Of a stretch of 64,000 bases of DNA, positions 1 through 64,000 are shown in pieces. A program made the translations under genes and the position numbers. The DNA comes from Gracilinanus agilis (Eukaryota). The stretch spans positions 422,999,208 through 423,063,207 of the forward strand of contig NC_058130.1 of the NCBI RefSeq assembly GCF_016433145.1, read 5' to 3'. The notes under the pieces were generated by a model. The model did not search any database. It was given only the letters and a program-made list of their open reading frames with translations, and had not been told where the DNA came from. Each line of letters begins with the position of its first letter. Position 1 is the first letter of the stretch.

Positions 1-1911
1 ACTTATCACTGTGTGATCTTGGGAAAGTCACTTGATCCTGTTTGCCTTAGTTAGGAACTTTACTTTGATCCCTTAGCAAGTATAATAGATATCTTGCATA
101 TACCTAGTTTTTGATGTGTTATCTCCCCTTTTCAAATGTGAGCTCCTTGAGTGCAAAACAATTTTTAACTTTTTTTAAAATAAATAACACTTACTGTGTG
201 CCAAGTACTATGCTATTTCCTCATTTGATCCTCACAACCCTGGGAGGTAGGTACTATTATTAACTCCATTTTACAATGAAGAACTTGAGACAAACAGAAA
301 TTAAGTGACTTTCCTAGTGTCTCTCATCTAGTATGTGTCTGAGACCAGATTTGAACTCAAATTAGCACAATATTTGGACCACAGTAAACTTGTAATAAAT
401 GCCTGTTGACTGACTAATTGACTATTATGGGTCTGGTGTTAGATTTATGTTAATAGATGAGAACTTATTCCATAGATTTGGAGAAGAGGACATCATAAAT
501 TCAGTTACTTCAGTAAATAAGTAGTCATCATTGAGAGCTGAGAACACTCCACATGAATTATGGCATGTGTGAAAAACAAAGATTTTTAGATGCAAAGCTT
601 TGCCTGCATCCCCAGTGAAAGGTATACAAAGATGGAAAATAGACCAAGGAGTGGTCTATTTGTAAACCAGTGATCAGTGCACAGAATGCAGAATTCCTTG
701 CATCCTCAAGAAAGCAAGATTTTAACATCTAATGAAATATATTTAAAACTCTAATCAAAGACATGATAAAACTTTAGAGTACAGGCCTTTCTAATTAGTT
801 TCATGAATATGCAATATTAATTATGTCACTTGTCTCTTTTCTAGACACCATGGTTATAGGAATATAATTTCATGCTTTTCTTCTTATCAGTGACATAAAC
901 TATTTTTGAGTCAAGTTGGTTTCTGGGCTCATAGAGCCTCTTCATTGTGGCGAATATTTTGCATTGATTGGTTAGACTTCTCTAAAAAATAGTGACCAAG
1001 TTAACATCTTTCCTTTTACCCTTTTCCTTTCTTTTTGGAATCAGCAGCAAAGGAAGAGTCTGCTACGATTACAAACCGCACTTTCTTTAAATCTTTACAC
1101 TCTCATCTAACTTGATACTTTGACAACTTTGTTCCAGCCATTTAATGATCTGACTATATGTAGATAGCCAATTCAGAAAGCACTCCCACACTTATAACAA
1201 ATTATTTCCTCTTGGTTAAAGCATGAGAGTCAATGTGGTATAGTGAATAAAAGGTTGTCCTTGAAGCAAGGAAGATTTGAATTTAAGTTCTGCCTTGGAA
1301 GCATGTTGATTGTGTGACCCTGGACAAGTCACTTAATATTTTAGAGTGCTGGATAACTTTCTAGGACTATACATTGTAAAAGTGGTACTAATCTTTGTTA
1401 GTAGAAAGTATTCTTCATCTGGGACTTTCCTGTGCCAATGAAATCACAAGTCTAGTTCTTATTTCTAAAATAGAGCCAATTTCATTGTTTTAATGGAATA
1501 ACTGGATTAACATATCATGCACTTTTCACTTCTCTTCTTGAAAGAAGTGGTCAAGGTAATCTAATCCTCTGGGATAATCCTTTGAGAAAGAGGGGAAAAA
1601 AAGAAAATCTAAGTGACAAAATACAAAATATGTCAATAAAATCAATTTTTTTAAAAAAAGGAAGTAAAGTATATAGGTACAAAGTTCCTGGTTATTATGC
1701 AAATCTTCTTTCTCTTTTATTTCCAGTTTCTAAATTGTATCTTCTAATATAGTTTTGGTAAATTTTTTGGTATCCAGCTTCACAACAAAATTGTTAAGTA
1801 AGCAAGGTAAATGTTGGCCTAGTCTAGAGAAGGACAATTAAGGATGGTGAAAGACCTCAGGTTCAGGTCATACAGGGTTAAATTGAAGGAAATTGATATG
1901 TTTATCCTACT

Positions 1912-2620
1912 TGATGTGGGCCAGGCTGATTGGATCTCATCTAAAGAATTGATTGATGGCTCAAACCGACTGCATTGCAAGGAAACAAGCTTTCTTTTAA
2001 GAGACTATAGTAACAGAGTGTCTATAGATATCTAGTAGAGTAAATAATTAAGTAGAGTTAGATAAGGTAAGCAAAGGTAAATGTGGTAAGCAAAGTGGAT
2101 AGGGATTTTTCAGAATACTTTTTTATCTTGTTTAGTTACTAAGGAAGGGTTCATTTATTTGGACTGTTGTTGCCCTATGTTTCCAAGAAATTGATGTCAC
2201 TTTATCCATGGTCCACTTTGGTCTTTGTGGCCTTACCCATGATTTACTTTGCTTGTCCACTGAGGATGGAGAGTTAGGGGGGGGAAAGCAAACCACAATG
2301 TAAATGAGATGCTAATATGTTAAATACCCTGGGGCAACTTTAAGTCAAGTTTTGCTCTTTTCTGTGTAGACTCTAAGAAAGGCAGTAAGTGTAGAAGTTG
2401 AGCATTGTTTGAACCTACTGTTATATGACTGGGGACCTGAACCATCTGTGCTGCTGTCCAGAGACTCCCCCTGCCAAGGTCCTAGGTAATGTTTAAAGAT
2501 TGATGTGAAGAGGTTTCTCATAATTATGAATCTAAGAAACTCGTATGTCTTATCTGAAAGGTGGCCCCACACTGATCACTATTTGTTCTTTCTCTGTCCT
2601 TTTTGATTGTTTATAGCTAC
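1912..2620. mobile_element. Possible LTR-like insertion splitting a CR1/L3 fragment
   Basis: CR1-like sequence stops near 1910 and resumes near 2640; the intervening sequence has LTR-like composition; termini and TSD not resolved. Confidence 0.3.
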
Positions 2621-2639
2621 TTGGCAGGGTTTGAAGACA

Positions 2640-2940
2640 GGACTATGATAGGTTTCTTCTAGTATTTGAAAGGTTATCAACAGAAGAAGGATCAGAATTA
2701 GTTTGTTTGACCCTAGGTGGGCAGAACTCAGATCATTGTGTGGAAGTTAGAAAAAGGCCGATTTAATCTTTCTCTTAGGAGTATTTCCTAGCAATTAAAA
2801 GCTATCCTGAACTGGAATTAGTGGCCTTAGGATATAGCGAGTTCTTCCATCCAATGGCTATGTGAATACTTATTAGATTTGTTGTAGGTGAGATTCTGTT
2901 TCAGGTATACATTGAACTAGATGGCTGCTGAGTTCTCCTC
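2640..2940 (+). mobile_element. CR1/L3 3' end fragment
   Basis: tagtatttgaaagg...cctaggtgggcagaactcag...gaactagatggctgctgagttc. Confidence 0.7.
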
Positions 2941-3559
2941 CAACACTGAAATGTTATAATTCTTTCACCAAATCCTTGATGGAATTTTTTGATTTCTTAA
3001 TTTCAATAAGCTTTAAGTGTCTTCATGATAGATTGTGACATTGCTCATTCTTAGTGCTATAAGGCAAGATGAACAAAAGTCTCATGAAATGACATTTCTT
3101 GTAGCTCTGGAGCACATGATGATAAAACCAATTCATCTAGTTCCCTCATTCACATCCCCCCCCCCCCCCCAAAGGGATCTGCTCAACATCTTTCAATTTA
3201 GTAGTTTCTTCTTTATTTAGTTCAATCCCACACACATTTATTAAACATCTTCTATGTTTAAGGAACATTTCTAGGCACCAAGATTGCAAAAACACAAAAC
3301 AAACAATCTTTATTCTCTACGAATTTGCAAAAAGAATAGACTAAAATAGAGCTGATACAGTCATGAATGCTTAGGTTCTCAAGTAGGCCTATGATTTCCG
3401 CAATTGGAATGTTTCTCAATGAAATGTAAATTTCCACCTATCCTTACTTACCCATCTAGTGGGACTTTTGTTCATGTCCTTCCATAAGTTTTCCTCAAAG
3501 CTCTTAGTAAATTTTCAAATATTCATTATTAGAATTTTTGGTCCTATCATTCTAGAAAG

Positions 3560-4170
3560 CAATATGGATACACAATACACAAAAAATTCCCAAATTGTGC
3601 CTACTTTTCAACTATTTGGGACTGCCACCTATAAAAGAGAGGTCAAAGACAGAGGAAAAGGATCTATTAATACAAAATTATTTATGAGGGCTTTTTTTTT
3701 TTATTATATCAAAGAACTAGAAACAAAGTGGCTGCCCATCAAATAGAGTATGGCTGAACAAATCTGGTATAAGAATTTAATGAAGCATTACATTAGAAAT
3801 AATGAATGATTGATGCAGAGAAAGTGGCCTGGGAACACTTTTGTGATCTGATGCCTAGTGAAGTAACCAAGACCAGGAGAACAATTTGCATAGTGACCAA
3901 AGTAATGATGTAAAGGAAAACAACTTTGAAAGTCTTTAAAACTTTGATCACTAAAGTGATCAATCATGACTTGAGAAGACTGATGATGAACTATGTCTCC
4001 CATCTACTAGCAGGGAGCTGATAGAATAGAGATGCAATATGAGGCACACATTTTCAGAAATAGCAAATATGTTTATTTATTTTGAGTGTATGTATTTGTT
4101 ACAAGGGAAGTCTTTTTATGATAAAGATATTTTATTTTACCAGTTACATGTAATAACATTTTTCCACATG
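3560..4170 (+). mobile_element. Old L1 3' end (ORF2 C-terminus and 3'UTR)
   Basis: gtcaaagacagaggaaaaggatctattaatacaaaa...gctgcccatcaaatagagtatggctgaacaaa. Confidence 0.75.
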
Positions 4171-4174
4171 AATT

Positions 4175-4685
4175 TACTGAAGTTTTAAGATCCAAATTGT
4201 CTCCCTTCCTTTCTTCCCTCCCCACTTCCCTGAGATGGTAAACAACTTGAACTGGGTTATACATGTATTATGGTACAAAACATATTTCTATATTATTCAA
4301 TTTTTAAGAGAATAATCATATAAAACTAAAACCCCAAAATAAAAGCCCAAATAAGCAAGAGTGAAAAATAGTATGTTTTGATCCACATTCTGATTGTAAC
4401 AGTTTTTTCTCTGGAGGTAGATAGCATTCTTTGCCATAAGTTCTTTAGAATTGTCCTGGATCATTATATTGCTGAGAGAAGGTGTCTTCCATCGTTGATC
4501 ATTCCGTATTGCTATTAGTGTGGACAGTGTTCCCCTGGTTCTGCTTATATCACTCTGCATCAGTTTACATAGGTCTTTCCAGCTCTTTCTGAAATCATCT
4601 TGTTTATCATTTTTTAAAGCACAATGATATTCCAACACCATCACATAACACAATTTGTTCAGCCATCCCCAGTTGATAGACAAAC
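4175..4685 (-). mobile_element. L1 3' end, antisense
   Basis: ORF 4297-4683(-): SINWGWLNKLCY...KSWKDLCKLMQSDISRTRGTL is the L1 ORF2 C-terminal/3'UTR region. Confidence 0.85.
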
Positions 4686-4736
4686 CAAAGGAAGTCTTTT
4701 AAATGGTGAGGAGTAGGATAAATAGCAATAGAAATT

Positions 4737-5830
4737 TGTAAAAGGGAATTCTTTGTTCTCTCTGAGTTTACACTTGTGAAAGGGAATCCTTTATTCCCTT
4801 TGTCTGTTTTGAGTTAACATTTTGGTTAACAATAACTTAAGGGGCAGCTGGGTGGCTCAGTGGATTGAGAACCAGACCTAGAAATGGGAAGTCCTAGGTT
4901 CAAATCCTGACTTCAGATACTTCCTAGCTGTGTGACCCTGGGCAAGTCACTTGACCCCCATTGCCTAGCCCTTACCACTCTTCTGCCTTGGAACCAATAC
5001 AGAGTATTGATTCCAAGATGGAAGGTAAGGTTTTTTAAAAAACAAAAACAATAATTTAAGTACCCCTACTTAGTACCTCACCAGATTGTAAATATAGGAT
5101 TAACTCTCCTTTGTCTACTTTTGAATTAAATCAACAAAAACTTGAACACCCTACTTATCACTAGGTGGAGGAGCTCTCTACCTTTTCAACTCAATCAGCC
5201 AGAAAATGAGAATTCACACCTCAATCAGCCAGGAATCTGTGAACTCTTTTGATGAGTATTCACCTCTCCAGAAGGTGAGAAGTGGTTCCCACAAACACTG
5301 CCCCCTGAGCAGTGCTGGGCAATTTGGAAGCTGTGATTGGCCCTTGTGAAAAGGAGAAGGGACAAGAAGCCAATATAAAAGGCCCTGAATTTCTGGGGTT
5401 AGGGGAAGTTGACTTTAAGAAGGAGTTAGGCTTCAAGAAGGAAGTCAGCTTCAAGAAGGTCAGCTCAAGGAAGAAAGGTGGCCTCAGGAATCACCTTCAG
5501 CTCCAGTCATCTTCTTGAACTGCCTCTTGGAGGGAACTTGGTTGAAAGCTGGCTTTCCCTTCCTGTCTTCTAGAGAGAGTTTAATTCCAGCTCAAGGTCA
5601 ATAAATTCTGGCTGAGTCAAGCACTGGAGAAATCTTTAGATAGATAGGCTAAATGTCTTCTCTAGCTTCTTCTTACATTTTTCCACTTTCACTCTTTCCA
5701 CCTCTTTTGTAAATAAAAGCTATTAAAAGTCATTTAGACTTTGAGCAATAACACTTTAAATCAGCAACTACCATATTATTTATAATTTTCATATATTTTA
5801 GACAAACCATTAAAATTTAATTCCTATAGA
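4737..5830 (+). mobile_element. Solo ERV LTR (sense to gene), interrupted by a SINE
   Basis: Starts TGTAAAAGGG; ATTGG at 5336, CCAATATAAAA at 5370-5380, AATAAA at 5600 and 5712; internal aagaagg-agtcagcttc repeats; 3' boundary approximate, no TSD resolved. Confidence 0.7.
4842..5046 (+). mobile_element. SINE1_Mdo-type tRNA/core SINE inside the LTR
   Basis: gggcagctgggtggctcagtgg...ggttcaaatcc...ccttaccactcttctgccttggaacc; 14-bp TSD aacaataa(c/t)ttaag at 4828 and 5047. Confidence 0.9.
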
Positions 5831-5974
5831 CTTTTTAAGCAAAAAAAAAAAATCAATGAAATATTTTAACATACATAAGAGAAAGGAGGAAACTCACTAG
5901 GGACAGAAAAACAGAGTTGTTTTGTTACTTCCTGATTAAATGTAATATATGTTTTTAAAACTATGTATAGTTAT

Positions 5975-6250
5975 TTGGAAACTAAATAATCTTCTCCTAA
6001 AGAATGAATAGGTCAAAGAAGAAATCATAGAAAAAACAAATAGTTGCATTAAAGAGAATGACAACAAAGAAACCACATATCAAAATTATGGGCTGCAGTC
6101 AAATCTATAGTGAGAAGAAAATTTGTATCTGTAAATGCTTACAGCAAAATAGAGAAAAAACAGATCAATGAATTGGACGTACAACTAAAAAAACTAGAAA
6201 AATGACAAATTAAAAATCCCCAATTAAATACCAAATTAAAAAACTATGTA
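5975..6250 (+). mobile_element. L1 ORF2 fragment
   Basis: aactaaataatcttctcctaaagaatgaataggtcaaagaagaaatcatagaa...gagaatgacaacaaagaaaccacatatcaaaa (KLNNL..NEWVKE..ENDN.ETTYQN). Confidence 0.8.
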
Positions 6251-8876
6251 ACAAAAGTTCATATTTTCACACATAGACCCTTTTTTGTTTTTGTATATTA
6301 AAACATTTATGTTTATTAATAAAGAAGCATTTACTATGTTCCAGGTACTGTCCTAAGTGCTGGGGATAACAAATATCAGCAAAAATTAAAATAGTCCCTG
6401 TCTTCAAGGAGCTTATATTCTAATTTTGGAAAATAATACATTAAAGGGAGCTGAAAAGCAGGGTGTGAATACTGTTCTTGATGCAAGGGCAAACTGTTGA
6501 CATCTGGAAAGTTAGGAATAGAAACAGGGTGGGAATGAAGGCTGGCCAGCCTGAACCTCTGCTCAAAATGGAGGCCTTAGGAATAGGAGAAGGGGAGCCT
6601 GCCTGATGGAGGGTTATTCCAGGATAAAAAGGCTATATGAAGGTTAGATATTCCAGGAGATGGAAGCTTCAGACACTAGAGGAGATTCTAGGCTGAGACT
6701 ATAGCTGAAGCATCATGCTGAAGCCCCAAAAGTCACAGGGAGAGCTGGGATAACAAATCAAATAGCATTCCCTAATCTAGCATTACAGACTCAGGCAGAT
6801 TTTTGTCCATTGGCATACAGCCCTTCATTGATAGTCTGTGTGCCTTGCAGGTAGGGCTAAATTTACACAATACCACTTGCCTTACTTATCACTTATTGTT
6901 TTTCATTTCAGTAGCCAAGTGCCTCCAAACTACTGCTTTTGCTTAATTTCCATTCTGAGTCATGTACAGCTAATTTCCCCCAGCTGGCAACAGTCGCCAT
7001 ATGTAGTCCTTGGGTAGGAATAGCCTCCCTTCCTGCATGCACAGCTGCTATCCTGAGACAAGCATTTTTCAGAAAAGCAAAGCTGATGTATTGGGGTAGG
7101 AAGATGAGGGGCAAATAGAATTCCTCTCACTTCTGAAGTGTTCTGTTTAACAAGATATTCTAAGGTGTTTTTTAATCACTTTTTTAAAAGGATATCCAAA
7201 TGGTATCAGGTTGACATTGATATTACTGTTTTTGTTTTTGCTTTTAATCTGGCTTTCAGCCTGCATTCAGTGTTGAATGTTGTCAGGTTGTCACAGGTTG
7301 CCTTAAGAAAAAATTCATAATGATCTCATTCCAAAAAGACTCCTAAAAGCAGCATAATGGATTTTGGCAAAGTGACCAATGAGAAGTTTGTTTCTGATGA
7401 AGGAAGTTGAGATAAGGGAGCTAGAAGGACATGATAGTATTGTAGTTAGATTAAATTAGGTCTGACCATGTTTATATCTCAGTTCCATTTCTGACTGATT
7501 TTTAATTCCCATTCAGCATGTACCACATGTTTTCCTGACAAGGAAGAGAGGTGAGGTAAATTAAGTTAAATTCGAAACTAAAAAGCCATTGGAGTTTTAA
7601 AAACATACTATGTTTTACCTATTCACCATATAGTATAACCACTATATACTCTAAAAGAATGAGTTTTATACATAACTAAACTGGCTTCTGCCATGAATTT
7701 TGCATGCAGTAGAAACAATCAATCAAAGGCAATTATTAAGCACCTACTATGTATCAGAAATTATGCTATGCACTGGGTGATATAGGGCAGCTAGGAAAGA
7801 ATGAAGGAGGGGATGGAGTGCTGGGTCTAGAGTCAGGTCAACTCATCTTCCTGAATTCAAATACGGCCTCAGACACTTACTAGCTTTGTGTCTGTAGGCA
7901 AGACACAACTCTGATTGTTTTAGTTTTTTCACCTTAAAATGAGATGAAAAAGGAAATGGCAAGTCACTCCAGAATCTCTGCCAAGAAAATTTCAAGTGGG
8001 GTCACAAATAATTGGTTGAAACAGAAAAAGAAAATAAAGACAAAACTGGGGATGCAAAGACAAAAAAGGAAGCCCTTCCTCCCCCCTAGGAGCTTGCATT
8101 CTGTCATTAAGTCCTAGTGATAAAAGTCTACCCTCAAAAGACTTTGAAAGCCTTTCAAAAAAAATATTGCAACATTGCTTATAGCTTGGTGTATGTGATA
8201 AGCTCTCAAAATGTTAGTTGAAATGGCTCATAGGAATAAGGGACCCAAAATGCCTCATTTATTTTCAAGATGTTGTTGAACAGAACTATGAGCTATAGAA
8301 ACAACTTCATAGGAATTAAATAACATCATGTAATTATGTGATTCTTCCAAAATATTCTCCTGATAAAAGAGGATGACAAAGGAACCACTAAAGAAAGACC
8401 AACAAAACTATTTTTAATATAAACAAGGCAGTATTATAGAAATAACATATAGTCTCTAGAAGCAAATAATAATCTAATCAAGACAGAATTTAACCATCAA
8501 CAAAGCAAATGTTTTTTGAATGAGGAAACTGTAAATTATAGAATCACAAAAAATTATGAACCAGAAGGGATTTTAGACATCATCTGCCAATCTCTTAATT
8601 TATAGGAAAGGAAAATGAGGCATCAAGAGACCAAGTGATCTCCCTAAGGTCATACAGCAAGTGCTAAGCAAAGTCAGGATTAAAATATCCAACAGTCTTC
8701 CATTCTAGGGAGTCTCTTGACTCTCAGGCTAGCATTAATTACATTTTATATCACACTACCTCTTCTTCAACTTGGAAATGTATGGTTTGGGCAAATATCT
8801 GCCTTTTATAGATAGTATCAATCAATTGTACTGTTTTTAACTTATTTTTCAGTTTAAAAAAAATTAGAAACTAAAG

Positions 8877-9060
8877 TGCAGCTAGGTGACTGAGTGGCCT
8901 AGAGCCAGGCCTAAAGACAAGGAGGTCTTGGGTTCAAATCTGGAATTAGGTACTTTGTAGCTGTGTAATCCTGAATATGCCATTTAACCCCATTTGCCTA
9001 GTCCTTACCATTCTTCTGCCTTAGAATCAATTCTAAGAAAGACAGTAAAAGTTTTTTAAA
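8877..9060 (+). mobile_element. SINE1_Mdo-type SINE
   Basis: gcagctaggtgactgagtgg...ttgcctagtccttaccattcttctgcc. Confidence 0.8.
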
Positions 9061-9537
9061 AATTAGAAAATTTTATGACTTCAGGAGATTGATGATGAAG
9101 ATTTTTACCAGAGAGGTGATGGGTTAGAGGAACAGAATGAGATATATACTTTCCAGTATATGTTTGTTTGAAGTACTTGAAGTTATTTCTCATAGTGAGG
9201 GATTTTATTGGGTAAGGTTGTGGGCCGAGTTAGTGGAAAGTCATAGAGAAACAAAAAGAAAGAAAGACAAGAAGATTAACAAACAAAAATACATAGAAGA
9301 AATCAGAAAGAATTTCAGAAGGGGACACAATCAATTAGGGCTATTTTTACTATATTAAATTTACTATATGCTTTATATCTACCTATGTATGGTATCTAGA
9401 GATGAAGGTCAAAGTTAAAAATCTTTTTATTCTTTATATATTGGAAATTTTGGGTTGATGATTGTTGAGTTTGTATTAAAAAGACAACTTTAAATGAAAT
9501 TTCAAAATACTTGTTAATATCACTTTTCTTGCTCTAG

Positions 9538-9624
9538 AATTCGGCACCTCAGTCCATTCACAGCATTCTGCTTCTGGTGGATAAAGAATCAGCTTTTAGG
9601 CCTGACAAGGATACAGCACTGCAG
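9538..9624 (+). CDS. PLEKHG4B: Coding exon A (SEC14/CRAL-TRIO-like region), NSAPQSIHSILLLVDKESAFRPDKDTALQ
   Basis: cttttcttgctctag|AAT...CAG|gtaaaa; 87 nt, phase 0-0; near-identical to recalled human IHSILLLVDKESAFRPDKD. Confidence 0.93.
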
Positions 9625-11189
9625 GTAAAATTGAGAAGTGGTTTTAGATTTTTAGTATCGTGCTACTCAAAATAATATGCATTGTTTAGAGATTTCTGTG
9701 AACTAAGAAAATTAAGGTATATAGTAAAAAAGATTTTTAAATTTTAACTTTTGTGTTTCTTGAAATTAACTAATGAAATTAATTAATTTCTTAATTCTAA
9801 TTTTAATTTTTTTTCTCTTTGTATATAACTATTTGGGCACATTTGTTTTCTTCTCTCAAGTTAAAACTCCTTGAGGGCAGGGACTGTCTCTTGCCTCTCT
9901 TTGTATATCCCAGCACTTAGCACAATGCCTATCACATAGTAGGCACTTAATTTATTGATTGAGAAATGGACCTAATCCTGCTCAAAAATAAGTTTATTTA
10001 TCTTCTGTCTTTTGTGTATAATCTATTTTCATTAAGATAAATAAAGTTATTTTCCAGTTGTGGTGATAAAAAGTGAGAACTGACCTTCATTTACTCTTCA
10101 TTTTGACATTAGATGTACTTTGCAGGACAAAACCAAACCTAATGTTAAAATATAGATAAGTAATTTAAGTCTGAACAGAGCACATGACAAGCAGACATAA
10201 CAGAACAAAGATATGTTCCACTTGGTTAAATAGACTAAACTCAAAGATCTTCTTATCTTCTAATCAAACTATGAAGTATGATTCCAAGTCAAGTTAAAAA
10301 AATTATAAAACTCATTTGAATATCATGAAAGTTACTCAGTAATAAGGATACAACTGTTTCTTGTTCACATTGTTCATCATTAGTTTACAAAAGGAACATT
10401 TATTTAGAGCAAAAGGAGTCAAATATTAGAATTTTTGTTTCTTTGACAAATATATCAAATATTAAAGCCTGATTGCAATATTTTACAAGTACTGGGAATT
10501 GGACTAAGGAGCTGTGTGCATTTAAGAACAAATCAACTATTTAAAAAGTGGGCATTTCTATCAGTCAATAGGTGGCTTTGTCTTACTCTTTACCACAGTA
10601 TGCTGTGGCCTATTTGACTCATCGACCCTTTGTCCTTACTGATTTGGCAGTAATGCCAATTTCACATTCACCTGGAAGTTCTGCTCATCTCCAGACTTGG
10701 AACCAAGCCTTGCTCCAAGCAGGAATCATATAAGGAAGGCTTTGCAAGAAGATCATACCATCTGAGATGGAAATGAGAATACCACATGATTCTTGCTACT
10801 CATCATTGAGCGTTCGAGTTCCCCAATGGCTGGATTTTCTGTTATATCCCTCTTTGGTTGGGCCACTGTTTTTGTTTCCTCTATGCCAAATGCATGTCTC
10901 CTCAGACATCTACCTTTGCCTGTAGGTGGGGACTTTCATTGATCATCTGGTGTATGGTGGAATCAAAACCACAAAGTCGTGTCTTTCAGAGTTCTATTTG
11001 GCTTCCATTTTACCTTATCTTCCTTGGCCACATTGGGACTCTATGTCTTCCCTTCACACCTCCTTTGTCCCTTTTCTCAACTTCTGCCACTGAATTAGAG
11101 AGGAGAATCCATCAGTATTCCCAGGTATCACAGCAATAGAAGTAGTGAGGAACACCAGAACATCAATCCCATCCAAAGTGAGTGGATTA

Positions 11190-11610
11190 TAGAAGACCTT
11201 TTCTCTATTCTTTTTCTTTTCTCACCTTCTCTTTCCCTTCTATTACCTTTAATTTTTAATTTTTTCCTCTCTTCTCTCTAATTCTCTTTAATTAAATCTA
11301 ATTTAATTTCCTTCCCTCCTTTTTTCCTCTATTCTTTTTTCTATACATTATGAACTTCTGTTCCACTCATCTCATTTTTTGTGTTTTAAAGTGTCTCTTG
11401 CCTCCTCTGCTCCATTTGCCATTTTCTTTTATCTTTTCTTGCTATTTCCTCTGCCTTTTTGCTTTCCCTCCTCTATATTTTCTCCCTTCCACTCTCTCCC
11501 TCCCTTTTTTATCCCTTTCTCCTTTCATTCTCTCTTTTCTCATCTTTACTTCTCTATTCTTTTTCTTTATTTTTATTTCATTTATTTCTCTTTCATCTGT
11601 CTATCTTCAT
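11190..11610. repeat. Pyrimidine-rich low-complexity tract (about 420 bp)
   Basis: Almost entirely C/T on the + strand; source of the spurious F/L/S-rich ORFs 11350-11622. Confidence 0.9.
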
Positions 11611-12107
11611 TGTTATAACTAGTCAAATTTGAAGTACTCAAAGGTTTACTCTAATCCTATCACTAGGAAAACAAAAGCCCAGCCAATTATTTCTAGGCTA
11701 ACACCCCCAATCTCCTAGCATTCTATGACACCGGAAATTTAAAATTCCAAAGTGGGTACATTCTGCAGAATGCAGGCATCAGGAAGCAGTGCATTAAAGT
11801 GACATTCTCCACTAATTCTTGCAACTCTGAGAGCTATACCAGGGCAGTCACTTGGTAGATGGTCCTACAGAAGCATAGAATAATTGATACCACACAATAA
11901 AACAGTATAAAACTGAAAGTTGTGCCTGGATCTTCTCAAACCTAGTGCCTCTGAGTGGCAGTGGGCCTCTGGGGTATAATCTATTTACTGTCTAGTCTAG
12001 AGTGTTTGAGAAAGTAGGAAAAAGTTCATTTATCACAGGATTCTTTTTCCCCAGTGACTAGATTCATGGCAATAGTAAAAATCTTTTAAACACCTTTTCC
12101 TTAGCAG

Positions 12108-12224
12108 TATGAGGTTCTGACCTCCCTGAAGGCCCTGCATAAGCTCATTGATAGTACACAGCTGACAGCAGAGTTTGATGGGACCTTTGTTTACAACCAC
12201 AGTGAATGGATCCGTTTCCGAAGG
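12108..12224 (+). CDS. PLEKHG4B: Coding exon B, YEVLTSLKALHKLIDSTQLTAEFDGTFVYNHSEWIRFRR
   Basis: ccttttccttagcag|TAT...AGG|gtaagt; 117 nt, phase 0-0; QLT-x-x-x-x-G-x-F-x-Y-x-H-x-x-W motif of the SEC14-spectrin junction in Trio/Dbl-like GEFs. Confidence 0.93.
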
Positions 12225-12809
12225 GTAAGTAAGACATGATGGCTCAGTGCTCTTCCCTTGTTTTCTCATTGCATTGTTTTTCCTTTTCTCAGTGTACATA
12301 GTTCTATGTTCTTTCTGTTGTTTTATATAGTTATTCATCATATATGCAACAAGCATTTATTAAGGCCTTCTATGTGTCAGGCCATGCTAGGTACTACAGC
12401 AACAAAGACATAGAGGCCATCAAGGAACTGGCATTGTGAGGAAAATGTTTTGCAAATTTTAGAGTTCTATGTAAATGTGAGCTTTTGTTCTTGTTACTAA
12501 GCATTCAAGTACATATACTATAAGGTAGATTGAAGGTAGTATGCCACAATATAGAGAGATGGCCTCAGAGAAAGGAAGATATGCATTTAAGTCCAGTTCT
12601 GACACATACTAGCTATGTGACCCAATGCAAGCCACTTAATCCCTCCATGCTCCAGACAACTCTCTAATATTATAAAGAGCAGAGCAGGCACCAACCTTAA
12701 TTGTTAGCCAGAGAATTCCCTATACCAAAGAAACCAAAGGGATAGTTCCTAACCCTAATTCTCAACTTAGAATGTGATTAGTTCTTTAGTCTCCAATTAA
12801 TTTTTATTC

Positions 12810-13560
12810 TTTATTTCCATAGTCCCTTATTATATACAATTTTTATTGCATCATGGGCTGAAAAGGATATATTTAACATTTCTGCTTTTCCATGTTTAAG
12901 TATAATGTTTTTGTGCCTTAATGTTTGGCCAATTTTTGTAAAGTATCATGTTCTGCTGAGAAGAAGGTATATTCCTTTCTATTACCATTTAATTTTCTCC
13001 AGATATCTATCATATTTATCTTATCTAAGCATCTAGTCATACTTTAAATTTTTTATTATTTATTTTTTGGTTGTATTTATCTATTTCTGAGCAAGGAAAA
13101 TTGACATCCCCCACTATTATTGTTTTGTTATCTATTTCCACCTGTAACTCATTTAGGTTTGCCTTTAAAAATTTGGATACTATGCCATTTAGTCCATATA
13201 GATTTAATACTAAAAAGGCTTCATTATCTATGGTACCTTTTAACAATATAGTTTCCCTAGTATTCTCTTTTGTTTAAATCTGTTTCAGCTTTATCTTTGT
13301 CAGAGATCATGATTGCTACCCCTGCTTCCTTTGTATCAGTTGAGGCATAGTATGCCAGCCCTTTATTTTTACTCCCTTCTAGGAATACCTTCTTTTCCTT
13401 ATCCCTTTACCCTCTTTTCTCTTAATCTATACTACCTTCTCTTAGTTTCTTAGTTTCTTTAGGGGACTTTTGGTCCTTCCCTCATCCTATCCTCTCACTC
13501 TCCTATTCCTCTGTAAGTTACACAATCCTCTTCCCAAGATGAGTATAGAATTTTATAACC
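12810..13560 (-). mobile_element. Old L1 fragment (ORF2 endonuclease and upstream inter-ORF region)
   Basis: ORF 13037-13246(-): LNLYGLNGIVSKFLK...IDNKTIIVGDVN. Confidence 0.85.
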
Positions 13561-13656
13561 AATAAATGACATTTTAACCTCATGAATAAAACCCAAATGT
13601 CCATTTGAAATCTCACTTATTACTTTCCATCTCTTTGTCCTCACAAAACATGGTAG

Positions 13657-13755
13657 AAACTAGAACCATTTGCTACAAACTGCAAAGAAGCCATTACTTT
13701 TCTACAGAATTCCGTCTGTTCCCTGACCACAAACAAGACCCTAAGTACAGTGCAA
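13657..13755 (+). CDS. PLEKHG4B: Coding exon C, KLEPFATNCKEAITFLQNSVCSLTTNKTLSTVQ
   Basis: catggtag|AAA...CAA|gtaagt; 99 nt, phase 0-0; matches recalled human RLEHFAANCEEAIIFLQNSFCSL. Confidence 0.9.
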
Positions 13756-15012
13756 GTAAGTAAGCATTTATCTTATTTAAAAAGATGATAAGGTTTTGGT
13801 TCTAAAAGCAAAAAGACCTTTACTAAAGTCTAGTTTCTAAGAGTAGGAGGCTTGTTTTAGGGGCCAATGTTTATCAGAAATGTGATATCCAACTTTTAGT
13901 TTTCTTGCTTACCCGTTGCAGTCATCCTCAAACATTTTTGGTTTGTGAACATTTCAAATGGCAGAATGATTTCCATAAGGAACTTAGCTACCTCTGTTTC
14001 TACCATTTAGTATACCTGTTCCAACTCATGTAAATAAATCTTTCCCAAAAGAAGGCATTATTTTTGGTGTGTCAACAATGTGTCAGTGAAATGCATCATT
14101 TCTTGAGATGGAACTCATATTGTCCTCCTCCTAACTTGTAATGGGACCAGGCACTTTCCTTCCTTACCTGCTAGCTGATAAGAATAGGTACTCCACCTCC
14201 AGAACACTAGTCAGAGCTTCTAACTTGTGAGTTTGGATTATTATCTTTTTTAATGTAGTTATAATAGGGCTTTCTCTATTTATAAAAATCCCACATATAT
14301 TATAAATATTGGTAACTTTCCTCTAAAGATTCACCATTTCTTAACAAAATATAAATGTCAGGAAATTTGAGTAATCTGAAGTTAAATCTTATTGTCATCT
14401 TGCCTTTTCCTTTTGTCTTCTACTTGGGTATATATTGACTAGTATCTTACACTATAAATGAACCTGGTTTTCATTACAGATGTGTTCCAAAGAAGTTTTA
14501 TGTAAAATGAATTTTAAAAATAAAATCACTTTAATTCAATTCAAGTTAAATTAAAATCAATTCAAATTTTAAAAATAAAATCCCTACAAAGATCACTTTT
14601 TTTTCCTGACCAAATCTTTCTATGGAGTGACACTGGGATTTCTTTACCTGCATTAACTCTGCTACAACTAAAATCAATCAATCAATAAACATCATTGAAC
14701 ACTTACAACATGTCAGACACCATTCTAAGGGCTGAGAATACAAAAAGAGACAAAAGATAGTTCTTACCCTCAAGGAGTTTACAATCTAGTGGGAGAGTCA
14801 GCAAGCTAATAACTACATCCAAATACAGGTTAAATAGGAAATAATGGAGAGAAGGCACTGGAATTAAGAGCAGTTAGCTTCCTCCCATATAATAGTTGCT
14901 GTTTGATGGTGTTTGTCATTATTTCAAAGTTAGGAAGCACCTGAGTCTTAGATGTTGGTCCACACTTCAAAGCACTATCCAACAATACATTGTAGCTTTT
15001 ATACATTATATA

Positions 15013-15057
15013 ATATGTGTGTGTATATGTATGTATATATACACACAAACACACACA
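15013..15057. repeat. Compound (TG)/(TA)/(CA) microsatellite abutting the exon D acceptor
   Basis: atatgtgtgtgtatatgtatgtatatatacacacaaacacacaca. Confidence 0.9.
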
Positions 15058-15077
15058 TTTTTCTCCTCCACCATTAG

Positions 15078-15220
15078 GAAGTGGTAGAACTAATCAACAA
15101 ACACAAGACAATGATGAAGCTTGTTCTGGAAGATGTCCTTCTGGTAACTCTCCGCTTAGAAGGTGGCACAGTCCTGGCCAGGCTCCGGAAGGAAGACTTC
15201 TGTGGGACTGAAGATTATAG
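15078..15220 (+). CDS. PLEKHG4B: Coding exon D, EVVELINKHKTMMKLVLEDVLLVTLRLEGGTVLARLRKEDFCGTEDY(R)
   Basis: ttctcctccaccattag|GAA...AG|gtaagt; 143 nt, phase 0-2; LRLEGGTVLARLR family motif. Confidence 0.94.
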
Positions 15221-15991
15221 GTAAGTAAATGGATGATTTCAAAGCAGTATTGGATGGGAGCCAAAATTTCATATTAATCAAGAATGAGAATTTGCAAGAA
15301 TAGTGCTTAACATCATATACTAGACCACATACAGCTGCATTACTTAGAGACTTTTCTCCCCCAAAGAGCAGTTGTGAGAGATGCAGCCCAAACCTCCCTA
15401 CCCCTTGAAACCATAATCCTCACAGATTGGCAGGGCCAGTCCTCATCTGCATCTATGTATATAAAACAAAAGCAAGTTAATTTTATTTAAATCCTCAAAT
15501 AGAAGAAAAAGGAGAACTCATCGTATTTTCCATACAGAGTCAGAGGCCCTCTTTGGTTATGAATGAATTCTCCTTTGTTATCTAATATTCCAACTTGATT
15601 TCGTCTTGGGAAACTCTTCCCCGCCTACCTAAATTCTTCTTGCCATTTCAATTAGACATGGAATTCATCTTTGCTCCATGCTGCTCAAGAGTCATTGTTT
15701 CTCCTCCAAGGAGACTGCATTTCAGGATGGGTGATTTTCCTTCAAACACATGCACATATATATGAGAATGAAAGGCTCATTGTTTGGTCATGGCTTTGTC
15801 TAGAGGCATCATGTATGGGCTTTCAAGGATGACTTAGTTTCCAAAATTTAGGATTTGTCTTGCTCTGAGTCACTGTTGCACTGGCATATTCCTACACCCT
15901 TCCCAGAAGTCTTCAAAGAAGCTGTTTCTCTTTGTGGCAGGCCTGTCTGAATAGTGCTATGCATTGACTGCTGTTATCTTCTCTTCATCAG

Positions 15992-16130
15992 AGATGCTAT
16001 GGAAGCTATAACCAGACTATATAATCAAGTAGATGAAGAGGTCCATAGGCTAGTCCTGTCATCTAATAAGTGTCTTCAGCAGCTGGAGAACCTACAGGAA
16101 TTAAGAAAGCTTGAGGAAGGGTGTAACCAG
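15992..16130 (+). CDS. PLEKHG4B: Coding exon E (spectrin-like), DAMEAITRLYNQVDEEVHRLVLSSNKCLQQLENLQELRKLEEGCNQ
   Basis: cttctcttcatcag|A...CAG|gtcagt; 139 nt, phase 2-0; LYxxVDEEVHRLVL matches the human protein. Confidence 0.94.
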
Positions 16131-17367
16131 GTCAGTACTCTTTTGGGGGACAAAATAAATGAGAAGCATCCAAGCCTCTGGCTTTTACTCTAGTCATTTA
16201 TGCCTTTATTACATAACTACAATTTGAAAGAATAATTGACACACTAATATTTATTTTTAAAACATTTTATTTTGGCTGATTTCTTACCTTCAGACTTCCA
16301 GCCCTGATCACCAAGGGAATCATTCCTAAGACTGCCACCTTTTTTCTTTTATCTCTGAGGGTCTAAATTAACTTCAAGGTTCCTTTAATCCTTGATGTTT
16401 TCCATTATAACATCATTGTGAGCATCTGGTAAGCCATTGTCCCTTCTTGAAGGCAGCTATCCCCTGAGGATTGGAGAGAATATCTTACTATTTCTTGTAA
16501 CAGATTGATGTCAATCCAAAAGGTTTGCTTCTAAATTAAAAAAAAACAAAAACAAAAACTTTAGATTCTAATTGCAGATGTATCATAGGCAGAAGATAGA
16601 GGGGGAGACAAAATAGCTAAGTGTGTAAATCCCTGGACAGGCTGAGGGTTTGTCATCTTTTGTAAAGGAAGTTCTGCCCTACCTTTCACAGAGAACATTA
16701 AAGGCTTAATGATTGTTCCTATGGCATGTATGACATCTTTGACCATTTTAGATTAGATATATGATTTCCTTAGTGTGTTCTTGTTGTCATTCAGGCATTC
16801 CAATTGGGTTGGACTGGACTCCATATGGGTTTTTCTTGGCATAGCTACTGGAGTGGTTTGCCATTTTCTTCTCTAGCTCATTTTACAGATGAAGAAATTG
16901 AAGCCTGCAAGGGCTAAGTGACTTGCTCAGGGTTACACAGCTAATAAGGGTCTGAAGTCATATTTGAAATCAGATCTTCCTGATTCCAGGCTCAGCATTC
17001 TATCCACCATGCTGCCCTTCTCTAATGTAGGGAACTTCCAATGAGGAAATTCCCTTTAGTAAAGCACCTGCTTGGCGACTTCTATTATTAGAGAAGAATT
17101 GAGGGTGCCAAGATGTTAAGTGACTTACCTGTGTTCAAATATCTAGTAAGTTTTTAAAAACTAAAAATATCTATTTGTCTAGGAAGAATGATCTGATTCC
17201 ACAATGAAACAAGTAAGACTATTTACTAAGAGCAGAGGACCAACCTATCCATGTGATTCTCTCCAGAGTATAGAAATAGCTCATATTTTATCATATTTTG
17301 CCATGTACCTTGGGCCAAGGTCCTAAATGCACTGAAAAAATTTTTTAAATATTCTTTTCCTATTTAG

Positions 17368-17484
17368 ATTAAATTATGGTTTGAAAATGAGCGAGAAAAA
17401 TACCTTGGCCCTTTGGAGCTACTTTCTCTAGAGAATGTGAAGAAAAAGCAAGAAGAATTTCGGGTATTTGGTGACATGGTGATG
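17368..17484 (+). CDS. PLEKHG4B: Coding exon F (spectrin-repeat start), IKLWFENEREKYLGPLELLSLENVKKKQEEFRVFGDMVM
   Basis: attcttttcctatttag|ATT...ATG|gtaggt; 117 nt, phase 0-0, open; spectrin-type W near the start; aligns by eye to PLEKHG4 VLCWLSGPGEEQL...ELRFRAFSAEV; not in the ORF track. Confidence 0.8.
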
Positions 17485-17588
17485 GTAGGTATTATCAAAT
17501 GGGTCACGGTCACTCCTGTTGTAGTCTTCACAAGTGTTCTTTTCTACCATTATCATCCTTCTGTTATGTTTTGATATCATCACATAGG

Positions 17589-17804
17589 GGTTTTTTTTTT
17601 GTTTTTTTTTTAAACCCTTACCTTCTGTCTTGGAACCAATACTATGTATTGGTTCCAAGGCAGAAGAGTGGTAAGGGTAGGCAATGGGGGTCAAATGACT
17701 TGCCCAGGGTCACACAGCTGGGAAGTGTCTGAGGCCAGATTTGAACCTAGGACCTCCTGTCTCTAGGCCTGGCTCTCAGTCCACTGAGCCACCCAGCTGC
17801 CCCC
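17589..17804 (-). mobile_element. SINE1_Mdo-type SINE about 105 nt after exon F
   Basis: T-tail then aaacccttaccttctgtcttggaacc...cccagctgcccc; TSD catcacatagg at 17578 and 17805. Confidence 0.9.
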
Positions 17805-19249
17805 CATCACATAGGTTTTTAAAGGGAAATCTGAATTTGCTTTGTACCTCTAATCAGTAATTTAATATGATTTTTCCTGAGAGATAGGATTGTACTTATC
17901 TCTATTATTAATACCACAGTATCAGTTAAATACATATGTGAATTAAATGGTATAAAGATGTTTAAGTGGCATCAGTTTATATTCATCAAATTTTACAACT
18001 AACTATTATAGTAATTAAATGCCTTAGGCACAAAATCTACTCTATATCTTATAACAAAGGAAAAAAGGCATCAACAATATGAATATAAATAACCATAAAC
18101 AGTATCTCTTTGGCTCAAAAAATCAAAATTGATTAAGTGCTAGACCCTAGTCCAAAGATATCAGCTAAACCTTCCCTGTCTTCAAAGAATATGTGTCTAC
18201 ATATAAGCATATGCAAAATATATCTGAAATGAATACAAGATAATTTAGGGAGCCACAGTAAGGTAGGGGAAGTGGGGTCAGGAAAGACCTCTTTCCTTGA
18301 GATGAGGTTGGGCTAAGATTTGAAGGAAACCAAATGGAAATGAGGAAGAAGTACAGTATAGACATGAGGGCAACCTGAGCAAAGGTAGAGACATAAGAGA
18401 TAGAATGTAAAGTGTGAGGCTAATTAGCTAATTAGCAAGAAGGCTAATTTCTTAGCAATAGGATGTTATATAGTTTGGATTGAAAAAGAAAGGTCAAGGA
18501 TGATGAGGCCTGAAATTTGGCAAGTAGTCATTGTTTACCTTTGGGATAAGTAGCAGAAGATCCCAAATCAGAGTTGGAGGAAACATACTGTAGGGTCTTG
18601 GGCCACAAGAATTCTGTTCATTCAACCTGTTGAGAATAAAAGTAATAAATTCCATGATCTGATATTAGATGACATTTGGTTAGGAGGCTATCAAAAAAGG
18701 TCATTTTTGTTTTAATATGACACATTTCTGATCACTTTTAGAGAATTTCAAGCTGGAAGGAATCTGAGTTCCTATACTCCCTTCTCTTCATTTTACAAAT
18801 GAGGAAATCAAGGGCCAAAGAGATAAAGTGTCTTCCCCCACATTTACAGAGAAAGTAAGGGACAGAACTGAGATTTGAATCCAATATGTGTGATGCCAAA
18901 TGTAGCATGGCTCCTGCTTCTTTGTTCCATTAATGGACACTGACAGTGGTGTGGTGGGTAGAAAGTTGTCCTCAGAATGAAGTTTGATCTGGGACCAAGT
19001 CCTGATTGATTCATGCTGACTATGTGACCATGGGCATTTCATTTAAACTCTGAGCACCTCTAGCAACTCTTCCAGAATAAAATTTGTGAAGAGAACCCCA
19101 ATATGAATTGGTAGAGGAAATCTTCCATTGGTAATTCTCTACATTAATGAAATCACAGATCCAGTTTTGTTTTGTTTTTTAAAGAGTGGTAATGGTGGCT
19201 TTTATGAAACTTATAATGGTAAAAGAAAAAAAGGAAACAAGTGTGAAAG

Positions 19250-19800
19250 GCATTATAGAGACAAAATTGAAGGACTTGGCAACCCAGCTGAAAGTGGTCA
19301 GTGACAGAAGGAGGAAAAGTCAAACACTAAGATTTCAAAAGTAATAAAGGGATATATTCTGGTGGAAATATCTATTAGGCACTAGGAAAAGCGACAGTAG
19401 AGTCCAGGAGAAAAATTAGGACTGGAGATATAGATATAGGAGTCAATTCCGTAAGTGAAATAGTTAAAGATGTGAGAATAAGTGAAAGTGCCTGGAAAGA
19501 GAAGAGGTGCAAGGAAAGAACCTTGGGGAAACATACCCTTCCCCATAAAGAACTAGGAAGATAAAGAGGATCCAACAAAGGAGACTAAAAGAAGAGGTAA
19601 GAGAAATAGGAGAAAGATCATTAGACTGTATGGTCATTGAAGCTAACATAGCCAGAAGGAGAAGGTGATTGTTTTACATTTTTAGAAGCTCCCAAGAAGT
19701 CAGGGGGTAACAAGAACTAAAAAGAGGATCCTGGATTTAGCAAGAAGCCATTGATGATTTTGAGGAAAGTAGTATGGGTTCAGTATAATGTTGGAGAAAA
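19250..19800 (-). mobile_element. L2 LINE RT fragment
   Basis: Minus strand contains a degenerate YADDSQIYISSP region; purine-rich plus strand typical of antisense L2. Confidence 0.7.
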
Positions 19801-19903
19801 TTCATGGTGGCATCTTGGGCCATTTTTTGTTTAGCCTATTGAGAACAAAACTAATAAGTTCTATAGTTTGGCTATAGCTGATATTTTGTTCTTTATGCTG
19901 TAG

Positions 19904-20068
19904 CAATATTGTAGAAAAGGACTACAATTGGTAAAAGATAATAACTCACCAAATATGGAAGAAAAAATCCAGAACTTCAAAAGATACCTGAATGATATCA
20001 TCAGTCAAACAGAGAGAAGGAAAGGGGAGCTGGAGAAGTTGGCAAATCTCTATGAATTTTATGAGACG
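19904..20068 (+). CDS. PLEKHG4B: Coding exon G, QYCRKGLQLVKDNNSPNMEEKIQNFKRYLNDIISQTERRKGELEKLANLYEFYET
   Basis: ttctttatgctgtag|CAA...ACG|gtaaga; 165 nt, phase 0-0; matches recalled human QSCQKGLQLAKENPQRTEEMVQDF. Confidence 0.92.
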
Positions 20069-21769
20069 GTAAGAGAATCTATACAGCTTAAGGGAAAATG
20101 TGGAGGAAATGACTTTTTTTTCGTGATTTTTTTAACTTAATAAACTCTAATACCTCTCAAAGTCCTAGTCTAGACCTTATCCTGGTATGGAGCTAAGCCT
20201 GTACCCTATGTCCACAGAGCCCAAGCTCTGGCTGGCTGTATGAAGTTAGAATAGCTTCACGTACAGTCCCTTCTGATTGATTCTTCTGTCTAGAACCTAG
20301 CTGAGTACAGAGAGATGTGGCACCAGTAGCCCAGCCAGGTAATAATGCAATGGTTGGGTCACCTCAACCCATGAATCAAAGAAAAAATAAAATCTTCTTC
20401 CCTGTATAGTCTCCCTCTGCTTCTACAAGTTTGAAGCCATCTCTAAACATTAACTTAATTGTGTTTCACCTAAATTTGCTATCTTTGTCCAATGACCAAA
20501 GAATTTGTATATTGTTGTAGGAAGTGAACTTCATCACTATTACCACAAAAGGTTAAATGACTTAGAGGAGGTGCAGCTCAGTGGATACAGGACTAGGCCC
20601 GTAGACAGAAGGTCCTGGGTTCAAATGTGGCCTCAGGTGCTTCCAAGCTGTGCAATCCTGGGGAAGTCATTTAATCCCAATTGCCTAGCCCTTGCCTTCT
20701 GTGTTAGAGTTGTTACTTAGCCAGAAAGTAAGGTTTGTTTTGTTTTAAAAATGACCTAGAGGAAACATCTAGCATGTTGAGGATTCACATCTAGCATGAG
20801 GGATTGTGAGACTGCATGGACAAGAATCACTCAGTGGATGGAATATGATCAGTAACAAGGGAGAGGTTCTTTATATTAGTGAAATCAAAAAATACTATTT
20901 AAGTATTGCTACTGAGTTGAAATATAATCATTCTCCTAACTCAAAACAAGTACTAATTTAGCCATAAGTAGAGATAGTTTCTTCTCAATTCCACAGTGCT
21001 AACTTTAGAAAAACATATTGAACATTATACCAAGTTACCCTGAATAAACAAATCTTTTCTATTAATCAATGAAGTCCCATAATTTCATGTATTGCCTCAA
21101 ATGCTTTGGGTAATCCTAACAACCAATTCAACATATAGCCACCAACTCATCCTCCATTCTTCCCTTCCCTGGACTGCCAGTGCCAAAGTTTGCCAAAAGT
21201 TACTCAAGAAGAGATTCCCTTTAAGTGACAGAAGCTGTAAGGAGGAACAAGAAAGTCCTAGCTTTATGAGTCAGGTTCCACTCTAGCACTGACACCAAAC
21301 TATGGCCATAGATAAGTCACTGAACTTTTCTTGGTCTTTGTTTTCTCCTTTTTATGAGGAGGGATTTGGATTAGGTAACTTTGAAAGTCCTTTTCCATCG
21401 TAAAGTTCTACAGTTCTGAAACTAGCCCCTTATTTTCATGCTAATTGGTCAGTGCTTTTTACTACTAGAAGTGGGGACTGAGAGTAAATTCTCTGTCAGC
21501 TATATAGTAGCAAAGACCAATTCACTGAGGACTTTTCTCAAATGACTCATGTGAAAGTTTTTGCTGAGAATTAATAGTAAGTCTTTTTATACTGTTTACA
21601 TCATATAAATTCCTCATTTACCTGTTTGCAGGCTGAGAAATGCATAGAAAGAGTATCGGCCAACTGGCCCACTTTACTTTGAAGTGTCTCAGAAAATAGG
21701 AGCATTGTTTACGTGCATGTAATTTATAGAAGCTCTGATTAATCTATACTTTCTTTTCTGGTAACACAG

Positions 21770-22653
21770 GCAAACAGATGGATGCTCCATTGCAATGAGT
21801 ATCTTGAACATCTCTCTCTGGAGACTAATTATTCTCCATCAGTGATCGAGTATTTAAAAAGCTATCATCAAGAAGCTACGAAAGTGTCTGCTGAAAACTT
21901 CCACAAAGTGAATGAGATGGTACTGGGCCTTGGTAGCAAGAAGGAGCAGAAACAATGGAATATTTTATGGCTGAAATGTCAGCAGACCAAGCATCATTTA
22001 GAAGAGGTCCTCTCTGAAGCCATCCGTGGTTCTGGCAGACAGTCTTTCAGCCAGGGTCCCCTCGAGTCTAGTCCAAAAGGAGAACGTGAGTTTGTCATTG
22101 ATGGTCTGAGGAAACATGCTCAGTCTCCTGGACTTCTTCTTACTAATCTTGACAGTAGCCTTTGGGAAAATAATGGACTGTTGTTCTCCCAGCGAGCTAG
22201 TTTCTCTGGAATACAGGCTCTTTCAGAGCAAGAGGGGCCAAGTTCAGGAATGTTTACTCCTCTTAGCACCTCGCCCTCACCAAGTCTTACTCCACTGTTG
22301 GGGGGGCTCCCCAGAACTGGTCCTCTCTTGGAGGACATGGATAACATCTCTACTTGCTACTCTGAACCCATCCAGTCCCCAACTACCCGCCATAGGAAAC
22401 ACCCCTTCAAGAAGATCATGAAGAAGACACAAAGCTTTGAACTTCCTCAGCTCGATAGCAGCCCCAGTGAGCTGCACCGGCACGGATACACTGGTGTTTA
22501 TATAAAAGGGCTGGAGGTGGCCAGTAATGTGGCCGCTGAGAAAAAACATGGACAAAGGCCAAACGTTAAGAGCCCTCTGGTCAGTAGGAACCGAAGCTTG
22601 TCATCCCCTTCCAGGATTCATCATACTGAGGAGGAAAGAAAGAGAGTAGGAAG
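21770..22653 (+). CDS. PLEKHG4B: Coding exon H (884 nt; end of spectrin-like region plus Ser/Pro-rich linker), ANRWMLHCNEY...HTEEERKRVG(S)
   Basis: ttcttttctggtaacacag|GCA...AG|gtgaga; phase 0-2; same frame as ORF 21782..22657; KKTQSFE and KGLEVxSxVAxEKK match the human protein. Confidence 0.95.
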
Positions 22654-23711
22654 GTGAGAAATGACCACTACTCAATCCTCTGAACCTAGAAAGGAGAGGA
22701 TTTTAGAAACATGTAAACTGTAAATGCATCCATGCTTTTCTACAAAGTAAAAACTGAGATGCTTAGCTCTAGGACTTCAAACATCCTGGTCAGACAGAAA
22801 AGGGCATGAGCTTAGTTTGAATCAGCGGGTATGTTCAGAAATATTTTCCTGATTTTTTTAAGATGGAGATCAGTGAAAATATTTCCTTTTTGCTCTCTTT
22901 TTTCCTTGTGGTGTAGAGACCCACAAATACTAACTAACTGATCTTTAAGCTGATAATTATACAGACATTGGACCAGACTGGTTTTTCTGGTCTAGATGGA
23001 GAAAATACAGTTAGCAAACCAACTTCATGATTTGAAAATGAGTATTATTAAAAAAACAACATATTTTTCTTTACTTCTAAGTGCCAAGAGGTAAGAAGTT
23101 TGTGTACAATTTTTTCTGTTGCACTATATCTCTTGAAGGAGTAAATTGTGATTTATCAAACTGTAAGGTATTTGTAAAGAATCTGACAGTGAAAATAAGG
23201 ATAAAGATAATCCACCAGTGGCTAAGAAATTTAGACCATAACTCTGGATTCAACTTGAATTTCAGTTTTCACATCATTTTGTTTTCTCGTTTGAACCTCT
23301 TTATCAGCAGTCTGAATATCTTCCATTAGTGGCTTTGGGTTTGGTTGGTTAAGTTCAAGAGGAAAGTATTTTTCATTAGGGCATAAAATGGTACTTTAGT
23401 CCAAAATGAGGGTGATTATGTCAGAGCAATAATTATAGCAATAGGCTAACAATTTAGGACATCTGAATGGCAAAGCACAAAAACAACCACAAAACACATA
23501 CATACACCTAAGATTGATAAATGTCTATATTTTAAAGAAATAATAAATCAGACAACTCACAAGTATTTATTAAGTGTTTACTTTGTGCCAAGCACTAGGC
23601 ACTTGGGATACAGACAAAATTGCAGCTGTTCTTGCCCTCAAGGAACTTTCATTCTACAGGGGGAAATTTTTTAACATAGAAGAATATGCAAAATTAGTAA
23701 AAAGGTATGAT

Positions 23712-23849
23712 NNNNNNNNNNNNNNNNNNNNNNNNNNNNNNNNNNNNNNNNNNNNNNNNNNNNNNNNNNNNNNNNNNNNNNNNNNNNNNNNNNNNNNNNN
23801 NNNNNNNNNNNNNNNNNNNNNNNNNNNNNNNNNNNNNNNNNNNNNNNNN
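23712..23849. other. Assembly gap (138 N)
   Basis: Run of N in intron H-I among L2-like fragments; exon H joins exon I in phase, so no obligatory exon is hidden. Confidence 0.99.
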
Positions 23850-23999
23850 TTATTAATAAATGTTAAAAAAATGATTGAACAAAAAAAAAGTAAGCAAAAT
23901 ACTTTCAGTTTAATGCATTGAGCCTTTATTGAGTACTTACCATTTGCCAAGGCACTGTACTGTTTCCCATAACAACCGTATGAAGATAGTATTATATTA

Positions 24000-24335
24000 T
24001 CCCATCATTGACCCCATTCTGTCTAATCTGCAAGTTTTCCCTAACTGCTAGTTTCTTCTCTGCTTCTAACAAACACATCCAAGGCTACCTGCCATTTTTT
24101 AAAACGCCTGACTATGCCAGCTATCATCCTTTATCTCTCCTCCCCTGCTCAGCTAAACTCATTGAAAAAACTGGGTACATTCAGTGCTGCTATATCCTCC
24201 CACTCTTGTAAACTCTTTCTGCTTTCCAGCTTCTGACCTCATCATTCAACCAAAATCGTCCCCTCCAAGGTTACCAATGGTGTCTTAATTGTCCTATCAC
24301 AACTAGCCTTTTCTCAATCCTCATCCTTCTTTATT
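24000..24335 (+). mobile_element. L2 LINE RT fragment
   Basis: Degenerate YxPISLLPxSAKLxEK...HHSTxxxLSKVTN...LxSILILL. Confidence 0.75.
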
Positions 24336-27300
24336 CATTTCTATATAGAACATAAAAGTAATTAAGATTCAAATGTCTTTCTCTTTGAGGTTATTAATAT
24401 AAATATAATTGTTTCTTGGGCTGTGTCTTACAGCCCTGATAACTTCTAATCTATTCTGAGTTATCCATAGTAATGAAAATAACTCAGATAATCAGGATCC
24501 ACATATTAACTCAAAATTCCATTCCAGTCAATAGTTGATTTTTTCTGTTCTCACCCCACAAGACAAAAATAGACATAGACACACAGATAGACAGACACGC
24601 GCACACACACACCATTCATGTGCACATATCCCAAAAAAAACCATCTGAGAAAATAATCACACTTATGAGATTTCATCTTCATTTCCCCTCACTGATTCTT
24701 TACCAAAAGTTCCAAAGAGTATGACATTGCCAAGAGGGAGGCCAGTACAAAATAGACAAAAAGGACAATCCAAAAACTCAGTTCATCCTTGAACTTGATA
24801 ATTAGCTCCTGAATCAATGAATTAACGACATTTAACTTTTCTGCAAGGATGGGGAAGGCTTGATTAGGATGCCATGGACATGAACTCTGTGTATAGACAG
24901 AGCATATTTAGTTACCATTCTTTACTCAGTCCCATGTCTGAATTAGTCTATATTCTTTGAGGAAGGAATTGTTTCTGACCTGAATTTGCCTTATAGGGAA
25001 GAGACTACTTCAAAGAGACATTGTCTTTTCTTTATTTTTTTCTTTCTGCAAGGCATAAATTTGGAGGATAGGTTTAGGAATTTTACATTGAGTAGAAATA
25101 TATGCCCTACAATAGGAATTATGGAAGGAAGTTGCACCTATGGGGAAACACCCATCCATACATACAGAAATTCAGTCCTTCCCAAAAATCAGAGTTAGGA
25201 AAATACTTTTTATTTCAGCAATCAAAAAGAAAAAAATAGAAATAATGCTTTCAGAGGCTGGTATGCAGACTGTTGCCTAAATTAGAGGGGTTTTATCCAA
25301 AAGCCTCATGCTTTAAAAAAAAATTAGTCATAAAGGACACCCTGCTCAAGTCACCCTCACAACAACTTATTCTAACAAGACTGGCCAACCAAGATGATAA
25401 TGGTAGAATTATAAAGCTGTTCATAGCTTACTTTATTTTAGTGTTTCATTAATATATCTTTAGCGTAATTCAAAATTTCAGAAATTAGAGATTATTTAAG
25501 ATGGAATTTAGAGGAGACAAATTCAGTAATGGTCAGGAATTCAGAAATTACATACTTTCCTTGGTTCTTGGCTTTTATTCCCTAATCTATAATTTTTGTT
25601 TTGAGCTAAATCAGCAGACAAACTATGATAGAAAAACAAAAAGCATCAACAAAACATTAAAACCAGTGAAAATATATCACCAAACCACTGCTTCTGAAAA
25701 AAAAAAAAAGATTACTATTTCAGAAATCTAAATAAAATTAGGTTTGAATTGGAACAAACAAAAGACAGAATTGGGAGCTTGTTCTCAATATTCTACCCTA
25801 CTTCCTCTTCTGTCTTTCTGCTCCCACAGAAAACCCATTTTAATTTAAGAACAAAATTCAGTAATTCCACACAAGCGTTTGCCTTCCCCCTATCAGGAGG
25901 TGTAGTAGCTCAGTACTTTAAAAACTGTCCATAAAACCCAAGTTTTGTTCAGCAGAGGAAATCCTCTTAGCCATTTCCTTCTTTGTTGGCCTGTTGGATG
26001 AAGTTTAATTTGGTATCCCAGATACCTGTCAGATATATGTGTTTCAGCTGTCCCGGACAACTCCTCATAACCTAGTGGTGCTATTAATAATCTATCACAT
26101 ATGAATCTGTTGAACAATTCACATTATTTAAAAATCACTATCCTGTTACATGAGCAAGCCAAACCAGCTATCCAGCCATGCCATAAATCAAATATCAAAG
26201 ACTTTCTTATTGCAAATGTCATTTCTGCCACTGGGTGGTTGAAATGCTTACTTTGTCATATCTTATAAATGGTGACAAGTCAATATCTGTCTCCAACACT
26301 GCTTACCAACCCATGCCCCTTCTTATTGTAGGTACAACAGAGGATTTCAGAAGTCTTTTCATTTAAAAGCATCCTAGAAAAGGGTCAGGATAAGCAATTT
26401 TTTTAAAGGATTACACATGACTATGAAATAAATTGTCACTTTTGGGGGCATGTTGTTTTTGTCTTCATTTAGGTCTCCTCTTGAAATTATGATTATTGAT
26501 TTAGGCCAAAGGGCACTCACATGAAAATTATGCTAAGGGCATAATTTTAAGTAATCATGTTCTGATTTCTCTACAATCAGACCTCTGGATTTGATATCCT
26601 GTAAACTTGGTCTCTTTGTTATAGTGTCTTCCATTTGTGCTCCAGGGTTTCCTGCTGAGTTTTAGAGTTTGAAGACCCATTTTATTAATTTATGCAAGGG
26701 TAATCAAAATCTGGTGAAGTGATTTGTAGTAATCAGATTCATACTAGGCTGATTTGCAAACTGGAAGGCCAATTTGTTTAGTTTTGAGAGCCATAATTGG
26801 GCAATACAGTCTCTTACCAGTAAGGAAACCTAGTTGGAGATGATATAAAAATCAAATTACTTACTGAATACAGAGACACAGCAAAGAAGGTTAACAAGAT
26901 CATGGATTTAAGCTTTTAGAAATCAAAGGCTCAGGTTCAGAGCTGGAAGAGATCTTGGAGGCCATTTAGAACAACTGTCTTATTTTACAGATGAAGAAAC
27001 TGAGGCAGAAAGGAGTTGAGGGATTTGCTCAAGTTACATTGAGTAGCAAATGACAGAGCCGAGATCAGAACTCAGATTCCATATCCAGTACCCTTTTAGT
27101 TCAACATACCCGAATGGTCTTAAGTACTTTTATCAATGTATGGGAGACACTCCCACTCTGGACCACAAAGGAGGGATATTAATTTTAGTTGCTCAGGCTC
27201 TTACTTTTTTCACTCTAGAGACCCCATGACAAATTCTTACACCATTTCCCCTTTTTATACACTTCATAATGACTCTCAAACTTCTATGTTAAGGATTAGA

Positions 27301-28446
27301 ATATCCCATTTCTTCATTTCAGCAGCCTTTCAAAACACATCCTAATTTCTAATGACATAGCCCATTTTACACTGATCACATTCTAAAGCAGTTGCTTCCT
27401 GATAGGAAATAGTCTTATCTTTGTAGTATGTTATCTCTAATTCCCATTTTAGGATGGATTACATCAGGGACAGTTTCCTGTGGACATTTATCCTGACCAT
27501 GATAGGTATATCCTACTGGTCCCATTGCTCCTTTTTCTTGACCTGGGTGTCTTGAACCCTTCTTGACTACTTCCTAATATTTCATTGCAAGTATTTCTTT
27601 TCCTAGGTTTTTGCAGTCCATTTTATTTTAAGGCCTGTTGCCTTCAAACCACAGTTTACATTCTTAATGTTTATTTGGTTGAGACATAATGGATTTTTCA
27701 GAGTGCTTTGTGTCTGGATAGTTAGCTTATGAATCAGAAGCCAGTTTTCTCCAGTTTACTTCATTAGATCTATCTCGTTTTTGTGTCTCATTTTGTTAAA
27801 CGTATTCAACTCTTATTTAATTATAGAACTACTCACATGTTTCAAACTCCAAGAATTGAATTCTATTTCTGAAATGAAAGTCATTTTGACTCAAGATATA
27901 TGTAACATTTTTTATTAATAGCTTGGATAATGGTAGAGATATCATGCAAATCCAGTGTGAAGATGGGATAATTAACATTTTAGAAGACAATTAGGATTCA
28001 AATAGATTTTGATAGAATAGAACATTGAAAATAAGATGAAATGTTACAAGAACAGAGGTAAAATCTTAAATCTAGATTTTAAAAAAATCAGTGAACAAGT
28101 GCAAGATGGAAAAGCATGGCTAGACAGCAGGCCATCTGAAAAAATATCTGGGAGTTTTAATGGATTGTAAGCTAAATAAAAGTCAGCCATGTAACTTGAA
28201 AGCAAGAACAACTAATGCAATTTTGGGTTACACTGAAGTACATAAGATCCAGGAAAAATGAGATGACAGTCCCATTATCTGCCTTGAGCAGATCACATCT
28301 GGAGTTTTGTGTGAAATTTTGGGCACTATGTTTGAGGCAGGGCATTAATAAACTGAGGGGTGTGTAGAGGAGACTAACTAGGATTCAAGTTCATGCTTCA
28401 GGAGAACTGGTTGGAAGAATTTAGGATGTTTATCATAGAAAAGATT

Positions 28447-28640
28447 GGGGCAGCTGGGTAGCACAGTAGATAGAGAGCCAAGCCTGGAGTTAGAAGGACC
28501 TGGGTTCAAATGTGACCTCAGACTTCCTAGCTGTGGAACTCTGAGCAAGTTGATTAACCCCAATCACCTAGCCTTTGCCACTCTTCTGTCTTAGAATTGA
28601 TACTAAGACTGAAGGTAAGAATTTAAAAAAAGAAAAAGAA
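28447..28640 (+). mobile_element. Opossum SINE inserted in CR1
   Basis: ggggcagctgggtagcacagtaga...gggttcaaatgtgacctcagac...A-rich tail. Confidence 0.85.
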
Positions 28641-28853
28641 AAGACTTAATGGAAGGCAGACAGGATAGCTAACTTCACATATTCAAAGAGCTGACATGTA
28701 ACAGAGGGATTGGACTTTTTCTTTTTTTTTTTTTTTTACATCAGAGGGCAGAACTAGGAGCAGTGATTGGAAACTTCAAAGGGGCAAGTTTAGGCTTGAA
28801 AAGCTTCCTGATAATTAAAGCTATCCAAAATTATATTAAGGCTACGTTGCCAG

Positions 28854-29307
28854 TGTGGGAGGTGAATGGGAGGAAGGTAGATGGAAGTTTTGATGGGAGA
28901 AAGAAGAGCGGAAAGTAGAGGAAGGGAAAGGAAGGTAGTGGGTCCCCAGCCCCGGCAGGGGGAAATTGACCAGAGCCCTTCGGGGCCCAAATAAAAGATC
29001 AGAGAGCAACTTTAGGGTTTAGAATGGCTCCTTTAATTTAAATCAGAAAGGGGAAGGTCTAGGGAAAACTAGGAGGTAGATAGAAAGGGAAAAAGGCGCC
29101 AAGAGAGAGATCAGGGTAGATAGCATCAGCCAGCCTCCAGGCTTGAGAGAGCAGAGAGCAAAGAGCCACTGAAAAAGGTGCCAAACTTTCTCTTTTATAC
29201 TTTCTCCCACACCTCCACAAAAGAAGTGGGAGGTGTCAGGGGAAGTTGTAGCAGGGAGTCCTGGGAGTTGTAGTCTCCCAGGGCTCACAACAATTCCAAA
29301 TGACACA
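28854..29307 (-). mobile_element. Solo ERV LTR, 454 bp, antisense to gene, inserted in CR1
   Basis: TG...CA termini with perfect 4-bp TSD CCAG (28850-28853 and 29308-29311); minus-strand TATAAAA at 29193-29199 and ATTAAA near 29034; several CpGs retained. Confidence 0.85.
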
Positions 29308-30266
29308 CCAGGTAGTAAGTTTCCCTTCAGTGAGGTCTTTACACAAAGGCTGAGTGACAGTGTGATGGGTAAATTGTTTAGATAGGACCCTATTTCCAGG
29401 AGAGTTTTATATAAGTGGCCTCTTAAATCCCTTCCCAGTCTAAAATTCACCAACACATGAAGCCTCTGGGAAATTCAGCCCATATTATACATTGTCCTCT
29501 TAATTTCCAACAGGTCTCTTGCATTTGGATAAAGAAAGGCCAACATTGTTATTTATAAGTAAAATAGGAAACTTTCCTGCCACAGAGAGATCTTTCCAAA
29601 TCCAAATAAGCAAGTAAGGTAGTTAGCCACCAAGAGTAAAATATGATTTACAAAGGCTGCACTAAGGAATGGTTGTTTGTTTTTTTTTTATTAATGTACA
29701 TGCTTTTAATACAAGAAAATTTCATTCTCTGATGAACATGGTGATTTATCCTGTGATGATTTCTTTTGAGTGGCATAGAGAAATTGAATTTTTCAAGTGG
29801 GAGGGGGTGAGTAGACAAAGGTATCATACTAATTTCATCCTTGCCTAGAGTACCCACGATCCCTGTCCTGGATCTACTCTGAGGAATCTTGGGGGAAGAG
29901 AGGAAAACCAAGGTATCACGTGCCATCTACTAAGATCGTTTAGAATTATTCATTCTTTGGAAACTGAAAGAGCTGAATGGACTGATTCCCTTTTTGACCA
30001 TGTGACCAGTCTATTTATAACCCAGCTTAACTCCTCAATTCTGTCCAATAATTGCTTTCTTTTTTATTTTTTAAGACTAGGGTTCTTTAAGCCTGTCTTT
30101 GTTCCTGTGTATGACATGCTGTATATAACATGAAATAAAATTTATTTTATAAAACCCAATGCAAAGCCACTATGACTGCAGCCAAGGATCCCTCGCCATG
30201 TTTGAGTGATGTTTAGATATTGTCATGACCTGCCCATGTTCAAAATAGCTGTTCTGTGTCTTCCAG

Positions 30267-30519
30267 CAATAAAGTGCAGCATATAATGGATGAAATGATC
30301 ACCACTGAAAGGGAATATGTTAGATCCTTAGGATATATCATCGACAACTATTTTCCAGAAATGGAAAGAATGGACCTGCCCCAGGACTTGCGAGGGAAGC
30401 GCAACATAATCTTTGGGAACCTGGAGAAGCTCTATGATTTCCACTGTCAGTATTTCTTAAAAGAGCTGGAGCACTGCAGAGACTGCCCCTTGCCTGTCAG
30501 CCACTGTTTTCTGAGACAT
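30267..30519 (+). CDS. PLEKHG4B: Coding exon I, DH (RhoGEF) domain N-half, NKVQHIMDEMITTEREYVRSLGYIIDNYFPEM...CFLRH
   Basis: gttctgtgtcttccag|C...CAT|gtaagt; 253 nt, phase 2-0; DH CR1 motif TEREYV and IFGNLEKLYDFH. Confidence 0.97.
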
Positions 30520-31805
30520 GTAAGTTCCCCGTCCTGGGATTCACAGGAATCCACGTGTCTCGAGCTAGCCAGTTGTTATGGTTACCAAGGGAATTGCTCT
30601 GTTCCTTACCGGTTCTGGGTTTCACTGAGAAAATGACATCTAGCTAATGAATGCCCTGCAAGTCCTTTTCAGTCTTAAAAGTTTCTTCTGGATAGTGAAT
30701 ACTGCTGTATACCTGCAGTAGTTCATTTGAAATTTTCAGGTGCTTAAAATGGAGAGAATGCAGAGTCAGGAAATGTGTAAAGGAGGCAAGCTCCAAGGTT
30801 GTTTGGTAAACAATTTCTTATTCTTCCAAAAGGCTTATTCAGGGTTTAGTTCCAAATCCTTTGGGGAGGGCTAAAGTTTAACCTGGTCATTCTAAAATCA
30901 AGAAGGAAGTGAGAGTATCAGTGGAAGGAAATCATTTTTCACAATGCTTTCCCTCATCCTTGGAGAATTAACATTACACATAGTTGTTTGGGGGATGAAA
31001 AAAGTATATAGAGTGTGTGAAAATGGATTAAACTGAACAGTTCACCTCCCAACACCCAAGCAAAGACTCTGGTCATAAAATCCCCAAATTCAGTGTCTGA
31101 AGGATGAAGTAGGGGTACTACAGACCTGTATTCTCTTGGATTTTCTAGCTGTTGAACTCCTAGTACCTGTCCATGGAAATAAGAAGAATAATTTCTATTG
31201 GACTTTATGATTTTTAAAATGGTTTCAGAGATATCCCATTTATGGGCTAACCATGTGTTGTTACCTTGTGGCAGTCACTGTTAGGAACAAGGGATATCCC
31301 CCCAAAAGTTACAAAGTCCCCCCGACAATGAGTTTACACTCTTAATAGGAGCTATGATGTCAAAGAAGGATTAGCCTTAATTTACTTAATCCCAGAGATC
31401 TGAACCAAAATAACTAGGTAGATATTAGAGAGAGACAACACTTGGCCAAATATAAATAAAAATTCCTAACAACTGGAGTCTATTCTAAAGTGGAATGGGC
31501 CATCTCTGGAGGTAATGAGCTTTCTGTTTCCAAAGGTCTTCCAACAGAGATTCTTTGCCAGGGACTTTGTAGAGTGGATTTATTCAGGTAAAAGTTGTAG
31601 TACATGGCTTTCTGATGTTCCTACAGGTTCTGAGTCCCTGATTCTCAGATTCCATTTATGAAACTCTGCCTCATTTAAATCCAGTTCATGGTCAAGTCAA
31701 GACATCACCCTCCCTATAATGTCATTGTCCTCTTTGAAAACAATGATGAATAATAACAGTGCCATTCATTTCATGACTTCTCTAAAGTTATATTTCCTAT
31801 TCCTA

Positions 31806-31806
<1 letters not shown>

Positions 31807-31840
<34 letters not shown>
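31807..31840. repeat. (CA)17 microsatellite
   Basis: Perfect CA run. Confidence 0.97.
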
Positions 31841-31843
<3 letters not shown>

Positions 31844-33766
31844 CTCGTTCACTTCATCCCTATGTTCTAAAGCCATTTCCTGCTCTCATTAGTGGTATCT
31901 AGGTAAGAGTTTCCAGGGACAAGTGGATATATTCAGTTCTCCTGTCTCCATAGAGGATAATGAGCAAGTAAATAAAAAGATGAATAAACTTGTGCTTATT
32001 AATACCTCTCTAATACTTTGGGTAATGAGGGACAGGCTCTGGAATGTGTCAAGAACTACATGCCTCCCTTCAATTCTCATCTGGTGATTGCTAAAGGAAA
32101 ACTGCAGCCATTTTTTGAAGCTCAGAAAGTAAGGCCACCATGAGTGATGGCTACAGCCCCGCTTTGGGATTTGGGCACCCATCCTATTTAGATGTAGGAG
32201 AACAATGACATGTGCTGTTTGGAACTGTTGTTTCTTTGTTCTTTGAACGGCAGAACCATAACGAAAGTGCTTGAGGAGCAATGCCAAAATCATGCTGAGC
32301 TGAGAATGTCAAAACAGACATTGAGAGATGGCCATCCGCTGACTGCCCTCCGCCCCTGGCAAAAGCCTAATGAGAATGCCAAGAGCCAAAGAAAAAGGGA
32401 AAATTACTGGATGTCTTTTTTTCATCTCCTTAGTAGCATGTTAGAGACCAAGGTCTGCCAAGCAAGAGGAAAACAACACAAGTCCCATTAATAAATAAAA
32501 GTACAGCAGGTGGCCTGGGTAGCATTGCCTATGTAAGAAAAGCTTCTGAATTGTCAAGTACCAAATACATAGAGTCCAAATGGAAGTTTTCATAAGGAAA
32601 CCAAAATCTAACATTTCCTCTTCTCTCTTCTCCACTCCAAGCAATTACATGAACCTTATAAACAGCCCCCTGCTTTAGATGTTAACATCTTGCCACTAAA
32701 AAAAGAAAATTCTAGACCACAACAGTACTAAGTCATGAACTTAGAAAATAGTTTCTTCATTAGTAGTAGAGAGGCTGTTAAATAATCCAGTGGTTACAGT
32801 GCTGGGCCTAGAGCTAAGAAGACTTGAATTCAAATTGGTCTCAGACACTTACTGTGTGTCCCTAGGTGACTCTTGGACTGTAAGTTAAAGAGAAGGTTCC
32901 AATTTTCATTTTAGAAGGGGGGTTTTCTTACCAAAAAGGGCCCTCTTCCAGTGAAATCACAGGTCCAGTGAATGTCGTTTTTAAAAATAAATCTACTTTT
33001 GTTTCTATGCAACCCAGATTGCCATTTTTTTCTTTTCTAGTATTTTAACATTTCTCTTTTCTCTAGCCCTCAAGTCTTTTTTCTTTCTAACCCCCTTTTC
33101 CTAAATATGGAAAAGAAAGGGCCCCAAGCATCCTGTTCAGGAGCTGTATCCAACTACCCTTCCCTCCTTACCCTCACCCATCACCACTGCTAGGCCAAAG
33201 TCCTCGCTCCTCTGCCTCATCCTTCTTCTCAGCTAAAACATCATAATCTCTCGAGGGTCATTCTGTTCCTCTTTCCTGGTTCTCTGAACTTCTCTTCTGT
33301 CAGTTGTCCTTATATTTGTCACCAACATTAATCCTGTCCCAGGCCCTTTTGGCAACCAGACCTTTGGGTGACACTGGGCGACCTGGCAAAGTTAAGGAAG
33401 CTCAATAGGCCCTCACTTCCCCACAAGGTTTTGTTCTATAATATCATTAGATTTGGGAACTACTTGGTATCTAGGGTTCAAAAAGGAATATTAATCAATT
33501 GATGGAATAACAAGCATCTATTAAGCATTGACTATGGACCAGACACTGTCCTAGGTGCTAGGGACATAAAGACAAAAACAAAACCATCTCTGTCTTCAAT
33601 GAATTTACATTCCATTTGAAGGGATGATATATACATAAATAAGTTTATGGATGAATAAAAGAATGAAAAAGCATTTATCAAGCATTAAACATATGCCAGA
33701 AAGTGTGCTATGGGCAAGGCAAAAAAATCAACTAATCCCTGCCCTTAAGCATTATGTAACTTTTGC

Positions 33767-33972
33767 AAGCAGCTGGATAGCTCAGTGGATTGGGAGCCAG
33801 ACTTAGAGATGGGAGGTCTTATTCAAATCTGGCCTCAGACACTTCCCAGCTGTGTGACCCTGGGCAAGTCACTTGACCCCCATTGCCTAGCCCTTACCAC
33901 TCTTCTGCCTTAGAACCAATACACGGTATTGGTTCTATGACAGAAGGTAAGGGTTTGAAAAAAAAAAAAAAG
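33767..33972 (+). mobile_element. SINE1_Mdo-type SINE
   Basis: gcagctggatagctcagtgg...cccttaccactcttctgcc, poly(A). Confidence 0.88.
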
Positions 33973-36900
33973 AATATTGTAACTTTTGTATGGGCCATAA
34001 TTCTCTCCTAGATTGTAAATTCCATGAGGACAAAAATTATTTCATCAAGTATTTATTCTAGTACCTAGCATAGTGTCCTACATATTGCAAGTGCTTAATA
34101 AATGTCAGCTGAAGTGAATGGAAAGAAGAGACTACCCCAAGAAAGATACTTTATCTGCCTCTGTCCATAACTCACATCTCTTCCACAGACCTTAAGTGGA
34201 ATGAGCACAAAGTCCAGGACTTTCTATAGCTGTCTTCTCCCAGGGCTCCCCCAGTTAAACAGTCAACAAGCATTTATTTAGCTTTCATAGTGTGCCAGGC
34301 ACTGTGCTAAGTCTTGGGGATCCAAACAAAGACTAAGGCAGTCCCTGCCCTCAAAAGTTTTACAATCTAAAGGGGGTAATATGAAAAAAAAAAGTTGTAT
34401 AGATAAGATACATGCAGTGTAAATAGTATATAATCAAAGAAATCTCAGTGGGAAGACACCAAGGTACTGGTTGGAAGATGGAGGGGGGTCTAGTTGGGGG
34501 AATGGAGGGGAGGAGTGGATCCTAAAAAAGACACCCTGCAGAAAGTGGCATTTGAACCGAATCTTGAAGGAAACCCAGAAAGACAGGAGGCATAGAAGAC
34601 CATATGATTCACCCTAATCTAATAGCTACAGATTCTTCCATAGGTATCCTTCCGGGCAACTTCTCTCCTAGGGAAATCGCACTGATTTTCAACCAGCTCA
34701 ATTTCCCTTCCCTCCCTCCCTCCTCTTCAATAATCCTAATGGATTTCTATACCAGTGGTTATAAATGAGGTTGTTTTTCACAAAAGGTCACAAATCACTT
34801 GGTAACTGATCCAAACAAGTGGTATTATTTGTACCCAACTGCTTTGACCACAGAGACACCAAAGCCCATCTAGGGCCAAGAAAAGCATGATTGGACCACT
34901 TAGTCCTAGGCCTGAAGGCAAGTTTGTCAGAGAGCTGGCAGTGATAATTTCATGTAACCTTTCTCCTTCTCCCCCAAATGAGATTTCTCATTTCCTAAAT
35001 TACTCAAGTAATTAAGTAAACAGTGTAATATTTGGGCAAGAACTGTCAAATTATGTGCTTGGTCCTCAATTTCATTACACTGTGTAAACCCAGCTACTGG
35101 TTCAAATAAAATGAGAATCAGATGTGACCAAGAAGACTCAAGCCCTGGCTGTGAGGGTTGATGAATAAGACACTTGATTATAGAAACAGATATGGTGCTG
35201 CAAAGGCAGTTCCTTTGTTTCCTAGATGAATATAGACTTCCTCCCAAAAGCAGAGTTTAGACCATTTAATGTGGAGTTTAGAATTCATTTCTCCACCACC
35301 AGGTATAAGTGATTTTAGAGGCAGGCCTTAAGTAATCTTGGCATTTGCTGGTAATCAAATCACATCAATAAACGTCTATTGAGAACCTGCTCTATGCAAA
35401 ATACAGCTGAGAACCCACTGTTAACATTAACCAAACTGGATTTGTATGTGCGTGGGTAGTGGGAATCAGAAAAGGGCAGAGGCAAGAATTTGGAATCAGA
35501 GGACCTGAGTTCAAATTATAGCTATACTACATATTACCTATTTTAGCCAATCAATCAACATTTATTAAGTACCTACTATGTGCCAAACACTGCTAAGCAT
35601 GGAGGATATAAAGAAAGGTCAAAGACTCTCAAGTAGCTAACAATCTAGTTGGGGGAAAACGACAGTCATACAACTATGTAAAAACAAGTTATCTGCAGAT
35701 CAATTGGAATTAGTCAATAGAGGAAAGGCACTAGGATTAAGGAGATTGGGAATGGTTTCCTGTAGAAGGTGGATTTTAAGTGGGATTTGCAGGAAATTGG
35801 GTTAGCCTAAGGGGGTGCATTCCAGGTCTGAGGGTCACAGAGTGAAAATGCTCTAACCCAGTCAAGAGGAATATCTTGCTCAAGAAACAATAAAGCCCAG
35901 ATAGAGTATGTGTGGGTGGGAGTGGTAAGAAGACTGGAAAGGGGGAAGGCAAGCTTTGATTTGTCACAGGATTTTATATTTAATCTTGAAGGTAATAGGG
36001 AGCTACTGAAGTTTAATAAGTTAGGGGTGGGGGGAGCTCTGGGAAGAACACTTTGATAGCTAAAGTAGAGAATGGACTAGAATGGAGAGACTTGTGGCTG
36101 GGAGACTGACCTTCAGATTATTGCAAAAGTCCAGGTGTGAGGACAGAAGGAACTAAACCTAAATGACACAGTACAAATTATTCCACCTCTTTAGGCCTCA
36201 GTTTATCAACTATAAAATTAGGTGAGTAAATTGGTGGCCACCCATCTAGCTCTAAGCAATGATTCTATGACTAGCTCTAAATTGTGGTCTGTTGGGTAGA
36301 GCATTAAAGTTGGAGTAAGAAAGACCTGGAATTGTATTTTGCTTCTTACACTAGCTGTGTAACTAGGCAAATTATTTAACTCCTCTATGCCTTGGTTTCC
36401 TTCTCTGTAAAATGATATGGTTGGGCTCAATCTAAGGAATAGGCTGTATTCCTATTTGGAATTTAACCTCCTTCCCCCCAAAACAAAATAATTTGGATTC
36501 ATTCAAACAAGTAAAATAAACAAGCAAATGAAACAAAACCATCCATTTACCCATAATGTAATTTTGTACTTCTCTAGATAATAAACCCTTTTTTTAAAAG
36601 CATGCAAAAGCTGTACTTGGAAATGACTCACTTCTGTCTGTTGATTCTACAATACATCCTGAGAATGGGATTGATGTCCACGCTTTGGGAGCTCTAGCAA
36701 ACTGAAATGTGTTTAAAGACAAAAGATTCACATCTCAGGGGGAAAAAACAATAAGTGCACTTTTATATTAAGATATGGCTTGTAATTATCCATGTTAATC
36801 ATTGAATGAACAGATCGAACAAATTATTTCAAGTCACAGAGCTGGAGGGGAACATCTCTAAATATCTCTAAGGCTTTCTCACTTCTCATCTAAGGCCACA

Positions 36901-38164
36901 CAATTACTTAGTGGAGAGGTCACAATTAGAAGGCAAGTATCTCTAGCTCGTTTTAAGTAAGATATTCCTTCTACATGATGCCTTTGAAGAAATGAAAATA
37001 TGTTTGAGTTCCCAGATATCTTTTATCTTGTCTCAAAACTCCAGACTCAGCTACTTTTAAGGAGCTGACCTACATAAGCTCTTACAGGTGATCATCCTTC
37101 AGAATAAATATAAACAGAGCACTGGTTCTTGAATTTAACAGTGAATATTTGTTGATTATTCTGCATTTACAAATATGTATTTAGCCTCAGCAAATAGTTA
37201 CATGCTGCTAAAACAGTTTGCTTTACTCAAAAACTTACAAAGAAAAATTGGAATGGTCTTCAGAGCCTATTTTGAAGGCACACAAGAAAATCAACCTCTA
37301 AATAGTAGATTGATTCTGTGTTTTTCTTTTGTTTTAAAACCAAAGATAGCACTAGCAAGATTGAGCATCCACCTTAGTGAACTGATCATAAGATCATGGA
37401 TCTAGTGCTGGAAGGCTCTACATATGGCCATATTAAAAAATATAGTTCAAACCCATCATTTTATAGACTGAGTCCTGGAGAAATCGTGATTTGTTTAAGC
37501 TCACGTACAAATAATAGACATCAGTGGCGGAAGTTAAATACAGGTTCTCTAAATCCAGAGCCATGCACGGTGCCAGGATGATTTGATGCCATGTAATTTG
37601 GGTCAGTTTTCAAAAATTAGATCCCCTCTCTTACATGCTATATATTTACCACTATGGAGTATTTTGCCCCCCCCCCCAAAGTGACACAGACTGAAGGCAA
37701 TTGCAAAAGACCAAGTCCCGGTGATATTTTGAGCAGGACAGCATGAAAAGAAAAGGTATGAAGTTTTGCAAGGACAATGGTTCTCTCTGAAAAAGACTAC
37801 TCATTTGGATGTATGAATTTTAATATATTTGTTTGAAAGGAGAAAGGAACCAAGACATTTATATAGCAATTCCTATTCTGTGCCAGGCATTGCACTAAGC
37901 ACTTTATAAACATCTCACTTGAAGCAAGGCTGTCACTTTATTATCATACCTAATATACTACACACCACACTCAAGTCTAGCCCTTTTAAGCCATCAGATT
38001 GGGTTATACAGATAATAAGATTTTACAATGTGGCTTCTTGGTCCCATTTTTCTAAATTATAAAGGTTTGTGCTGAACAGAACAATGACTTCCCCTAAAGA
38101 AGACCCTTGAGACACACCCTCCCCTTCTTTTCCTATGGCTGCTGTTCTGAATCAAAAAAATTTG

Positions 38165-38420
38165 TTCTTCTTCAGCCATTTTGCAGTCATGTCCAACTCT
38201 TCATGACCCCATTTGGGGTTTTCTTGGCAAAGATACTGGAGTGGCTTGCCATTTCCTTCTTCTGGTCATTTTACAGATGAAGAAACTGAGGCAAAGAGGG
38301 TGAAGTGGCTTGCCCAGAGTCACACAGCTAGTAAGAATCCAAGGCCAGATTTGAACTCAGGAAGATGAGTCTTCTTGACTTCAGGCCAGATATTCCATCC
38401 ACTGCACCACCAGGTGCCCA
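38165..38420 (-). mobile_element. MAR1/RTE-tail type core SINE (similar copies near 7785, 16775, 39055, 44075, 54680, 58940, 63370)
   Basis: cagtcatgtccaactcttcatgaccccatttggggttttcttggcaaagatactggagtgg...ttttacagatgaagaaactgagg. Confidence 0.85.
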
Positions 38421-40037
38421 GAATCTCATGTCTAAGAAGAGGTCCTTTCCAAATCCAGGAAGGGTCCAGAGTCACAGTAAGGACTAAACAAACTTATTCC
38501 CCCACTGAAAAATAAACAGAAATTCTAGAATTCTTCCCTAACAAGAGAATGGCCCTCGGGTATCTTCTTGTATGGGCTGGAGCTTCATTTATTTTTAGCG
38601 TTTGAAAAGCAATGCCATCTTTCTCTGAGGTTGAAAAGCTTTATGGATATACCCTGCTTTCTAAACAGACTCTTCCTGTCCTGACACTGGTGCTCCAGTG
38701 AACTATGCTGGATAAACTTGCTGGGAATCTCCCTTCTATCACCTTAGAACAGGGAAGGTGACTTAGTTCAATTGACTACTGGTTCCCCTGAGTACCTCTT
38801 CTGTGTACCACACATGCATGTCCCCACATGAGGTTGCTCCAACATAATTTTGTAATAACAGCATTAAGGCATTATGGCAAAGCCCCATTGCAAACTCAGA
38901 AACCTCCCTGTCATATCATTCAGCTAATAGCCCATTTATAGCATTGTGGGAGTGGATTTAGCTTGCCCCTACAGAATGCCATTTTGCCAAACATCATGTT
39001 TTTCATCCACCTAATTAACATAGCTTTTTGACAAAAGTCTCTACCAGATGCTATTTATTGTTTAGTCATAGTGTCCAACTTTATGAGCCCGTTTAGAGTT
39101 TTCTTGCAAAAAATGCTAGAATGCCATTTCCTTCTTCAGCTAGTTTTATAGATGAGGAAACTGAGGCAAAGTTAAGTGACTTGCCCAGGGTCACACAGCT
39201 AGAATCTGAGGTCAGGTTTTTGAACTCCAGAAGATGTGACTTCTTGACTCTTGGCAGCACTATCTATTGTACCACCTATCTACCCCTCTACCTGCTCTAG
39301 AAAGATACAAAAGAAATAAGCATTCTTGGGGGGTGGGGGGAGGAGGAATATAGTATCCATTTTTCAAGGGAGCATGTATGCTAATAATGGCTTATGTAAA
39401 TAAACTCTTTACTCATTCTATATCAACCAAGACAGACTATTAGACACGTAAATCTACAAATTATAATGTGTTAGAAGAATCATTAAGATCCCCTTTGCAA
39501 AACCAGTCAGCTCATCAAAAAGTACTATCATTGTCCACAAATCGCCCTTTCTGTATTGCTTTAAAATCATAAATGACAATGTGAATCAGGCAGAGAGTTT
39601 TTACCATAATCCCCTAGTTTGTTTTGCCTGACTTCCCCACCAAGTCCCAAGAACTGCCTTTTCCCAGTTTTTCCCATGTCCTATTGTTTAAGAAGAAAGC
39701 CAGAGTTCTTAGAACTGTGTATGCAGTGGTAAGTGGATGATTTCCAAAGCTCTCCTGCTAGATCTGGGATGCCTGGGGCATTTCTAAATGAAAGGTTAAA
39801 CTGAACTGTGGGGAACAAAGACTTTGCAAAGGGCTTAAAGTTCCACTCTCAAACGCATCTAATCCAAGAGTACCACCTAGAGGATTTCAGAGGACAGTGA
39901 TGATGGTCCTTCCTCCGGTCACAGAAAAAGCCTGCCCTGGTCCATTTCCAGTTCAGAAGCAGATATATTTCATATGAATATAAATGCTTTCACTTAAAAA
40001 AAAGTAAATAAAAATTGTGTTTCTTCTACTTTTCCAG

Positions 40038-40127
40038 GAGGAACAGTTTGGAATGTATGCACTCTACAGCAAAAATAAACCACAGTCGGACGCTTTGCTT
40101 AGCAGCCATGGAAATGCCTTCTTTAAA
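40038..40127 (+). CDS. PLEKHG4B: Coding exon J, DH domain, EEQFGMYALYSKNKPQSDALLSSHGNAFFK
   Basis: cttctacttttccag|GAG...AAA|gtaatt; 90 nt, phase 0-0. Confidence 0.96.
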
Positions 40128-40257
40128 GTAATTATATTTCCATCCCTCCATCCAGTGAAGCCTGCCCCCATTGTCAGTGAGTGATAGATGTTATGATCGC
40201 CCTGAGTCGCCAGCCATGGAACTAACCTCTGCCTTTATCCTTCTGACCCTCTCTTAG

Positions 40258-40482
40258 AACAAGCAGCAAGACCTGGGCGATAAGATGGACTTGGCCTCCT
40301 ACCTGCTCAAACCCATCCAGAGGATGAGTAAATATGCCCTGCTGCTAAAGGACATGATCAAAGAATGCACCAAGACGCAGGAGCAGGAGCTCAGTGACCT
40401 CCGAGCTGCCGAGGAGATGGTCAAATTCCAGCTTCGCCACGGGAACGACTTGCTGGCCATGGATGCCATCCGGGGGTGTGAT
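40258..40482 (+). CDS. PLEKHG4B: Coding exon K, DH domain CR3, NKQQDLGDKMDLASYLLKPIQRMSKYALLLKD...HGNDLLAMDAIRGCD
   Basis: ctgaccctctcttag|AAC...GAT|gtaagg; 225 nt, phase 0-0; LLKPIQRxxKYxLLL and the catalytic Asn (GNDLL) are intact. Confidence 0.97.
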
Positions 40483-41400
40483 GTAAGGAAGTGATCTCCC
40501 TCTCTGGGCTTCCTTTGCAAAACTGACCATACCATGTGGGAAGTCAGTGGGAAGTCTCTCTCTCCTGCCCTTGATAAAGGGAGTCACCAAAAGTGTGCCA
40601 TCTGCTTAAGTATTCGTCCCTTTCCAAGCCTTGCAGAGAGGTGGCAAAGGAAGGAAGGAAATTACATCCGCCTATCTCCAACCAGAGTCATCCGCTCCAA
40701 TTTGCTACTTTGGGCTTTGAAGGGAAAGAACAGGGAGAGCGCGAGAGACATTCTAGAACTGGATTCTTTTTGGGTGTCTTTTAGAGGGCTACGGAGGTCC
40801 TTCTAGCACTCAAATTCTGTGATTCTGGGAGTTGTTGGGAGCTGCTCTATAAAGGGGGAGCATAGAATTAAGCAATAGCTACATAGATCACAGAATTTCT
40901 GACCTAGAAGGAACCTTGAAAGAACTTTTAGCCTAATCCCTTTATTTTACCAGTAGTGTCAGGAAGCCCCGAGGTCAAATCTAGCCTTAGACATTTACTA
41001 GTTGTATGACCTTGAGCAAGCCACTTAATCTCTATCTGCCTCAGTCTCCTGAACTGTAAAATGAGAATAATAGTAATACTAACTAAATTAATATTTAATG
41101 AATTATATATTGCTAGATTATTATAATGTTATATATAATAATAAATGAAATGAACTTTTATTAATATTATTTTATTCATTTTTATAGTTTATTATGGCAT
41201 AATATTTATATTATTGATGTTAGATGTTTATTGTTATACATAATCAAATTTAAAGATAAAAATGAATAAAATTAATTGATTTAATTAATTGATTTAAGTA
41301 ATAACACCTACTTTGCAAGATTGTTGTGAGGATCAAAAAAGATTATTTGTAAAGTGCTTAGCACAGTGTCTGGTACATAGTAGGTACTATGAATGCTAGC

Positions 41401-41435
41401 TACTACTACTACTACTATTATTATTATTATTATTA
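41401..41435. repeat. (TAC)5(TAT)n trinucleotide repeat
   Basis: tactactactactactattattattattattatta. Confidence 0.9.
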
Positions 41436-41493
41436 GCCTACCCTTCTTATTCTGGCTCCAACCAACCATGCAATCAACATTTTCCCCTTTCTT

Positions 41494-41682
41494 TTTTTTT
41501 TTTTTTAAACCCTTGTTCTTCGGTGTATTGTCTCATAGGTGGAAGATTGGTAAGGGTGGGCAATGGGGGTCAAGTGACTTGCCCAGGGTCACATAGCTGG
41601 GAAGTGGCTGAGGCCGGGTTTGAACCTAGGACCTCCTGTCTCTAGGCCTGACTCTCACTCCACTGAGCTACCCAGCTGCCCC
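41494..41682 (-). mobile_element. SINE1_Mdo-type SINE
   Basis: TSD tcccctttctt at 41483 and 41683. Confidence 0.9.
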
Positions 41683-42846
41683 TCCCCCTTTCTTGTATCT
41701 TACATTCCAACTAAACTGGACTATTAACTGTGCCTAGACCATGTCATACTGTTTACCTGCCTCTGGGTATTTATGTAGAACATTCTCCACACCTGAAAAG
41801 CCCTGCATCCACAATTGACTGTTTAAATCAATTTTTTTTCATCAAAGCCTAACTCAGGGAAGGGAACCTCTTATAAAACTCTTCCTGATCCCTTCTCCCC
41901 AGCCCTTTCCTTCCTCAAATTTTTTTAATTTGTTTTTTTAATTTTATTTTTTTCTCCATTACTATAATCAAAAAGATTTAACATTCATTTTTCCAAAATT
42001 TTGCATTCCGTATTCTGTCTCTCTCTCTCCCCCTCCCACCACTCCCTTTTTCTTCTTTAGAAGGCAAGCAATTTGACATCTTCCTCAAATTTCTTATTGG
42101 AACTATTTTCATTTAATCTGTGTCATACATATTTATACACACGTCCTCTTCTCCCTATTGGATAGTATATTGCTGCTGCTGCTACTGCTACTACTAGTAG
42201 CTAACATTTATATTGCACCCAGTATGTGCCAGACACTGTAATAAACTCTTTACAAATATGACCTTATTTGATTCTTATAAGAAGACTGGGAGGTAGGTAC
42301 TGTTATCCCCTGCTTTACAGTTAGAGGATGCATTTGAGGGCAGGGATTATCATTTTTTTTAGATTTGTATCTTCAGCAACTAGCATCATTCTTGGTACAT
42401 AATCAATGCTTTAAAAATGCATTGTTGAGGAGACAGCTGGATGGTTCAGTGCTAGGCAGAAAACCAGGCTGGAGACAAGAGGTCCTAGATTCTAATCCTG
42501 ACTTCAGATACTTCCTAGTTTTGTGACCCTGGGCAAGTCACTTAGCCCCTATTGCCTTACCGCTCTTCTACCCTAGAATCAATGCATTGATTCCAAGGTG
42601 GAAAGTAAGGTTTGGTTTTGTTTTGTTTTTTTAAAAAGGATTGTTGAATTTTAAAAATATTATCGAGATGTATTTTCTATACATAAAACTAGAAACCTGT
42701 ACCTGTTCCAAAACTTTAAGAGTTTTATGTGGCTAAAGGGATGTTTCAAGGCAAAGAAGAACTCCAATGAAAAAATGCCCTCAACCTGCTTCAAATCGGA
42801 CAAGATCTTCATGATCTCTTTAAAATGCTTCTCTTTCTCTCTCTAG

Positions 42847-43017
42847 GTGAATTTAAAAGAACAAGGACAGCTGAGATGTCAGGATGAATTTATTGTTTGT
42901 TGTGGGAGGAAAAAATATCTGAGACATGTCTTCCTTTTTGAGGATCTTATCTTGTTTAGCAAGACCAAGAAGATTGATGGAGGATATGATATTTATATGT
43001 ACAAACAGTCATTCAAG
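42847..43017 (+). CDS. PLEKHG4B: Coding exon L, PH domain, [57 protein letters not shown]
   Basis: ctttctctctctag|GTG...AAG|gtaaaa; 171 nt, phase 0-0. Confidence 0.97.
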
Positions 43018-45449
43018 GTAAAAACAAACAAACCATTTGTTCTAAAGCATGGGCAAAATGCACTGATTTTTGCACAGAATATACAGTTTTTCGAATGTGT
43101 TGTAATTATTTCTAGATTAAAGGGAGCTCACAGCTTTCGTGTTGTTCTAACTTCATAAATTACATGAAATATAAACAAGGAAAGGGGAAAAAAAAGCACA
43201 AAAAATCAACTTCATGGAATGAAATGGAGAGCAACTTGATGGTATTTTTACACCTCACTGTGACATTCCATCATCCTCATTGCCTGATTTTTCCGAAAAG
43301 TTTAGACCACTGTGAACTCAGCTTTATTCCCCAAAGGTGTTAGTCATCCCTGGACCACTTGTATTTATTTATATGGGGCTCTGAGATGTCTTGCTGAATG
43401 GGACTCACTGGAAGCCAGATGTTTCCTGAGAAAATAATTCTATTTTGCATTTCTATTATGGTGACACAGGCTCATTGGGCAGTCAACAGCTGTCTGAATC
43501 ACGCCCCTCGGCACACTTGGCAGCACAGAAGCTCCCACTAGTTGCGCCAAACTAACTGCAAATCTCCAGTCCTATAAATGGGAACTTCTGACCACCTGCC
43601 TTCAATTAAGAACACACGCTAGGACACTAGATAGAGAACTAGTCTTAGAATCAGGAAAACTCAGTTTATTCTAACACATACTAGTTGCATGAATCTTCCC
43701 AAGTCACTTAACTTCTTAGGACTCTAGACAATTCTCTAAGACTATAAGTGGCAGAGAAAGTATGGACTGCTGTCTATATATTTTTTTAGTTAAAACATGA
43801 CATATTCACATATGCAGCAACTCTTCTCCAAGTTGGGATGTATTTATAGCAATTTAGGGCTTCAGAGAGTGCCAAGGCAAAGCCTCTTCTTTGAGTTTGC
43901 AAGAAATGTTGGATTTCAGGGTTTTTCCATCAGAGGACAGGGTAGTCTGAGATTAGCACTGTAATGGGAGCCAGCACTCCTGGGATCAGAATATCTCTAA
44001 GTGTTCATGACCCTGGGAAAGTGTTTCTCAGAAGCTTAATTAATTCAAAACAGTACTAACTCTCTAGGAATTTATTGTTGTTCAGTCATTTCAGTCACGT
44101 TATACTCTTCGTGACCTCATTTGGGGTTTTCTTGGCAAAGATACTGGAGTGGTTTGCTATTTCCTTCTCTAGCTCATTTTGCAGCCAAGGAAATTGAGGC
44201 AAACAGGGTTAAGTGACTTTCCCAGAATCACACAGTTAATATGTGTCTATTATTAGACACATATTAACTGACTCCACGTCACTGCACCACCTAGGAATTT
44301 CCCATCTAGTAAATACTAATGTAGTCGGAGTCCTGACTGATCTGAAATGGAAAGAAGGAGGAGGAAGACCAATCAATTGATAAGTATTTATTAAGTGCCA
44401 ACTATATGCCAAGCACTGGAATGGGGTAATTTCATCCCAATATCATGGTCACCTCAATCTAGGTTTCAGCTACCTCACCCTCTGTTCCTGTCTCTGCCAT
44501 TAACTGACTTTTGGTAAGACATGTCAATCCATCAAAAAGGATTTATTAAGTGTTTATTATATGCCAGGCACTGTGCCAAATGCTGAGGATACAAAGAAGA
44601 GCAAAAAATTGTATGTATGAAAAATGCAAAAATTGTACATTCAAAATATAAACGATAAAAATAGAAAATAATCTCATAGGGAAGGCACTAGCAGCAGAGT
44701 GCTAGAGTAAGGGTGGAGTGGAGCCTAGGAAAGACTTCTTGCAGAAGTGAGATTTGAGCTTGTTTTCAAACAAGTCAAAAGGCAGAGATGAAGAAGGAGA
44801 GTATTCCAGGCACCAAGAGATGCCACTGAAAACTCGTGGAGTTAGGAGATAGAGTATCTTGTGTGAGGAATAAGGGAGGAGACAAGTGCCACTTAGAGCA
44901 AGTGTCTTCTGTATATGTAAGGGAGTAAGGTGTGAAAAAAACTAGAAAAGTAGCACTAAGTTAGGTTGCAAAGGATTTTAAATGCCACCCAAGATTTTAC
45001 ATTTGCTCCTGAAGAAATAGGGAACCACTGGGGATAAGTGTGTGGTGTGGGTGTGAGTATGAGTGTGTCCTAAAGCTCAGAACTAAACTTTAGGAAAATC
45101 TCTTCATTATAATAGTTATCATATTTTTAAAAAGGGGCAAAGGTGTTCAGAATAATCTCTGCCCCCATCCAGCATGGATTAATGAATATGAATGAGGTTG
45201 ACTAGGGAGATGAAATTTATATTTATAAGTCATTTAAGAAAAATAACATTTCATATATATGTGAAGTGGCTGCAGCTCTCAGAAGCTACCATAGAAAATC
45301 AAGATTTACTTTGTAAAGCAAATTAATTCCCATGTTGACTTATTTGGGCCACCAGACTCTTAGCAGTGAAAACAATTTTACATTGATGTAGAAAATGCTC
45401 AGATGAAATTGAACATGCTGATTTTTCTGGCTCCTGGATATGATTTCAG

Positions 45450-45630
45450 ACTGCTGAAATTGGAATGACAGAAAATGTTGGAGACAGTGGTCTGAGGTTT
45501 GAGATCTGGTTCCGAAGGAGGCGGAAATCCCAAGACACATACATCCTTCAAGCAAGTTCTGCAGAAGTGAAAATTGCTTGGACAAATATCATAGGGAAAA
45601 TCCTATGGAGACAAGCTCTGAGGAACAGAG
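45450..45630 (+). CDS. PLEKHG4B: Coding exon M, PH domain, [60 protein letters not shown](E)
   Basis: gatatgatttcag|ACT...G|gtatat; 181 nt, phase 0-1. Confidence 0.96.
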
Positions 45631-45827
45631 GTATATAATATGAGGAAGTTATAAGCCAATAGCAGTGGCTCGTGATGGAGAATATCATTTTACATGAGAG
45701 TTTAATTTGATTGAGATGCAAGACAGGTCATATTCCATCTTGAGCATAAAGAATTCAGCCATGTAAATCAGGATAGCTATTCTGTAGAGCTATAAAGAGT
45801 GTCTTATGGGGGCAGCTAGATGCCTCC

Positions 45828-46015
45828 TTGTAAAGATAGGAGCTAGGTCTAGAGGTGGAAGGTCCTAGGTTCAAAGCTGGCCTCAGACACTTCCCAGCTG
45901 TGCAACCCTGGGCAAGTCACTTAACCCCCATTGCCCACCCTTACCATTCTTCTGCCTAAGAACCAATGCATTGTATTGATTCCAAGACAGAAGATAAGGG
46001 TTTTAAAAATAAAAT
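45828..46015 (+). mobile_element. SINE1_Mdo-type SINE
   Basis: ggggcagctagatg...cctaggttcaaa...cccttaccattcttctgcc. Confidence 0.85.
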
Positions 46016-46792
46016 AAAATAAAAATTTAATTTAAAAGAAAAGGAACAACTTATCTAAAAGCTACAAATACTTTACCCCATAAGGGATAGATTTTTATAA
46101 GTGGTAGAACCAAACTAGCCTCTCCAAAGCTGCCCACTATTCTTACCTGTTCAAATGGCCTTTTCTCAGAATTCGTTTCCACTTGATTTTCAGGATCTAT
46201 CAGGCCAGAAGCTGCAGCTTCCTCTACTCTTAGGCTCTTCATTTCAGCCAGGTGGCCCCATTTTTATGCTCCCCAGATCCCAAACAGCTGCAATGGAATT
46301 CATTCCTACAGCTGCAAAAATGGAATCAAAGACAGAGAACTACCTGAGTTATCAATATCCTGCTTGTTGCATCAGTGCTACTTTCTTGTTTCTTTTCTCT
46401 TATTCCTTTGGTTACTCCTGATGTCCTAGGTCATGGCAATAGAGTTTTTTGACAGCACTCCTTATTCAACCATGTATGTTTGTCCTCCTATTTCCTGTCT
46501 GTTTAGTCTTTCTATTAGCAGAGGCCCCCAAACAGTAGATAATCCCTCATAAATTGTCAGTTAAGCACACTTAAAGAATGTGTTGGATTTGGAATTAAAG
46601 GGATGTGGTATTGAATCTTGGCCCTGCTTTTTGCAGTCTGTGCATCATCAGGCAAGTCCCATCACCTTTCCAAGCACAATGTCTTTTGTGAAAAGAAGAA
46701 ATGGGCAAGATGACTCCTAACATTCCTTCTAGTTAAAAATCTACAATCCTTTGGAGTTTCTTTCTCAAGTGTTGCACATTTTTCTATTTTAG

Positions 46793-46909
46793 AACTCAGG
46801 ATGCAAGAAATGGTGTCTATGGGAATAGGCAACAAACCATTCATGGATATCAAACCCAGTGATGCAGCTATAAGTGACCGGGCAATAGATTATATCATGA
46901 AGGGAACAG
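46793..46909 (+). CDS. PLEKHG4B: Coding exon N, LRMQEMVSMGIGNKPFMDIKPSDAAISDRAIDYIMKGT(E)
   Basis: catttttctattttag|AA...G|gtacca; 117 nt, phase 1-1; EMxSMGIGNxPFMD family motif. Confidence 0.95.
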
Positions 46910-47529
46910 GTACCACTTATTCTTCATTCTCTCTTCTATTGGAGGAACTTGACTTTCAAACTCCAGACCTGAGAGTATCTACCTTTGTGACTTAGGATCA
47001 AGGATTCTATCTATAATAATCATCACCTCATCTTAAGTAAGATCTCATTCCAATGAATGATCCCCTCACTGAAAATATAGGAGATTCAAAATAATGCATT
47101 TTCTAATATGTGGTAGTTGTATTTCTAGGCTAATATAAATAGAAAGCTTACATCCCATTTGAGCTCTTATTTATTCAGGAGGCCATAGGGAGCTATTAAA
47201 AATTTGCTGAAAGATTTTGACAGGATGTAAAGGGAAAATTTCCTAATTATTATGGCTATTTCAATGTGAAAAGTGGACTGCCTTGGCTGAGAACAGGCTT
47301 CCTTTCACTTAAAGGGTTCACGTCTAAGTTAATAATCACTTGTTGGGTATGTCATAGAGGAGTTTCGAATTAGAAACTGAATTAAATGAATTAATTTGCA
47401 AGTTGGACTTCAGTCTCTGAGGTCTCTTCCAGCTCTGAGATTCTGGGTTTTGAGCAAGAGTATGAGTATTTGAGTAAAGCATATACTCAAACATATGAGC
47501 AGAGCTGTGCATTGTGAAATTAATCTGGG

Positions 47530-47784
47530 GCCGGGCATTTTGATGCATGACCTTAATCACTGCTGCCAGGGAGCTCAGGTTTTCTGAGCTGATCTGTAGT
47601 CAATCAGGTCAATCCACACTAAGACCAGAACTAGAGGAAAGCCACCATCAGGGCACCAAAGGAGGGGTGACCTGGCCCAGGTTGGAAATAGCAGATCAAA
47701 GCTTCTTTGCCAATCAATAATGGGATTAGACCTGTGAGTAGTCCCGGTACTTCTATCCTAGGGCAAGATTAGAAGACCCAGTCT
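47530..47784 (+). pseudogene. 7SL (SRP) RNA retrocopy, diverged with internal deletions
   Basis: Begins GCCGGGC; contains CACACTAAG and AAGGAGGGGTGACCTGGCCCAGGTTGGAAATAGCAGATCAAA (7SL S-domain, GGAAA loop); ends GGGCAAGATTAGAAGACCCAGTCT followed by an A/purine tail. Confidence 0.85.
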
Positions 47785-47875
47785 GAAAAAGGGAAGGGAA
47801 GGGGATGAAAGGGAACAAAAGGGAAGGGAAGGGAAAGGAAGGGGAGGGAAAGTAGAGGAAAGGGAAGAGATAAGA
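47785..47875. repeat. (GGGAA)n-like polypurine tract from the 7SL copy tail
   Basis: gaaaaagggaagggaaggggatgaaagggaacaaaagggaagggaagggaaaggaagggg... Confidence 0.85.
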
Positions 47876-47951
47876 TAACTCTGTCAGTAGCTTGGATGAT
47901 AACAAGGAAAAGAGGCAAGTCTGACCTTTTTTTTAATTCTTTTATTTCTAG

Positions 47952-48221
47952 AGTCAAGATCTAGGGCATCTATAGCTGTGTCTTCATTTGACCACTCAAC
48001 ACCCTTTAAAAGGCCCCACTCTACCATCTCCAACAGCAGTACTTCTTCCTCAAGCAGCCAGTCTTCATCTTCAATTTTGGGGTCACTAAACCTGCATGTT
48101 TATTCTAGTCCATCTTATTCAGGACTGCTAAGCCCTCCCTTCTATCACTGGACTTATGACATTAAAACCTGTATTGAGGAAGATGAGCTAGAACAGGAAA
48201 CTGGAAGCCAACCATCGATGA
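47952..48221 (+). CDS. PLEKHG4B: Coding exon O, SRSRASIAVSSFDHSTPFKRPHSTISNSS...EEDELEQETGSQPSM(I)
   Basis: ctttatttctag|AG...A|gtgagt; 270 nt, phase 1-1; PFKRPHSTIS and ILGSLNL match the human paralogues. Confidence 0.93.
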
Positions 48222-48508
48222 GTGAGTGGATTTATACATGGTATTAAAGCAGGTTGAAATGAGGAGGGGAGGGCAGTTTTCTGATAAGGCCAGTTCAAGT
48301 GCTTGCATTCACTGAGAGGGAGATGATCTCAACTGGCTAGATCAGTGAGTTTTTATATGTTTTAAGGTATTTCTGATTATTGCAAGTGCTGCTATGAAAT
48401 TCTCAAAGCAAATTTTAAACTTTAATTTTAAAATATAAATATATACCACAGAGCATTTATAAGAAGCAAAGAGTCATGTTGAAAAGCCAATGAAAAGATA
48501 GCACAGAG

Positions 48509-48715
48509 GGCAGGTAGGTGGCTCAGTGGAGTTAAAGCCAGGCCTAGAGACAAGAGGTCCTAGGTTCAAATCTAGCGTCTGACACTTTCTAGCTATGTGA
48601 CCTTGGGCAAGTCACTTAACCCCTTTGTCTAGCCCTCACCACTCTTCTACCTAAGAACCAATACATAGTATTGATTCTAAGACTGAAGGTGAGAGTTAAA
48701 AAAAAAAAGAAAGAA
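48509..48715 (+). mobile_element. SINE1_Mdo-type SINE
   Basis: gggcaggtaggtggctcagtgg...A-tail. Confidence 0.85.
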
Positions 48716-49045
48716 AGAAAAGATAGCAAAACTCTTCTAATAAGTGATTTTTAAAGTATTTGACAAACACAAAGATCCAAAGAAAACTAAAAAGTTGGCA
48801 GTCATTACAATATCTCCTAGAAAAAATTAGCTGTTCTTACAGTATCTCCTAGTCACCAGTAGGGACTATGTGAATTGATGATGATGAAAAGGAAAATTAA
48901 TTTGCAGGGAATGTTATAATTAAGACTTTCCAATATCAAAAGAAATTAGACTTGAAATATGAGAGGCTGGGGCACTTATGTTCTGTAAATTAATAAACTG
49001 ATTAATGTTTGATTAAACTGCATTATTATTCCTCCCGGTCTGTAG

Positions 49046-49263
49046 TCACTGAGAGTTCTGAGTCATCACAGTGCACCTCTGGTGAGAGCATCAGCGGCTT
49101 TAGCAGCTCAGCCCACCCCGGGCTGTCCCAGCTTCTTCCCGACACATTTTCAGATGAAAGTGCTTCTAATCCTGGCTCCAAGCCTCCCTCCCAGTGTACA
49201 TCTCCAGCTCTCCCTGGGAAGAATTCCAGGTTGAAGCATGATAGTAATCAGTATATTACAACA
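49046..49263 (+). CDS. PLEKHG4B: Coding exon P, TESSESSQCTSGESISG...KHDSNQYITT
   Basis: ttcctcccggtctgtag|TC...ACA|gtaagt; 218 nt, phase 1-0; QPSM-ITESSESSQCTS resembles recalled PLEKHG4 QPSL-TAEDSEISSQCPS. Confidence 0.8.
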
Positions 49264-49980
49264 GTAAGTATTTGTTTTTAAATAAATTCATATTTTAAAT
49301 TCAATTCAGTTCAATTCAGCAACCTTTTAATAAAGACATACATACAATGCGTGAGCCACTGTGATCTGTGCTGGGAATTCAAAGATAAAAATGAAAAAAC
49401 TAGCCCTCCATGATTCCTTCCCCCAAGAGGCTTTTATTCTAAAAGGTGTAAATTCAAAATAATTTGGAAAGAGGGAGGAAGAGAGAGGAATTAGAATAAA
49501 AGAAACTGAGCCTGGGGCAACTGAGAATGAAACTGAGTTTTGATAGACCCTAGAAATGCTAAACAAATAAAAAATAAAAAATAAAAAGTAGAGATGAGGA
49601 GGGATTGCTGTACAGGCAAAGGAGATAACCTGAGCTAAGGCAAAGAGGCATTTAGGGAAATAAAAGGTTGATAGAATATTGAATTCTTGAAAGGGAGTTC
49701 AGAATCAGCCCAATTAATCCATGTAGCCTCCTTCAATTGCAGAGCTCTTCATGAGCTTATACTCTATCAGTGTAATATACTTCTAGCATTGAAACTGAGT
49801 GAGGCAGAATTAATTCTCTTTTAAATATCAGTGTTGTCATGTTAGCAAAGCAGATCCCATCCCTAACAATATCCACATGGAGTGCCATAGAGTTAGATAG
49901 GGAATGTAAGCTTTATAGAATAGTTTTAATTCTCCTAAGCCAACTCTAAATGTCTTCTATTATAAAACCTTTCATTGAAC

Positions 49981-50014
49981 ATTCATTCATTCATTCATTC
50001 ATTCATTCATTCAT
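49981..50014. repeat. (ATTC)n, the tail of an antisense L2 3' end
   Basis: attcattcattc... followed by atttaattaacaatgattaaatacttactatgtcc (L2 terminus). Confidence 0.85.
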
Positions 50015-51289
50015 TTAATTAACAATGATTAAATACTTACTATGTCCAAAATGTTAAACAAAGATAAACAAGGATATAAACCCCCTACTTTCATTGAGTT
50101 CACAATCTAATAGACATTGTAATCTCACTAGTCTCTGGACAGTTTTAGAAGATAAATGCCCATTCCACTTTTGGACATTTCTACTAAAGAGGAAATTGGC
50201 TAGTGGAATAGTATAGTTCATTGAGCCTCCACTGTATAAAAATCTTTCTGCTTCTGTTATAAGGTGTGTACCAGCAGGAGAGCAATTGGCAATAATGGCG
50301 GTCATGGCATGACTTTGGTCAGCTCTCCTCTTGTCAGTCAGCAGTAATTGAAGTGCTCATCTACTTAGCATAACATTTGTCTTTGTGGGAACCTTGTTGC
50401 TTGAGAGTCCAAAGTCACACCTTTTGATCCTGACAAGAGAGATTTAGACAAAGCACAAGTCCAAACGGGTCTTAAAACCAATATTAAAATTTGGATCTCT
50501 GCCTTAAAGGGGATGACAGTAAATGGTTTGGGTGAGGCAGCTTGTAAAACAGACCCATTAGAGGATCTCATGGAATCCCATAGTATTGGGTATCTTTATT
50601 TTTGAATTGTCCCTCCCAATTCAGAAAATCTAGGTAGATAAGAACACTGGGCCATTATCTCATTGAGTGCAGATTCCCTTCAAAAACTGAATTTCATTAA
50701 GATACTCCTAGGTCTATGAATGACCTTCTAGCCATCCCAAAGAAAGTCCTAGTCACTAGTATTAGATCAGAGAATTCATCTGAAATGTTGCTTCTAGGCA
50801 CATGTGTACAAATATACATTCAGAGCAAACATAATTTCAACTCAATTCAAGCATTTTTGAGCACTTAATATGTATTATATACAATGTGCTGTTCTAAGCC
50901 CTGAGAATGCACAAACTAAAATAAAACATTTTTTCGTTTTAAAGAAGTTAACCAGAGGGAAGCATTTACACAGCTAAGTTCATGGGAAACATATACAAAA
51001 GAATTTCAGAAGAAATTTCTCGAAGGGCCTTCCAGTTGATAGGCTGAGTTATTGTTGTCTATTCACAACTTATCAGTTAAGCACTAAGGGGAATCGGTGA
51101 GGAATAATCTTAAACTCATGATGTAAAAACTTGTTCTGATTTTACATTCAAAATTCCAGAATTTTGTCAGACCTCTCTAATGCTAATTTTAAAATCTTTT
51201 TATTCCATTCTGAGAGAGGGAAAAGTATCTTAAACAGTTCTGTCAAATGGGAGATCAAGAGATATGAACTGGTATTGTTGATCCTTTTT

Positions 51290-51480
51290 TTTTTTTTTCA
51301 ACCCTTATCTTCTATCTTAGAATAGATACTATGTATTGGTTCCGAGGCTAAGAAGAGAGGTAAGGGCTAGTGACTTGCTCTGGGTCACACAGCTAGGACT
51401 TGCCCAAGGCCAGATTTGAACCCAGGACCTCCCATTTCTGGACCTGGTTCTCTGTCCACTGAGCCACCTAGCTAACCCCA
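51290..51480 (-). mobile_element. SINE1_Mdo-type SINE
   Basis: T-tail, caacccttatcttc...ccactgagccacctagctaacccc. Confidence 0.85.
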
Positions 51481-52980
51481 TTTTTGATCCTGTAGCAATC
51501 TCCATCCTACATGAATCTGATCCCTTCAGGGCAGTATTGCCTCCAGCCCAACAGATCATAGCCCTTCTACCTCTTTATCATCTAATACTTATCTTTCCCT
51601 AAATCCCCTTGTAGCAGATCTCCCTATGTTCTGAGAACCACAAACAAGGTTAAATAAGTAGGCAGTCAGCAAAGAATGAGTATTAAAACTAAGCTCAATA
51701 TCTTAGATGACAATGATGCTCATAGAAAAGACAATTAGCAAATAAGCAATTCACTCATTCATCTAGGTTTTGTTAATTATCCACTGTAGGTAATAGTTGC
51801 TGTGAGAAATATAAAAGAAGTAATAGATTTTGGCCCTTCAACTGGAACTTATGCCGTAATTAGACTAAAAAGAAAAACATTAGTGATCACAACAGAACAC
51901 AAAGACTTTAAAAGAATACAGGACAATGAAAAAAGGGCTTAGCATTGCAAGACAGAATATCAGTCAATTAATCAGCAGTCATTTAGTATGGCCTACAGCT
52001 GTCTAGTCACTATGTTAGGCAAAGAGGATGCAAATACAAAAAATAATGCAAATTGAATAATAATAAAAAACCCCTCTTCTTAGGGAAGTTGCCTTCTATG
52101 GGTGAGAAAACATGCAAATTAATAAAGAATAAATGCAAAATAAGCACAAAGTCATTAAAGGTATGGTAGTTAGGGGAACCTAGGTGACAGTAAATTGAGT
52201 GCCAGGTCTGGATTTGGAAGGACCTGGGTTCAAATGTGACCTCAGATACTTAATAGATGTGTGACCTCAGGCTAGTCACTTAACCCCAACTGTCTCCCTA
52301 GCCTTTCTTTGTCTTTAGAGTTGTTACCAAGACAGAAAGGAAGAGTCTGGGATTTTATTTTAATGGAAGGTAATTAGGGAAGGAAGATCCTAGCAGTTGC
52401 ATCAAGTACAATATATACAAAGGTATATATTGAGGCATAGAAGTTAAGAAAGAAGACATGGAAAAATGGAAGCAGGGATGGATAAAAACACAAAGGGATG
52501 ACAAGTCTGGTTGGAGACATGGGGCTGCAATGAGAACTCATGAAAGAAGAGGGTATAGACATGGTGAGTCAGGGAAAAGAAAACATTTGGTGGCTTGGAA
52601 TGGTAGGCTAAAGGTCAATTCAGACTTAGGGCCTTTTCTTAGAAGATTAGCAAGAATTCTGGCTCAGTCCCCATCCTCTAACTCACAACAATGCATACTT
52701 CTTCTCCCACAGTCTTTTCCCACATCTCTCCCTAGTTCTAATAGCCAGGTAGCCGGGAGAATGAATTGATCTACAAGTCAGACAGTCAGTTAACAAGCAT
52801 TTAAGCACTTCTTATGTGCCAGGCACAAGGACCTATTTTAATGTTCATCTGAATCAAGAGGATGGTAATGATGGGTCTTGGAATAGTCAGCTGGCTCAGG
52901 GGAAGTTGTAAACCCCAAATTGTCTAGGATAAGCAATGACATTGGTTTTAATTAGTTGATTTCCCTCCCTTTTTTGTCAG

Positions 52981-53022
52981 AACAAAACTTCTCATGTATT
53001 AGGCTTCTCAACAGTGGTTTGA
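52981..53022 (+). CDS. PLEKHG4B: Candidate alternative C-terminal coding exon, NKTSHVLGFSTVV* (exon 52981-53042 if the donor at 53043 is used)
   Basis: Strong acceptor gatttccctcccttttttgtcag with branch-like TTAAT at 52948-52952; phase 0 fits exon P; ends in S-T-V-V-stop; ATTCA|gtaagt donor 20 nt after the stop. Confidence 0.5.
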   Translation, partial: NKTSHVLGFSTVV

Positions 53023-53456
53023 CTGGCAGGCAAAAACATTCAGTAAGTAACTGGTTTTTTCAGCTCAACACTGAAATAATCAAGTTAAATTGTTTAAAGG
53101 CGGGGGAGGTGTTCTGAGTTGCCACATCTGTGTCAAAGTTAACAATCAATTAAATTGGAGCATGCAGATGTTTCTCCAGGCTGATTTGCATGTCTAACCA
53201 TATTAAAAGAGCACGGGAAGCTTAATTGCACTGCCTGATATTAACAATCCTTCCTTCCTAAAGGGGGTTCTGCCGGAAAGGTAATGTAACGCTGCTCTCT
53301 GCTGCTTCTCCTTCACTGAATTTTCCCCTCTGTGTATCATGTGTCCAGCCACTTCTTGTCTAGGGGGATGGATTGCTCTCTAACAGAAAGGTGACTTTTA
53401 TAGCTGCCAAACTCTACCCACTCAGAGTGTGGCTGATATTCTTAGTTAGGAAATGC

Positions 53457-53462
53457 AATAAA
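53457..53462 (+). terminator. Possible proximal poly(A) signal
   Basis: AATAAA about 435 nt after the candidate stop at 53022; downstream element is weak. Confidence 0.25.
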
Positions 53463-53863
53463 GTATGGCAGTTCTAATCCCATCCCATTTATCATCAGCT
53501 TTACAGGCTGCCTATGACCAGGATGGATGACCAGAGACCCAAGCATAAGTTAACCCAACCCAAGATGTTTTAAAAAACAGAACAGCAAGCTCCATGACTT
53601 CTTTTGAGAATAAGTCAATACCATGCCTAGACAAGTTTCCTTTTGCCTGTGTCTGCCAAAACTTGTGACACAGTAGTTACATAGTGAGGGTTTGAGGGAA
53701 AGACATGACTTGAGTAACTTGCCTGGGATTAATAGACTGCTGGGAATTAAAGAATAGGGCAGTCATCTCTATTTTATTCACCTACCTACTGCTTTCTTTC
53801 CTCCTTTTGATTTTCACTCTTCCACTTGATACTCTTTCTTCCCTTTCCCCTACCCACCTAGAC

Positions 53864-54074
53864 CTGTGTTGGTGAACCTATGGCACACATGCCAGAGGGG
53901 CTGCTCCCTTCCCCCTCTCCATGCGCTGAGGACATTTCTCCCATCACCCACCCTTCTGCCCAGCAGCCCATGGGAGTGCTTCCTCCCTCCCCTGTCTGGG
54001 GTAAGGTCGGGGGCTTTCATGTACATGAGGGTTGCAGTTTGGCCACTGGGTCTCTGGAAGTTTCCCCATCACTG
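53864..54074. mobile_element. hAT-Charlie type MITE (family 1), 211 bp
   Basis: TIRs ctgtgttggtgaacct...aagtttccccatcactg; 8-bp TSD acctagac/acctagat. Confidence 0.8.
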
Positions 54075-55032
54075 ACCTAGATCATCCAGCCTTTTCAAGT
54101 AATGAGTTCCCAGCAACTGTTAAATTGTACAGTTTTCACAAGAGACTCTCAAATACTGGATGGAGAAGGTTGATAGGAAGAGATTGATGTGAAGCAGCGG
54201 GAGAGCCTGGTCTGTGCACTCCACTCAGGGATCCCCTAGTAAGATCATACATCCTGTTTCTCTAAATGGGAAGAGTTCCACATAGGAGGATTTGTACTGG
54301 CCAGTGCTGCCCAATTGAATCAAAGGCTAGAGCCCACAAATACTTCTGAGTTTTGAATAGATACAAACTGAAAGGACACCAAAGCAGAATGCTTAGCCCC
54401 TGCTGGAAGCTTAGTCCCAACTGTACCCTGAAGTATTCTGCATCTTTATCCATGAGGAATCTCTAAGTTTTGCTGGTAGTTACAGTCTTCAACTTGAGCC
54501 AGGTTAGTTTTTTAAAACATTTTCAGGATGTATTTGTATGTTAAAAAGCATCATGACCTACTACATGACCTAGGAAGTTGTTTAATCTCAAGCAACTTTT
54601 CAAGGCTGTAAATTGCAAAGCAGGTGGTGATCTGCACTGGTAGAATTCTCTCACAGCTAATTCTCTATACCAGGGCAGGTAGGGAGCACAGTGTATCGAA
54701 TGCTAGGCCTAAAGGCAAGGAGACTGATCTTCCTGAGTTCAAATCTGGCTTCTGACACTTCCTAGCTGTGTGACCCTGGGCAAGTCACTTCACCCTGTTT
54801 GCCTCCATTTCCTCATCTGTCAAATGAGTTGGAGAAGGAAATGGAAAATAATTCCAGTATCTTTGCCAAGAAAACCCCAAATGGGGACACAGGGTCAGAA
54901 CACAACTGAAAATGACTTAACAACAACAATAATTGTCTGTTCCAATGAAATTACAGATCTGGCCTCCACAAAAAACAAAACAAAACAAAACAAAAACAAT
55001 GAACTGAGTCCTGCCTTGCTCTTGATCTAGGG

Positions 55033-55244
55033 CAGTGATGGGCAAACTATGGCTCTTGGGCCAGATGTGGCCCCCTGAAATATTCCATCTGGCTGCACAC
55101 ATGCACGACATTATTCCTAATCTGACGAATACAATGAGTAGGATACAATACAATGAAACTTTGAAAGAGTTGCCTTAGAAACAGACTGACAGAAGAACAT
55201 TTCCTTTCCTTTGGCCCCCTCTTTAAGAAGTTTTTCCATCACTG
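55033..55244 (+). mobile_element. hAT-Charlie type MITE (family 2), 212 bp
   Basis: TIRs cagtgatgggcaaact...agtttttccatcactg; TSD atctaggg/gtctagag. Confidence 0.85.
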
Positions 55245-57145
55245 GTCTAGAGTATGCCCCCACTTAAAGAAAAGAACTCTTTGATTCATGAGGAGATCTC
55301 TAACAGTTGAAACGTTGGCTGGCCCATGCCCCTAGTTTCATACACACTGCTTTTCCTTATGCTTTTGTGACAAAATGCCCCCAAAGGACCAAACCAATTT
55401 ACCTAATACCTGATACATATGGGGATCATCAAGGTATCTTTTACAATTAATTTTTTCCAATATAAAAAATACTTCTACTATTTCTTTATCCTACCATATG
55501 AAAGGGCTAGCTTACCCTGCTGGTGCCCACCTGGCTAGGTGCTGGAGATATACAAATATATACTAGATGAAATACAGGTCCTTTTTTAATGGAGCTTATA
55601 CTCTAGTCATAGGTTAGAAAACACAGAAAGGATATCATAATATCTGAGATGCAAAGCTGAGAAGTGGAAGTCAAATGTGATGTCTCTGTGATATCTGAGG
55701 GGAGAATGCCATTACCAAGAAATTAAAAGAAAAGAGAGAGTCATAAAATTTGGTGCTGAAAGATATTATCAGAGATGTCTCCAAATGCCTCATTTTGGAG
55801 ATGAGACTGATGCCCAAAGTCACTCATGTTGTAAGTAGGAGAGCCTCTTGATTCTGAATCCCATGCTTTTTCCTACTGATCATGCTGACTATGCCATAAA
55901 AGTAAGGAAAGGAGCCATTGCCCTCCCAAAAGATGAGTACAAATAAGTCCCAGTTAGTGAAAATAATGGATTCCCCAAGTATTAGTTTAATTTGGACTAC
56001 CCATTTCCATCAGGCCAGAAGAATTAGCTTATTTTACATAGAATTCTAAATAGTGTGAATTCAATTTCAAATAAATAGTGAATTCAAAAATTCACTCATT
56101 GGAAACTGGCTATGTCTACATGGATTGGTAGCCAGAGTAGTTTGCATGGCTTAGTCAAGGTCTTCACCATTGTTATGGTATGTAAGAAAAGAAAATTCAT
56201 GGAAAGTTATGGTGCTTAAACTATTCTAAGGTTGATCAGTGACAATAAACTTATTGTATTTAAAAAAAAGCTGGACAAATATCCATTCAAACAACAATTT
56301 ATATTAAATAAAGACTCACTTCCCACTAATCATACTGTTAAATGAGCAGAGCTTCTGTCATAATTAGGGAATTTATTCACCTATGTTTAGAAAAAAATAA
56401 ACCCAAACCCAGTGAATTGAAACACTAAAAGTAAAATGTAAAAGATTTCATCTCACCTCTGATACTTACCTATGTATTTGATGCTGGGCAAATTATTATC
56501 TCTCTGGACCTCAGTTTCCTCATTTATAAAAGGAGGGATTTGGATTAGATGGTCCCTTGACATCTCTTCCATTCTGAATTTATGATCATAAGAGTAATGT
56601 GATCTAATACCATGGGAAGCCAGATGAGGCCATCACTGCTGCCACTGCTGCTGCTGGCCTTGGGGTTGTTTCAGGCTGATCTGTGACAATGTCCCACAGG
56701 GAAGCAGTTCCTGTAAACATGCTTATTAATAGATTTATCCTGTCATTCTAGGGTCAGAATCACAAACATAGAAGCACATCTTATGCAATGACTATTTTGC
56801 CCACAGAAACTTGTCTTTGAGGTTGGCCTGTCACTTTATGCCTGGAGCCCTGAGGCATGCAGACTTCATTGAGATCCACCTCGAATGTTATGGGTGAACC
56901 TATACCCAGTGAAGGAGGAAGAAAAAAACCTATACAAACTCAAGCGTTCAAGGAGGGGACCTTCTAAGCCAGTTCATGTAAACAGGATCTGAAGAGAGAA
57001 TCCCCTCTTCTACAATTAATCTTTAAGGACCTTCAGTGATGGGGAAATCACAACCTCCCTGAGGACATCCACTGCAATTTTGAGCAACTCTCTAAAGAGA
57101 TTTTTCTTACATTGGGCTGAAATCATCCTCTCTATAGTATCCATT

Positions 57146-58630
57146 AGCGTTTAAGGTTAAGGCCTTGAGCAAAATCTTTTAGGCATCAAATGAGAAAAAG
57201 AAGGCAGGAGTGGCTATTGTGATTTCTGACAAAGCCAAAGTAAAAATAGATATGATTAAAAAAGACAGGGAAGGTCATTACATCCTGATTAAAGGCAGTA
57301 TAAGCAATGAGGAAATAACACTGCTCAATATGTATGCACCAAGTGGCATAGCATCCAAATTCATAAAGGATAAACTGGCAGAGCTCAAGAAGGAAATAGA
57401 TAGTAAGACCATAATAGTGGGAGATCTAAATATTCCTCTTTCAGATCTAGATAAATCAAACCAAAAAAAAAAAAATAAGAAAGAGGTAAGAGATGAATGA
57501 AATCCTAGAAAAATTAGATTTAATTGATATTTGGAGAAAAATAAATAGGGACAAAAAGGAATACACCTTCTTTTCAGCTGCACATGGTACATTCACAAAG
57601 ATTGACCATGTAATAGGGCATAGAAACATTGCAAACAAATGCAAAAGAGCAGAAATAATAAATGTAACCTCAGATCATAATGCAATAAAAATAACAATTA
57701 GTAAGGGCATCTGGACAGGCAAATCAAAAACTAATTGGAAATTAAATAATATGATTCTCCAAAACCAATTAGTCAAAGAAGAAATCAGAAACAATCAACA
57801 ATTTCATTGAAGAGAATGACAATGATGAGACATCCTACCAAACACTGTGGGATGCAGATAAGGCAGTACTCAGGGGGAAATTTATATCCTTGAGGGCATA
57901 TATTAACAAATTAGGGAGTGCAGAGATTAATTAATTGGGCATGCAACTCAAAAAATTAGAAAGCGAGCAAATTAAAAATCCCCAGATGAAAACTAAATTA
58001 GAAATACTAAAAACCAAGGGAGAAATTAATAAAATCGAAAGTAAAAGAACTATTGAATTAATAAATAAGACTAGAAGCTGGCATTTTGAAAAAACAGATA
58101 AAATAGACAAAGTACTGGTCAATCTAATAAAAAAAGGAAAGAAGAAAACCAAATTGACAGTATCAAAGATGAAAAGGGAGACCTCACCTCTAATGAAGGG
58201 GAAATTAAGGCAATCATTAAAAACTATTTTGCCCAATTATATGGCAATAAATATAACAATCTAGGAGATATGGATGAATATTTACAAAAATACAAATTGC
58301 CTAGATTAACAGCAGAAGAAATAGAATACCTAAATAATCCCATATTAGAAAAAGAAATTGAACAAGCCATCAAAGAACTCCCTAAGAAAAAATCGCCAGG
58401 GCCTGATGGATTCACAAGTGAATTCTATCAGACATTCAAAGAGCAACTAATCCCAATTCTATACAAATTATTTGATATGATAAGCAAAGAAGGAGTACTA
58501 CCAAATTCCTTTTATGACACAAATATGGAACTGATTCCAAAGCCAGGTAGATCAAAAACAGAGAAAGAAAACTACAGACCAATCTCCCTAATGAACATAG
58601 ATGCAAAAATCTTAAATAGAATACTGGCAA
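57146..58630 (+). mobile_element. L1 ORF2 internal fragment (endonuclease to start of RT), truncated at both ends, frameshifted
   Basis: ORFs 57210-57500, 57493-57810, 57935-58264, 58270-58665: [59 protein letters not shown]; no 3'UTR or poly(A). Confidence 0.95.
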
Positions 58631-58715
58631 GTCATTTTACTGGCCCTCAGTTTCTTCATCTGTAAATTGAGGAAATTGGGCTAGATGATTTCTAAAGTCC
58701 CTTCTAGCTATAAAG
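58626..58715 (+). mobile_element. 3' half of a MIR fused directly to the L1 fragment
   Basis: ggcaagtcattttactggccctcagtttcttcatctgtaaa...ctagatgatttctaaagtcccttctagct. Confidence 0.8.
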
Positions 58716-59887
58716 CTTTGAAATGATGATCATGTTTTCCATGGGTTTTCTCTTTTCAAGGCTAAATATCTCTAGTTCCTACACCTGATCCTTGTGAAGC
58801 ATGTAGTTGTCCTTCCATTGTCCTTGTTGCTCTCCTCCACATGTCCTTCAGCTGATCAGTATCCTCTCCAAGAGGTGGCACCTTAAGGTGATAATACCAT
58901 TCCAAGCATATAGTGGACTAGACTGTCGGATAATTTGTTGTTGTTCAGTTGTTTCAGTCATGTCTGACTCTTCTTGATCCCAATTGAGGTTTTCTTGGCA
59001 GAGATTCTGAAGTGGTTTGCTGCTTCCTTCTCCAGCTCTTTTAACAGATGAGGAAACTGGGGCAAAGAGGGTGAAGTGACTTGCCCAGGAAGTATCCAAG
59101 GCTAGCTTTGAACTCACTTTAATCCAAGCATTCTGTCCATTGTGGCCCCTAGCTGCCACCATAGAATAATAATCTCCGTCATTCTGGACCCTAGTCTCCT
59201 GTTAGCCTAAACTCATAGTTCTTTTTTGTCTGCCATGTCACATTATTGATTCATACTGAGTGCCTGGTCCACTCAAACCTATAAATCCTTTCCTTCTAAA
59301 CTGCTGTCTAGCTGTATATCCCAAATCCAAAGCCTGCCAGCTTCAAAAGTAAAACTTCATATTCAATTTCATCGTATTAGCTTTGACCCATAGTTATGAC
59401 CCGTTGAAATCTCTTTGGGTCTCAATTGTGTCTCTCTGTGAGTTAGCTCACTCTTCCATCTATTTTCAGATTATCTGTAAAGCTGAAAAGGATGCTGCCT
59501 TCGTTGAAAGCACTGAATAAACTGTTAAAAAGAATAGGTCTACAAAAAGGATCCTGTGATGTTTCCCTACAGACTCCACTCATTGATCTAAATTCATTAA
59601 TCACCACTCTTTGAGACTAATTGTACAAGTAGTTAAAAATTCATCTTACTGAGCCATCATCTAGCCCATATCTCTCCATCTCATTCACAAGAATATTATG
59701 TGAGATTGTGTGTCAGATACCTCACTGAAATTCAGTAAATGTTCCATATGACATTCCTCTTACAGTATGCTGGAGCCAGCTACTTACAAGAGCTGATTGT
59801 TAAATTTTCACACGAGTATTTACACCTCAGAAACTGGCAAATATAATCAATCGGGGATTGACTTCTTGTTTTGTGAATTATCTAGAC

Positions 59888-60091
59888 TAGTGATGGGCAA
59901 ACTTTTTAAAGAAGGGGCCAAAGGAAAGGAAATGCTCCTCTGTCAGTCTGTTTCTAAGGCAACTCTTTCAAAGTTTCATTGAATTGTATCCTCCTCGTTG
60001 TATTTGTCAGATTAGGAATAATGTTGTATGGCTGAATAGAACATTTCAGGGGTCTGCATCTGGCCCGCAGGCCGTAGTTTGCCCATTACTA
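59888..60091 (-). mobile_element. hAT-Charlie type MITE (family 2), 204 bp, inverted relative to the 55033 copy
   Basis: TIRs tagtgatgggcaaact...agtttgcccattacta; TSD atctagac/gtctagac; reverse complement aligns along the 55033-55244 copy. Confidence 0.85.
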
Positions 60092-61039
60092 GTCTAGACA
60101 TAAGGAAGTGATAGGAGAAAAGTTAATAATACAGATTAACCCTAAATGTGTATCATGCATACATTTTTCCCAGAGAGCCAGTTGTTAAAGATTCATTAGC
60201 ATGCCCCAGCATTCTCATGATCTATCTAACCAAAGTTTTAAATTCAGGTCTTCCTGATTCCAAGGCTAGCACTTTGTCTGTTAGAGCAGCTAGGTTCTAC
60301 AAGGAGCTTTCCTCTTTGGCTCTGATTATACATTCAGAGAACCCCTGGATTTCAGAGCTGGAAGGGACCTTGATGAGCATCTTCTGCTTGCCATATTTCA
60401 GGATAATGATGCCTTTTAAGTAGATGCCAAGTTACAAAGCCATTCATGCAATTTTTTCACTCGCTAGCTGTCATTGAGAAAAACCACCTGTTCATTAAGT
60501 GTACAGATCTTCTCCTGGGCCATCTGACCAGCTTCCCCACATCTTCACACTCTTCTCAATTCTGTCCTCACTGAATTTCCTCAGCTTTTGACTTTAGGCT
60601 TCCCTTCTCATCCCTACCAAACTTCTCCCTGTATCCTTGCCCTATTCTGTGACCTTAGCTGGGAGAGAAATTGAGAGGGAGAGGTGTATGGTCCTGCAAA
60701 TAGTGATATTGGGGAGAGTGCACTCTGACTTCCTGGAGGGGGCTGCTGCAGGCTTGGAGACCATGGGTAAGGCATGTTTGCACTGCATGGTTGGGTAGCT
60801 ATTTTTCTTTGGCAGCATCATAATATGATGTCAAGACCCTGCTTTGTTCTGGGGGCTTGCTCTCTAAATGGCTTTGGATTCTCTTCTCAAAATGATTTAA
60901 TGTTCTGCCTGTTATCTAGAGGTTATAGGGAATGGAGGAGAGAAGGTGGAGGTGATCAGTCACTAGTGAGTTTCTACAATATTGAAGTCTCCCCAAAAGC
61001 AAGTAACCATTATATTAACAACAGTCACTGTTTTGACAG

Positions 61040-61045
61040 CTGTGA
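61040..61045 (+). CDS. PLEKHG4B: Candidate terminal exon start, adding L* (C-terminus ...QYITTL)
   Basis: Branch TTAAC at 61015-61019 and cactgttttgacag|CTG TGA; phase 0 fits exon P; followed by about 1.5 kb of repeat-free UTR-like sequence. Confidence 0.4.
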   Translation: M

Positions 61046-62525
61046 TTGATCTGACCTTGATGACATTTTCCATGCAACAACCATCTCGGAGCTCTTCTGA
61101 CCCGGACACGAGAATGTACAGCTCAAGAAGAAACTACCTGCGTGTCTGCTAATACATGTCAGGAAGAAAAGGATCAAGGCAAGGCCACAAATGATGAGCC
61201 AACAATTCCCACATTACAAGGACCAGTAGAGCTGCTGTGCCCTAGGAGTCACCTCTTCTTTGATGTTCACTCCACCTTATATCTGTGCATCATTTCAACC
61301 TAGATCAACCATCATTTTTACTCCCTGATGTTGCTCCGACATGTCAGGAAGACGACTAATGAGCCTTTATACTTAATCTCACCCTCAGACTGACCAAATG
61401 TGGACTTGCCACCCAAAGAAAATCGACCAGCCTTTCAGAATAGAAGCAAAGGGACCTGAGTAGAGCTGAAAAATCACTAGGGAAACAGAAGCATTTCTTT
61501 CTTGAAAAGATTAAGGGCATATAATTCACCCTTCAGGATTGCATGGGGCAAAAGCACTGCAAAACACAAAAATCACCACTTGGTCCCAGCTGGGGATGCT
61601 TTTGTCCCTGCAGCATCCATTTCCTAGCCCTTCTGCTTCTTTCAAATAAAGATGGGCTTAGGTTTTGGCAACAGACTTTTACATTTTGTTTTTAAAATGG
61701 TTTTGTTAGTAGTGTATCTAACTTGCAGCCAAACCACGGGCTAAATTCTGACTGAAGGAGTGGGTACCTAAAGTGTGCTTGCCATTGACTTAAGGGAGCA
61801 GAAATTAGCCCTAATTATGTATGTCTGTGCATATGTCTGTATGCCTCTCTGGGTGAGTGTTAAGAACTTTAAACCTTTTCTTTCTTTTCTAGCCAGTTGT
61901 ATGTAAATAGTGTAGGAGGTATGTTAGTAATTGCAGTCAACTCTTGATTGTCCACACCAGGCTAAGGAGGCCAAGTGGTTCAGATGTTTGAAGACCACCA
62001 GTACTCCATAAAGCCAGGCCAACGTGATGGGCCCCTTCCCTTGGCCAGTTTTCCTGCTAAGCCAAACTTCCAGTGCTATGCTTCCAACAGTTCATACCTG
62101 GAGAATCCCAAGTTGACTCTACTTGGTATTGTGCAATCCTGTCAAAGTAGGCAACCTGTAAGGAGTGAGCTGACCTCTGAACAAAAGCGAAAAAATGTGC
62201 AACCAGCTGGAAGCTTTTGTAAATAGTACTCTGGGGCCTCACTTTGAAAATCTCATAACTAGGAGAAGGTCTTGTCTTTTAAACATAGTAGCATCTTTAG
62301 CAAGGGTCCACAGAGGCAACGTGTATAGATAAAAATATATGGACCATTTTAGAAAACGATAATGATTTTAGTCATGGTTTTTAAAAAGTATTTTCAACCA
62401 CTTTTTCAGAGATTGAATATTTCATTATCTGTCAACTGTTGATAACAATTTACTTTTGTTATTTTGTTTCAATACAAGCTTGTTTAATACTTAAAAATAA
62501 ATAAATGGAACATTTTTCAACTGTT
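61046..62525 (+). other. PLEKHG4B: Candidate 3'UTR
   Basis: No recognisable transposon over about 1.5-2 kb in a repeat-dense locus; two TGTAAATA Pumilio elements (61902, 62218); U-rich distal part; tandem AATAAA. Confidence 0.5.
62496..62505 (+). terminator. Polyadenylation signal (overlapping AATAAA x2)
   Basis: AATAAATAAA at 62496-62505, U-rich upstream, CA at about 62518 and U/GU-rich sequence downstream; further AATAAA at 61645 and 62688. Confidence 0.55.
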
Positions 62526-64000
62526 TCACATTTCTTCACTGGTGCAAATGGAAATTACTTTCACCAGGACCTGTGTATATTAAAGAGTGAGCATGCTTTC
62601 TAGTTTCGTTTCTACTCATGAATTTATTGCACCTGACTTATATTTTCCCACAGAAAGAAATTTAGCAAAATGAATCTGTGAACTTGAAATAAACCAAGGC
62701 ACAAAACCCAAACATTAGGATGACTGATGGCTGACTTGCCCTGAACAATCTCTTCTTCATATTCCCTGGTTCTGGTTTAGATAACCCACATATGACGTAG
62801 GGGCAACAATTTCAGGGCCAGCTTCCCAAAGCGATGATTTTTTCTTTTTAAATCCTACCATGTGAATATCAGATATAAATATCTTCTAAAAAAAAAAAAC
62901 CTTCTTTGCCAGCTTGATGACCCTGCCAGTTATGAGTTTCTTCTTTTGACTTGGCGGTTTCTGTTCCCTTGTTATGATACAAATGCCCCTAGAGGAAATA
63001 ATTCATTAAGTCTTATGAGTCATTTATACTTAAATATGAAGTTTATCAGTCTGAGAATGGGTTTTCATAAGTGAGAATACAGAATAGAACATGAGAATAT
63101 TAAGTCCCTGAAGTGGGACAGCAACTCCACAAGGCAGAGGAAAGGGGCTCAAAAAAGTAGAGGAAGAAGAGAGAGTTCTTTCAATTTTACAGTCTTGTCT
63201 AGAGTTGGCCATGTCTAAGATCAGTTGATGGCATTTTGCCACTCCCTTTTAGTCTTTGCTCTCTCTATTTTAGTCTTAGTCTTAATCTTAGTCTTTGCTC
63301 TCTCTATTTTCTCTCTCCTTCCCTTCTATTCTCTTTCTTTTTCCTCTTCACCTTTCCTACAGAAGAAGAGGGGCAGGTAGATGGCTCAATGGATAGAGCA
63401 CTGGACTTGGAGTCAGGAAGACGTGTGTTCCAATTTCAAATTTTATCTCAGATACTTATTAACTAATTGTGTGACACTGGGGAATTTATTTAACCTCTGT
63501 TTGCCTTAATCCACTGGAGAAGAAAATGGCAAACCATACCAGTATCTTTGCCAAGAAAATTCTATGGACAGTATGTTCCATGGAGTGTTATGGATAAAAA
63601 GGGAGGTACACTAAGTTGGGGGTAATCTCCTTCCCTTGCTGAGTGATGGAGGGGTAAAAGGTGATTGAGGTAATAGGAGAGGAATGAAAGAGATGGCTGA
63701 GTTTAGGGAGGAATGGACAAGGCGATATTAGGATGGTAAGGGTACAGGGTGAGGTGTTCAGTAGAGGCAGCTGACACAGACTAGACACCCAGGCTAGAGA
63801 CAGAGGATACTGGGGTAATAGGCTGAACCCTTCCAGGCAGGAAAGGTACTTTTACAGACACAAGGAATAGGGTCAGTCAGAAGTGGTTTGAATCTGACTT
63901 GAGGGCTTTCTTGTCAGTTTCTCAAGTCCTCAAAGGAGGAATCACAAGGCTCCTCCCTGTCAGTGAAATTGAAGGGATTCAGGAGGAAGCATTGGGCAAC

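Follow-up and report, generated by a model that had tools for sequence, protein, structure and literature searches.

A probable ancient alternative penultimate exon that may switch the C-terminal tail of the RhoGEF PLEKHG4B in Gracilinanus agilis

A group of RhoGEFs is known to be targeted by way of C-terminal PDZ-binding motifs (PMC4594598). In the case of Syx1 and Syx2 (PLEKHG5), alternative splicing decides the PDZ-binding C-terminus and hence the site of GTPase activation (PMC4594598). The likeness to PLEKHG4B is that of a PLEKHG-family RhoGEF with a PDZ-type C-terminus set by splicing; however, Syx is the product of another gene and acts on RhoA rather than on Cdc42, and Syx2 is two residues shorter and does not arise by cassette skipping. 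Moreover, binding to MUPP1/Patj and to synectin is proven for Syx1, whereas the PLEKHG4B tail is a candidate ligand. Kalirin, a RhoGEF with Sec14 and spectrin repeats, is grouped together with PLEKHG4B in the TRIO subfamily by one survey (PMC5499878), and the PDZ-binding end of one isoform, Kalirin-7, holds that protein at a specialised membrane site (PMC9823006). Here the likeness lies in an isoform-specific C-terminal PDZ-binding motif within a RhoGEF. The Kalirin-7 motif is -STYV, which is close to -STVV, and Kalirin-7 owes this end to an alternative 3' terminal exon, by which a far longer protein is cut short, whereas in PLEKHG4B a short cassette would alter just the last 1-13 residues.

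PLEKHG4B is a Cdc42-specific Dbl-family RhoGEF. Its junctional targeting has so far been explained by annexin A2 binding (PMC10881155), and the literature searched contained no report of a PDZ partner or C-terminal motif for this protein, and no published description of a tail switch. The isoform pair is already in the databases as RefSeq predicted models, including those of Monodelphis domestica. The models from this species (X2/X3) and from Sarcophilus harrisii (X1-X4) show the same gene with the same exon logic, with ends ...QYITTNKTSHVLGFST[VM]V and ...QYITTL. These models are automatic and come from other species, whereas the present analysis places the exons in the G. agilis genome and documents their orthology, their conserved flanks and the spacing from stop to donor.

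The window, that is the whole 64,000-nucleotide stretch of G. agilis DNA that was analysed, contains a gene that, judged by its domains and by protein similarity, is a PLEKHG4B orthologue. The order DH then PH is present, with a Pfam RhoGEF match at 40258-40491 (E 7e-11) and SOS1_NGEF_PH matches at 42847-43020 and 45444-45635. When the window was compared by tblastn with marsupial PLEKHG4B proteins, 16 segments covered Monodelphis X2 residues ~675-1777, with an identity of 94.6% in the largest exon (294 aa) and of 100% in the DH and PH exons. Together, the Pfam domains and this exon-by-exon match back the initial annotation of the RhoGEF as PLEKHG4B. The PLEKHG4B genes of marsupial, turtle and dugong range from 113 to 198 kb. 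A PRAME-family gene (PRAME_C or PRAME_N match) lies ~2-8 kb downstream of PLEKHG4B in devil, turtle, dugong, emu, sturgeon and lizard; the position corresponding to this PRAME/LRRC14B-like neighbour falls past base 64000 of the window.

Table 1. Coordinates of the 3' features of the PLEKHG4B orthologue in the window (a slash marks an exon boundary).
Feature	Position	Strand	Description
Exon O	47952-48221	+	Phase 1 at both ends; encodes ...SILGSLNLHVYSSP...EEDELEQETGSQPSM; splice sites read directly
Exon P, last exon common to both isoforms	49046-49263	+	Acceptor ctgtag/TC, donor ACA/GTAAGT
Upstream conserved intron flank	52942-52980	+	TTTTAATT-like element, pyrimidine tract, acceptor; aligns with sturgeon, skink and tarpon
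Alternative 62-nt cassette exon	52981-53042	+	Acceptor ttttttgtcag/AAC, donor TCA/GTAAGT; read directly
Downstream conserved intron flank	53043-53068	+	GTAAGTAA.TGG.TTTTTTCAGCT; skink alignment reaches 53068
Terminal exon start	61029-61075	+	Acceptor tgttttgacag/ ends at 61039; CTG TGA (L, stop) at 61040-61045; conserved 3'UTR after

Exon O is 95.8% identical to the marsupial PLEKHG4B proteins by tblastn. UniRef models of several marsupials and turtles, probably derived from Ensembl, end in an exon O read-through without exon P or either tail, and the intron between exons O and P carries a SINE that includes 48578-48628. Exon P, which matches Monodelphis X3 at 100% identity over 65 aa, was read directly, which confirmed the donor first proposed for it; there the exon closes on ...NQYITT in phase 0. 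Its orthologues in lizard, sturgeon, emu, skink and tarpon end ...QY[IV]T[AT]/GTAAGT or GTGAGT, and the NQY[IV]T[AT] stretch before the junction is a conservation peak. A word search with the exon P frame returned only a 78-aa lizard fragment, which led on to these orthologues; a DNA comparison of lizard with the window gave no match.

Downstream of exon P, the proposed 62-nt exon with its own GTAAGT donor was borne out both by direct reading and by orthologous cassettes. Its coding part (52981-53019) comprises 13 codons for NKTSHVLGFSTVV, followed by a TGA stop (53020-53022) and by 20 untranslated nucleotides (53023-53042) between stop and donor. An STVV-like exon was indeed found in other marsupials and vertebrates, the cassette peptide being identical to the annotated PLEKHG4B C-terminus in five marsupial models (Monodelphis X3, Macrotis, Petaurus, Notamacropus and Trichosurus). 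At the DNA level, the sturgeon, tarpon and skink cassettes each gave one unique blastn match, all within 52942-53068 (E 3e-10, 3e-12 and 7e-21, respectively). The skink match spans 52960-53068 and the sturgeon match begins at 52942, thus covering the intron flanks, and within 7.4 kb of skink sequence this span is the sole significant match to the window. In the alignment the GTAAGTA at the cassette donor is invariant in four species. Conservation at the DNA level extends to the synonymous sites of the last six cassette codons and to 15-20 nt past the stop. A consensus RNA fold computed for the cassette region had an energy of -9.7 kcal/mol and showed no covariation, and no structure is claimed.

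The terminal exon was identified in the same manner. The annotated terminal exon of emu (ttgttttgacag/CTC TGA) has one unique blastn match in the window, at the terminal exon start (E 3.7e-6), and the exon start together with its acceptor can be aligned among three species. The terminal Leu codon is CTG, CTC or CTA depending on the species, so that variation is at the synonymous position alone. The initial annotation had read the splice to the 61039 acceptor as giving ...QYITT-L and a stop, a reading that direct inspection and the emu exon match both uphold. Hexamers of the polyadenylation signal occur downstream, at 61645 and 62496-62688. The alternative acceptors for exon P at 52713, 60816 and 61893 were rejected, since the resulting tails match no annotated isoform.

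The question arises whether such exons could occur by chance. Splice sites were scored with a crude matrix that discriminates poorly, since it gives the true exon P acceptor only 2.0, and on this scale there are 14 acceptor/donor pairs of similar strength within 49.3-64 kb and 62 acceptors scoring at least as high as the acceptor at 61040. Downstream AG/Leu-stop sites number 8, against ~5 expected. With ~14 pseudo-exons of similar crude score and these 8 sites, sequence alone would not reveal the switch, and the lack of any score that singles out the cassette would fit a chance pseudo-exon in a long intron. However, the matter is settled by orthology, namely the peptide shared with the annotated marsupial C-termini and the unique DNA matches of both the cassette and the terminal exon, so that the pseudo-exon explanation is already refuted and carries a negligible probability. 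The same comparisons confirm that both the 62-base exon and the distant acceptor are real, and match them to alternative splicing present in sharks through to marsupials.

Two kinds of end are seen among the RefSeq predicted isoforms of Monodelphis, Sarcophilus and Notamacropus, namely ...QYITTNKTSHVLGF-ST[VM]V and ...QYITTL. Within single species, pairs of cassette and skip forms occur in the marsupials Monodelphis (X3/X2), Sarcophilus (X1,2,4/X3) and Notamacropus (X2/X3), as well as in Chelonia, Carettochelys, Alligator mississippiensis, Chiloscyllium, Hemiscyllium, Stegostoma and Acipenser; all RefSeq X-isoforms are predicted models. Among fetched proteins of at least 900 aa, which came from searches and a cluster look-up and include many isoforms per species, at least 103 have cassette-type ends (STVV 50, STMV 34, STLV 11 and STIV 6, together 101/103 of those classified) and 62 have skip-type ends (TAL 57, TTL 4 and TDL 1). 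Among placentals the dugong was informative, its PLEKHG4B ending in -STVV. One Leu codon followed by the stop is retained in sharks, sturgeon, bichir, lungfish, frog, turtles, alligator, ratites and marsupials. Skipping is also seen at the RNA level: Logan contigs yield five full-length proteins with the end ...KFITAL, and direct reading of a teleost RNA contig of 5318 nt with an unbroken ORF shows exon P (...ACA GCG) joined straight to CTG TGA. The initial proposal of two C-termini, produced by inclusion or skipping of the cassette, is thus supported by predicted isoforms annotated within single species across jawed vertebrates.

Both forms are presumably used in G. agilis as well. A search of sequencing runs found no run registered as RNA that contains the exons; three small runs, possibly RNA, match about half of the query words. 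It is conceivable that this species makes one form only, the cassette being either constitutive or no longer functional, with gene prediction having carried over the second isoform. Some lineages have indeed fixed a single form: all emu isoforms are of the skip type, with a doubtful cassette relic, and the cassette of Podarcis has decayed. However, the window keeps intact splice sites and an intact reading frame for each form, both models are present in three other marsupials and the skip junction is present in teleost RNA, which together make a single form here highly improbable.

The position of the cassette stop bears on the fate of the longer message. A stop codon less than ~50-55 nt upstream of the last exon junction escapes nonsense-mediated decay. 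After cassette inclusion the mRNA would splice on to the terminal exon as 3'UTR, and the distance from stop to donor is 20 nt in the window, 19 in sturgeon, 18 in tarpon and 15 in skink. Since the last junction lies well inside this limit, the cassette form should not trigger decay; the initial annotation had made this argument from the window, and the spacing of 15-20 nt in all four species read agrees with it.

Taken together, these data suggest that 52981-53042 is the marsupial version of a penultimate PLEKHG4B exon that is alternative and of ancient origin, and that its inclusion or skipping adds or removes an -STVV tail and so likely changes which PDZ scaffolds, if any, are bound. We give this reading a probability of roughly 0.7. 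With the cassette included, the protein would end ...QYITT-NKTSHVLGFSTVV, a C-terminus of the class I -S-T-x-V PDZ-ligand type that appears nearly invariant from sharks to mammals; with the cassette skipped, exon P would join 61040 and the protein would end ...QYITT-L. Both tails would have a free C-terminus, the TGA following directly after ...STVV and after ...TTL (stop at 61043-61045). The most likely effect of the switch would be to alter the set of PDZ scaffolds, should there be any, that keep the GEF at membranes or junctions. Factors that regulate the cassette probably bind the conserved intron sequence at either side of it. Regulation of the cassette and PDZ binding of the tails are inferred, as are the tissue control and the exchange of scaffold partners put forward in the initial annotation.

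The initial annotation regarded both ends as class I PDZ ligands, and both do fit [S/T]-x-hydrophobic-COOH in the window; this does not extend to several squamates, whose skip tails (-QNP in -DDLVQNP, -QNI in -ADLAQNI, -DNS and -GNI) are not class I and stem from an altered start of the terminal exon. If both tails were working ligands with different partners, splicing would exchange one scaffold for another. The -T-[ATD]-L pattern, the retention of the single Leu codon and stop from sharks to marsupials with synonymous change alone, and the conservation peak at the preceding NQY[IV]T[AT] are all consistent with such an exchange. However, the squamate tails depart from the pattern, and the donor site, together with an internal role of these residues in the cassette form, could instead explain why ...ITA/ is conserved. 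The exchange between two working ligands is thus possible but doubtful. As squamates have replaced -TTL, this tail may not itself be a ligand, and an on/off switch of one ligand is no less likely than an exchange of two. A broader proposal is that PLEKHG4B has had two functional PDZ-ligand tails, -STxV and -TxL, each excluding the other, since before sharks split from bony vertebrates, and that a regulated cassette with equally old flanks chooses between them, tail choice setting, beyond annexin A2, whether the GEF sits at the junction or at another membrane domain; this we consider rather unlikely.

It should also be asked whether the conserved cassette tail serves PDZ binding at all. The conserved synonymous sites and post-stop bases indicate that the RNA, and not the peptide alone, is constrained, and by a rough estimate ~3-4% of random C-termini would fit the class I pattern. 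The tail could then act through another C-terminal module, through phosphorylation-dependent binding of the S-T residues or through regulation at the RNA level, its PDZ-like pattern being incidental. Against this, -S-T-x-V is found with only V, M, L or I at position -1 in >100 fetched proteins while the tail upstream of it varies, which is the signature of a C-terminal ligand, and the same device is known in related GEFs. A role unrelated to PDZ domains is accordingly improbable, and a PDZ-ligand-type tail that can be spliced in or out is the reading that we prefer.

Overall, PLEKHG4B is a little-studied Cdc42 GEF at epithelial cell-cell junctions, and its targeting has so far been put down to annexin A2 and partner GEFs. 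A spliceable and nearly invariant -S-T-x-V tail would provide a testable handle on its placement, both through the PDZ scaffolds concerned and through the tissues that make each form. The ancient cassette, with its flanks and its stop-to-donor spacing, would also illustrate cleanly how an alternative exon can close the reading frame and yet be exempt from nonsense-mediated decay.

Pfam matches to RhoGEF and SOS1/NGEF-type PH domains identify the gene in the window as a Dbl-family RhoGEF. Its exons match marsupial PLEKHG4B proteins one by one over residues of about 675-1777, which bears out the name given in the initial annotation; in protein comparison Monodelphis comes closest, ahead of bilby and devil, and the largest exon (21770-22651 region) shares 94.6% identity with the Monodelphis domestica RefSeq protein. 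The sequence is thus marsupial, with Monodelphis the nearest of the species compared, although it does not match those models exactly. UniRef models from Monodelphis, Sarcophilus, Vombatus and several turtles terminate instead in read-through of the exon O donor (...SQPSMSEW...; window 48222-48247). These models, which lack exon P and both tails, probably derive from Ensembl and look like an annotation error.

The last common exon (exon P), the 62-nt cassette exon and the terminal-exon acceptor were all found, by direct reading, where the initial annotation had placed them. When splice sites 3' of exon P were scored with a crude matrix, 14 acceptor/donor pairs were similar in strength and 62 acceptors scored at least as high as that at 61040. 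The 14.7 kb also contains 8 AG|Leu-stop sites, where about 5 are expected. The window sequence by itself does not show the cassette and the 61040 acceptor to be more than chance, and the choice of these sites required outside evidence.

Features in the window, with related squamate places
Feature	Position	Strand	Remark
Assembly gap	23712-23849		138 N, within a PLEKHG4B intron
tRNA-like marsupial SINE copies	48507-48720, 52188-52287, 54672-54796, 63370-63417		
Exon P	49046-49263	+	phase 0 at its 3' end; last residues ...NQYITT; donor ACA|GTAAGT; direct reading
Cassette exon, 62 nt	52981-53042	+	long pyrimidine tract upstream; encodes NKTSHVLGFSTVV; direct reading
Cassette stop	53020-53022		followed by 20 nt, then donor TCA|GTAAGT; direct reading
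Inverted repeat, 147 nt	55105-55251, 59881-60027		92% complementary; flanks the LINE-like frames
LINE-like reverse-transcriptase and endonuclease frames	57183-58662		intron between cassette and terminal exon
Terminal-exon acceptor	ends 61039	+	followed by CTG TGA; direct reading
Squamate cassette-relic and terminal-exon places	L001:1716-1760, L001:2934-2957; L004:106524-106625		L001, Podarcis lilfordi DNA; L004, skink DNA

Word searching on the reading frame of exon P led to a lizard fragment, and a profile built from this fragment and exon P was run against all representative proteins, yielding full-length orthologues. Region-restricted searches and cluster look-up then extended the collection to >200 PLEKHG4B proteins. 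Two C-termini recur among them: in one, ...QY[IV]T[AT] leads into a tail of 12-14 residues that closes with S-T-[VMLI]-V, and the other is ...QY[IV]T[ATD]-L. Annotated models with either end occur side by side in individual species of marsupials (Monodelphis X3 and X2; Sarcophilus X1, X2 and X4 with X3; Notamacropus X2 and X3), reptiles (Chelonia, Carettochelys, Alligator mississippiensis) and fishes (three cartilaginous carpet sharks and the ray-finned sturgeon), in agreement with the proposal of alternative ends made by cassette inclusion or skipping. The window cassette peptide is identical to the marsupial tail in five species and differs by one residue from that of Sarcophilus (STMV). The S-T-x-V end is nearly invariant; the remainder of the tail drifts.

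Genomic DNA of sturgeon, emu, skink and tarpon was compared with the window. Within the 14.7 kb 3' of exon P, the sturgeon, tarpon and skink cassettes each gave one unique blastn match, on 52942-53068 (E 3e-10, 3e-12 and 7e-21, respectively), with alignments extending 20-40 nt into the upstream and 26 nt into the downstream intron; in 7.4 kb of skink sequence the cassette region was the sole significant window match. The emu terminal exon (ttgttttgacag|CTC TGA) gave one unique match, at 61029-61075 (E 3.7e-6), which pins the L* acceptor to 61040 and not to one of the seven remaining AG|Leu-stop sites. The leucine codon (CTG in the window and tarpon, CTC in emu, CTA in sturgeon) varies at its synonymous position alone.

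By the established rule, a stop less than 50-55 nt upstream of the last junction spares an mRNA from nonsense-mediated decay. The cassette stop-to-donor distance is 20 nt in the window, 19 in sturgeon, 18 in tarpon and 15 in skink, far below this limit, and the initial argument for escape from decay holds in all four species. Across the cassette donor, YCAGT could pair with the ACTGR just after the stop (53020-53047); both segments are invariant in the four species, but they would form a stem of just 5 pairs, in which no covariation was found. Further downstream, the 147-nt inverted repeat could loop out 4.6 kb of pre-mRNA.

Five full-length proteins from RNA-seq contigs (Logan) end in ...KFITAL. 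Because one 5318-nt contig, with an unbroken 1696-codon frame, joins ...ACA GCG directly to CTG TGA (direct reading), cassette skipping is seen at the RNA level, in a teleost at least.

Some lineages have changed or lost a tail. Every emu PLEKHG4B model ends in -TAL, and the cassette may have been lost in ratites; a weak cassette-like stretch in emu DNA (L003:69938-69973; NKTKYILH*FTV, E 0.24), about 670 nt 3' of exon P, has no AG acceptor. Podarcis lilfordi carries a frame-broken cassette relic (IKTSHLSPWF...), and skink has an intact cassette and a homologous terminal exon (83% identity). The squamate terminal exon begins GATGATT in place of CTNTGATT, so that the old TGA is read through to a -DDLVQNP end. 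The -TTL tail is itself a candidate PDZ ligand, and the one-codon -TxL tail is kept from sharks to marsupials; however, several squamates have replaced it, via the altered terminal-exon start, by -QNP, -QNI, -DNS or -GNI.

The isoform pair is already in databases as automatic RefSeq models, including those of Monodelphis domestica, and the bare observation is therefore not new to them. The literature searched describes PLEKHG4B in terms of Cdc42 specificity, a complex with ARHGEF11/12 and annexin-A2-dependent junctional localisation; it makes no mention of a C-terminal motif or isoform pair, and no earlier description was found of the switch's great age, its conserved flanks and spacing or its PDZ-ligand reading.

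Inclusion of the cassette would give PLEKHG4B a free -S-T-x-V end, the textbook class I PDZ-ligand pattern, and skipping would give a -T-x-L end. Mechanisms of this kind are known. One group of RhoGEFs is targeted by means of C-terminal PDZ-binding motifs, and alternative splicing sets whether Syx (PLEKHG5) carries the motif (PMC4594598); Kalirin-7 is likewise an isoform with a PDZ-binding end (PMC9823006). Given these precedents and the near invariance of the class I pattern, the tail switch most likely alters the predicted binding of this junctional GEF for Cdc42 to PDZ scaffolds.
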